From Trichosphaerium sp. ATCC 40318 (taxonomy: Eukaryota; Protista; Tubulinea), in contig JALMLS010000303.1 in the NCBI GenBank assembly GCA_038496445.1, positions 1 through 64,000 of the forward strand: a stretch of DNA of 64,000 nt. Reading direction: 5' to 3'. The position numbers and the translations under genes are program-made. The stretch's first letter is position 1. Each line of letters starts with the position of its first letter. Below, piece after piece: positions 1 through 64,000 of the stretch. The notes under the pieces were generated by a model. The model searched no databases and was not told the origin of the DNA. It saw only the letters and a program-made list of their open reading frames with translations.

Positions 1-825
1 ACAAATATGAGGCATGCCTTGTAATTTTGGGCTTTGAAGCCTCATATTTGGGCCAAATAGCAAGCAACTGGTTCACTAATTAGCCTTAAAATAGCCTGCA
101 TTGTTGGTCCAATAATGCCTCATTTTTAGTGCAACAATAAGGCATTTTTGCCTCAATTTTTGGGCATAACCCAGGCACCATATACTCATAAAACAAGGCT
201 TTATATAAGCATACAATAGTGATTCATTTATTAAAGTACAGTACACAAAACACAAAAAACTTCAATGTCCTCCATGTGAAAAAAAACCTTTAGTTAAAAA
301 AAAAAAATTAACAAATTATTGGTATAATTTTCGCGGACTGGAAAAATGGTTTAAAAGTACCTATAATCCTGTTGTAGCTGGATTTGGGTGCTGCGGTTCG
401 AATGGCGGTGGTTTCGTTAGAATCCATAAAATACTAAGCGTGTGATAATACTGTCTATATAAAACGTCAGTAGTAAATGAAAAAAAATGTTTAGAAAGTG
501 TTGGTGTAGTGGAGACTTACCTTAAACCAATGTATCCTTAATGTACAATGTGTACACAACCAATGCCTAATTGGTGCCTGTAAATTTAAGGCTGGCAATG
601 CATAAAAAAACTAGGGCAGGCATTGCCTAAAAAAAACAAGGCATTGCAACAATTAAGGCATTGCCCAACAAAGCCTTATTTCAATGCCTGATTTTTGCCT
701 TTATTGCCATTGCCTTTGCAAAATCAGACATTGCCATTTTTGAATGCCTGATTTTTGCCATCAATGCTTGATTTTACAAAAATGCCTTTGTATTTAAGGC
801 AAAGCCTTGTTTAGTTTCAGCCCTG
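1..825. mobile_element. Probable end of a hAT-like DNA transposon/MITE with subterminal repeat arrays
   Basis: Dense AAGGCATT/AATGCCT-type motifs in both orientations at 1-220 and 560-810. They stop abruptly at TTAGTTTCAGCCCTG (825); the reverse complement CAGGGCTGAAACTAA resembles a hAT terminus. The other end is not in the window. Confidence 0.5.
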
Positions 826-1150
826 AGGTCGACTCCATTGTGAATCATCATATGATGTGACACAAGACTGAATCTCATACATTCTTTTTTGATCACCTGC
901 AGCTGATGTTATACACATCACAAAACACTCATATTGTTGGTAGCAGCGGAATGTAATGACTTAGTCAAAGGCACTGCTGTCCTGTCAAAGATTCATACTG
1001 TCAACAGGTTAAATCCCTGTGGTTGGACACCCAACATTAGTTGGGTTCTCTTTTGAGGTAATTGGAGTCCATTGACGTTCATGTATAGACTAATAAAATC
1101 AAAAATCATTGTGAATCATTTGCCGCCTTAGAAACGTGGTTATTCCAAAG

Positions 1151-1906
1151 TATTGTCTGGTTCATTCAAGTTTTGAGACAGACTGACTTTTAGCAAAAAA
1201 AATCCAGTTTCTGCCCGATCTGTCAGATCTGACGGATTTGACACTTCTGGCAGATCTTGCAAATTGTCATTTTTTTAAATGTGATCTACCCTCACGCCTG
1301 TCCAGTGAATCCAACCGTTTCAAACCCACGTGATTTAACAAACCCCAGAGCAAACTTTTTTATTTACATATTTGACGCCTAGGCGTTTACAAAGCCTACA
1401 GCAACGCTGGTGGTGTTTTGGGGCGGTTTTGACGTTGTTACACCTTCATTGCTGCTTGGATGCTACCATAGCGCTTCTGTTAGCGTGGGGTAGGCGCTAG
1501 CGTAGCGCTAGTAAGTTATACACGTACGTTGATTTTTTGAAGCAAAACATACAGCAAACAGTGTTTGAGGCATTCATACCGTGTTTGGCGGTAATGCGAT
1601 AGCTTTGTAGGACATCATACCTTTTTAATTCGCTTTTAGAGCATTGAACACCTCTGTGGTTTGATCGTACCGTGTACAGTTGGCGTAGGTAAAATACTGC
1701 CCATGGTCTGTTGAAACTTACATTGAAAATTTTGCTATCGTAAGGTACCTAAGTCATACAATGAAGGACAACATTAACACAAATAGTTCACATTGTGATA
1801 GATCTACACCATTTGACAGAAGTGTCAGATCTTGCTAGATCTGCTAAAAGTGCTAAAAACTCACTTTCTAGAAAATATTGGTAAAACTTGAATGAAACAT
1901 ACAATA
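1151..1906. mobile_element. Non-autonomous TIR element (MITE-like)
   Basis: TATTGTCTGGTTCATTCAAGTTTT (1151-1174) matches the reverse complement of 1883-1906 at 22/24. Inverted similarity continues inward through GATCT/TGACACTTCTG motifs (~1185-1290 vs ~1795-1860). Confidence 0.65.
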
Positions 1907-3405
1907 ACGAAAACTCGCTACAATTTCTGTTAATTGTAGATAAAAAAATGTACGTGGTGGTGGTACACCTACGTAACTAATTCGTAATTATTTACCACGT
2001 GGATTCACGGAGTTTTTATCGCTTCAGCAATGCTGCTAAATTTACATTCTCGCGGATTGTAATTCACGGATATTTGGTATCCACGTACCTACCAGTGTTG
2101 AGCCAACTTACTAGATTGGTGTCAAGGTCAAGCAATACTACACAAGTATTTTTAACAGCAACAATAAAGCAATATCCAACACGTACTCTCTGAACTGTTG
2201 GTTGGGCTTCCAAAAATGCAACAACGTTTCCTTTTTCACATTGTTAAATTGTTTTTTTACAATATTGTAATTACGCTTAAACTAGTATTACGTTCTCTAT
2301 GTATGATGTATCACTCTATTTGTGTAGTCGTAACACGGCAATAAGAAACTATTACATCTCATGAAGAAGGAGAAAACTGTACCGTTTTTTAAGAAAAACT
2401 CGTACAATTGCACATTGTGCAAGTGTTTGCAATATCGTATATTGCGGCATTACAAAAAATGATCTTCTATGTTCCATTTTAGGTCGAGCGACGGCGTTTT
2501 TCTAAAATCGAACTCCGAGTGTGTGAGCTGGTATTACTTCGTTCCAGCTACGCGACACACGTAGTTCCAGAAAGCAGACAACTTATTTCGGCTTATTTTT
2601 TTCATTATTGTAAAAGGAGCTATTTTAGTATACACGCCGTTTCTTTTGATGGTGGTGACATTAGATCAATAAATCTATGCGACAAACGCTTCGTCGTGGC
2701 AAACAGCGATCGTTTCACGATTTTATTCTTATTTCTTAGCTTTAAGTACCCCTTGCTCGCTGTTTTTAGTGTATTCAAGTGCGTTTATGCATATTTTATG
2801 CGTTTCTTTTGTTTTAGTTGCGAAAAAACGTTGTAGGTAGTTTACTCTTTACTTTCATGCTGAAAATCATTTTATGTTGTTGGTATTAACTTGATCTCCT
2901 CATGTCACCGCTTGTATCCGTTTATGGCTTCAAACTCAAATTAACGTAAAAATTCCGTCACATAGCGAAGCCCAAACTAAAATCTAGAATAATACGACGT
3001 TGTTGTACGTAGTACACTTGCAACTCTGCGTAAATGTTTGCTATCTCCCGAAAAAAATGTTGAACGAAACGTTTTATTACGGCCGCTTTCAACTCTGGAA
3101 CAATGTTTTATTCTACAAGTTATGCAATATAAGCGTCTATATGTAGTAGATATCCTAGGAGTTATTTCTCTTTCTGGTTTTTAAAAATAGTATTGCAGTA
3201 TAGCGTCAGGTTTTCAAGTATTCGTAACCTAAACATTAATCAAAAAATCCCTCAAGCAAAGCAACGCCTCCCTCGGCAAGCAAGCTTAGAAGATTAAAAG
3301 CTAACTAGTGTACGTGTGAACTTAATGAACCCTACCCGGATGAAAATCTTACGCCCCGGCCCGAGCTCTACAATTTCTCTGACGGTTCTTTTAGAAAACT
3401 ACAAG

Positions 3406-6400
3406 ATGAACATTACACCTATACTATTACTTGTTCTCGTTGCATGTGTCTACGCCCAGACCGCACGACCTCTTTTCAGGGCAAATGGAGTATCAATTAG
3501 AAACAGGCCTTTCTACTCCGTACGTTATCGTTTATTTGTTACTATGAAATCGTTCCATGTCTACAACTTTCATCGCTTTCAGCTTTTTGGTAGCTTTTTT
3601 TAGCTTGAATTAATTTCGGTTTATAGGGCGTGTTGTCTTCCACTTCTTTATATTATGATCAATCAGGCTCACAAATTCACTGGTACTCATTTTGCAAACG
3701 CTTTCAAATTCTAAATTAATTAAAAGGCGTTTTGACCACCCAACACTCGGTGCAATAGATGAAGCATACCGCTACAGCGAGGTTCGTGTTTTTAAATTCG
3801 CTTTTCGACTTTCGTGCTCGTCGGTGCACTACTTTTAGAAACATTGTTCTGAGGACTCACATCGCTATCTAGAACATTCGTTTGCGCTCCTGCCAAACTT
3901 GTGAAGCATTTGGAGAGGACAGAACTGTTCCTCGTCTATACCGTACTGGTTCCGACGCTGCTTCAGGCTCAATCACCGTTGGCGGTCAGGTGCGAAGCAA
4001 TTCTCCAGTATTTCTTTCTAACCTTGTTTTGTAGACTTGCAGTTGTTATACTGTTTCCGATACTGCAGCTGCAGGTGGCGTTAAGAAGATTTGCTCGACC
4101 TCCGCTAACTTACCTTGCTAGTACGTAGCGGTTTTTATTTGCTATTTTTCTTTTCTCGTACTAATAGCGTTCTTTAGCATTCAATTTGAACTAGTACAAG
4201 GTAATACTGACTCTGGTCAAACTGAAGGTGAAGAGTGGATATTTACCACTGACGTTACCACTGGAAACAGCGGTTGGCCTTCAGACATCTTTTTGGACGA
4301 TGTTATCGACTCTGGTGCTTGCGTAGATTCTTGCGCCCAAAAATTCGACTTGGTCCTTGCAGTTGATGATTCTGGATCTATCAACAGCAACGAATTCAGC
4401 CAAATGCAAAAGTTTTTGCTCCTTCTTATTGACTCGTTTAAAATTGGACCTGACGACGCCAATGTTGGTGTAGTATTCTACCAAACAGAAGCAAGAACCA
4501 GTCTCAGTTTGGTAGCGAATGCTTCAAGTGTTGAAAATGCAATCAAAAGTACATAAAATAGTTTTTTGGGTTTTTTATTTTTCGTATTTCTTTAACTAAC
4601 TTTATTTTAGATCCTGACCGTCAATTTGGTTCTACTTGTATTGGTTGCGGTATTGAAAACGCTGTAAAAGAGTTACGTTCTAACAGAAGACCTGGTGTTC
4701 CAGCTATTATCATGACTTTGACTGATGGTTTCAACAACCGTCCTTGTAATAAAGATAAGTGCTGTATCTTTGGTACGGAAAATTGCCACAATCGTTGTTG
4801 TCGTGGCCGCGGAGAGTACGCATACTTTTTAGACTCTCAAAACGCTAACTATATTTAGTTTCAACAGTGTTTGTTCTGGTTTGTCTGGTAATGCGCTTAC
4901 AACTTGCCAAGCCTACGGTGGTCGTGATGAACTCGAGTTCTGGACCGCTGAAGCTAGAAATGAAGACTACCGTCTTATCTCTGTTGCTATTGGTAGTTCT
5001 GTTTCCGCGCTAGATTTGGAGTTAATCTCCACCAACTATGTTCCTCCACCTGCCACAGGTGGTGATAACTACAACGCTGATAATTTCGACGCTTTGGTAG
5101 AAAGTATCAGAGAGATCCTATCTGTCGTATGCCCATCCAACAAGGCTAATGATTGCGGTGCTGACTGCGAAGGATTCTGCGGTTGTAATGGCGTTTGCGC
5201 TTGCCCAACTTGTACAGCCCCAGACATGTGCACATCCTCAGTTTGCAAACCTAATCAAGGTTTCCGCTGCAAAGAATCAGATATCAGTTCCACATGTAAC
5301 GACGGTCTTGCTTGTACCCTCAATTCTTGCAACCCAGCCAGTACGCAATATTTTTTTGTTAATGGTTATATTGACACTCTCTGCAGCTGGATGTGCTACT
5401 GTAGATGACTCTGCCAAATGCCAAACTGGCAATCCGTGCCTTGTTGATAGTTGCAGCAATGCAACTGAGTGTAATTCCGTACCAAAGGATTGCTCTGATG
5501 CCGACCCTTGTACTGTTGACTCTTGCACACCTGGAACTGGCGTTTGTGCTAATGTTCAAGTCAGCAATGCTACTTGCCGCTCTCAAGCACCTAGTTCTCA
5601 GCAAACAGCTTGTTTCAATCACTTTTGTGACTCTGACAGACAAGGTTGTGTAGCTGAACCTGTTGACTGCTCTGGAGATGATCAGTGCCTAATTTACACT
5701 TGTGATAATACTAATGGCTGTCAAACTGCACCAGTTGATTGTGACGATAACGATCCTTGCACAACCGATAGCTGTGATTCATCAGTTGGTTGCTCAAACA
5801 TAGCTATTGTTTGTGACGATAGCAGTGTATGTACTGTTGACACTTGCAACCCTACCAGTGGTACTTGTGAGTTCGAAGCACAAACCTGTACTGCATGCCA
5901 AGACGATTTTGGTGCTGATCTAAACTGCTCTGATATCCTAGCCGGTACTTTCACAAAATGCCAATTCGCTTTTTGCGATTTGAGTGGTGTTTCTACTGGT
6001 AACAGAAGCGTGAACTGCAGAGTAGAAAACAAAACTTGTGATTCGTACGTAGTTTTTCTTTTTCTTTTTTTTTTCAACTACTATCAACATATTCTTACTC
6101 TTTCCTAGTGGTAGTATGTGTATTCTTGATAGCTGCGACCTTGCTACTGGCGACTGTGTTCAAACGCCAGTTGGTTGTGATGACGGTAACGCTTGTACCA
6201 TTAATGGATGTGACGCAGCAAGTAAGTCACAATCTTAAAGATTGTCAGTCACTAATTATTTTTTTCAAGCTGGTTGTACCACCGAAGACCGCGAGTGTCT
6301 GGCGCCTAACATGTGTCAACTTGCTTCTTGCGATAACTCCACTGGTTGTGTATTTGAAGATGTAGTCTGCACTGCATCTACTCTCTGTCACATAGCGAGC

Positions 6401-7113
6401 TGTGACCCTCTTGTTGGATGTGTAGAAGAACCTAAAAACTGCACTGAATCCAGCTCTTGCTTCGATTACGCATGTAACGCAGCTGATGGTCAATGTACCA
6501 AAGAGTTCAACTGCGATGATAGCAATGCGTACGTATTTTATGCGCTTTTGTGTACGATCTCTCTAACATTTTTTACAGCTGTACTGAAGATACTTGTGTT
6601 CTCGGAAAGTGTAACTACACTGATATCTCCAGCCTTTGTGATGACGACGATGCTTGTACTATTGATACTTGCGACCCTGTCCTTCAATGTCAACACAGTA
6701 ACCTCACTTGCGAAAACTCAACCAACCTTTGCTTCCAACCGCCAGTATGCAAGTCTTTCGGTATTGATGCTGGTTGCCAACCGCCATCACGTGTGTTGTG
6801 TAGCCCTATCGATCCTTGCCACACTAGTCAGTGTTTGAACAACTCTGGTTCTTGTGAACAAAACTTTGTCGACAATGCCGCGTGCACATTTGGTGTACAA
6901 GAAACTGTCGGTGCTGCTTTGGGTGTTGGTGCTATCGTTGCCATCGTTATAGGTGTCATTGTCGCCATTGGCCTCCTCACAACTGGTTCCGTTAAGGGAT
7001 ACCAAGCTCTTGCCAACAACTACGATGGTGCTGGCGGTGCTAATGTCAATCAAACCTATGCTGGCGCTGGTAACAGCGGTACTAATCCAGCTTTCGAAAA
7101 TGCCGATCAATAA
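3406..7113 (+). CDS. Sib/integrin-beta-like type I membrane adhesion protein (signal peptide, vWA, Dictyostelium-type Cys-rich repeats, TM, NPxF tail); multi-exon
   Basis: MNITPILLLVLVACVYAQ signal; vWA with MIDAS DDSGS and TDG; many CDDxxxCTxDxC repeats; GxxxG-rich TM helix; tail NQTY...NPAF. Confidence 0.85.
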
Positions 7114-7247
7114 CTTTGATCGTGTCTACCAGAGACGCCACTGTTTTAACCAGTGGAAACCTTTTGTGTTTTATTGTAATAAAGTTAAAGTTAATTCAAC
7201 GAAACATTGTCTTTGTATTATTCTTGTTTCTTGACAAGAGCTTCGCA

Positions 7248-9620
7248 ATGGCTGAACGTGCTCTCCCAATATCTCAACTAGAACGCAGATACAGTCACAC
7301 TGGTTAGTGATGGGGTTGTAACAAAGCTGACAGGGTGTAGTGTCGAGGTGTGGTGATTATATTTATGTATTTGGTGGAAGAGACCAGAACTCAACTTTTT
7401 ATCATTCCCATGGCGCAGCTGTTGACCTAAGACGCCAAACATTCAAAAAAATAACGTTACCTACGCCGTTCACTTCTATATGTCATACGTATGTTTACAT
7501 CGCTCCCTAGAGCCTCTGTCACTGACTACTAACTACTTTTCAAAGTGCAGCAGTGGTGGGTGAAACTATATTCCTTCATGGTGGTTATAGTGGTGCGTAC
7601 GCTATCAGAAAATCACTGGTTGCGTTTTCAACAGGTACTGAAATAGCCACGTGGCTTTTTTATTTCTATTTTTTTGACAGTTGGAAGATACACGTGAAGC
7701 TAAAATAATCGAACCTAAAAAAGATGACATTTGGCCTGAAGCACGTTTTGGTCATACTTCTAGTGTTGTTGGTACGTAACTTTTTAGTGAGTGCTTATAA
7801 AATGTTCAATAAATTGATGGCTTTTTTTCTTTTTTTTAGGTGACGTTGTTTACTTCTTTGGAGGTAGAGGGTGAGTAGATAGGATGGACTTTGAATTTTC
7901 TTCCTGGCCTGGAGTTATGATTTTCTTGCAAAAAGTTGATTTTTTTCTGGATATTTCTTGTTTCTTTCGTGTTTTACGGATTTGGTGTCTTGGTTTTTAG
8001 ATTTTTTTGTTGTTTTTATTGTTTACAACAAACAAGGCTAAAATGGGATGATCCTACTGGATGGATGCTTGGATACCAAAGTGTTTTTTTTGGTGACTTG
8101 TGGGTAAGTTTATAGCTCGAATTTTACCATTTCATTGCGTTCATAACTACAGTCTTATTCAAGAAATTATTTTGCTTTGACATCTGACATATTGATCTAA
8201 TTGTAAAATAGACTTATAACACTGTTTCGGAAGAATGGTGTTTAATTGAAACGACAGAATCACCTCCAAACAGTACGTTCTTGTCTTTTTTTCTCGTTTT
8301 TTTTCTCGATATTTTTCTTCCCTTTTCCACAAATAACACGATAATTCACTATTAAAAATCATTGTCTGTTGAAGCAAGTTCCATTGGCAAACTAAAATCA
8401 TTTGTTTTTATGGAATATGGATTGCTCGTCAGATGTTGCATTGGCTTTCTTTTTAGGTTATAAACTAAAGTGTTCTAGGGTGCTATCATAGTTCTGTCAC
8501 TGTTGGTGATCGTATTTATATTTACGGAGGTCAAGGGTATTATAACAAACAATCAACAAAAGTGTAATCACGTGACGCCTTACTGTTTTTCATAGAGGTA
8601 AAAAAGCGAGTTTTTGCGATTTATGGAGTTTCAATGTAAAAACCCTCAAATGGACTCAAGTGGACGTATCTGGGACGCCTCCACTACCGCGGTATGTTTT
8701 TTGAAGGTACTATCATATTAATATTATTTATAGGTTCATGCATACTACAACTTTATTGGATAGTAACCGTATGCTACTTCTCGGAGGTAGAGATAATACA
8801 GGTCCTCATAATACGATATATATTTTTCACTTTGGTACGGTCTATGTTTTGAGCTATATTCTTTATAAACTGAACTCATCGAAACAACCGCATTAACATA
8901 CTAAAAGACACTGAAAAATGGATTGAATACTCTTTGGTAAACACTCCAGGTACAAAACAAAACTGTTTCGAGAAAAAACTTGTTAAAAAGAAGATCTTGA
9001 AAAAATATCACTTGCACGCAGCGTTGTTTTATTAGATGCTAACATCAAGATAATAGACGCTAGTGCTTGGGCGCATCAAACTTTGTACTTTAATGAGTTG
9101 AGGATGATAATAGTTTATGGAGGTATACTGTTAAAAAGTGAATTCTTACTTTTTTCTTATACTTTATCCACCCTTGTGCTAAATATCATACCTATTTAGG
9201 TTATGGAAGCCACCCTGTTTTTTGTAGGTATTCAGAGGACTGGTTAGTAGAGATAGAAGATAGAGGCTTGGAACACACAAAAGCAATAAAAAAAGTTCAG
9301 AGTATCAAAGGTATGATAACATTTTACCGCCATGGAAAAGAAATCAGTCTCACTAAATTCCTATGTTTTAGATTCTGAAGAGAGGTTAAAAGAAGAATTA
9401 AAAGTACTCAAGGATATAAACAAGACATTAAGAGAGCGAATTGAGAAGAATAGAGAAACATATGAGTCCAAAATTGCCGTACAAAGTTCATCTTTTTCTA
9501 CCAGCGACCTAACTTTTTTTCTCTGAACAGAGCCTTGAAGCAGAATTAGAACGTCAAAGGAATACACTACAGACACTTCACAGAGTTTTAAAAAACGATG
9601 GTCCCAAAGAATCTCTATAA
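7248..9620 (+). CDS. Kelch-repeat protein with C-terminal coiled coil; multi-exon
   Basis: Exons read RYSHT..LYVFGG, IFLHGG, ARFGHTSSVV..YFFGG, IYIYGG, MLLLGG, then a heptad-rich tail ending KESL*. Confidence 0.8.
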
Positions 9621-9926
9621 ATCACGTGTACTTGCAAATGTATCTGTATTAATTACTATTTAACAAAATGCGCTCCGTATTATGAGACATCAAGTTTGTA
9701 ACCAACACCTGGTACTCAGGTAGGGTTGTCTCTAAAAACAAACAAGAATGCAAATATCAGGGTTGTAGGTTGAATGTACCACTTTTGCTACATCCAAAAT
9801 ACGTGCACGTGACATAATATCCATTCTTTTTTTTACCTCTTCAGTACTGATTTCATTTCGTCTGTGAATGACATTATGCAGTGTTCTTTCTTTAGTTAGC
9901 AAAAGCAGTCCTAAGTTTGTCAAACG

Positions 9927-10169
9927 ATGGCCTTTTTACAGATAGAAGTATCAAAGCACTCGCATGTTCATACAATTTTTCTTGGATACTATAAAAATGT
10001 TACAGATGAAGGAATCAAGGCACTTTCTGGTGTTCATACAGTAACACTTTCATTGTGTGACACCATTACAAATGAAGGCATCAAAGCGCTTTCACGCATT
10101 GCTGAGATTGAAGTTAAAGACTGTAAAGGTGTTACAGAAGAAGCTGTTAACAAGACTGCCTCAGTGTAG
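9927..10169 (+). pseudogene. Truncated remnant of the VHT-type LRR family
   Basis: VTDEGIKALSGVHTVTLSLCDTITNEGIKAL matches the repeats of 23391 and 31138 but has no N-terminal domain. Confidence 0.65.
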
Positions 10170-11109
10170 AATTACATGATATGTCTCCTTAAGCAAGCAC
10201 ACTAGGATGCCTCATATACATAAAAAGTAACTTGTTTCCGGAAGAGTATATAATATAGGAATACCAATATTAGGCCAACACAAGATAAAAAATAAAAGGT
10301 ATGGCATTGAACCCTTCTTTTCTGCCTGTACATAAGTTTTTTGAACTGTGGATAAAAAAAGTTGACTTTATAATCACTGTGTTATAAGCCTTGCTGTAGT
10401 GAGGTGGAACTACAAACAACAAAATGGCTGACCATATAGACGTTGTTCAAAGATACTATTTACTTGTTTGTTTCATGTTATTTGGAGGATGTTTTGCCTT
10501 CTCGCTTCACTCTTTTTAAGAGCTCATCCAAGAAACCTAAGCTGCAATTGTTACAAAATTGCTTAGGCTACAACTTGACTTTCTACCCGCCTTTGAATCC
10601 AGTATAGCTCAGATAAACTCATTGCGGGCATGGGCTTTGAGCTTGTACACGTCTACATAAGCCAATATTATCCAACATTGACAGTATAGTCAGGTGCTGT
10701 CAAGGAAATCTGCTGCCGAATATTGATCTTCACTACATAGGATCAATAAAACAGCCTTTGCTTGTTAATACGACCTACACATACTCACAGTAAAACAACA
10801 AGCAGGTTTTAATGTTAGAGCATTGACAGGTACATACAATACGTAGCTTCTAAACACTCTGTTCTCAAATAAACTCACAACATTTACACTTGGCCTTACG
10901 TATGAAGTTGTTTTCAAGGGCGACTTGCACAATTCATAGATTTAAAGATACTGACTGTCTTCTCAAAGCCACCGATTTTGACCTTTTAGGTACCCAAGTC
11001 AAAGCCTTAATCCAACCTGACGAGCGTTCCACTTTACTAGTTATTTTTTATAGTCACGTGAATCGTTTCACCAGTCAAGCTAAGTAAGCAATTAGCAAAA
11101 TACGCAAAC

Positions 11110-14100
11110 ATGTGGAAACCATGGCTAGCTACTGCTACAGCTGTTACAGGTGGCGCCTATTTACTTTACAGCTTAACAAGGGCGAAACAAATAGTATACA
11201 GTCGAAAGCATTCTAGTTACGCCTTGAGTGAGTCGTACGACTTTATTGTCGTAGGCGCCGGTGCAGGTGGGTGTGCTGTAGCTTCCAAACTAGCAACAGC
11301 ACGAAAGTAAGTACATGACATAAAACGTGACGCCTGTAAACATGTTGTATCTTCGTTTGAGCGAAAAACTAATTTAAACGCTTGAAATTTTTTTTTGGTC
11401 TGTAAAGCCCACTGATAGCGTATATCATAGCGCCAGAATTTTGTTTTTCGAATATCATAAACGGGAAATCGTTTAAAACCGTGAACTTTTTTTTGTTTTT
11501 CATTCGGTTTTTTTCTTGACCTCAGTCACGTGTTTTTTAGGGATTCTGGTGAATTCTTTACTGTGTTACTTATCGAAGCTGGACCAGAACTTCATAATGA
11601 CAAACGTACTAAACAAGATTATAAGTATTGGACAGGGCTTTTCAATACAGGTTCGCTCTAATGAACAAGAACAGTATTTTTTATTTACATCTTTCTTTTG
11701 TTTCTTATTGTATTTTTAGATCTTGACTGGTGTTACTACTATGAACGTCAAAAGGGTTTAAACAATCGCTATATACCAGCCACTCGGTAGGTTGTTACAG
11801 AGATGGCTCTGAATTGGAGCATGCGCTTGTTGTTTGATGGTTAACTTTTTTGTTTGATAGAGGTAAGAGTACTGGTGGAAGTACGGCTGTGAATGCTTGC
11901 ATGTGGGTTCTTGGACATCAAGATGATTACGATAACTGGGAGAGACTTGGAGCTAAAGGTTGGAACTGGGAAACACTTAGACCTTATTTTAAAGCGCTAG
12001 AAGTACGAACAATCGGAACTTAAAACTGTTTTTCTTTTATCTCTTTTTTATTGCAACTTGTTTACGTTCGAGTCTTACTCTCTGATTATTATTAAGAGCT
12101 TCCCAGAAGGAGATCCTGAGTGTAGAGGCACGCGAATATATTTATAGCATCTGCTTAACATATTATTCGCTTACAAGTACAACCCTAGGTTCTGATGGTC
12201 CCATCAAAATTGCTGAGTCCGCGAAAAACACGAATATTGTTACTGATTGGGTTGAAGCTATGGGTAAGCTCGGATTAAATACTGAAGGTGACTACAACGA
12301 TGGCGAAAATAGAGGAGTTTATGTTACTCAGGTTAGCAGTGTTTAAAACTGTATACAATGATATAGTAGCTCATGCAAAGTGTAGCAAAACGTTGGTGGA
12401 AAGAAGAGAAACGACGCTTTTTCAAGTTTGATTGAGCCACTTCTTGAAAGTAAGTACCTACAACCATAATTTCTTCATGACTATCTTTGCCAAACATGCA
12501 ATGACATCGCGCATTGAAAATATGTTGGATATTCGCCTAGAGACAACAAATCGATACTGTTGTCATGTTTTTTTTGTTGTTAACATTTTTTCTTAGCGCA
12601 TTCCAATTTGACCGTTGTCAGTTGTGCTACTACCCATAGAGTATTATTTGAAGGTAAGGAAGCTACAGCTGTTCAGTTTTATTCGGATGGAAAGATGCAC
12701 ACTATTACAGCTTCGAAGGAAATCATCTTGAGTGGTGCGCCATCCACTTCTTATGAACCGACAAGAAAAACAAAGTATAATTTTTACTTAGCTGGGGCTA
12801 TTGGAAGCCCTCAAATCCTTATGCATTCAGGCATAGGAAATTCTAAAAACCTTAAAAAATATGGTGTCAAGGTCATTGTAGACAACCCAGCTGTTGGTAC
12901 GCTGAAGTTTTCTTACTTTTTTCTGTTTCTTTGGTCTTTTTTTATAAACACACATGCACAAAACATGGCTTCAACTTATTACACATTGTTGTGCTTTACA
13001 TGCACAATAAACAAAAATCGTGTCTACTCAAAGCGTGTATAATGGCAAACAGTTATTTCCTTGCTACTCTGTTTGATGTTGGTATTTTATGTTTTTGGTT
13101 CTTTTGTGGATTACTGGATATTGACACTTTGTTTTAGGTTCGAATTTCATGGATCATATTGGTGTTTCCATAGGATTGAAACTGAAAGAAGATGCACCAA
13201 CTGAAAATCTAGGTGCTGGCCTTTCTGGTACAGGATTTGGGGACTCAACATGGAGAAAAGAAAATGAAACAATTGGTGGCCCTGATATACAATATATACT
13301 CGGTGTTGGCCCTGTTCTAGAATCTTTTATGAATGCACTCTTAATAACAAAGTTCCTACCTTTTTATCCTCCAGGGACATTAACAGGTAAGCACACCTAT
13401 TCTTCTTTATGTTTTTGGCACGTGATTCTGAGTTTTTTCTTGTTCTCTTGTCGTTTACAAATTATTTTAAATGCGATGCAAGTTCTTGTGCTCCAGCGGG
13501 GCTTAAAAAGTTGAAAGATGAGCAAGGTTTTTGTTCCTTCTTGATTGTTTTATTAGGGAATCTCTTTCACTACCTCATGGGTTGCTTGAATGGTATTGGT
13601 ACGCAGTACTTTTGTTCTCTTTGGCTCATTGCTCACTTTATTTGTTTACCAAAGGCAAGGCTGGTGGCTCAATGCACAGTGAAGCAAAAAAGCTATTGAT
13701 ACTCGCAGCGTTATTAAACCATCCATCAGGTATGTATTTTGTATTATTTCTTTCGTCTTGTAAAGCAATGGCGTATACCTTTTTTTTATTGATAAAACTG
13801 TGAAGTAAGGAGTCGTGTTTTAAGGATCTTTACCAACTAAAAGCATCCGGGTAACACCTTTGTTAAGGAAAGGGATCTATGGAATTAAAGTCAAGTGACC
13901 CGACAGTTCCATTAAAGATAAACGCGAACATGGCACAAGAAGAAGGTAAAAAAAACCCCAACTCAAACTCATTCCATTTTTATTCTTACTTTCCTGCCTT
14001 TCTTTAGACATTGCCAGGCTTGTTGAAGCTTTAAAACTTCAGCTAAAAGCGTCTAAGACTGAACCACTCTCAAAGTATATTGACACAATATTGGAGCCTG

Positions 14101-14494
14101 CAGAAGACAAACTTGAATACCACGTTAGGTGAGCCTTTTTTTCAATAAAGAAAAGCTGTTGTTTAACTTTTTTTACCAATCAACAGGCAAACTGGTTACG
14201 GGATTTGGCATGGTGCTGGTACATGTACGACTAAACATCAATATGTATCTATTCCTGATAATAAAATATAGGTAAAATGGGTGAAGCTGATGATGCTGTG
14301 GTGGATTCAAAACTCAGAGTCAAGGTAATGTTTTAGTTTGTTGATTACTTTTCTCATTGTTTTGTAAGCACGTATCTGGTTTACGTGTTATGGATGCATC
14401 GTGTATGCCTTATATTACAAGTGGTAATACACAAGTACCTTCTTACTTGATAGGATCACGTGGTGCAGATTTATTACTTGAAGATTATAAGTAA
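11110..14494 (+). CDS. GMC oxidoreductase (choline dehydrogenase-like); multi-exon
   Basis: YDFIVVGAGAGG FAD motif, LLIEAG, RGKSTGGSTAVN, KEIILS-AGAIGSPQILMHSGIG, WHGAGTC, LRVMDASCMP..TSGNT. Confidence 0.92.
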
Positions 14495-14799
14495 AAAACA
14501 GAGCTTAGTTAATGTAGCTTGAATACAAATGAAAAAAAGAACCAATAATCCTTTTGTTTGTGTATACCATTCGACCACTACCTTCCAATGAGTTTATAGA
14601 GGTGTCATGTTGTAGTTGACACGTACAATTTGTGTCTGCGTGGTGAGAAAAAGTGCTACTAATCTATCGAATTTGTTAGAGACAAAAATTGGCGGAGCTG
14701 AGTGAAGAGCTTGCATTCAGCTCATCCAGATTTTGGAACTGACGATATCCGAATTTGTCACACTGACGATGATGTACGATGTCTGTTATTGCACCATTT

Positions 14800-14890
14800 A
14801 ATTGTTGAATAAATAACAGATAAAGGCATTGACAGGTATATGAAATCACTTATACATGTGATAGAAAGCATTACACGCCATCAAAGTGTT
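14800..14890 (+). pseudogene. Highly decayed VHT-type LRR fragment
   Basis: ataacagataaaggcattgacaggt resembles the ITDKGI/KALxG coding repeats of the LRR family. Confidence 0.35.
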
Positions 14891-15190
14891 TAGTTATAAA
14901 CACATGAGAATAAATAACATTGAACAATTTTTTTTTTGGGAGCCATCCAAATATTTTTATTTTATTTTAATACGTTTTACTGACCCAAAAAACGTGACTC
15001 CGGTCAGTATCACACGTACCATATACATATACGTGTGAATAAAAAAATTACCAAGAAAAAAACCTCAACCAACCAAGATTCCAACCCAAAAGGAAGGGAG
15101 TACAAGGCATGGAAGATGAAAGTTCTTTTTTGATATTTTTTTTTTGTTTGTTTTTTTTTTTCAAAATTTTGAAGAAGAGACGATTGGAAT

Positions 15191-18100
15191 CTAATCAGAT
15201 TTTGTCTCAGTCTCCTTCTTGGCTTCAGTGTTCTCTTCTACCTTTTCAATATCAACTTTTTCTGCTTTTACTTCTGGTGCAGGATCAGCTTTTTCTGCTT
15301 TTGCTTCTGGAGCAATAGAAGCACCAGCATTTGCAGATTTAAGTGCGATTTCCATCAATCTATTGATACGAGGAATCATAGGTCTGGAGTCATCCAATAG
15401 ACCAGCTTGCACGAGAGCATTATCCATAACCTATAACACAATGAGTACTTTAAGGAGACAAAAGAGAATCAAAGACGAAAGATGGAAAATAGAAGAAGAA
15501 AAGCCAAAACGATCAAAACTATTTTTTTGTTTTGTTTTGACTTTCTTCTTGTCCTCGTTTTGTTTTGAGGCTATTATGTTATTTGTTTGTTATATCCTTG
15601 CTACGTACTTGGTGGGCAACTTCTGATGCGAGATCAGCGTCTGACTTTCTGAGGCTGTTGAGGTTGGTGATGATAGGGTGACGTGGGTTAATTTGAAGTT
15701 GTTGTTTTGGTAGTTTTGGGATTCTTTGTTGATCTACCATACGCATCATACGTCTGAAAGAAGCAGATTCGTGATCAATAACAATAGCTGGTGTAGAGCT
15801 CAATCTGAATGTTTTCTAAACGAAAAAATAAGACACAAATAAAGAACAACAAAGAGACGAAGAGTCCAGGAAGCAAAAAAAAAAACAAAAAAAAACGAGT
15901 CTCCGATGAAGAAACTTGCGCTTTTTTCGTTGAGTGGGTTGACGACGGTTTAAGAGACGTACTGTTACTGTGGTGATTCTCTCATCAAGAGTATCCTTCA
16001 TCCATCTTGACAAACTCTTGAATTCTTCATCATCAAGTTCAAGGGTAGCATCTACGGTATCTTCTTTACCCTAAATCGAAAAAAACGTGTCAGCACTCAA
16101 GTTTCAATCTTGGACGAATTTCTCAACAAGATAGAGACGTACAGCTGCTTCAGCGGCTTCCTTTCCTTTAGCGCCAACATTTTGTGCAGTTTCGGCAGCA
16201 GAACCAGATTCAATAGTACTAAAGAAAACAAATCAATAAAAAATGAAAAAAAAATAAAACACGTGAAAAAAAATTAAAGAACTGTACAAACTTTTTGAGT
16301 GAGTCAGTCACTTACGCTGGTTTCATGCCCTTGTATTCGGTCAAGTTGTTCATGACAAAGTCATCCATACCAGTGTATAAGAACAATACCTATAAAACAC
16401 TATATAAGCAAACAATAGAGGTAAAAACGAACAACAAACAACAAACCAAAAAACAAAAAAAACAAAAAAAAAAATTGTCTTGTAGCTCTTACCTCAACAC
16501 CATATTCTTTAAATGTCTCAAAGTATGGTGATGACTCAGCATCAGAACGGTTAGGTACAACCAAGAAGAAGATATCTTTTTGGTCCTTCTTCATTCTGCT
16601 GACGTAAGCGTCAAGTGATGTCAATGTACCAGCAGGTTCAGCTGAACTCTCCATACGCAACAAAGCAGCCAATTCTTCCTTCCATTTAAAGTCGGTACAG
16701 ATACCTTCACGCAAGAAGTTTCCGAACTCTCCGAACCATTTAAGGTATCTCTCTTCGTTCTTCTTAGCTTCATCACCAAGGAACTTAAGAATACGTCTTG
16801 TCAATACAGAAGCAAGACGTTTAATGACAGCTGACTCTTGAATAAATTCACGAGACAAATTCAAGTCAATATCTTCGGAATCAACAACACCTTTAAAAAA
16901 CAACATTAGAATACGAATGAAACCCATTGTTGCCCATAATAATAAGAAATCATACGGACTACAAAAAACTTCGCCCAAAAGAAGAGAAAGAAGAAAAAAA
17001 AACAGCGCAAAAAACAAAGTCATAAAAAAGTCTCCGATAGTCTTGACTAACGTTCGTTTTTCGTTTGTCGTTTTGTTGACGGATTTCTTCATTAGATTAT
17101 AATGTTATGCTATGACGTACCCTTTACGAAACGTAGCCAGTCAGGCAATAGTCCCTTACACTTTTGTTGAATAAGAACCTTTCTTGAGTATAGAGATACA
17201 CCAGTCTCCATCTTACCCATACCGTATTTCTCCATATGTTGTTCTGGGAAATAAAACAATGAACGGATTTGAAGAGGTGAATCAATTTCAAAGTGGAAGT
17301 AGAATGCAGGTGTGTCGTAAGCCTATACAGACATACTTTAGTAAGAGAGAACACAATGAGATAGTTGTTTAAGCGAAAATCGTAAAAGTTTGTGAAAGGT
17401 TGAACACGTACATGAGCGATAAACTTGTAAAAGTCTTTGTGTTGCTCTTCTGTTACTTGTTTTGGGTTCATTAACCATAGAGCTTGTACAGTGTTTACTG
17501 TTTGTCCGTTTACGGTGATAGGGAATCCAACAAAGTTAGAGTACTTTTTGATAACCTCTAAAGAAAGAAAACAAAGGTAAGAACCAAGGAAGGAGAGCAA
17601 GACTGACTGAAAAAAAAAAAAGAGAAAATTCTCTTTTCTCGTTCTCTTTTGCTTTTCTTTTTTCTATCTTCTCCTTGTTGTTATTGTACTCAGTCAGTAA
17701 CGTAGATATCGACACGGCATCAATTCCGTCCGCCCGTTCGCAATGCATCATAGTACGCAGACAACAAGGAGAAGAAAGCAAAAAAAATACAAAGAAGAAG
17801 AAAAAGAGGTCATCCAAAATAACCGTATTTTTTCAAAGCCTAAAAACCATTTCGTACCTTCGACAGATTGCTTCTTTGAGAATTCAGCACAGTTTGGTCG
17901 TAGTTTTACAATAATCTTGGTACCACGTGTGACACCATCAGCTTCAGCAATTGTGTATTCTCCAGAACTAAAAAGGAACAAAGATAAGCACTCACATTAC
18001 ATTTAAACCAAAATAGGCGCGAATAAAGTTAAAAGGCAACTCATAGAAAACCGGAAGAAAATTGCAAAAAAAAAAGTTTCGGTTTGTTTTTGGAAAGAGC

Positions 18101-19312
18101 TTTGGGTATTGAGCGTTGCTTTCGCTATTGCTGCGTTTATACGTACCCATCTGATCTCCAGAAGTATCCTTTAGAGCCAGGGTCTGCGCTCTTTGTGTAT
18201 ACACGTACTTCTTCACCAGCCATAAAAGCTGAGTAGAAACCGACACCGAATTGACCAATGAGGTTAGATGTTTCGTTTGATTCAACGGCTTTTAGGAACT
18301 CTGCGGTACCAGAGTGTCCAATTTTACCAAGATTTTCAACCAACTCATCGTGAGTCATACCAACACCGGTATCCTAGTAGTAGCGTTAACAAAAGCCTAA
18401 AATTTACGCTCTAAGAAAAGGAAGAAATAAAACCGTTGGTGGCGATTTTATAAACGCTTTTTAGTCTTAAAGAATGCGCTTGGTTGTACATACTTGGATG
18501 GTGAAGGTTGTGGTTGTTGGATCGACGGAGATGGCGACTTTGAGTTCAACATCTGGGTCACTGATTTCTTGGCCGATTAATTGTCTTTGACGGACTTTTT
18601 CGAGGGCATCAGAACCGTTTGAGGTCAATTCACGAATGAAAATCTAAAAAACATGTGTTAGCGTGTACAAGAGTTTGTTGTATGCATAGGCTCGCATGAA
18701 AATTGCTACAAGCGCAAAACGATGTTTTTAAAAAACTTTTGGCGCAAAAAACATTTAAGTAGGTGCTATAGGCGTACCTCACGCTCAGAGTATAGAGAAC
18801 GGGCTACAATATCCAAAATTTTACGGGTCTCAGCTTTGAATTCAGACTTCTTGGCTTCGCCTGTGACTGTTTCTGTCTCTTCAATGAGTACATCAGCAGG
18901 TTTGTCTTCAGTAGCGGCGCTGCCTTCAGCTGCTGGTACTTCTGGTTGAGCATCAGTTCCAGTAGGAGACGGAATATCAGTTTCAGGGGTCTCTGGGGTT
19001 TCTGGGGTCTCTTTAACTTCTTTAAAGTCGGAATAATGCTAAAACTCATTAAGAAAGAGTTGAGAACATGCAACTATGCGTAATACGCGGTGTAAACAGA
19101 AAGGTTTCACTTACCCTGTAAAGTGAAGGTTTTTGCCAAGCGAATACTGGAGCTGTAATGTTATTTACACGAGTAGCTGTAAACGATGGTGCGTTTGTTA
19201 ATACAGAAACATCGCGTTCTTGTGCGCGAATGGTGCGAGCCTTTCTTGTGTTAACTTGGGTTGTATTACGGACTGAAGCCGCGCGTAGAGAACAACGAAC
19301 ACGAGAGAGCAT
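15191..19312 (-). CDS. TRAP1: Mitochondrial Hsp90 (TRAP1/HSP75); multi-exon
   Basis: Arg/Ser-rich presequence [15 protein letters not shown]; [20 protein letters not shown]; [13 protein letters not shown]; [11 protein letters not shown]; [15 protein letters not shown]; [10 protein letters not shown]. Confidence 0.93.
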
Positions 19313-19544
19313 TGTGAGTTCAGAGTGACAGAAGCAAAAGGTTCGGGTCAAAAGGTTTCAAAAAAAATTTGTGTGCGATTTCCTCACAGTACTGTCGTAA
19401 GCATATTTAGCGGCTGCCTTGGTGTTTTCTAACGCTAAGATACCAAACACAGCAGTATAGAGTTGCATTTGTTTTTTAAACTTGACTTTTGGCGATTTTT
19501 AGCATTCAGAACCAACGCTATTTTCGAACACCACAATACCTCAC

Positions 19545-22500
19545 ATGGCAGACGGTGACTTCTCTGTACGATTACGTTTAACTAGTAGGTAATCATTGTC
19601 TGTTATAGTTAATGCCCGCGTGGATGCGCAAACAGAGTGCTTCTACGCCAAAGCCGCCACCTGCAGTTGCTACCAAGACTCCGCAACGTGTTTCTGTACG
19701 ATTTTAATTTAGCTTCAACAACCGTTCTCTGTACTGTTATAGCAGGCTTTATAGAGTTTTTGACGTTTTAGTCACTAATAAACCCAAGCGCCGTCAATAT
19801 AACGGACCCTACACAAACAATTATGGCTCTCGAGGATCTCGCGGTAATCAACAAGGCGAACATAACCGGCAAGCTAGAATTTTATAAAAAGCTTATTTTC
19901 GAGCGTATAAATTGCAAAAACGAGCATACGAGTCCTATTTAACGATTTTAAACGAAAAACCTATTTTTTTAACCATGACAAATAAAAACTAACAAAAAAG
20001 CAGTCACGATCGCTTCGCTTCTGATACTGTTGCTCCTCTAAAAGAAATTCCGACTGATATAAGCCAAAAAGTCTATACAAAAGAATTTATGCTATCAATA
20101 GTTCAAGTGCGTCAAAATAAAATGCAAAGAAGCATCTTTTCACGTCAAAAGAATAAAATTTTATAATTCCTCAACCGAAAAAGCGTCATTTTACTTTTCG
20201 CAAAAAATTCTTATTTAAAATATCGCTTCAAGACGCTTTTACTGTCTTGATATTCCTTTCAAGACTCTTCCAATATCTTTACTATTCTTACGCGTTATGC
20301 AGACAACGGCAGATTCCACTATAGATGGTAAATTAAATGATTTAAAGTCTTACGGTTTGTGGACTGATGGAGGCGTCTCTACAACTCAAAAGACCTTTGA
20401 AAGACCAAATAAAGCGCGAAATACTGGAAGACGAAAAGTACGCTGGAAACCAGAACCATTAAAGCTAACTCAGTGCATTTTATTTTAATTACTGTTCTTC
20501 TCAAACTATTTTTTTTGTTGATTGATCCTAACTTTGTGCGTGTAGCACACTGAAGATACAAAACATAGAAACTCGTTGTTACCAAAGAAAAAAGAACCTA
20601 TTGATATATTTGTATCACAGATACAATTGCACGTGCAAATTTTTCTTGGCTTGATATTAGTGAAATTCTTACTTTTTGTTTTTTTTTGTAGGTTGTTAAA
20701 TAAGCTAACTGTACAAAAATTTGATTCAATCTGCAATAAGCTCTCTACACAGTTTAAAAAAATAGATTCACCAGAGTTAATGGGTGCTTCTATAGACGTT
20801 TTATGCAAAAAAGCACGTTGGGAACCACAATACAGTGTAAGAAGTGAAGTTTTTTTTCTTGGCTTAATTTTGAAAACAAGCTTAACGTTTTATGTAGGCA
20901 TTGTACTCCCGTTTGTGTTCTATGCTTAATGATATATGCCCTTCATTTAAAGATGAGAAGACTAATAAACCTATCACTTGCAGACGAGTTCTATTAAATA
21001 GGTGCCAAGAAGTCTTTGAAACAACGTGCGTTTGATTACTGTTTGTACTTGTTTTTTTCTTACACCTGAATTGCAGATATCCTAAAGATCTTCATCCTGA
21101 CTCAGAAGAGTTTTCTAAAGCCCGACAGTACGCTTTGGGTAATATTGTATTTATAGCCGAACTATACAAGTCAACACTTATCCCATATCGAATTGTGGCA
21201 CATTGTATAAGTTTCTTGATAACTAGTGTGGAGAATTCAGTGTAAGTAGTTTTATTCTTTTTCTTTACACTTCAGTGTCATTTGAAGTTCACGTTACTGT
21301 TGGGTAATATGTATTTCTAAGCACGTATTTAAACGATTTTTCGCAAGATACGCTCAAGTGACATTGCGGCAACTTGCATTTGAAACTTCGTTTTTTAACT
21401 CTTTTGTGGTTTAGAGCGAGCAAAGAAAAGTCACTTGCTGAAGAATACACTGAAAAGTTATGTAAGTTTCTTACAGTTGCAGGAGAGGCATTAGATAAAG
21501 CAAAATCGACAGCTGTTGATGTGTATATTGAGAAAATGACAGAGTTCGAAAAATCGAGTGTACTTGGTTCTCGTATTAAATTTATGATTGCTGTACGTAT
21601 ACTTTTACACTGTAAAACGGTGTATCAGATTCTTTTTAATGCATACAGAGTATTTCGGTGATTATTGGCTAATTGTGCGTTTAGGATTTGAAAGATTTGC
21701 GAACAAGTAGCTGGAAGCCACGAATGGCTAGTGCAAAGGCTAAGCCGAGGCTTAACACAACAGATCAGGCATTGCGTGATCAAGCAGAGCAAGGTATGTT
21801 TTTAAACAATCTAATTGCTTCTATCAGCTGTAGTGTGGTTCGTTCAACGGCGAGAAGTACTAATGTAGTGTCTAGCAAGGATGAAAAAACAAGCATCAGA
21901 TGTTGTTGTAGATAATCAAACTGCTGAAAGACAAGTTGAAGATGCTTTGGAATTGATATTTCGTACGGGTTATTTTATGCGCTTTGAGTTGAAACAGCTT
22001 TGAATGAATGGGAATGTTTATTGTTTTTGTAGAGGAGTACTTTACTAGCCAAGATACAGATGAGTTGTGGTCTGCCATACAGGCACGTAAATACACGCTT
22101 AGCGTGACTTTTTTGCTTTGAAAGTTTGTTTTTTTTTGTCTGTCTTCGTGGTGTTTGAATTGATTGTTTAACTTTGTTTTATAGAGCTTGAATCCAAAAC
22201 CATTCACTATTGTCTATGCAGGCATCAACTACGCGTTAGATAAAAGTAGAATACCATTGACTAAGATGAACCATATATTTTTATTTCTCCGACAAAAAAA
22301 TTTCTTGGCTGTTGAAGACTTTCAAAAAGGGTAAACTTACTACGCGCTCATATTCTTTACTCTATTCTCCTTGTTGACTCTATAGATTACTTATATTTGA
22401 TTAGGTTTACGCATATCTTGAGCTTTACGGAAGATTACGTTGTTGACTTTGGTCAACGCTTTGATCGTGTTGTAGCTACTTTTATTGGCTATGCTATACA

Positions 22501-22621
22501 AAGTAATTGTTTACCACAGTCTATGCTTGAATCTACATTACTCTCTTGTAAAGGTGATACGCCTAGGAATTCTATTAGGGAATATGCTTTCATGGTTGTT
22601 CAAGGTCATGAAATTATGTAA
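19545..22621 (+). CDS. eIF4G-like translation initiation factor (MIF4G + MA3-like); multi-exon
   Basis: YTKEFML eIF4E-binding-like motif (~20074); LLNKLTVQKFD; RRVLLNRCQEVFE; LGNIVFIAELYK; SRIKFMI; EEYFTSQDTDE. Confidence 0.85.
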
Positions 22622-22876
22622 TAAAAACTTTAAAAAAACCCGAAAATAGGATTGTAGGTTGAAATGAGGTTAACAGTCTATGTGAGTGTTGCGAAAAGCT
22701 GTATGAGGTTTGTTTTGCATACAACGAAATTAGGATTGCAAATCAATCGACAATGATGTTAAAGACTACCAGAAACTATGATTTAGTGGCTCAGCTCGCC
22801 TTGCCTTTTTAAGCCAAGACAGCTCGACTTTTCAGCTTGGCCAAGGCAACAAAAATGCGCTGCGTGTACGTGTTAA

Positions 22877-22940
22877 TAGAGGTGGCAAATACCGGTCCGG
22901 TTTCAATATATCGGTTTTCGGTCAGTAACCCGTCCGCGAT
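22877..22940 (+). mobile_element. Orphan hAT-like terminus
   Basis: TAGAGGTGGCAAA followed by clustered ACCGG/CGGTT subterminal-like motifs; no partner end found. Confidence 0.35.
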
Positions 22941-23390
22941 TTAGAACAGGACCAGTATTCATTCAGTGACTAACAATGTAAGTGGCTTTTTTTTTGAACC
23001 ACCAGCCACTTTATTTTGAATAAAAGTAGCCTGAAACTCCTTTTTATTACTTTGTGTGCGTAGAGAAACATATCAAGTGCATTACTTACGCGAAATAATA
23101 GTATCACGTGGGCACAATTTTTTTTCCCAGTGTGAGATACAAAGCATACATCTGCGACAAAAGCGCACTTCATAGACCCCGTATCACCAGCGCCCACAAA
23201 ATTATGAAGGCTCGGTGTTGCTAGTGGGTAGTCAAAGGGCGTAATCTGCAAAATTCCGCATGCGGAGATATAATATAACCTCACCCCTAACTGTGATTAA
23301 GTGTTATTATCACCCAGCTAAACGCTTTTAATCCCCTCAAGTTCTCCTTTTTGCAACATTTGCTCAACAAAAACTAACGGTGATCATACA

Positions 23391-24089
23391 ATGGAAAAGG
23401 AGAAACAACAAACACAGTTCAACCAAGTATTCGACCTTGTTGCGCTACCAATTGAGTTAATAGTCCATATTCTCAAACAAGGGACGTATACACTTCGTAC
23501 AGCCCAAACGTGCCATCTTTTACGAGATATTGTTCACAACCATGTTGGGTATGGTCACATCAGTATTAAAAACACAAATGAAGTTCAAATGCTTTCTGGT
23601 AGTCCATTACTCCAGAATACGACTATTGATCTCATCCGGTGTAGCACTATAACAGATGAGTGTATGAAGGTGTTGGCAGGTGTACATAAGATTGATTTAT
23701 CAAATGCAAATGTAACAGATGAGGGTTTGAAGGTATTGGCAGGTGTGCACACTATCAACCTATGTCATTGTGAGTCAATAACAGACAATGGCATTGTGGC
23801 ATTGGCAGGTGTACATGATATTAATTTATCATTTACAAATGTAACAGATGAAGGTTTGAAGGTATTGGCAGGTGTACACACTATCAACTTGTATGCTTGT
23901 AAATCAATAACAGACAATGGCATTGCGGCATTGGCAGGTGTACATGATATTAATTTATCATATACAAATGTAACAGATGACGGTTTAAGGGTGCTAGCAG
24001 GTGTACATACCATCAGCTTGGATTACAACAGAATAGAGCTACCAGTAATTAAAATGTTGACAGGTGCATATAAAATACGGTTAGTCTAA
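23391..24089 (+). CDS. Intronless F-box-like + LRR (VHT-type) protein
   Basis: N-terminal LVALPIELIVHIL...TCHLLR; alternating 22/21-aa LAGVH repeats with a 129-bp period. Confidence 0.85.
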   Translation: MEKEKQQTQFNQVFDLVALPIELIVHILKQGTYTLRTAQTCHLLRDIVHNHVGYGHISIKNTNEVQMLSGSPLLQNTTIDLIRCSTITDECMKVLAGVHKIDLSNANVTDEGLKVLAGVHTINLCHCESITDNGIVALAGVHDINLSFTNVTDEGLKVLAGVHTINLYACKSITDNGIAALAGVHDINLSYTNVTDDGLRVLAGVHTISLDYNRIELPVIKMLTGAYKIRLV

Positions 24090-24923
24090 TAAACTGTACA
24101 TTTATCGCTTTTATCGAAAATCCATATTCGACTCTAGCATGAACATGTACAACTGTTACCTTACCAGAGGTTGCTGAAATGGGACCGGGATTGTATGTTA
24201 TATATGTCAACACTGAAGAGAACAAAACTAGTTAGGTGTCTTTCCACGGATACAAAAAATAAAATGACTTCCAAATTTCTCAATTCTCAAACAACATTGT
24301 AATACACTGCATTTTTTATTTACTAACTAGCTACTGGATTTTTATCTATTGTAGTCACGTGTTTATTATTACGAAATTACATGTAATTTCTCCAGTTGCG
24401 TCTTCTCAAACACATGCGCAGGTGAGTATTATATGAGTGCCGAATACGGGACTGTTGGACACTTGAAGCCTGGGTAATGTACCTCTGTCACCAACTAATT
24501 GGTGCGCTCGCACGCGATTTATTCAAAAAATTGTGTGCCACACGTGACTATTATCAAACCTCACAACACAGAATTTTCAAGTCCTATCTTAGGTTTGTTT
24601 ATAGCAACTTCTCCGCCATTTCTTCCCATGTGAACGTGCGACAGAGAAAGATCAACTTTAGTCTTTTTAAGCTACGCAAGCCACATGCATATATGATATA
24701 AGTGCGTAGTAGTGCACTATGCTTTCCCGTGCGATGAAGTAGTTGAGGGCAATAGACATTTATTCTGACCTCTGGGTTATTCTTTCTGCAGGTGCAATGT
24801 ATTGAAAGCGTGCAAAAACTGCTATTCAACCAAGAATCACGTGATGGAATATTGTTTGACATTACCTGAAAGCCTGGATTTTGGCACGAAATTGCTGTTC
24901 ATATTTTTAATACCAATAAAACC

Positions 24924-27900
24924 ATGGCCGAAGCACCTGGCAGAATCACTGTTGTTCCAATCGACATACCCAGTGCATGGTTTGCGAGTCGAGGCTTAAA
25001 ACCTGTTCCAAAACTATCTGTAGAGGCTAAAGTTGGTGAAGGAACACCACTATCAACAACGTATGCGCAGCAATCGGTGTCAGTTGCCAAATATTCAAAT
25101 TTTGTTGTTCGCCGACACGGGGACAAAGGTGAGGGTGAAATGTTTATCAGAGTGTCATTGACGCTTTGGCATAGTTCTTATTACAAACGGTAACGAAGCT
25201 CACAATTATGAGTTTAAACCATTCAACGACGGGCCATTTAGCGTACATATATCTCCAACACACGTGGCAGTTGCGTTAGTGCATTATGAAGTTGTCTCTA
25301 TATATGACCTGAAAAACATCAAAGCAGTTGTACGTGAGCACTATACATGCTTATTAACCTCACTTTTTTTTTTTCAGCAAACTCCTTTCTACGAAGCAGC
25401 GTTTCCAAAGCAACAGATCAAACACTTTGAGTGGGATAACAAATCTAAAATGAGGTTTGCTGTGCTTACAAATAAAGGTACAATATTTCAGTTGTATACG
25501 ATTTTGTGACACGTGGATTAGGAAACTTAACTAGCCATGAACCTTTACGAGATGATGATGGAAAACTTATCCTCTCTAATGTGTCAGCATGCACGTGAAT
25601 CACTTCTCTTAATTAAGTCTCATATATCAATAGTTACTTGGCATCATAGTATTGATACTATCGCTGTTGCACGCGAAGGTATACAAAGCACAAATTTGTA
25701 CTTTTTTACTTTCCAAATCTACCGTTTTTATAGAACCCAATTAGTCCTAACACAATCGATAGATTCTGCTGTAGAAGTGTACGCTATTTTTGATGATGGC
25801 AGCTCAAAATTGCGCACTACACACAAACCTGTAGCAGTAACGGAAAAGCCAAAATGGATTTGTTTTCCTTGTCCTACAAAATACTTTCTTGGATATCCAA
25901 GTAGTGATAACGTCAACCAAATAACCGTAGTTATGGTATATGTTATTACCAAAGTAGCATCGTCATTCTTAATTAATTCAGACCTACCGAAACCTGAATG
26001 CCTGTTCACATACATCCCAGAAAAGTAAGCTACAAAAAACCACGTGTGGTTTTTCTTTTTTTTTTCCTTTTAATGTTCAAACGTCTTATTGCTATTTAGT
26101 AAGCACTTACTTATTTATTCTTCTGCTACAAAATCGGATATGGTTCTGCATTTAATAACAGAAGTAAACCCACGATGTGTTTGGAAAATGCAGCCTGGGA
26201 TCCATGGTGTCTTCTATTTACCACAAGGAGGTTTGATTAATATCCTCTCTGGTGTTGGGAAGAAGTGTAGAGTTCGTAGAATAGAGAGTAGTTCAACTAA
26301 AAATAAGTCTGTATTTGCATGGATGGTGGAAGGCTTGACTTCAACAACAAACATTTCCACATACCATCCACTACCACAATACAGTGGTGACGGAGGTTAC
26401 GTAAGTGTTGATAGCAGAAAATTGTTTGAGGATACTTCGCAAGGATCAAGCAAAGGCTTTCAAGGTAATTCAATCAGTACCCTTACTTCCAACCGCGGGG
26501 AGATGCCTATTGAACATTTGGTTGATGTGGTTCTGGTCAACGCAAAAAAAGTATTTGAAGATAGAACGAGTCAAATCAAAGATGAGTTTATAGCTATCGC
26601 CAGGGACATCAGGTACGCCACAACATGGTTTTATTATCATAAATACATCCCCGCAGATATCTTATACTTGTTTACAGGAAAAATACTGAGCTTGAGTACA
26701 AACAAAAACATGACAAAATCATACAAGAGTTTGGAAAAAAAAACGACAGATTACAGAAAGGTGTACTGAAAGTATTTGTTTATTAACTCTTTTTAACGAT
26801 CGTTCTTTAGCCGAGGCACAGCTTGAACATCAGAAAGAATTGTTAAAAATGGAGAAACAAAAGATGGCTGTTTATAAACAACATTCTAAGGGAGGTCGGG
26901 TTGTTCTTAACGTTGGTGGCAGAAGGTGTTACTAAAAGTTGCAAATACTATCATGATTTATTGAACTAGGTTCGAGACGACAAAGTCAACACTCACTAGA
27001 TACCCGCACTCCATGCTTGGTGCTATGTTTTCTGGAAGACACGAAATTATAGATGATGGCAATGGTGTGTTTATTGATAGATCTCCAGAGCGATTTGGTA
27101 TGGTCTCCTGCTATTCCATCTTTTTTCTTACTTTGTCACATGTAGAGTTCATATTGAATTACCTCCGAGATGGTATATTGGATGTGCCTAGTACAATACG
27201 CATATCCTCTATGATACAAGAGGCTTATTACTTTGGATTAGATGACCTAGCTGAGTATTTGAGAGGAGCTAAAGGTACCTGTTTATTCACTTAAGAATGC
27301 CACATTTAAACAGTTACCTAAAAACAACAATGTCATAAAAGTGTTTTTTATTGAGTATTTGACCTCTTTGAGTAATTTGCTGCACACTTAGGCAATAACA
27401 TGGCCGGTACCAATAACAGTAACATTGATTTTGGCGGTAACAGCTCAGGTGGCTTTAATAACTCAGGAGGTAGTTTTGGCTACTTCAACAACTATAACAG
27501 TGGATGGGAAGGCAACGATAATGATGGACAAAGAGGCACAAGGGGAGCCAATTTATTAGGTGCGTAAACAAACCAACTGATTGTTAGTGATGCTCATTCG
27601 TACTTAAGTAGTGCTAAAATTTTGTCTGAAGTCATTTTTCCTTTTTTTTTTTTTCGCTGTTATTGCTTTGGTTTTCTTGTAATTTTTTATTTCAAAAAGG
27701 CACTAAATGGACAGACGGTAATCAAAAAGTAATCATGCAATCCATCTCTTTCTCACCACAATTCAATACAAAGTCTCATGAAGAACTGCGATGGCAAGAC
27801 TACCAATTACAGAAAAATGGAGGCGGTATGGGCTCTACGAGCTCTGTAGTTGGTTATACAAGCGGCTTTGGCAATACCAGTGGTTTTGGAAACTCATCAA

Positions 27901-28391
27901 GCAGTAGTAGCTTTGGAAACTCGTCTGGTATATTTGATGGCTCTTCTTTTGGTAGCTCTCGAGGATGGGGTAGCAGAACAGGTGAGCTTGTTATCCTTGC
28001 AAGTTTCTTTCTTTTACAAGTGTCTTTCTCTCTACAAAGTTATTTTGATGGAGGGACCATGTAGCACACTTGTCGTTTAGTGTCAACTAATATTTTTTTT
28101 CTGCTAGGTTTCGGTAATAATAGTAGCTCTAGTGGCTTTGGTAGCACCAGTAGTGGCTTTGGTAATACTTCTGGAAGCTTTGGAAGTAATCAAGGAACTG
28201 GCTTTGGCAGCTTATCAGGCTTCGGTGTCAGTGATAACATCAACCAGGCTGATAAAGAAAAAGAACCATCAAGTAAGGAAAAAGAGGGTGATTTTGAAGG
28301 ATGGTCGGGTTGTGATCCATTTGCAGAGATAGAAAAGAGTAAAAGAGATAACGATGAAGGCACAGGAAAGAGGAAAAGAAAGGAGATGTAG
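24924..28391 (+). CDS. Nucleoporin-like chimera: putative beta-propeller, coiled coil, KCTD-type BTB/POZ, Nup98-type GLEBS, FG repeats; multi-exon
   Basis: VVLNVGGRR-FETTKSTLTRYPHSMLGAMFSG...FIDRSPERF..ILNYLRDG (BTB); QSISFSPQFNTKSHEELRWQDYQ (GLEBS); SGFG/SSFG repeats; basic KRKRK tail. Confidence 0.75.
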
Positions 28392-28721
28392 GAAGAAATA
28401 ACAAATAGTTCAGATGAAGAAAAAGAAGACAATGAACCCTAATCCCACATTAAAAAATTTGTTACTTTCAAAACAAACAATGATTTTTTTCTTTTTCGAC
28501 AATGCTATGAAATTACTCTGTGGCATAAATCCTTGAGAATAATCCATTCCATCAATTACAACACCTTCATTAATACCAAGGGTATCTTCTATTGAAACAG
28601 TCTAGTCATTTCATTGGGCATTGCTATCGATATGATTGTATTACACATAAAGATTTACAGACACAGATAACAAACAATTCAAGGCACTTTATGTGTAAAG
28701 TTAGTCGAAGTTGTTGTTCAT

Positions 28722-29297
28722 TCATAAAGTATGTTGTTTGTCATTGATAAAATAGCAATGGTCCTTCAGTTGACCATTTTCAAACCAACTCTTGTATTCT
28801 CCATGTCGTACGCCATTGACAAAGTAGTATTGCTCTTCCAATTGACCATTTTTGTACCAACATTTGTATTCTCCATCTTTTTCGTCATTAACAAAGTAAC
28901 ACAACTCATTCAATACCCCGTTCTTATGCCAAACTTTAAACTCTCCATCAAATCTACCATTAATGGAATAACACAGTTCGAATAATTGACCATTGTCATA
29001 CCAACTCTTGTACACTTCTCTCTGTTCTCCATTGTCACACGAAATCACGTGTTCTCCTTCTTCTCTTTTATCATCTTTGATAATGTAGAAATGCTTATTT
29101 ATTTGTCCATTGTCATACCAATACTTGAACCCTTCTTGTTTACCATGTTTCCACTCGAACTGGCACTTTATTCTGTTCAAACAAGTTCTACGTTGCCATT
29201 TTCTGTGCTTTTTAATGTCATTATCAAATCTCGTGGTAGTTGCCGTATATTTCGATAAAACAGGCCACTTGTAATATACTTCTGAGTCTAAATCCAT
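28722..29297 (-). CDS. MORN-variant (YwqK-like) repeat protein; F-box-like segment upstream lacks an in-frame start
   Basis: GEYKxWYxNGQL repeats. The in-frame upstream sequence reads RLLHLPLELQLDIM, but a TAG precedes it with no ATG. Confidence 0.75.
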   Translation of the reverse strand: MDLDSEVYYKWPVLSKYTATTTRFDNDIKKHRKWQRRTCLNRIKCQFEWKHGKQEGFKYWYDNGQINKHFYIIKDDKREEGEHVISCDNGEQREVYKSWYDNGQLFELCYSINGRFDGEFKVWHKNGVLNELCYFVNDEKDGEYKCWYKNGQLEEQYYFVNGVRHGEYKSWFENGQLKDHCYFINDKQHTL

Positions 29298-29701
29298 TAT
29301 ATCTAGCTGAAGCTCTAGTGGTAGATGTAACAGACGTCTGTTACACTCATTTCTGGCTGCGCCTATCTATTTCGTACATTACAGGCTACAATGGTGTGTA
29401 TTTAAGATACCTTTCTGTGTTTTGCCATTTTGATGTTGACTAGGCTTTTAGTAATAGATTACTGGTAATGTGGCAAATAAGTTAGCTTGATGACTCAACA
29501 TGACTTTTCTTTTCATTGATTGTAAAATGTGTCTACAGATTACAATCGACAGAAAAAATGAGATTGCAAATGGTATGATATTTGGCAATCCAAAATAACT
29601 AAAAGGTTTGATGTTTTCAACAACTTGCCAAACAGCTCAAATTATTTTCGAAATAAAACTGTCTTAGACTTAGCCTAAACTAAAGAAAAAGACATTTTCA
29701 T

Positions 29702-30918
29702 TTATTTTTTTTTCTTTTTCTGTTCTTGTTGTTTTCGTTGTATCTCTTCAATAAGAAATAATTCCAAGTCCTTATGCTTGTTTCTTCGTGCAATATCTAG
29801 TGCTGTAGCATTATTCAAATAACCAATACCAACAGACAGATCAGCTTTTAACAAAAAATTAGTACTAGCACATTGTTCTGCTATACAAAAAAGGAGTTGT
29901 TTTGTCACCTTCAGGGAAAAGTTGAATGAGCAATTTGACAACATTTAAGTGTCCCTGAATACATGCCCACATTATGGGAGTTCCACCTCGGTCAGTAGGA
30001 GCAGCTATATTCTTTACAGACATCAGTATTCATTCAGAAAACACCTGCATTGGAAAAACGATGCTTACCAGAAAAGGATCAGTAGGATACTCATCGTTAA
30101 ACGTTGAAGGAAAGTAAACACGATTCTCCTCAGAATACTCTTAAGAGGTTATTAGATGCAACAAATGAAGCTTCTTAAAGTACCTATACCAGCCCAATAG
30201 AACGTTGAATAATTGCCTAGAAAATTATCAAAAACTCAAGTCAGAATCATTACGAATACCATAGTACGCCCAATCTGTGTAACAATAAAGCGTGTTTATA
30301 TCATGATAAGAATCACATGATCTATCAGTGATATTACTTTGGTTTAAGTATTTTATTTCACCTACACGTGCGAGGTGAACATGAATTTTTTTTAAACCCA
30401 AAATAAGAGCTTTAATGAGTACCTCGATAGCAATGCCCAATGAAATGAGAAGCTGAGTTCAATGCACCATTCACTACAACAAACAAAAGTCAAAAATGAA
30501 AAAAAAAAAAGAACAAAGAGGTGTCTCGCACTTGTATGTGGGACTTGACGTTTGTGACTTTCTAGAATGCGACCCTTTAAGGATTTATAAGTAATGGGCT
30601 GTATTTCAGACGTTTACCGGCAAGTTGAGGACAACATCCTTGTATTTCTCTAAAGGACTCGATCCAATCGCTTCAGACTGTGTTTTTGAACTGAAATCGC
30701 ATAGAAACAACGTCTGCCAAAGCTAGTACCAGAGTTAAATCGTATTGTTGTTAAGGTAAATACCTGCGTGTCTAAAGCGATACAACTCCATCTATGGCAC
30801 GTCAACATACATGAGAAAAGATCTTCAACGTCCATGAATGCGAATATTGCAATGACCGTCTAAACTTCATTAAAAATGATATAAACGCGTATTATACCTC
30901 GTCGGGTAGCTGTTGCAT
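29702..30918 (-). CDS. F-box + ankyrin-repeat protein; multi-exon
   Basis: MQQLPDE-TVIAIFAFMDVEDLFSCMLTCHRWSCIALD (F-box). GGTPIMWACIQGHLNVVKLL and ATALDIARRNKH (ankyrin) are joined by a GT-AG intron. Confidence 0.8.
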
Positions 30919-31137
30919 GTGTTATCACTGCTAATGTTATGATCTTAATTAAAGTCTTCTCGTTAGCAAGTTTTTCGCGTAACCTTCGCTAGATCCTTTT
31001 ATTCCTGTCGTTCGCGTGCACAGCGTTAAAGTTAAACAAGGTTAAATGGATATAAGACTTTTTCATGCACTTGATAAATCACGTGCTTCTATTTTCTGAG
31101 AGAATATTGCGCACACCTTGTTTAACAGCATTGTCCA

Positions 31138-32400
31138 ATGTCTACTGCTAAATACAACATGCTTCCCAGTTTCACGAATTGTAGTTCAAACCTATGCAGC
31201 ACTAGCTCTATATTCGAGCTAACTGCACTTCCCATTGAGATAATCGTCCATATCTTAAAACGTGGGATAATTACAATCCCTACAGCTCAAACATGTCGTT
31301 TATTACGAGATATAGTCCATAATCATGTTGGATACAATGAACTAATTATTAACAGCACAACCATGTTGTCAATGCTCGCTGCCAGCCCTATTCTTCGAAA
31401 TACACGAATTGATTTGAAAGGCATTCGAAGAACTCTGACAGATAGTCACTTACGCCTACTTTCAGGTGTTCACACTATTGACATAAATTGTTGTAGGAAT
31501 ATAACAGATAAGGGTATCAAAGTGTTGTTAGGAGTACATGAGATTGATTTATCAAATACAAGGGTAACAGATGAAGGTTTGAAGGCATTGGCAGGTGTAC
31601 ACACTATAAGTCTTAGATGGTGCAAAGGAATTACAGATAAGGGCATCAAGGCATTGGTAGGCGTACATCACATTGATTTAGGATACACAAAAGTTACATC
31701 TGAATGTGTTAAGGCATTTGCAGGCATACCTAACATCAGCTTGGAGTATTGTGATATAGCAGATGATTGCTTAAAGGCATTAGCAGGCGTTCACACAATA
31801 AATTTGAGTCAGTGTTCATATATAACAGATGAAGGCATCTCAGCATTGGCTGGTGTACATTACATTGATTTATCTTACACAAATGTACAAGATGCAGGTT
31901 TGAAGGCGTTGGCTGGTGTACACACAATCAACTTGGATAGTTGTGAGTCAATAACAGACTCAGGTATCAAAGCGTTGGCTGGTGCACATGGCATTGATTT
32001 ATCGGCTACGAATGTGACAGATGAAGGTTTAAAGGAATTGTTTGGTGTACATACCATCGTATTAGATAGTTGTATTAGAATAACAGACATGGGCATCCAC
32101 AAGTTGGCAGGTGTACACACTATCAACCTCAATTTTTGTGGTCAACTAACGGACTTGGGCTTCAAAGCATTGGCTGGTGCACATGACATAGATTTATCTT
32201 ATACAAAAGTGACTGATGAAGGTATCAAGGCATTATCTGGAGCTCACAGAATCAGTTTGTTTCATTGTAAAGAAATAACAGATGAGGGCGCTATAGCATT
32301 GGCAGGTGTACACGAAATCGATTTGAGACATGCAAACATAACAGTTGGTACTGTGGAGACATTACTTGATAGAGTACACACTGTTAAATACTCTAAGTAG
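31138..32400 (+). CDS. Intronless F-box-like + LRR (VHT-type) protein, 420 aa
   Basis: LTALPIEIIVHIL...TCRLLRDIVHNHVGY, shared with 23391; about 14 LAGVH-type repeats. Confidence 0.88.
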   Translation: MSTAKYNMLPSFTNCSSNLCSTSSIFELTALPIEIIVHILKRGIITIPTAQTCRLLRDIVHNHVGYNELIINSTTMLSMLAASPILRNTRIDLKGIRRTLTDSHLRLLSGVHTIDINCCRNITDKGIKVLLGVHEIDLSNTRVTDEGLKALAGVHTISLRWCKGITDKGIKALVGVHHIDLGYTKVTSECVKAFAGIPNISLEYCDIADDCLKALAGVHTINLSQCSYITDEGISALAGVHYIDLSYTNVQDAGLKALAGVHTINLDSCESITDSGIKALAGAHGIDLSATNVTDEGLKELFGVHTIVLDSCIRITDMGIHKLAGVHTINLNFCGQLTDLGFKALAGAHDIDLSYTKVTDEGIKALSGAHRISLFHCKEITDEGAIALAGVHEIDLRHANITVGTVETLLDRVHTVKYSK

Positions 32401-32779
32401 AGCTGTGAGTCTGATTCCAGCACAACGGAAATTTGTTCGAGTACAAGTTAGATGTTTCAAACTTTTAATTGCCAAACAATCCTAAGTTCAGCTACACAAC
32501 TAGCGAGCATGTAACAAGCTTTTAATTATACTGTATTATGGTGCGACCTTAATAAAAAATATTAAAGGTTTTATCTAAATGTTAAAGCTTACATTGTTCA
32601 AATCCTATACATTTTTTCCCCTAACCCACAGAAACGCCTTGAATGTCATTTCGCTTATAAAACAGTACTTGCAAGGGCGGGGGAAAACCAACGAAGAATG
32701 AACAATTTGAAGTGTAAAACGTTTCGAGTCTTTAAAACAAGACTGAAATTCAATTTATTTCTATTCGGAACTCTACAAA

Positions 32780-33547
32780 ATGACATCGTCTGCCAACTGC
32801 CTTGTAGACATTAATAAGTATCTTACAGCTTTACAAGGCCAGCAAATGGAAATCCAAGCGTATTTGGATGCTGTGCATTCGGATCAAGAAGTCATTACTG
32901 AGAACTTTAATGCAATCTCTAAGCGCTATCGCAGCTCTTTGGCTACTCTAAATTGTTTATGGAAAGACAACTGTGATTTACGTGCTTCCCTAGGTGCGCA
33001 TTTCTACTTAACACGTACAAACAGGCTTTCCTACGTGATTTTAGCATTTGAGAGGAGAGCAAAAAACCACAAGCAGGATCCACTACGCGAAAATCAAATC
33101 AGCATTAAAAACACGAGGAAGTTGGCTAGCAGTGACACAGAAGATTGGGTGCAGTGTATCAGCGAACACGTAAGCGCGGAATTACACAACAATCAGAATA
33201 ATAAAGCTGAAAAAGCTCAAAGGGCGCGTACAACGTTAACCGTTGGGTTCTAAAGCGTTCCAGGTTCTATTGGAAGAAAACAGACGTATCAGCTCAGACT
33301 TGGAATATGCCAACAAACTGCTTATTAGCGCATGCTGTAAACTTAGGCGGTGCGTCTACAATAACTTGTTTAGTCTAAAGTGCACCACAGTGAAAAAATG
33401 CGTCAAAACGCGCTAAGAAAGTTGCCATGCACACTGCAATTAGTAGAGTCATCGCCTCGTGCACTGGAAACATCCAATAATAAAAAAATACAGTGGCGGC
33501 CGGAAACAACAACAGAACTTGTAAATGGCGACATTATTTTACTGTAA
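32780..33547 (+). CDS. Small coiled-coil protein of unknown function; multi-exon
   Basis: Heptad-like ORF from ATG 32780 with plausible GT-AG introns; 3' end uncertain. Confidence 0.45.
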
Positions 33548-33782
33548 CAGGCTACCATGCCTTTTTCGTCCATAAAACGCACGTTGCTCTCCATTGATCT
33601 TTATAAGGGGTCTTATTCGTGTTTGAAAAATCACGTGATTTTTCTTTGGTAAGAAGGCTGTTTTTGGATTTTTCTGTGCCTCTTTTACAATGTATGTATT
33701 GGCGTCCACCTTAACTTGAAGTGGAGCAATGTGAACCTAACTTGTTACAAATTCACTTCCAAATGCCTACATTGCCGCTGAA

Positions 33783-36700
33783 ATGAAGAAACATAAGGCA
33801 AGCTCAGCCAAGGGTAAGGATGGCGAGGGGGTGTACAGGGAGAATGGCGAAATTATGGGTATATCGCTTGTAAAGCTTATAGAATTAATGACATCAGCTG
33901 AGAGTCATGGTAATGTTTTAATACCTTTATTTCGTGTGGGTGTCGGGTTGTTAATCAAATAATTATAGATAGTGGTCTTATATTTGATGTTTTATTAACG
34001 TACAGATCTTTTACAAAGAGTAATGACCTTTTGGATGCATTAATCAAAAGGTAATCTTTAATGCGCCTTCCTAAGCTTTTTATTTCTTGAATTGGTTGTA
34101 TATGTGCTCACGTGATTGTAGATTTAATACGTACGCCAAGAAGAAGGATAAAATCAGCACAGTTGTTTGTCTTAAGTACGCAATAATTTATACAGCACGT
34201 GTCACGTTTTAATAGTATAGACATGCTATAGTTTTAATACGACGGCTGAAAGGCAACTACAGAAAAAAAAATCCAATATTATTTTTTTTTTGTTGGTTTA
34301 GAATAGCTTATACGCTCAGGCTACAGCTAGAACTTTTGTTGGAAAAATTGATAGCTAAAACTGTTGCCGCTTTTTTAATCGAAACGCTGTTTTTAGTTTT
34401 TGGTCTATTATGTACAAACACACTTAGTTTTGTAGTTCTAATGTGTCCGTTAGGGTATTTAATACGCTCCGACAATGGATGAATTGTTTCACTTTTGACT
34501 TTACAAATGATAATGATGGAAGCGAAGTAAGTGTTGTTGAACTACCATAATAATACCTATCTTGAGCAATTGTTTAACTGTATATTTTTTTATTGGTAGC
34601 TTACTAAATTGCTGTCCGACTTTTTGGATACAACTGCAAAGAAGAGTAGATTTGAATCAGTAAGTTATACTTAAATATGTTTTGGTATTAATTGGTCGTT
34701 TAGACAGCAACAAAACTGGGCGAGACACTAAAGACGAAGGTAATTTTCTTTAAATCAGTTTAACAATCCGCTCATCACGCCCTTCAAAGATGGAACAAGG
34801 CTCTCAATTACAAATGAGACTCACCGTAGTAGACAGGCCACCGCCGATAGTACCTAAAGAAAATTGGACAAGTTGGCTTGATTTTGATCCTTTAGAGATC
34901 GCAAGGCAACTAACGCTTATCGACTACGATCTGTACAAGTAAGTTTTTTTTTTCCAAGCGAAACGATTCCACTGCTTTTTTTAGAAATTTGTCACGTGAT
35001 ATAAATACAAAATTTACCGGGGTTTTTTCGGTTTAGGCGTATACAACCATGGGAGCTTCTACAAAAAAATTGGACGGAAAAAGATAAGGACAAATTAAGG
35101 TATTTTACTCCCTTTAATGCGTTTGGTTTACCCGAGTAATTTTTCTTTATAGCCCAAGCGTTACACGCAGTATTCATTTTTTTAATGCCCTATCGAACTG
35201 GGTAAAGACATCTATATGTTTTACATGTAGAAAGAGAGATAGGATAAAAAACATGACAAGGTTTATAGATATTGCAATTGTGCGTTTATTGTTGAGTAAA
35301 AATTTAGCTAACAAAAAAACTGCCTTTCTGATCAAAAAAAAAGTTCTTGGGTACTTAGACTAACTTCCTTCTAGCACTGTGAGACTTTAAAGAATTATAA
35401 CTCACTGTTTGCTATTTATGGTGCGCTTGGAAGTGCGCCTGTACATCGACTTAAGCTTACGTTTCAGGTAAGAGATCTATCGATTTAAGAATTTAAAACG
35501 AAGTTAGAAGATTTTTTTCTTCAGTTAATTTTTCGCTTAGGGCCTTAAAAATAGTCACAGTACATGGCATGAGCGTATAAATAAAATGACATTTAATAAT
35601 AGAAGAGATCTTCGTCGAATAATAAACACTCTAAACCCTCCTTGTGTACCATATTTAGGTTCGTTCACTTTTTTTTTTTGCCATTTCTTTTCATATTTAT
35701 TTTTTGCTCTGCATCTATTCATATCAAATAAAAATGCGTCCATGGCTTTGATTATCATCCAAATATATTGATTATTCAAATAGGGATGTATTTGACCGAC
35801 CTCACATTTGCCGAAGATGGAAACCCTGACGAAGTAGAAAACCTTATTAATTTTAAAAAAAGACGATTGGTTGCACAATCAATACGATCTGTAATGCAGC
35901 ATCAACAACAACCTTATTGCTTCCACGAAGTATCAGAAATCAAAATGGACTTGATAAAGAAACTAAACCTTTTTGAGGCACGCGACGATCAAAAACAGAA
36001 TTTATTTGGTTTTTTCTTTGAAACATTTATTCGCGTTACTGTTATTCGTTAATTTAACAATAGAATGTAACGGGCGACACCTTGTATAAATGCTCGTTGT
36101 ATCAAGAACCACGTGAAGGTCAAGAACCAATGGAAAAGCCAGAAGAAATCACTGACTTTGAGGTAATGAATCATCTTCCAACACAAAAACAAAAAAAATT
36201 TCGTTATTTTTAACCTTATTCATAGAACAAATACACAGTTTTGGAGAAGCCAACGATTGCAACATCGTTAGGTATATCACAACCTAAGAGACGTGCTTCA
36301 ACACGAGGAAATAGTTCGTAAGTGTACAAATGATTTCAGTTTTTGTGTAAACTGTTCTTTTTAGAAAGATAGTCAATCCACGTGCTTCAAAATACGGCAC
36401 TGCACGCCCTAAAATAGTTGCCTCTACACAAGAAAAAGCAAGGCCAAGGGCGTGGTCAAGGCATTTAACAAAGAGGATTCATAGAACATTAAGAAATACA
36501 AACAAAGACCCAGCAGCCACGAAAGCCAAACGAAGAGTATCAGACAGTACGTAATGTTTTAGTTCTTTAGATTTTTTTGAATTAATCCCAACACGTGATT
36601 TTTTATTGAAACGAACCAAAAGAACCCGAAAAATTCAAACCTTAGAAACATTCGTGTTCATTTGAGTTCTGTCTTTGTTTCTAATTTTATGAGCACTTGG

Positions 36701-38169
36701 TGTATTTTCGCTAATACATAGCGTTAGAAAAACCCAATAGACCAAGAAGAAAAGGTACAGGTAGACGTGTAACAAGATTGGACGACCCAAGATCTAGAGG
36801 AGATCGTCAAAATCTTCGTAATACTGTTATGGCTGATGGAAGGGAAGAAAGGCGTTCTTCTAGTACAAGACCAAATACAAGACCAGTGTTAACAAGAACA
36901 AGAAGAAAAGCAAAAGTTACAGATATACCTCAAAGGTCAGCAACAGTACAGTGTCTAAGCCCAGAACATAACGATACTGAGATTAAAGTAAAAGTACATA
37001 ACTTGACAGAGGCTGCACAACAAATAGAGGAGAATATTAAACCTGACGCAAGTGAATGGGGAGTTAAAAAGGACACATCACGTACGTTGAAACAAAATAC
37101 TTAACAGCATAAAAAGTCTTTCAAAAAATCCTATATTTCCACTCCAAAAGACATCACATGCTATTTTACGTACCCTATATTTTCGTTACCAATAGAAGCT
37201 ACTATTTACTTTATAAATATTGTAAATTTGGTCTTCGCTATTACGATAGTAGTGGCTTAAGGGTTCTTAAATCATTCATATCTTGAAACTGTTTTTGGAA
37301 GGAAATATTTTTTTGACCTACTCAGTTTTCACTGTCAGGGCTACAAATTATTAACTTTTATTTCTGTACATGATTCTAATATATTATTTAGTATCTGTTC
37401 GTAAGAGACGTATGTCTTTGACTTCTAGAAAACCCGTCAGGTATTTTGTTCTTTCGATCACTTGTGTTAGTTATACTAAAGGTTTTGGTTGCTTAGGCAA
37501 AACTTAAACGCTCCAATGTTGAAACCTATATCAAAGAGTTTACCAATGATAAGGGCAAATAGCCTTCCACATATAACTAAACAAGAAGAGAACGACCAAA
37601 CAGGATCTGAGGATGGTGAAAGTACAATAGGCTCTTCAGATTGTTACACTTCCGGATCTTCGTCATGTGATGAAAAACCTATTTTGGGATGCCCATCAAG
37701 CGAAGAAGGTGATAGCCTTGACGATGACAGCGATACATCTGGATCTTCAAGTTCGAAAGAAAAAGAAAAAGGAGCAGAACAGGCAGAAGAAGAAGTAGAA
37801 AAAGAAGAGGAAACGAAAAACAAGAAAGTTTCACCAAAAATGAAAAAAAAGGAAAAGAAAGAACAAAAGTCATCAACAAAAAAGACAGAAGCAAAAGAAG
37901 TACAGCCAACTAAGTCGATTGTTACTATTACAAACATATCAAAGCCACATCCACCTCCTTACCCGCCACCACATATCAGAAAAATATTAGAAACAGGAGA
38001 ACTAGCTTCACGTGTTGATAAACGAAGTGACAACAGGAATAGTGATGTATCAGGCTCAGGAGATGGAAAAACATCTGATAAAGCATCAGATGCTGATTCT
38101 AAGGTAGAACAAACAGAAGCAGGCGTTGATGGAACTTCTACCTTGGGTATTCTTGTTTCAGCGAATTGA
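33783..38169 (+). CDS. RasGEF (REM + CDC25 domain) with long low-complexity C-terminus; multi-exon
   Basis: [77 protein letters not shown]. Confidence 0.9.
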
Positions 38170-38479
38170 TTAACTCCTCCGAGATCCGAGAGGAGAGGAA
38201 GGATGTTAGAACTCAGATTTTTTTTTCTGCTTCTATTTTTTTTTGTTTAGATCCTTGTTTATGTCATTGAAGTACCTTTACCAACTTGTAAATTTAAAAC
38301 TGTTATCCAGGTTAGTCTCAAGTTCTATTTTTGCAGAATCTGCTGTCTGTTAAAACAGTTCTTTGCAGCATAAACGAAGTCAAGTCGGTTTTTTTACGAC
38401 GCCGAAATAAATACAGCAGCGCTTATCCAAAAATAATTCAAAAACCTGAAAGAAACGTCCAGTGCGAAGTTTGTTGTAT

Positions 38480-38640
38480 GTTAAAGTTTAAGTGCTTGCT
38501 GGTGTTCATACTATTCATATTTATGATACTCCCGTGATAGATGAAGGTGTCAAAGTGCTTGCTGGTTATACTATTCAATTTTTGTGATACTTGGTCTCAG
38601 GTGTTCAAGTATTGAAAGGAGCCATAACATTAACCTGTAA
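38480..38640 (+). pseudogene. Decayed VHT-type LRR fragment
   Basis: aagtgcttgctggtgttcatactatt and gatgaaggtgtcaaagtgcttgctggt encode VLAGVHTI and DEGVKVLAG, with frameshifts. Confidence 0.55.
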
Positions 38641-39389
38641 ACAGAAACTTTCACGGTACTGCATACAGATTAGTGTTGTTAATGTCGACATTCAACTTGA
38701 CTTTTGAAAAAAATAAACAGCTCCTAACTAGAATAGGTATGGAGGTCCATCTTGCGGAGTTAATTAAATTATTTGTTGTGAAAAACCCAGTTGGATTGTT
38801 TTAGTTTTTTGAGTTTGTGTTGTATCCCGGATAGGTGCTCTGCGGGTTTATGTGAACTACTACCAGGCATCACGTGAAATAAGTCTTATGAGCATAGAAG
38901 CTAAAAAAGTATTTCACCACTCGTTTTAACACCATGGCTTGGCCATAGGACAATATAATTATGATCAAAACAGTAATTGCCATTGGTCGGATATCTGAAG
39001 TGACTTTAAACTACAAATCACAAATACTACTTCAAGTTTGCATTTTAAGAGCAGGAGGCCAAGTTACATTAGTCGAAACGGTTTTGAAGCGGAAAATATT
39101 TGTAGTTTTTCAAACTAGAAATCATATGAAATGCTGACAGTTAACTGAACTCTAGAAAGTCCCATTCAAAATATTACGTTGATATTAAATATTAACACGT
39201 GTCCTAAGCGCAAAATCAAATTTCCTTTTCACCGAAATCATCAAGTAAAGTGAGAAGTGAAGTGAGTGATGATTTTCTTGTAGTTTTCATTGAATCACAA
39301 AAAAGTTCGCGTCAACAAAATCCATAAAACAACATTACTCTCTCATACAAATCACGTGAACATCTTGAAAAGACGTATCTGGTTACAAA

Positions 39390-41686
39390 ATGGTACGAAA
39401 ACATTAACAAACACTACTAGAGAGCCTTTCTTGTTTCTCTTCTCGCTCATTTTTTCTTGTTTTGTTTCTTTTAATCAAACCTGACTTCTAGACTTCTTCG
39501 TGGACGCTTTTATTTCTCATCGCAATCACTCCCTGCGCATACGCGTGTTGTACGTCCCTTACAATTTTTTGGGGTTCGTAAAAACAGATCTAACTCGTTT
39601 CCTCTTAGTCCTTGGACTTGCAGGCTCATGTCGTCTGTATATTGGGCAAGAAGACTACAACTTTTTCTCAGATCCAAACTATTCAAAGGGAGACACTTTT
39701 GTAGTAACAGACAGCCTTGTAGAGTTTGAACAAGAATTTACAAGCATGAGTATGCGTTTTTTGGAAGCCACCTCACGCAGCTTTTTTTTTTTTGTGTTTT
39801 TTTCTTCACTTTTTCATTCTTATTTTCTCGTCAAGGTATTGGTATCTTCCTGGACATTGATCCTGATAAAATACGCCTAAACATAGTACCAATAGTCAAC
39901 GCAGCTATACAAAATATTCGGATAAACTGCACCCTAACAAACGGCACTCTATCAAGCACGTGTTAATTTTTCGGGTTTCGGAAAAACTCCAAAGCGGTTT
40001 TTAACACGTGTTGTTAGGTTTCAGAGTTAAAGAACACGATTTTGATGACGTACAAACTGACTTTACACGAAACAGTTTCTCAGTGAATATTCCTCCAACA
40101 GCGCTTGAAAGGGGAAGAAGAGCGTCTGCTGATTTTTCTTGCTCTTCTTGCGAGTATACAAGCGTTTCTAGCGGGTCGTGGACAAACTCGTCTTCATGGG
40201 TTTCAACGGGAACCATTGAAAGCGAAACGGACTATCCAGTAGATAACTGTCGGGCAATAATCGCTGATGGTCACAGCGTTTCATTCGCAAACGAAGCAGA
40301 GAAAGTTGATCGTAATATGTACATTGATAGCATAATTGTGGACTCAAACGGTGAGCTCACAGTCGGAAATACAGCACAAGAACATCTATTGCGTGTATAC
40401 GACCTCCTTGTATCTTCCTCTGGATCCATTGTACAATTACATGAGGTACAAGACCAAGAGTTGTAGAAGTGAACTAATCAATGATATCAAGGGTTTGGTT
40501 ATGGCTCATACAGTCGTGAATCATGGCACTTATGACGCATCTTCTGCCTCTAACCCTAGAGGTGGTCTGTATGTAACAGAATCGATTGAAAATGAGGGAG
40601 TTTGGCAAGTTGGATACCTCACCCTTGAAGCAAGAGAAGAAGTTTTCATTTCAGGTTTGCAGCTTCTTCTTTTTTTCTCATCACTAAAACATGATTAGGT
40701 TCTTTGGATTGTTGTGTTGGATGTGTTAGTTCGACTACTGTTATGAGAGCAGGGAATTATAGAATAGCTGAAGGGAGCAGTGTCTGCGCTTATGAACTTC
40801 GTTTGCCTGAAGCAAATACGATCAACTTTAGTTTCGAAGATGAGTCTGACCCAGAATTAATCATATATGCCTTGGATATCCTAGTAGAACCTTGGGGAAT
40901 AGGCCAAACTATTATCAATACAGGTTGTGGTAATATAAGATTAGAACCAGCTACTATCGGACAATCAACATTGAGATACAATGCAGGAGAAGACTTTTTA
41001 CAAAATGCTCTAGTGTGGCATACAGAAAAGTACGTTTCAAAAAAAACCCACTGCTGAAGTGCTTGTAAACTTTCAAGGTTAAGGAACCTCCTTTGAAATA
41101 CCTGTTTTTGTTTTTATCTTAATATCTTGTTAATTCTTCTTCGTAGTTTGGAGCTTAGCTCTGACCTTGTACTTGCTTTAATGGATACAAACAGAGATGG
41201 ATGGTTCGTTGTACAAGGGACTTATACATATGGTAACAACACCATAACAGAAAACGGAGAAGGTGTGATAATAGGCGGAGAAGATGGAAGGCTGATAGTA
41301 GACAACAGCCAATTTACAGTCAGGCATTGCTAAAGAAAAGTAAAAATGTCAATTTTTTGTGTAGTAATAAAGTACAGTTCGTCTTAGATTGTGACCTGAT
41401 TATGTTTACAACTTTCTATGGTCTAGTACCTGAACAAGCACTTGCAAAATTCTGAGAATATAAAAGCCAGTGATGGTATTTCAGAATTTGGCTTCATTGC
41501 CACCAAAACTGTTAACTGGATGCAGACATACTAAACCTCTTATGTCGAAGTTGCTATAATGAAGAGCTCCTTCAAGCAAGGATACACACAACATATCTTC
41601 CAGTCTTTACCTGGAAACTACTAGACTTTGACTCAGGCCAGCGAAGTTTAACATCACAATTATGTTGTTCTAACTGGCGGTCCTAA
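39390..41686 (+). CDS. Secreted beta-rich protein of unknown function; multi-exon
   Basis: ATG-only first exon, then TSSWTLLFLIAITPCAY signal-like segment; long open exons 40018-41029 joined by GT-AG introns. Confidence 0.6.
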
Positions 41687-41775
41687 AATAGTCTACACCA
41701 ACTGCTTGACTAATCAATAAAGGTTTTTATTTTAATGTTTGTTTTTGTCACGTGACAAACGATTGTTACAAAAAA

Positions 41776-43963
<2,188 letters not shown>

Positions 43964-44071
43964 GGTGTTATAAATGCAGATGGGGAAAGCTAATAGGAAT
44001 TCACACCAGACTTAAACAACGCACAACTTAATTGGGCGCGCTTTACTTTCTTTCGCTTGTTTTTTGCTTAA

Positions 44072-45880
44072 ATGGCTAAAGGCGAACTTCTGTGGTTCGT
44101 ATTGATTGTATTGGTAGTATCTGCGCTTACATCAGACACCTTCTGTCCAACCGCACCTGCTGTACCGGAGGACAGGCGTAGTGATGCAACGAAGCTTCGA
44201 GTGGTACATTTTTTGCACCTGGCATGCTAAATTGCTAATTTACATTTAAAACGAACGATAATAGATTAAACCGCTCGAACATAACGAACTAATGCGTACT
44301 AGGTGGAATTCAATGTTGAGTTTTTGTTTCTGAAAGAAACAGGCGTAGATGGTACGAAACCGCTTCATCCGCATCAAAACTTATGATAACGTCATATGGC
44401 GATGCGTTTAACATATAACAATGCTAACGCCTAAACAGACTTTGACAGATGTCCAGCTGATCCTAAAGACTTGTGTCAGTGGCTTACTCCTGAAGATGCT
44501 CAAAATCACTTGGATACAGTAGCAGCTGTAATAAAAGATCTTGATGCAGATGTCATAGTTTTGGTACAACAGAAACCACTTTCTTGCTTTTTCCAGATTA
44601 ATCATTATCTGAACGATATCTAACGTTGTGTGTATTAGGTAGAGCTAGAAGACTGTTATGTGCTACAACAACTCATTGATAAGATCGGAGATAGCACCTA
44701 TAAGGGCTACGTTGTTAAAGTACGGTAACCTTTTTGTTGAAGTTGATTTTTTTTGTTGGTATTTATCACTTTGTAAGGGTCGTGACTTTGTAACACGTCA
44801 AAATGTTGGGCTATTGACTAGAATCGATCCATCCATAGATATGCAACGCACTGAAGATAGAGCGGATTTTCCTGTTGCAAACTCAATGTGTGGGTACGCG
44901 AAACTCTTAAGCTCCTCCGTGTTGTTTTTTTTTGAATTGTTGCTTTGTTCCTACCTGACACGTGTTTTTTTTTTCAGATCTGATGATACAGGAACAAAGA
45001 GTGTTACGAAGCATTTCTATACCCGATTATGCTTTTCTGATAGATGTGTCTTTCTAGTTGGGATACACTTCTTGGTACGTTTGAAGCAACTCTTAGTGAA
45101 ACTGACTGGTCTCCAGGCATTTCCAACAAACAAAGATAGATGTGTGGAACGTGAAGCTCAAGCTACCGTTATTAAAAACCTTGTACAGAGTGCTAATAGT
45201 ACAGATGAGGTTAGTGTTGTTTATTCTTAATGTAGCAACAACGTTTTCACACAAGAGCTAGGTTATCGTATTAGGAGATTTCAACGACTTTTCAGACTTA
45301 ATAGAAGATACAGCATCAAGCACACCAATATCTCAGGCAATAATCAACACCTTAAATCTATTGTTTTACCTGTTCACAGTATTTTTTTGAAAAGAGCAAT
45401 AAGAGTTGATTGTTTACAACTAGGTGCTAAAGATAATACGGAGCTCAAGGTCCCCTGAATTATATAACGTACTAAGAGAGTTCCCTGGCCCAAAGGAAGA
45501 TATCTTTTCTTCTGGGTACGTCATGCAATCATTCTTTTTGCATCTTCCCTTTTAATCACTTTTTATATAGGTTCAGTTACGGATCAGACTGTATTGCTAA
45601 CAAGTACTCATTGATTGATCATATGCTGGTTTCGGAAGGTCTTAAAAATTCTCTTGTTAGTGTTGACATTATAAATCAGGAGTATAACAGTACGTACTTG
45701 TTTCATGCTCAACTTCCCAACACAGTTTGACACTAACTTTTTTTGAATGTAGTCAGCAATTGTGGATTTTTTCCAGATCATGTCCCTATAATAGCTGATT
45801 TTGAATTTGAGTCAATAGCCTCAATTCACAATTTCTTATTCAGTGTATTATTTATTTTATGGATATTTTGTAACTTGTAA
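44072..45880 (+). CDS. Secreted or surface endonuclease/exonuclease/phosphatase (EEP) family protein; multi-exon
   Basis: Signal peptide; FNVEFLF, DLDADVI..E, VIVLGDFND, LIDHML, PDH motifs; hydrophobic C-terminus (GPI-like). Confidence 0.85.
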
Positions 45881-46647
45881 TCCGTAATAAACTATTTAAG
45901 CGAAAAAAAAGAAGAACTGAACCATCATTAGCCATCAACAATGTGTACCTATCAAGCACACCATATGTAAAGAGCAAATAGGTAATTTAGATATCAACAA
46001 GAACAATACCCAAGCTAAACGCCCACACGGTGCCTATATTTTACCAGGTGTGCATGTAAAAACTACTAACAAAACATGTCAATGACCAAGTAGCGAACAT
46101 AAAAGTACAATGGCAACAGAAATAAAAACGTTTCGTAACATTTCTCCGACCACCAAGCAGTGTATGCTATGACTCACATTTTAGGGCTGGGGTTTGCACT
46201 ACTATGCAGCGTTGAGAAAACAAAATTAAACAATCAACCAAAGCTGTGTTGCAAGAAGTGTTGCCAGTAAAGACATCCTTTGAATGAACCAGGAATCGCT
46301 TGAACTTGCTCCATAGGAGAAACAACCTTTCCAGTGCACCAATTCGCTGTGCTAAAACAGTACGTATCACTACAACACTAATAAATCGCTTCCTGTGGCT
46401 TAGGATCTCATACGTGCATGAAAAATAAGCAATAACATAAATAGTCAAAATACCTTGATGTTCCTGGAGTCTTTACAAGCACGTGATCATGATAAAAACG
46501 ACTTTTCCTGTTTTAGATGTAACACGCAATTTTGGTTAATACCTATAAGGTAATAAACAACAGCACACTGTGAAGAAATTTTATGTCATTTAACTCGATT
46601 ATTTTATGGTATTAGAATTTGCTATCATTTATTGTTCTCAAGGTTGG

Positions 46648-48104
46648 TTAAAAAACGAATGGTATACATTCACCAATGCGGCGAGGACATGTTGATGATG
46701 ATATAGGAGGACATGTTTCATCTTCACAATTGATTACATCAAAAACAGAAGGGTTTGCACGAGAACAGCAACTAGAAAGAAGCAGAATCAGAAAGTAAAC
46801 TCTAGCAATATCTGTTTGTACCTGTCGTCATCCCCACCACCACTTATTCGTGCATTAGTTACAGGCAATAGGTGAGTGAGGCTTTCAACAAGAATTCTAT
46901 CGGCTCCATCGCCGCCATTGACAACATTCCGAATTACAGGGAATACTAGAGTGAGTGTAAATCTTGGAATAATCAACTTTTTTTTGCACCTATTGCCACT
47001 TCTGTCACAACCATTACATCATCACCATCTCCTCCATCCATGTATGTCATTTGCGAACAACTGGCATATAAATGATCATTCCCATCGCCCCCTTAGCATG
47101 ATAAGATGAAATGTAGGTTGATAGCCCACTAACAAAAAAACAAAGCAAAAAAATACCCGAAATAGCGGCTACACGACTGGTTTGGACATCAATACAATCA
47201 TCATCACCTCCTCCATTAACATCACCTGTAAATGTTTGAACGCCTTCAAATGGAGTCAATCTAATACAATCATTCCCATCTCGTCCATTTATTAAAGTCC
47301 TAAAAAGAATGAACAAAAACAAATCAACTTTACTGTTTTTCTTACGGTGGTGTGAATCCTCGTTTACCACCAACAATTTCTTCAGTGCTCCCTTGAAGTA
47401 TTACATCATCGTTTCCACTTCCTCCTTCAATTTCCATAGCATTCGCTGTAGTCACTCTTATACAATCATTAGCATCTCCTATGCAAGCCAATGTAAATAG
47501 TTTACATCACTAAGTTTTATTTACCTGCATCTATAATCCCAGCCATTGCTCCGTCTGTTATGAGAATACAGTCATCTCCATCTCCACCATTGATTTCTTC
47601 TACATTTGTATTTGAATCTCTTACAAGGATGCAATCATTGTTATCTGTTCCACGAATCTCTCCCGTTACATCTGATTCTACAATCACGCAATTGCTACCA
47701 ATATCACCAAGGTCCACTAGCAAATTAGTAAGTGAACTCATAAATGAGCAGTGGTAAGTTGGAGATACACTTGCAGTATAAAGGACAATTTCAATATCAC
47801 GTGACGGAAACGTAGTCACAAAAGAGAAAAAACATGATTTTCAGTAGATACAAGAAAAATTGGACAAAGAACATACCATCACCATTGCCATCTGCGGTTA
47901 CAGTCACACAATTATCACTTTCAAAATCGCAAGCACCACAAGCATTACATTCGCAGTCGCATCCACGGACTTGAGGTAAAGGTGGTTGAGCGTGGTACAT
48001 GCTTAGAACTAACAATTGAGTTAGGGTTATCATTATTTACTGTAAAATAATTGCTCAATACATATTGTAATCCATAGAATACAAATCACGTTTATTGTCT
48101 TCAT
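46648..48104 (-). CDS. Secreted Cys-rich protein with RTX-like (GGxGxD) Ca-binding repeats; multi-exon
   Basis: INGGDGDDCI, INGRDGNDCI, VNGGGDDDCI, VNGGDGADRI, ISGGGDDD; hydrophobic N-terminus. Confidence 0.75.
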
Positions 48105-48368
48105 CTTTGCTTCAGCTGTTGTAATGTTTGTCGTGCGATTTTATGATCTCTGAAATTTATTGATTGTGAATCCAAACCCGCGAGTTTTTTGTAGGCTTGT
48201 GTTCTAACCTTACATTTTTACTGGAGGGAGCGTTTACTGTTGTTTTATTTACTACTGAAGATTTCATAGTTTATCCGCTAATAATTATTTCCCCGATAGA
48301 TGAGTACGTTGATAACTTTACTACGAGATGGGTTTTTTTACTGTTTCAAGCGCTCATGTGTTACAAAC

Positions 48369-48848
48369 TAAATCAAGCTTTAAAAAACACGGGCTTGCCT
48401 ATCAAACGCGAACAGAGCTCTATATTCGATTGCATTCGCTGCCGAACTTCTTTTTTGGTAACAAGAAGCTGGCAAAAGAAGCTACTGGTTGAATTGCAGT
48501 TGTAAACATGTTTTGGGAAAAAGTGTCGTTTGATGTTTGAGCCATGTGCCAGGGTACATAGTGCTGGTCACTACAATCTAGACGTACTAAAACAGCCTCT
48601 GTGACTATCTTCAGTGTTTACCAGCATAGCTTTGTACTACATTAGGCGAAACGGCGCCTATTATATTTCCGTCGAAGAGATCCTATTGGGGTCCTTTTGT
48701 AGTGATGGCAAACAACCAACAGGAACAATTTTTTGTAATTGTAGTTCCTATCAGCGTTGTTGATAAATAGGGTTGAGATGGTACGTATGACATAGAAGAG
48801 TACTTGGTTATTCAACAAAGATATAAAAAATTACAATAAAAACACAGT
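48369..48848 (+). repeat. Inverted repeat arm (partner 50879-51353)
   Basis: About 480 bp of high-identity reverse-complement match, e.g. catagctttgtactacattaggcgaaac / gtttcgcctaatgtagtacaaagctatg. Confidence 0.9.
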
Positions 48849-49223
48849 AAAAACCTGGCTACAAGTACCAAAGAGCCTCCATAGTGTACCCTAAGCAACA
48901 CACTATAAGTGTTACAAAGCCCATGGAAATAACCTGTTTTGTTATGCAGATCCGCGAGTGTGAATATTGCTGTCTTCGTATGGAAGAACATTAAAAGAAA
49001 ATATCACCTCATCTGTAAACAGCACCAATTCATAATCAAATTTTTTCTGGAATAGTAAGAATCACAGGCTGGTGGAACTTATGCTTAATACAATTTTGAC
49101 AGTAACGCTCAGAGTATGTAGCGCTTAATACAATAGAGTAAGACTTGATACAGTTGCCTACACTGATAGAGTGCAATGAACTGTAGTGCTTTTTAAAAGG
49201 CCAACTTGAGGAAGTTTTATTAT

Positions 49224-49957
49224 TTACGAACAAAGAGTAAGTTGGTTGGTATCTTCTTCAACTTCAAAGCATTCGTTAATAGGCCAAACTTGTTGATAGG
49301 CTTTATCGTTACACGTGTAGGTTTCATCTGAAAACGTGACCATTATTGCCTGTTTTAAATATGAGGTTCATTAGCATGTATTATTATTCTGTATTACCTT
49401 ATTTTGATCACATGCAAAGATATTACTCTGATCCCAATTCGTGCACTTGCCGGTTGGAAAAGATACTGTTTGTCTCTCTTTTGAGCATGTTGAATCGTCG
49501 TATAGCTGTAGCTTTACCTGTTTTCCACTAGCAGGGAGAGGTGTGTAGTCTTCAAAAAGTGTAAGCACCAAAAAAACGATCGCGGTTAACTATGCAAAGT
49601 CACGTGAGCTCTTACCTGGCGCTGTAGTATATTTGCTCCAAATGCCATCTGTAGGAACGCAAGTGTCTATAAATATTGTAGAGTTCATGTAGCTGGTTCT
49701 ACAGTCACCACCACTAGGAGTATACGATGTTTCAATAATTTTATCCTGATAATTATTAAAAATACTGTTTACATAAGTGTACCTACGTTATCAATTGAGT
49801 ACATCACGCCAAATACACAAATACCAGTTTTTATCTCTGTGTAGGAAGGATTTGGCACTGTACAAGCACTATCCTGGTAGTTTTGTTGTATTACAACAGT
49901 AGACAAAGAGGTGGCAAGGAATACAAAGAGTATGGTCACAATAGGGAGAAGTGTCAT
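49224..49957 (-). CDS. Small secreted Cys-rich protein, copy 1; 4 exons
   Basis: MTLLPIVTILFVFLATSLS signal; YQDSACT..TGIC and YDDSTCS..TGKC internal repeats; paralog at 58882-59608. Confidence 0.8.
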
Positions 49958-50046
49958 TGTCCTCGTAGAAAGATTTTTGATGTTTAGTTTCTAAGCAACG
50001 TGGTTCTCTAAATTGTAAGAAAGAATATCCGAGGTTGATGGCTTAA

Positions 50047-50562
50047 GGGTGCGCTCTGAGCAAAAAAACAAAAAATTTAAATTTGATCGTTTGCACCTCA
50101 GAGTGCCGGAATAATTTTTCTTATATTTTTGAAGCATACACATTGCACTTATTGGTTTACTTGCGGATGGGTGTTAGTTCAAATCCGCATGTAAACCAGA
50201 AAAGTGTTGCTGAAATTTTAACAATTTTACTACGGCATCCTACGGTGCCCATACTTTTGTCACATGGCCGCCACATTATATAAATGCGTCAGCAGCAGTG
50301 ATAAGGTGGAGAAAGATGGAGATTCTGAGAAATCACCAAAAAACTGCCTTTTTTGCCAATTTTTATCATAAAATCACTTTTGTTTTTGCAACTATACAAA
50401 CTCTACACCACTTGAATGTGGAGAATATATATACAATAAAACGTTTTCACTTCCAAAATGTTTTTTGGCAGGCTTAGCTGGCCACTAGAGCTAAATTACA
50501 AAAAAAAACCCAAAATTGTGGCGAATTTTAGTGAATTTTCTGATCGAGCACAGAGCGCACCC
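50047..50562. mobile_element. TTAA-flanked MITE (Kolobok-like termini)
   Basis: TTAA|GGGTGCGCTCTGAGC ... GCACAGAGCGCACCC|TTAA, a 14/15 TIR match. Homology to the paralogous upstream region (59610-59680) stops at the left TTAA. Confidence 0.8.
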
Positions 50563-50878
50563 TTAACCTTTTGAAGATGTGGAACATTTCAAGCGTTTGG
50601 TTGGACTGAACAAGACTGTCAATATAGAAGGATACAATAGGCAACAACAACAATGGCGAGTAGCAATCAAAACATCCCCTCACCCTCCCTAAAATCCTTG
50701 TTCTTTTTTGTGTAAAAAATTTTTTCTTTATTTTTTCCTTCAAACACATTTGCAATCTCACGAGTGTTCTTAAATGTAGAAAAAAATTCTCTCATGTGGC
50801 TACGCTAGAGCCGCCAAAGACTGAGTGTCTTTCCTCCAAGCGCGTCTCCCTTATATTCACAATGTTGGCCAATCTAAA

Positions 50879-51353
50879 TGTGTTTTTGTTATAATTTTTT
50901 GTATCTTTTTTAATAACCAAGTACTCTTCTATGTCATACGTAGCATCTCAACCCTATTTATCAATAACGCTGACAGGAACTGCAATTACAAACATTGTCC
51001 CTGTTGGTTGTTTGCCATCACTACAAAAGGCCGCCAACAGGATCTCTTCGACTGAAATATAATAGGCGTCGTTTCGCCTAATGTAGTACAAAGCTATGTT
51101 TGTAAACACTTGAAGATAGTCACAGAGGCTGTTGAAGTACGTCTAGATTGTAGTGATCAAAGGCACTATGTACCCTGGCACATGGCTCAAACATCAAACG
51201 ACACTTTTTCCCAAAACATGTTTACAAACCACTAGCTTTCTTTTATCAGCTTCTTGTTACCAAAAAAGAAGTTTGGCAGCGAATGCAATCGAATATAGAG
51301 CTCTGTTTGCGTTTGATCGGGCAAGCCGGCGTTTTTGTAAAGCTTGGATTTAA
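50879..51353 (-). repeat. Inverted repeat arm (partner 48369-48848)
   Basis: Reverse complement of 48369-48848. Confidence 0.9.
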
Positions 51354-51764
51354 CCTACAGAAAAACTTGCGAAGGTTGAAACGGTTGATATGTTCTCTCT
51401 ATGAGCGTTCATTTTACAAAGGGTATGTTGTTGTGCAAGAGACATTGACAAGAATTATATGTACCTACTGTACTTGTATTAATTTTTGGTGTCTGTATTC
51501 AGCTTTAAACACAGTAAGGTAAAAGTGTTGTTAAAAAAAAGCTGTTTCAAATGTAGTAGTCATTGTACACTTTTGGATAGCTACATTGTACGTTATTGCG
51601 TTAATTGAGCTTTGATCATTTGTGACACTTTTATTTGATCATTTGTACTTTGGTATTTCATGAGGTTTTAATGAATCTTATAATGATTCTAAGGTTTTCT
51701 TACGACATATTTTTTACGAGCGTCAAGTGGCTTTTTTCAAAAATTACAACTTGCAGTACAAGAG

Positions 51765-52236
51765 GCATACCACTGCTAATATAGCCAAAAGACTTTAGCC
51801 ATCCACTATAAGTAGAAACACCGTTTCGTATTAGCCTTTTAATACCCGAATGATTCGGGTACCCATTTTTGGTTTTTGGGATATTTTCCCAGGCTGATAT
51901 TGAATCACATTGATAAAACCCTGGAATGTTAGGTTGGTATTCTGCCTTTTCCTAATCCTCTCTGTATGGAAAATTATATAAAATACTCATATATTTGTGG
52001 GTAATTAGGAATAATAAAGCAAAAACGTGTCACGGAAAGGTATTTCGCCGATGAGGAATCATTCGGGGTTTCGGGCAAATAACTTTTGGATAGGCGAGGT
52101 ATTGTTAAAAAAAGGCTGAGTGTTATTGTACAGTTAACCAAGTCAATTACCAAACTCGGGTATTCTTGTCTTAAAAATTTAGAGAAATGTTCTTTGAACT
52201 AAACATCAAAACTACAAAGAATGACTTCTCCATCTT
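51765..52236 (+). repeat. Inverted copy of the upstream region and start of the secreted gene at 59595-60015
   Basis: E.g. gaataataaagcaaaaacgtgtcacggaaaggtatttcgccgatgagg is reverse-complemented at ~59772-59819; the copy ends in atgacttctcc. Confidence 0.85.
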
Positions 52237-52262
52237 AAGATGAACAGTGTTAAAGAGAGTAT

Positions 52263-52410
52263 GTTATCAATTGAGTACATCCCACCGAAAACACAAATAC
52301 CAGTTTCTACCTAGATGAAAGATGGACCTTCGTGTAGGCACTTTGCAAGAACTTTCCTGTAGTTTTGTTGTATTGCAACAGTAGACAAAGAGGTGGCAAG
52401 GAATACAAAG
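52263..52410 (-). pseudogene. Fragment of exon 1 of the small secreted Cys-rich family
   Basis: Matches 49787-49929 (FVFLATSLSTVAIQQNY...TGICVFGGMYSIDN) with indels and a stop. Confidence 0.75.
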
Positions 52411-52539
52411 TCAACACATATAAACAGCATGCTGGCGTACAAATGTCTATCACAACCATGCAATAAACCGTTGGATTTCACTTTATGACATTGTACAGAT
52501 TCTGATTGTACTATTTGCGTATTGTGATGCTGTTATTCA

Positions 52540-54575
52540 AAATATTACATTTTATTAAGCACAAGTTACACCAGCCATGAAAGCTCTGGTACTGGATTTA
52601 CAAATGGAAATAAAGAGGGTGGGTTTGCAGGCGAAAATTGTACAGAGCCTGGATCACAATTAGGTATTTGGCTGAACTGTAGATGATTTGTTGGAAGTGT
52701 GTACTGTTCTTGTGGTAATTCTGTTCTTATTTCTCGATAACCTACAGCATCGCATCGTTTTTGCTTAAGTCTTAACGACCTTCTGGATTTATTAAATCCA
52801 TGAGCATTTGCCAAAGCCTAGAGGTATTCTTACAAACTGATCACGTGATTGTATATTTAGTTTCAGGTAGGAAAACGTACCTCCAATAAAGGCAACACTG
52901 CTCTTACATATTCTGTTCTTCTTGTACCAATACACCACGCTATTTTATCAGGTCTTAGTCCCCACTGAAACAAAGCTCTCAAGGCCAACCAAGTCTCTCT
53001 TGTAGAAAACGGACCATGACATTTAGGCAAAGGAACTCCATTTAGGTCCAGAGACATCATTGCTTTGTCATGCTACATCGAAAAAGTTAATACGGTAGCT
53101 GTGAACATTGTATGTTACCTCATCTACCACTTGAGGTTTAAATATTCCGACAGAAGCGAGTTTGAAGCAGTTTACCTTTCCTAGAGACCCAATCCATTAC
53201 ACAAAGGAGTTGGAGGCTAAATAAGCTTGTTTGTACCTTTGTATTTTACTTTTTGGTAATGAGTTCTGACTTGTGACGGGCTTCGTGTACGCATCATTTC
53301 AGCAACCTCACATCGCTTAGCAGCGTATTGTAGACCATCAAAACCGATTCTCCATTCACGTGGCCTCCATTGCCCTTTTAAATACTTGTATGATGACGTT
53401 GGTTCATTGTACATTACTGGCGCAGATACAGCCATACGTACAGGGAACGTGGGGTTCTTTAATAGCTGTCAACTGATTTACAAGTGATCAGTTAAAATAC
53501 GTACAGGTTGGGCGCTTGTAAGAGCTGTTGTAACATCATGCCAAGTGGTCATCATTGTGTTGTTCTAAGATTTAAAAAAACGCGCTTTATTTACGCTTTG
53601 GGATACTTTTGGAGAATAGGTTACAATGTGATTCGACCCTAACTATTTCCGCGGAAATAAACACCTTCAAAAGACGTTGTATTGCTGTTACAAGATGTAA
53701 AACGTGTATACCTAAGCGACAAGTTCAATGACGGGAAACAAGGGAGTTTGACAAGCACGTGTGAACACTGTGATTGGAAAAGCATTTTGCACCAAGTGCT
53801 TGTTTAGAAATATATTCTCATAGCTATACCACGTGTCGTTAAATCACGTGGTATTTTTGTTATTAAATAGACAAAATTGATTTCCATGATGTCATTACAA
53901 ATAAAATACGACAACTTGCAGTACGTTTCGTTTTACCAGTGCCAAAAGATTGTCATTACACTCATTTGTTTATGTACCATAGGTGGAGATATTAACGCCT
54001 GTTCGGATTAAAGCGGGGTATTGGGATTTTGGCAAAACCCGAGAGACACTTTGGGTGACACTCGGGGTTTTTGGGCTTTGGGAGAAAGTTGTGGACACTT
54101 TTTGGACAGTTGGGTTTTTTGCTGGGCGTTCCCTTTCTTCTTCTTAGTCTTCTGTGATTACACCCGAAGTATAATGGGCGCTTTAAAAGGCTATTTAATC
54201 ATTTATAAACGTATCTTAATTAGACCTAAGACAAACGTGACCAAGCTCTCTCGAAAAATCTCGCGAGTTTTTTTTTGTTCAAACAGTATGGTAGCGTTTT
54301 CCTGGTCTGGATAGATTTGCAGTAGTCGTGACACAAATTGTATAATGAAGTCATTACCAAAAAAAACCCTTCAAACAATCAAACAGGCTGCCAGTGCCAT
54401 GGGAATGTTGGCTCCAGCGTGTTTACACCTATTTGATCTTTTTTTTTTTGGACATAGCTTACACGTGACCAGTTGGGATTTGCACAAACTTTTCGTCTTC
54501 CATTTTTTCAAGTCGGAAAAGTCGAATGACTTTAGTTAGCTTTTTCGGGTTGAGATGTTGTTCAACAACTTGCTA
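52540..54575 (-). repeat. Inverted segmental duplication arm (partner 60850-62960)
   Basis: Myb-like gene nearly identical; upstream ~1 kb is patchily homologous, e.g. 54486-54557 vs 60869-60940. Confidence 0.85.
52566..53555 (-). CDS. Divergent Myb/SANT (SHAQKYF-like) protein, copy 1; multi-exon
   Basis: GQWRPREW...VAEMMRTRSPSQVRTHYQK and a second Myb-like repeat GPFSTRE..WG..KIAWCIGTR. Confidence 0.75.
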
Positions 54576-54936
54576 TAATCTGCTGCTGTTAAAGTGTTTA
54601 TTGCATTTTGTTCATTGCGTGGAGCGATGAGTTTCGGTGGTGTTATTAACATGTTTTGTACTGATATTTTATCCATGCACTTAATTTAGTATTATCTAGC
54701 TGGTTTTTTATAAAAGCAAAAAAAACATGTAATGAGGTTGTATTCATTTTATTGAACACAATAAACAGCTTCAAGTCACATAAATATATCTGGTGTACCG
54801 GAAACTGCGGACTGTGAACACCTGAGATAGTCTTGTCTGATAATAGATATTAGAAACGTCTAGGTAACACTCAATAATCACTTCCTGGCAAGTACAACAT
54901 AAAACTAAATATATTTTCTTATCACTAGAGATCCTA

Positions 54937-55704
54937 TCAAGAAATAGTGCACCCTTGTTTTTCTTGTTCTATCCCTTTGATATAAGTGCTAAATTTAAGC
55001 AATTGACCTCGTGAATTCCACTTCTTGTACTCTCCATCAATTATACCATTCACTACATTAAACTGTTGATTTAATTGGCCGTTTTCAAACCAGTGGTTGA
55101 TCTGACCTTCTCCTTTACCCTTAATATATCTGCCTGCCTGAAATAGCTGACCATGTACATACCAAATCTTGTACTCTCCATCTCGTAAACCATTTACATA
55201 GTGATATTGCCTCCGCAATTGCCCATTTTCATACCAATGCATTTCCTCTTTGTCTAGCTTACCACGTGTATAATAACCTTTCTTACATAATTGTCCAGAG
55301 TAATACCAAACCTTAAACTCTCCCTCTCTTCTCCCGTTGATGTAATGCAACTGCTTGTTTAATTGAGCGTTGCTATACCAGTACTCACACTCACCTTCTC
55401 GTTCTCCATTTAGACAGCTATACTTTTCGCACATCTGTCCATTGTCATACCAACCCACGTGCTCGGATAGATAACCATTTTTCCAGTAATCTTGCACTGT
55501 AATTGCTGGTTTTGAGCGATTACATTCTTGTTTAATCCATTTGCCATGTTTCCGTAACTTAGAGTCAAACCTCGTAGTTGTTGCCGCTTGTAGAGATAAA
55601 AGAGGGTATTTTAAGTAAACTTCAAAGTCCAGCTCTATCATAATATACTGCAGCTCTAATGGGAGCTGTAATATAAGACAACTACCAAATTTTGAAGTAT
55701 TCAT
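54937..55704 (-). CDS. Intronless F-box-like + MORN-variant repeat protein
   Basis: MNTSKFGSCLILQLPLELQYIMI, then about 7 GExxxWYxNGQL repeats; paralog of 28722. Confidence 0.82.
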   Translation of the reverse strand: MNTSKFGSCLILQLPLELQYIMIELDFEVYLKYPLLSLQAATTTRFDSKLRKHGKWIKQECNRSKPAITVQDYWKNGYLSEHVGWYDNGQMCEKYSCLNGEREGECEYWYSNAQLNKQLHYINGRREGEFKVWYYSGQLCKKGYYTRGKLDKEEMHWYENGQLRRQYHYVNGLRDGEYKIWYVHGQLFQAGRYIKGKGEGQINHWFENGQLNQQFNVVNGIIDGEYKKWNSRGQLLKFSTYIKGIEQEKQGCTIS

Positions 55705-55922
55705 CTTGTCTTGTGTAGTGAACTGAACAGACGTTAAGGTTGTTAAGACAATGTCGCTGTAGAGGTTCGTTGGTTGTTGATATTTAGGTTTTACGGTGAT
55801 CACGTGTTTCTCTAAAGTTTTAGAAAGAAAAAACCGAGTTTGACTCTTAGATTAAGTTGTAGCTATTTATTCTTCTCAAAGGTTACGCTTGAAAGAACAC
55901 GCTGCGGCAACATCAGCAAAGC

Positions 55923-58705
55923 ATGTCTAAAGTAACGAAACCAACGAAAGAACAGTTGAAAGAGTACTGCAAGACTTTTGGTTTAGATTTTGATGACAGC
56001 GACCTTGATCTTGTACAAACCATGGTGACAGGTGCGTTTGATGGGTATATTTGAGCTTAAAATCGGTTTACACCAAGTTCAGATAGATTAAAGCTCTACG
56101 ATGACCTCGCATCACTACCAGACTACCAACCACGCGTATACACACGAAAACGTTCAAGTGTCAAATAAAAATCATAAATAGGTTGAATACGCCCGTAAGG
56201 GATGTTGGGAACCAGAAGATAACGAATTCAACGCCTGGTATGTCAAATGTGACATCAAAGGAGAAAAGGTAACGAAACTTTTCTTTTTGCCATCCAAGTG
56301 GTCCAAAGTTTGCCTTGTTACTACTCCTCGTGCTAATATTTTACTCAGGAGGGTCCTCTCGCTGGTAAAACAGTTGCTATCAAAGGTGAGTCACATGACA
56401 AACACGTGATATTTTAAACTGTGAACGTGTTTAACGGTGTGAATGATCTATTTTTGCTGTTAGTTCCCCGTTTTTTTAATGCAATGTAGACAATGTTTGC
56501 GTTGCTGGTGTCAAAATGATGAATGGTTCGCATACTCTTGAAGGTAGTTTTTACTGTTACAAAAACATGTTGTAACTGACATTATAGGTTATGTACCAGA
56601 CGTTGACGCGACAATTATTACTCGTATTTTGAGAGCTGGTGGTACAATCGCTGGGTTCGTTTTTTTTTGTTCTGAGAAATAAGAAAAAACCTAACTTTAC
56701 TTACTTAGTAAAGCTCACTGTGAAGATTTATGCTGTTCTGGTGGTATGTATATTACTATTCAATTATTACATTACATACATTGTCTTATATTTTTACCAC
56801 AGGCAGCAGCTCGAACTTCAAATGTACGATTAAAGCACACATGTTTTAAGATTTAAGCAGAAGGTCATGGCGTGTAGGTATGACATTAAACCCGAACAAT
56901 AAGAAGTATAGCGCTGGTGGTTCAAGCTCTGGTTCAGGAGCGATTGTAGCTAGTAACCAAGCGGACCTAGCAATAGGTGGTGACCAAGGTTCGTTTTTCA
57001 TTGAAGCATGAAGCTTGAATCATTCTCTTTTGTTTTATTGCATTTAGGTGGATCGATAAGAATTCCTTCTGCCTTGTGTGGCATCGTTGGTCTGAAACCA
57101 ACTCATGGACTTGTGCCTTACACAGGTGTATTTACTATTGAGTACACGGTGCGCTATTTATCCAACATTCAAAAGAAAGCGCATGGTTGTTTTCTTACCT
57201 AAGTAAAATAGCTGGATCATGTTGGTCCCATGTCAAAGACAGTTCGTGAAAATGCTGAATTTCTAAGTGTTTTGGCTGGTTCTGATACTTACGATGCCAG
57301 GTACTATAGCTAGTTTAAAGAATTGTTTTTATTTGTTGTTAATCATACCAACTTGTTTTGTAGACAAAACTTTCCACCTGGCATGTCTTTTAACTATCTG
57401 GATGACCTGGACAAAGGTATGCACGTGATGATGTTTATATCATAGCCTAACGAGATGGTTCATTTAACACCTTTTAAAGGTGTTAAGGGCCTTAAGATTG
57501 GCCGTCTTGTTGAAGGTTTTAATATCGCTGATGATGCCGAATCTAAGATTGTGAATGATAAAGTTAATGCTGCCCTTGATGTCCTGAAATCATGTGGTGC
57601 TGAAATTATTGATATTTCTGTACCTTTTCATAAGCATGCGCTTGGAATATGGAACGCTATAATAACGTACACAAAGAAGCCTTTGAAAAGTCTTTGTTTT
57701 AGTTGCTTGTTTATTAGTTATCTCGTCCTTCGACTTGTTAAGCAAATATCTAATATATTCCTCTCTTTAGCGAAGGTATGGTTGAACAAATGGTGAAAGG
57801 AAATGCATGTGGTACTGGACATAAAGGATTAAACATTACGTCCCTTGTTCAAACCTACAGTGCTACAAAGAAGACAAGAGCAAATTCGGTATGGTTCAAA
57901 TTACAGGCTGATGTTCTTGCGAGCAACTAGTTTTTGTTTTCTCGCTTTTTTTACTTTTTGATTGTCTTCAAGTAAACTAATGTTCAACTTTGTGTAGCTA
58001 TCTGAAAGTTGTAAAATTGGTTGCCTTTCTGGAGAACATATACATCAACAACATCCGAACCATTTTTATGCAAAGGCTCAGAACCTGAATATACGTCTTA
58101 CATCAGAATACAATGCGGCTTTATCAAAAGTATCTGTTTTAGCAATGCCTACATTACCTTCTGGAGCACCTCTACTTCCAGTAGGCGACGAGCTTTCAGA
58201 TTTTAAAGTAATGTACAAAAAAACTGGTATCAATATTTGTAACACGTGCCCTTATGATGCAACAGGTACGACTACAACTTGCATTTTTTAGTAGTTTTTT
58301 TTTGAGGTTTATGCAAAATTGTCTTGTTAGCCATAAGACTCAAACGTCGTCTCGCCATTTTTATGTAACTATGATTACTTCTTTGTTCAAAAGATCCATC
58401 AAAAAAAGATAATAACACAACGTGGTTTCCACAAAAATGTTTGTAAAAAGGTGCTAAGATACTGGCTGTCTTCAAAAAGACAACATGTCATGAAAACCTG
58501 ATACAATTCCCAAAACTCATTTGTCTGTTATTCGTTTAATTTATTAATAGGTCACCCTGCGCTTACTGTACCGTGTGGAAGATTTGATGATAACAACATA
58601 CCAATAGGCATTCAATTTGTTGGTAAAAAATTTGATGAAGCAATGATATATCGTGTTGCAAATGCATATGAAAAAGCTGCACTTGAAAAAGCAGATAAAA
58701 AGTAA
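55923..58705 (+). CDS. Amidase-signature family amidase; multi-exon
   Basis: [64 protein letters not shown]. Confidence 0.93.
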
Positions 58706-58881
58706 AATAATGTAAAGGCTGTGTACCTGCCTAGACTATGTACTTTTATCGCACAGTTACCAACACAAATAAATCTATAAACAGCTTGATAGAGGATGAC
58801 TACATAAAACCTTCGTGCAATGGAGTTACAGATAAAGGTCGTATGTTTATTTTGAAGAACAACTTGAGGAAGTTTTATTAG

Positions 58882-59608
58882 TTAAGAACAAAAAGTAAGT
58901 TGGTTGGTAAATTCCTCAACTTCAAAGCATTCATTAATAGGCCAAACTTGTTGATAGGCTTTGTCGTTACACGTGTAGGTTTCATCTGAAAACGTGACCA
59001 TTATTGCCTGTTTTAAATATGATTATGAGGTTCATTAGCATGTATTATTATTCTGTATTACCTTATTTTGATCACATGCAAAGATATTACTCTGATCCCA
59101 ATTCGTGCACTTGCCGGTTGGAAAATATTCATATTGAGTCTCTGTTAAACATGTTGTATCGTTGTACAACTGTAGCTTTATCTGTTTTCCACTAGCAGGG
59201 AGAGGTGTGTAGTCTTACAGAAAGGGTAAGCAACCAAACTACTATGAAAGTATACTTGGACCATGTACATTTCTTACCTTCAGCTGTTGTAAACTTCATC
59301 CATATACCAAATTGCTCAACACATGTATCAATCGAATAAGTAAAGTTTTGAAAGTAGAGACAGTCACCAGTTTCATCGTATCTTTCAAAAATCGTATCCT
59401 ACAAACTGATTAAAATAATGAAAAGAACATTACTTACACCTTCAACTGTGAATATCACGCCAAAAGAACAAGTACCAGTTTGCATCTCCATAAATGATGG
59501 ATTCGGTACTGTACATGAACTATCCTGGTAGCTTTGTTGTATGACTACTTCAGCCACAGTTGTGGCAAGGAATACAAAGAGTATTGTCGCAAGAGGGAGA
59601 AGTGGCAT
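58882..59608 (-). CDS. Small secreted Cys-rich protein, copy 2; 4 exons
   Basis: MPLLPLATILFVFLATTVA; same intron positions as 49224-49957. Confidence 0.8.
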
Positions 59609-60015
59609 TCTTCGTAGTTTTGATGTTTAGGAGAACACGTGTTTCTCTAAATTTTCAGCCAAGAATGCCCGAATTTGGTGATTGACTTGGTTAACTGTAC
59701 AACAACACTCAGCCTTTTATTAACAATACCTCGCTTATCCAAAAGTTATTTTCCCGAAACCCCGAATGATTCCTCATCGGCGAAATACCTTTCCGTGACA
59801 CGTTTTTGCTTTATTATTCCTAATTACCCACATATATGAGTATTTTATATAATTTTCCATACAGAGAGGATTAGGAAAAGGCAGAATACCAAGCTAACAT
59901 TCCACGGTTTTATCAATGTGATCCAATATCAACCTGGAAAATAATTCGGGTATTAAATACGAAACGGTGTTTCTACATATATGGCTAAAGTCTTTTAACG
60001 ATATTTGGTAGTGGT
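59595..60015 (-). repeat. Repeat shared (inverted) with 51765-52236
   Basis: Reverse-complement match; see 51765. Confidence 0.85.
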
Positions 60016-60222
60016 AATACCACTTTTACCTTGGAATACTGCTGACTGTGCTAAAATTTGAACAGCGACAAGATCAGACAAGTGATGCTTCAAGTAATAC
60101 AAGTGTGCTAGATACATTCGATACTTCAGTGTAATGAAATATCTCTTGTACGCTTTGTAAACTGAACGCTCATAAAGAGAACATTTAGCGTTTTTACAAA
60201 GTTAAAATTTACTGTTTCCCAG

Positions 60223-60375
60223 GTAACTGGTGCTACTTCTGGTATTGGAAAGTGGTAGCTATTGCCTGTGCTATAGAAGGTACTATCAACCTTTTATCAA
60301 CAATATTTATTCATGTGATATAGGGTGCTATGGTGTCAATGTGTGTCGAAGAAAAGAAAGCGAGATAGTATTGTA
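60223..60375 (+). pseudogene. Short-chain dehydrogenase N-terminal fragment
   Basis: VTGATSGIGK..AIACAIEG (TGxxxGxG) with a frameshift and no continuation. Confidence 0.55.
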
Positions 60376-60849
60376 AGTAGTTTAAGAACGGAGGGGAGGT
60401 ACAGCAATGCTCACAATTTGGGATGCGGTGCTAGTCGATAGGGATCGAAAGCTAGCGTTGGTCGTAGCTTTTCAACTCCATTTTCCCAGGCGTAAAATAC
60501 CTTTGGTGTTTTCCGCTGCGACAAATAAAATACATCTCTGATGCACCTATATTACTTGCAGCCTGTAACACAAATCAAATCAATAAATCAGTTGGATAGA
60601 CGCAAAGTTTTACACCTTTTTGATACTCCAACATGCCATGTAAGAGCCATAGCTTCCACGTATATCTCAATTCTGACTTACCAAGGGTTTGACTTTACAA
60701 ACCGCCAAAGGAAACATTTTCGCATCTGCAACTTGAGATGAAATACATTCATACCTCCGTATAGCAAACTAAAAAGGTCAGTACAGCTAAGTTGTGTAGA
60801 TAGGATATGTATTTGACGCCTTGCAATAGGTGGCATTTGAGAATTATAG

Positions 60850-62960
60850 CAAGTTGTTGAACAATAAAATCTCAACCCGAAAAAGCTAACTAAAGTCATT
60901 CGACTTTTCCGACTTGAAAAAATGGAAGACGAAAAGTTTGATCACGTGCGAGCCAAGCGCGAAAAAAAAAGATCAAATAGCTACTAAACCGCCAGAAAAA
61001 CTCTTCCTTTGGTACTGATGACTGCGTTTGATTGTTTGAAGGGTTTTTTAATATGTCATCGTTATACAACGTTATGTCAGCGAATACTGCAAAATCTATC
61101 ATAACAGAATAAACCAACAACTCCAGCACAATTTGAACAAAAAGAAGAAAAAAAAATCTCGAGATTTTTCGAGAGGTTGGTCACGGTGTAAAAAGGCTAT
61201 TTAATCATTTATAAACGTATCTTAATTAGACTAGATAAACGTGACCTCCGTATTTCTCCGTGTCAATCACAGAAGACTAAGAAGCAGTGAAAACCCAATT
61301 TTAGCACAAACTAAAACCCAACTGTCACCAAAAAGTATCCCGCTTTTTCTCGAGCTCAAAATACCCCGAGTGTCACCCACAAGACAGTCTCCCAGGTTTT
61401 TCCCAAAATCCCAATACCCCGCTTTTATCCGAGCCGGTGTTACTGTTCCTACCTAAGCTGGTAAACACGGTCAACGAGTCGTAATGACGATATTTGGTAG
61501 TGGTAAAACAAGAATTACTGCAAGTTGTATTCAACATTGGTCGTATATTTTGTTTTGTAATTAATGGTGCTACCACATAATTCAATATTGTATTTGAAAT
61601 AAAAAAAATAGCACACTTACACAACAGTTTATTTGTAACTAGCGCTCTTTTTCACATGCGCTTGGTTACCAAACTTTACATGTGTTTACAATGAGATTCT
61701 CCAATTAACACCCAACTACATAAATCACGTGATAAACTACGTGGTAGTCAAAACTCCTTGAATAGTCAAAAAAACTGATCATTTTGAGTGTACGTTTTAC
61801 TTCATCTGTTAATAGCAACAACTCATAAACAAGCTTTTTCTGTGGAATAGTTAGAATCACATTGTAAAGTGTAATGCAAAATTATTAACCATAAACGTCC
61901 AAACAACGTGATTCAAGCACCTTCTGCCAAATAAACCTTAGAACAACACAATGATGACCACTTGGCATGATGTTACAACAGCTCTTACAAGCGCCCAGCC
62001 TGTACGTATTTTAACTGATCACTTGTAAATCAGTTAACAGCAACCGAAGAACCCCACGTTCCCTGTACGTATGGCTGTATCTGCGCCAGTAATGTACAAT
62101 GAACCAACGTCATCATACAAGTATTTAAAAGGGCAATGGAGGCCACGTGAATGGAGAATCGGTTTTGATGGTCTACAATACGCCGCTAAGCGATATGAGG
62201 TTGCTGAAATGATGCGTACACGAAGCCCGTCACAAGTCAGAACTCATTACCAAAAAGTAAAATACAAAGGTACAAATAAACTATTTTAGCCTCTAACTGT
62301 TCCTCTTTTAATATTGCGTTTCTAGGAAAGGTAAACTGCTTCAAACTCGCTTCTGTCGGAATATTTAAACCTCAAGTGGTAGATGAGGTAACATACAACG
62401 TTCATAGCATCCTACCTATTAATTTGTGTTTTTGATAGCATGACAAAGCAATGATGTCGCTGGATCGAAATGGAATTCCTTTGCCTAAATGTCATGGTCC
62501 GTTTTCTACAAGAGAAACTTGGTTGGCCTTGAGAGCTATATTCCAGTGGGGACTACGACCTGTCAAAATAGCGTGGTGCATTGGTACAAGAAGAACAGGT
62601 GATGTAAGAGCAGTGTTGCCTTTATTGGAGGTACGTTTGAAACCAAATATACAATCACGTGATCAGTCTGTAAGACTACTTTTAGGCTTTGGCAAATGCT
62701 CATGGATTTAATAAATCAAGAAGGTCCTTGAGGCTGAAACGTAAGCGTGATGCTGTAGGTTATGAAGAAACAAGAACAGAATTACAGCAAGAACAATGCA
62801 TGCTCCCAACAAGTCATCCACAATTGAACCAAATATCTTGTGGTGAAACATTCTCTGTACAATTTCCGCAAGCAAATCCACCTCCTTCTTTGTTCCCACT
62901 TGTAAATCCAGTACCAGAGATTTCATGGCTGGTGTAACTGATCTCTAGTGTAATTATGTA
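60850..62960 (+). repeat. Inverted segmental duplication arm (partner 52540-54575)
   Basis: See partner arm. Confidence 0.85.
61951..62937 (+). CDS. Divergent Myb/SANT (SHAQKYF-like) protein, copy 2; multi-exon
   Basis: MMTTWHDVTTALTSAQP-QPKNPTFPVRMAVSAP...RTRSPSQVRTHYQK; near-identical to 52566-53555. Confidence 0.75.
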
Positions 62961-63286
62961 AATAATAAAGTTTGACTATCCTTGTTAAAGCGTGTTGCTT
63001 TAAATAACGTCCACGTGTTATTTGATACAACGCAATAGAGTGTACATTATTCTCGCCAAAATGGAATGGTGTTAATGTTTCAGCCATAAGAGTAAGACTA
63101 CAAAACCAGTAAACAATTTTTTCAACTTTGAAAAAATGGAATAAAAAGCTCAGTTATGAAAGTGTACACGAGTTTGGTGATTAAAAAGCGTTTTACCGTC
63201 CCCTTGTAATTTTGCTCAATTCCGAGTTTAATGAGCCGGCAGTGTCTGGGTATTGACAGCACGAATGATTTGAGTGATTTTGCTCA

Positions 63287-63378
63287 TATAAAATACTCAC
63301 ATACGCGGTAATTACGAATAATAAAGCAAAAACGTGTCACGGAAAGGTATTTCGCCGATGAGGAGTCATTTAGGGTTT
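63287..63378 (+). repeat. Third partial copy of the 51977-52070 repeat
   Basis: gaataataaagcaaaaacgtgtcacggaaaggtatttcgccgatgagga, direct match. Confidence 0.8.
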
Positions 63379-63784
63379 AATAACTTTTTTTTTAGATTTG
63401 GGTTAACTTGATTGTAACGTGCAACAGCATACGTTACTATTCTCTGATTACATTTAATCATGAGACTAATGATATCTCGATAAAATGTATTCTCTGAATT
63501 ATGTAATGACCTTTAATAAATACGCTATTATCCTACAACTAAGGCCACTTCTCTCTTACACGTATTCTCATCTTTCGTGTGCCCTTCAACGTTTCATTGA
63601 TACCAAAGTGGAGGCGCAGAAAAGAAATAAGGAAACCTGGCAAAACAACTTTGTAAGGAATTAAGGCAGACTATTCATTAAGCCGTTTTTAGAAAATAAA
63701 CTAACTTCTCGCAGTATACTTGTGCTCGCAACACTCGCACACTATTAGTACGATTATTTGACAAAAACTAACGGTGATCATACA

Positions 63785-64000
63785 ATGGAAAAGGAGAAAC
63801 AACAAACACAGTTCAACCAAGTATTCGACCTTGTTGCGCTACCAATTGAGTTAATAGTCCATATTCTCAAACAAGGGACGTATACACTTCGTACAGCCCA
63901 AACGTGCCATCTTTTACGAGATATTGTTCACAACCATGTTGGGTATGGCCGTATCCGTATTAAAAACACAAATGAAGTTCAGATGCTTTCTGGTAGTCCA
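63785..64000 (+). CDS. F-box-like + LRR protein, near-identical copy of 23391 (runs off the window)
   Basis: MEKEKQQTQFNQVFDLVALPIELIVHILKQG; nucleotide identity with 23367 onward starts at 63761. Confidence 0.88.
   Translation, partial: MEKEKQQTQFNQVFDLVALPIELIVHILKQGTYTLRTAQTCHLLRDIVHNHVGYGRIRIKNTNEVQMLSGSP

Follow-up and report, generated by a model that had tools for sequence, protein, structure and literature searches.

A GLEBS motif together with FG repeats is the signature of Nup98, and a KCTD-type BTB is that of oligomeric Cul3 adaptors. The interaction of GLEBS with Rae1 is established for Nup98 (PMC2133102), and GLEBS can also work as a portable dock for WD40 propellers of the Rae1/Bub3 type, as in Bub1/BubR1-Bub3 and NuMA-Rae1 (PMC5749825; PMC2172680). 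KCTD BTBs mostly bind Cul3 as 5:5 assemblies; their oligomeric states are many, and some of them do not bind Cul3 (PMC5664961). In KCTD7 the contacts with Cul3 are M76, R84, H85 and Y131, the position of M76 being occupied by M or F in Cul3 binders and by K, R, T or L in non-binders; KCTD5 and KCTD12 present a WD40 propeller (G-beta) to the pentameric BTB (PMC10348674).

The locus described here lies at 24924-28391 of a 64-kb window (the whole stretch of DNA that was analysed). It appears, on splice-site logic only, to be a single protist gene in which a KCTD-type BTB is fused to a Nup98-like GLEBS/FG region, and so far as sequence can tell it appears to bring known kinds of domain into a combination absent from the searches run. 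That a single polypeptide carries both signatures points to a direct physical connection of Rae1, a factor of mRNA export and of the mitotic checkpoint, with ubiquitin ligation or, failing that, with BTB-driven oligomerisation.

Gene model and coding signal

The exon structure of the locus was analysed. Thirteen exons on the + strand join through 12 introns into a single frame of 2586 nt (861 codons), limited by an ATG at 24924 and a TAG at 28389-28391. All 12 introns are GT-AG, range from 44 to 140 nt and have consistent phases throughout. The codon log-likelihood is positive in the proposed frame for 13 of 13 exons and lower in both other frames. This agrees with the sequence-only reading, a note made earlier on the same DNA, in which the exons appeared to form one ORF. 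The introns are GC-poorer, at 0.27-0.43 compared to 0.40 for the exons. Intron 2, 48 nt long (25330-25377), keeps the frame and contains no stop. An annotated gene model was sought through three neighbouring single-exon proteins, none of which had an exact match in public assemblies. The features are distributed as follows (LLR, codon log-likelihood ratio):

24924..25128, + strand: exon 1, with the start codon at 24924 and a phase 1 end; LLR +0.16 vs -0.35/-0.34 out of frame
25175..25329, + strand: exon 2, orphan N-terminal region; exon model and LLR
25378..25477, + strand: exon 3, which carries HFEWD and FAVLTNK; exon model and LLR
25522..25678, + strand: exon 4 region, of ambiguous internal structure (three options)
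25745..26024, + strand: exon 5, orphan N-terminal region; LLR; no Pfam family
26100..26612, + strand: exon 6, 170 aa that complete the beta-rich region, continue with a low-complexity linker and enter the helical K/E-rich stretch (from about 26509)
26678..26760 and 26811..26896, + strand: exon 7 and the opening part of exon 8, forming a helical linker that is rich in K/E/Q, has no Pro and may be a short coiled coil
26897..27274, + strand: BTB domain, from the last part of exon 8 (RVVLNVGGR) through exon 9 (26970-27097) to exon 10 (27146-27274)
27275..27391, + strand: intron 10, donor AAG/GTACCT, acceptor CACACTTAG/G
27392..27534, + strand: first part of exon 11, a short N/G/S-rich FG block with FG at 27424-27435 and 27469-27480
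27535..27806, + strand: GLEBS, from GTRGANLL in the last part of exon 11 (27535-27559) over intron 11 (27560-27699) to QSISFSPQFNTKSHEELRWQDYQ in exon 12 (27700-27806)
27861..28226, + strand: main FG block with 10 FG, from the end of exon 12 (to 27981) to the start of exon 13 (from 28108), spanning intron 12
28227..28391, + strand: charged tail at the C-terminus, including an NLS-like KRKRK (28368-28382), then the TAG (28389-28391); no Pfam family

The three options for the exon 4 region are a single exon (25535-25678), two exons (25522-25580 and 25618-25678) separated by a 37-nt GT-AG intron, and the solution of the sequence-only reading, a GC-AG intron at 25591-25633. The frame is preserved under all three options and the local sequence is uncertain. 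The codon log-likelihood ratio favours the split version (0.71 and 0.37) over the single exon (0.12). The string VSAFTWH, which had been quoted from this region, needs the GC-AG intron, for which two GT-AG alternatives exist; it is therefore doubtful, and the frame is unaffected.

Domains of the predicted protein

Searches and folds were run with single exons or stop-free stretches as queries. The N-terminal region, about 430-480 aa long, is beta-rich and an orphan: exons 1-6 gave no Pfam or PDB match, exon 1 in particular matching no Pfam family. No relatives of exon 6 (170 aa) were found with HMMER among 1.84 billion representatives, and no related loci in the metagenome and viral collections; comparison with PDB sequences returned only noise. 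The sole HMMER match, a bacterial PKD-repeat protein, was rejected as composition-driven and spurious. The AlphaFold (AF2) model of exon 6 alone has a pLDDT of 38 and is unusable, strands in residues 3-88 giving a hint and nothing firmer. The N-terminal propeller proposed earlier thus stays putative. The same applies to the coiled coil: the linker of exons 7-8 is composed for 59-78% of E/K/Q/R/L/A/M, with no Pro, and in a heptad test the observed contrast was equalled by 125 and 882 of 2000 shuffles and so lacks significance. The Nup214/159-like layout, which depended on these two calls, is likewise no more than putative.

Results concerning the BTB agree with the earlier assignment to the KCTD type. 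Pfam BTB_2 (PF02214; cut-off 21.4 bits) matches the two consecutive exons 9 (31.7 bits, E 2e-7, profile 10-53) and 10 (22.5 bits, E 1.5e-4, profile 56-89), both above the cut-off, and the match is contiguous over the intron between them. The closest solved relatives in the PDB are KCTD7 (8i79_F, E 8e-6) and KCTD9 (5bxh, E 1e-4); KCTD10, KCTD13, SHKBP1 and KCTD1 were matched as well. In the alignment with 8i79_F, Met15, Arg23 and His24 of exon 9 fall on M76, R84 and H85 of KCTD7, and the latter of the two Tyr in EAYYF (exon 10), within an E-A-x-Ar-Ar motif, occupies the position of Y131. All four Cul3-contact residues of KCTD7 are thus retained at the level of sequence; the coupling to Cul3 that had been suggested as a possibility gains some support from the conserved Met, Arg-His and Tyr. 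The BTB, which starts near residue 545 of the 861, leads into the disordered FG/GLEBS tail, with no small folded KCTD C-terminal domain.

The GLEBS string quoted in the sequence-only reading is present and is of the Nup98 type. BLASTP against NUP98 of the grass Panicum gives 51% identity over 39 aa (E 2e-10), and the top three PDB matches of the region are Nup98 GLEBS chains. With the exon piece alone, Pfam Nup98_GLEBS (PF21240) scores 18.8 bits (E 0.0017, profile 18-39), below its cut-off of 27 bits. By tblastn, 120 environmental loci with a Nup98-type GLEBS were matched, the best of them at 2.7e-13. The similarity extends upstream of the motif: with an HMM built on the unselected 25 aa before it, this ORF comes out first among 1566 and in register, and a G[ST][RK] anchor, located 29-38 aa upstream of GLEBS in 42 of 70 relatives, is found here at 29 aa.

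FG dipeptides number 12, two before GLEBS and ten after, compared to a background of 0.3 per 100 aa among the ORFs of the window. All are of the SxFG/GFG type, where the earlier note had SxFG, with uncharged S/G/N/T spacers, and GLFG is absent (0/12). The KRKRK end was likewise found where it had been described. The absence of a Nup98 autoprotease domain was also confirmed: PF04096 matches no exon, exon 13 included, and a convergent gene begins 331 nt past the ORF stop at 28391.

Comparison with described proteins

The FG-GLEBS part resembles Nup98, Nup116 and Nup145N. Their GLEBS consensus, xSISAMPxYxxKSxEELRWEDYQ, corresponds to QSISFSPQFNTKSHEELRWQDYQ here, a GTR anchor stands upstream, and FG repeats with uncharged spacers lie on either side of the motif. 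In contrast to these nucleoporins, the protein has neither the autoproteolytic, NPC-anchoring domain (PF04096) nor a Nup96 part; it has no GLFG and only 12 FG, and about 640 aa of unrelated domains, the BTB among them, precede its C-terminal FG/GLEBS region. With the KCTD adaptors of Cul3 (KCTD7, KCTD9, KCTD10/13, SHKBP1, KCTD5) it shares a BTB of the BTB_2/T1 type without a 3-box, the equivalents of M76, R84, H85 and Y131, and a partner-binding region placed after the BTB. Unlike theirs, this BTB is central and not N-terminal, being preceded by the orphan domain and the helical linker, and a disordered FG/GLEBS tail replaces the folded C-terminal domain.

Other systems are more distant. Nup214/Nup159 and Nup88/Nup82 show a loosely similar order, from a beta-rich region through a helical stretch to FG repeats; they have no BTB and no GLEBS, and sequence similarity to this protein was not detected. 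The GLEBS motifs found outside nucleoporins (Bub1/BubR1-Bub3, NuMA-Rae1) are not embedded in FG, and the motif here is nearest to the Nup98 type. NUP98 oncogenic fusions (PMC11423334, PMC2725295) similarly separate FG/GLEBS from the autoprotease domain and join it to another functional or oligomerising module; they are somatic, with FG/GLEBS at the N-terminus, whereas here the gene is germline and FG/GLEBS is C-terminal. Two annotated plant proteins also lack the autoprotease domain: one of Macleaya cordata, with 3 GLEBS and, as its E3-ligase-type domain, a RING finger where this protein has a BTB, and one of Impatiens, with 6 GLEBS. The rest of their sequence is unrelated to this protein, and both may be gene-model merges.

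The sequence-only reading had not recognised the architecture, and our searches are in line with this: a BTB adjoins GLEBS in none of the 120 GLEBS-bearing environmental loci and in none of the 120 Nup98 relatives listed. No paper describing such a protein was found in literature searches on GLEBS with BTB and on KCTD with nucleoporin and FG. Exon 12 has no related loci in the viral collection. Since the searches gave no relative for the N-terminal exon or for the protein as a whole, nothing shows that the fusion is conserved.

Possible functions and limits of the gene

The proposal that we prefer, tentatively and with somewhat less than even confidence, is an oligomeric, Cul3-linked multivalent adaptor or scaffold that would dock Rae1 at the transport machinery and would not replace Nup98. 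One gene would encode a lineage-restricted protein of about 861 aa, composed of the orphan beta-rich region, the K/E/Q-rich helical linker, the BTB, the FG-GLEBS-FG region and an acidic/basic tail with KRKRK. The BTB would oligomerise the protein as KCTD BTBs do, into tetramers or pentamers, and probably recruits Cul3, because the KCTD7 residues that contact Cullin-3 are kept. The GLEBS/FG tail would occupy the place of the substrate-binding C-terminal domain of KCTD proteins: each GLEBS hairpin may dock one Rae1/Gle2 WD40 propeller, and the uncharged FG repeats and basic tail may bring the whole complex to the FG network at the pore or in the nucleus. Our inferences on the oligomeric state and on the binding of Cul3 and Rae1 go back to a small number of conserved residues. 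The Pfam score of the GLEBS exon piece, under the gathering cut-off, speaks against this proposal, as does the number of FG, 12 being few for a barrier-forming FG domain. The non-binder KCTD1, which is also among the PDB matches, argues against a Cul3 adaptor.

Two other functions were considered for a single gene, both of them unlikely in our estimate. In the first, the BTB would serve purely for oligomerisation, without Cul3, and the protein would be an accessory, lineage-specific FG nucleoporin or a scaffold of a nuclear condensate. The N-terminal domain and linker would act as an anchor, and a cohesive, Nup98-like FG/GLEBS tail, binding Rae1 and transport receptors, would gain valency in the oligomer; the protein would then be a natural counterpart of the NUP98 fusions that link an FG/GLEBS part to an oligomerising partner. 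This is consistent with the Nup98-like order and uncharged spacers of FG-GLEBS-FG, with the basic NLS-like tail, with the varied oligomeric states and occasional lack of Cul3 binding of KCTD BTBs (PMC5664961), and with the cohesion of Nup98 FG domains across eukaryotes, amoebae included (PMC4283134). It leaves the retention of all four described Cul3-contact residues to be accounted for; just 12 FG without GLFG, and an N-terminus in which no Nup-like anchoring domain is recognised, also count against it.

The second, to which we give the same low weight, goes further than the adaptor. The protein would be a true receptor of a Cul3-RING ligase with a nucleoporin-derived GLEBS as recruiting element, and a pentameric BTB would keep as many as five Rae1 propellers, or cargo bound to Rae1, at the FG network to be ubiquitylated. 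If so, the gene would be a "Rosetta-stone" fusion hinting at a link between KCTD-Cul3 and Rae1 in other eukaryotes. In other eukaryotes, animals included, no E3 ligase of RAE1 is known so far, and KCTD6 and RAE1 are both found in the USP11 interactome (PMC5749825).

These readings suppose that the fusion is real. It would then offer a candidate route by which Rae1 could be ubiquitylated, a counterpart in nature to the NUP98 fusion proteins with foreign oligomerising domains, and a case of exon shuffling that reuses nuclear-pore parts in an amoeba-like protist lineage of which few members have been sampled. Otherwise the locus holds an ordinary BTB gene beside a small Nup98-like gene. Two (or three) adjacent genes would then have been misjoined: a protein with the orphan domain and BTB, ending at 27292-27294, and a small stand-alone FG-GLEBS-FG-NLS protein (about 245 aa) that would begin with the ATG at 27400. 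The BTB part might in turn begin at an internal Met of exon 8. We regard such a misjoining as improbable; the fusion hinges on the junction at intron 10. Unspliced, exon 10 meets the stop at 27292-27294 only 6 codons past its donor, and the in-frame ATG at 27400 has a Kozak-like context (A at -3, G at +4); canonical Nup98 proteins likewise open straight with FG repeats. Coding statistics cannot separate the two models, because just 8 nt of exon 11 precede this ATG. The intron itself has a GC content of 0.31 and coding signal in none of its frames. Its donor, AAG/GTAC, lies at a domain boundary with a compatible phase and fits the local consensus, AAG/GT being found at 6 of 12 donors. With 36 copies of AAGGTA per strand within 64 kb, one would fall by chance within 30 nt of the read-through stop in about 2% of cases, and in the right phase in about 0.6%. 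Two genes would also have to fit a 3' end and a promoter into the 105 nt from stop to ATG, whereas 380-835 nt separate neighbouring same-strand genes and the other gaps of the window are at least 331-835 nt; a split between exons 7 and 8 would leave only about 60 nt. Finally, a word search for stand-alone FG-GLEBS proteins returned none of 79-252 aa, the length window that was covered.

CACGTG was also considered as a promoter mark bearing on the number of genes and was set aside, its positions not being consistently tied to starts.

A young or decaying exon-shuffling chimera with no selected function, for instance a copy of the organism's own Nup98 5' part behind a BTB gene, is very improbable: the three 3' introns are all of phase 1, leaving exons 11 and 12 symmetric (1-1), and are longer (117-140 nt vs 44-75 nt for the nine 5' introns), and searches with single exons found no orthologues, but the frame is intact across 861 codons, codon usage is coding-like in all exons, and the GLEBS core and Cul3-contact residues are well preserved. 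That the gene came from a virus or giant virus was rejected in view of its 12 spliceosomal introns and the lack of viral relatives. As for the genomic setting, F-box-LRR paralogues flank the gene on both sides, which places it inside an F-box cluster, as had been noted from the sequence.

Gene model and the junction of its two parts

The predicted gene at 24924-28391 (forward strand) would combine two known kinds of protein, a KCTD adaptor and a Nup98-type FG/GLEBS protein. The window is eukaryotic (about 37% GC, short GT-AG introns), and in this region stop-free stretches in shifting frames can be linked via twelve GT-AG introns of 44-140 nt. The thirteen resulting exons, all compatible in phase, make up a frame of 2586 nt (861 codons) that opens with the ATG at 24924 and closes with the TAG at 28389-28391. 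Using a codon-usage log-likelihood trained on six other coding stretches within the window, every exon was positive in the proposed frame and both alternative frames were lower; introns are GC-poorer than exons (0.27-0.43 vs 0.40). Phases, introns and coding signal back the single ORF proposed in the sequence-only reading, as a splice-signal prediction that is ambiguous at exon 4. Three frame-preserving solutions leave about 20-45 residues of local sequence uncertain there:

25535-25678, forward strand: exon 4 as a single exon
Forward strand: exon 4 split by a 37-nt GT-AG intron (preferred by codon statistics)
Forward strand: exon 4 with the GC-AG intron implied by the sequence-only reading

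Searches and folds on this gene were run with single exons or stop-free stretches as queries. Introns 25330-25377, 25679-25744 and 27098-27145 (48, 66 and 48 nt) each have a length divisible by three and are stop-free in frame; keeping them would preserve the frame, including a 16-aa insert within the BTB.

That the whole region forms one gene, as predicted from splice signals, is in our judgement quite probable. An unlikely alternative is that the BTB protein ends at 27292-27294 by retention of intron 10 (27275-27391), which separates the BTB and FG/GLEBS parts, and that a second gene starts at the ATG at 27400: read-through of the intron does meet a stop at 27292-27294, and this ATG lies in good context. 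Coding statistics cannot choose between one and two genes, since just 8 nt separate the intron 10 acceptor from the ATG. Several observations speak for one gene. The donor (AAG/GTACCT) coincides precisely with the BTB domain's end and fits the local consensus (AAG/GT in 6 of the 12 donors, GTAC in 4). AAGGTA is rare, at 36 copies per strand in 64 kb, and the probability that one falls within 30 nt of the stop by chance is about 2%, dropping to about 0.6% if the phase must also fit. The putative intergenic gap (105 nt) would also be well short of the 331-835 nt that separate other genes here, and a word search admitting proteins of 79-252 aa, the size expected for a separate product, returned no stand-alone homologue.

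The introns around the FG/GLEBS exons (27275-27391, 27560-27699 and 27982-28107) are all phase 1, making exons 11 and 12 symmetric (1-1), and exceed the nine upstream introns two- to threefold in length. Such phase-1, longer 3' introns are the pattern expected if a Nup98-like module came by exon shuffling.

BTB domain and N-terminal half

A KCTD-type BTB was correctly recognized from the sequence: Pfam BTB_2 matches exon 9 (profile positions 10-53, 31.7 bits) and exon 10 (positions 56-89, 22.5 bits) above the 21.4-bit cut-off, and the domain begins in exon 8, whose final residues form the strand RVVLNVGGR. Continuity of the match across two introns in turn supports both splices. The closest solved structures are KCTD7 (8i79_F, E 8e-6) and KCTD9 (5bxh, 1e-4), followed by KCTD10, KCTD13, SHKBP1 and KCTD1. 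In the cryo-EM structure of KCTD7 with Cul3, the residues holding Cul3 are M76, R84, H85 and Y131, and the M76 position separates Cul3 binders (M or F) from non-binders (K, R, T or L) (PMC10348674). Exon 9 has Met, Arg and His exactly at the positions of M76, R84 and H85 (HMMER alignment), and exon 10 places a Tyr where KCTD7 has Y131 within the E-A-x-aromatic-aromatic motif. With these contact residues, the BTB looks competent for Cul3 binding at the sequence level. KCTD BTBs can be monomers, tetramers or pentamers, and most make 5:5 assemblies with Cul3 (PMC5664961).

The N-terminal propeller and coiled coil also proposed are unproven. Neither Pfam nor PDB matches were found for exons 1-6. 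A full HMMER search of exon 6 (170 aa) against 1.84 billion representatives returned a single bacterial PKD-repeat protein, rejected as spurious, and metagenome and viral scans found no relatives. AlphaFold on exon 6 alone gave a pLDDT of 38, the first 90 residues being predicted all-strand, a hint only. The Pro-free, K/E/Q-rich stretch preceding the BTB failed a heptad test. We describe the region as an orphan domain, probably beta-rich, followed by a helical linker.

GLEBS motif, FG repeats and known architectures

Exon 12 alone matches Pfam Nup98_GLEBS at E 0.0017 (18.8 bits, below the 27-bit cut-off), and its top three PDB matches are Nup98 GLEBS peptides from Rae1 complexes, but at E ~1.6. 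The degenerate pattern K-S-x-E-E-L-R-x-x-D-Y-Q, run over the metagenome collection, gave at least 120 loci, nearly all true Nup98 GLEBS in FG-rich ORFs from many eukaryotes. Their consensus, xSISAMPxYxxKSHEELRWEDYQ, is closely fitted by the motif of the window, QSISFSPQFNTKSHEELRWQDYQ. The best match among these loci is the environmental locus L086, with QSISLMPQYNTKSHEELRWEDYQ (tblastn E 2.7e-13). L086 (ENA contig ERZ1740070 NODE-140050, 1104 nt, GC 51%) carries this motif in an intron-containing FG-rich gene fragment and is too short to show the rest of the gene.

Loci selected by a pattern are not independent, and three pattern-free checks were therefore added. An HMM trained solely on the 25 residues preceding the pattern ranked this ORF first of the 1566 six-frame segments of the window, in the right register (E 0.037). 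BLASTP against a Panicum hallii protein with precomputed Nup98_GLEBS and autopeptidase (PF04096) domains gave 51% identity over 39 aa (E 2e-10). Finally, 42 of 70 relatives carry a G[ST][RK] anchor 29-38 residues upstream of the K; in this gene the anchor is GTR, at a distance of 29 residues and in the last part of exon 11, which supports the exon 11-12 splice too. These results bear out a Nup98-type GLEBS.

Other features of the tail were likewise read correctly. Twelve FG dipeptides, all SxFG or GFG and none GLFG, flank the GLEBS (2 ahead, 10 behind), the window background being 0.3 per 100 aa. The tail ends in the NLS-like GKRKRKEM, and the Nup98 autoprotease domain is indeed absent: no exon matches it, and a convergent MORN gene lies 331 nt past the stop.

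Within the 120 GLEBS loci listed, tblastn with the BTB exons (short queries of low sensitivity) or any N-terminal exon gave no match at E <= 1. A word search with the plant Nup98 ORF L082, scored on GLEBS and admitting proteins of 438-1395 aa, retrieved 412 proteins, of which the best 120, all from plants, have GLEBS with the autoprotease domain or GLEBS alone; none has a BTB. Two annotated proteins from this search that lack the autoprotease domain, from Macleaya cordata (P0039, three GLEBS and a C3HC4 RING finger) and Impatiens glandulifera (P0038, six tandem GLEBS), could represent genuine variants or the merging of gene models; GLEBS outside the canonical layout do occur in annotations. 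No description of a BTB-GLEBS protein was found in the literature searched. The sequence-only reading was largely right in its observations, and its interpretation is partly supported.

Possible function and genomic neighbourhood

KCTD proteins carry a substrate-binding domain directly behind the BTB; here the GLEBS/FG tail occupies that place. On the simplest reading, the BTB would oligomerize the protein and, given its contact residues, would probably bind Cul3, each GLEBS would dock one Rae1 WD40 propeller, much as KCTD5 and KCTD12 present a G-beta propeller, and the FG repeats and basic tail would carry the assembly to the pore or nucleus. The outcome could be that Rae1 or its cargo is ubiquitylated, or simply that a multivalent scaffold forms. 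RAE1 is known to be ubiquitylated, and KCTD6 co-purifies with USP11, as does RAE1 (PMC5749825), which makes the predicted fusion a useful lead towards the RAE1 ubiquitin ligase.

The neighbourhood contains the following features:

about 4560-7113, forward strand: Cys-rich gene encoding CTDC repeats of the Dictyostelium type (Pfam Dicty_CTDC, E 2e-15), with a hydrophobic segment at the C-terminus
9948-10172: F-box-LRR paralogue (F-box + LRR_6, single-exon)
12608-13042, forward strand: GMC oxidoreductase exons (E 2e-6)
16400-17600, reverse strand: HSP90-family gene exons (Pfam HSP90, E 5e-36)
23391-24089: F-box-LRR paralogue (F-box + LRR_6, single-exon)
28722-29297, reverse strand: MORN_2 paralogue
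31138-32400: F-box-LRR paralogue (F-box + LRR_6, single-exon)
54937-55803, reverse strand: MORN_2 paralogue
63815-64000: F-box-LRR paralogue (F-box + LRR_6, single-exon), cut by the window end

The F-box cluster said to enclose the gene is real, with paralogues on both sides, but loose, these being spread at 23391-24089, 31138-32400 and from 63815 onward. F-box-LRR paralogues (51-62% identical mutually) and the two MORN_2 paralogues (42%) are interspersed among intron-rich genes. The best relatives of the flanking F-box-LRR gene (about 40% identity) are in marine protist transcriptomes (MMETSP), including those of the amoebozoans Clydonella sp. and Trichosphaerium; bacterial LRR proteins come next. 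The CTDC-repeat gene fits an amoebozoan-like origin, and an amoebozoan-like protist is the likely source of the window; the HSP90-family and GMC oxidoreductase genes are ordinary intron-bearing housekeeping neighbours.

No hexamer in the window is more over-represented than the palindrome CACGTG: it has 66 sites, where dinucleotide shuffles give 10.0 +/- 3.1 (maximum 17), and its count is 8.6 times the mononucleotide expectation (next palindrome, 2.6 times). No longer repeat unit surrounds it and none lies between 26047 and 29045; sites occur in exons, introns and intergenic DNA at a median spacing of 715 nt, for example:

24356, 24541, 24838, 25261, 25510, 25592, 26041 and 31080: CACGTG sites
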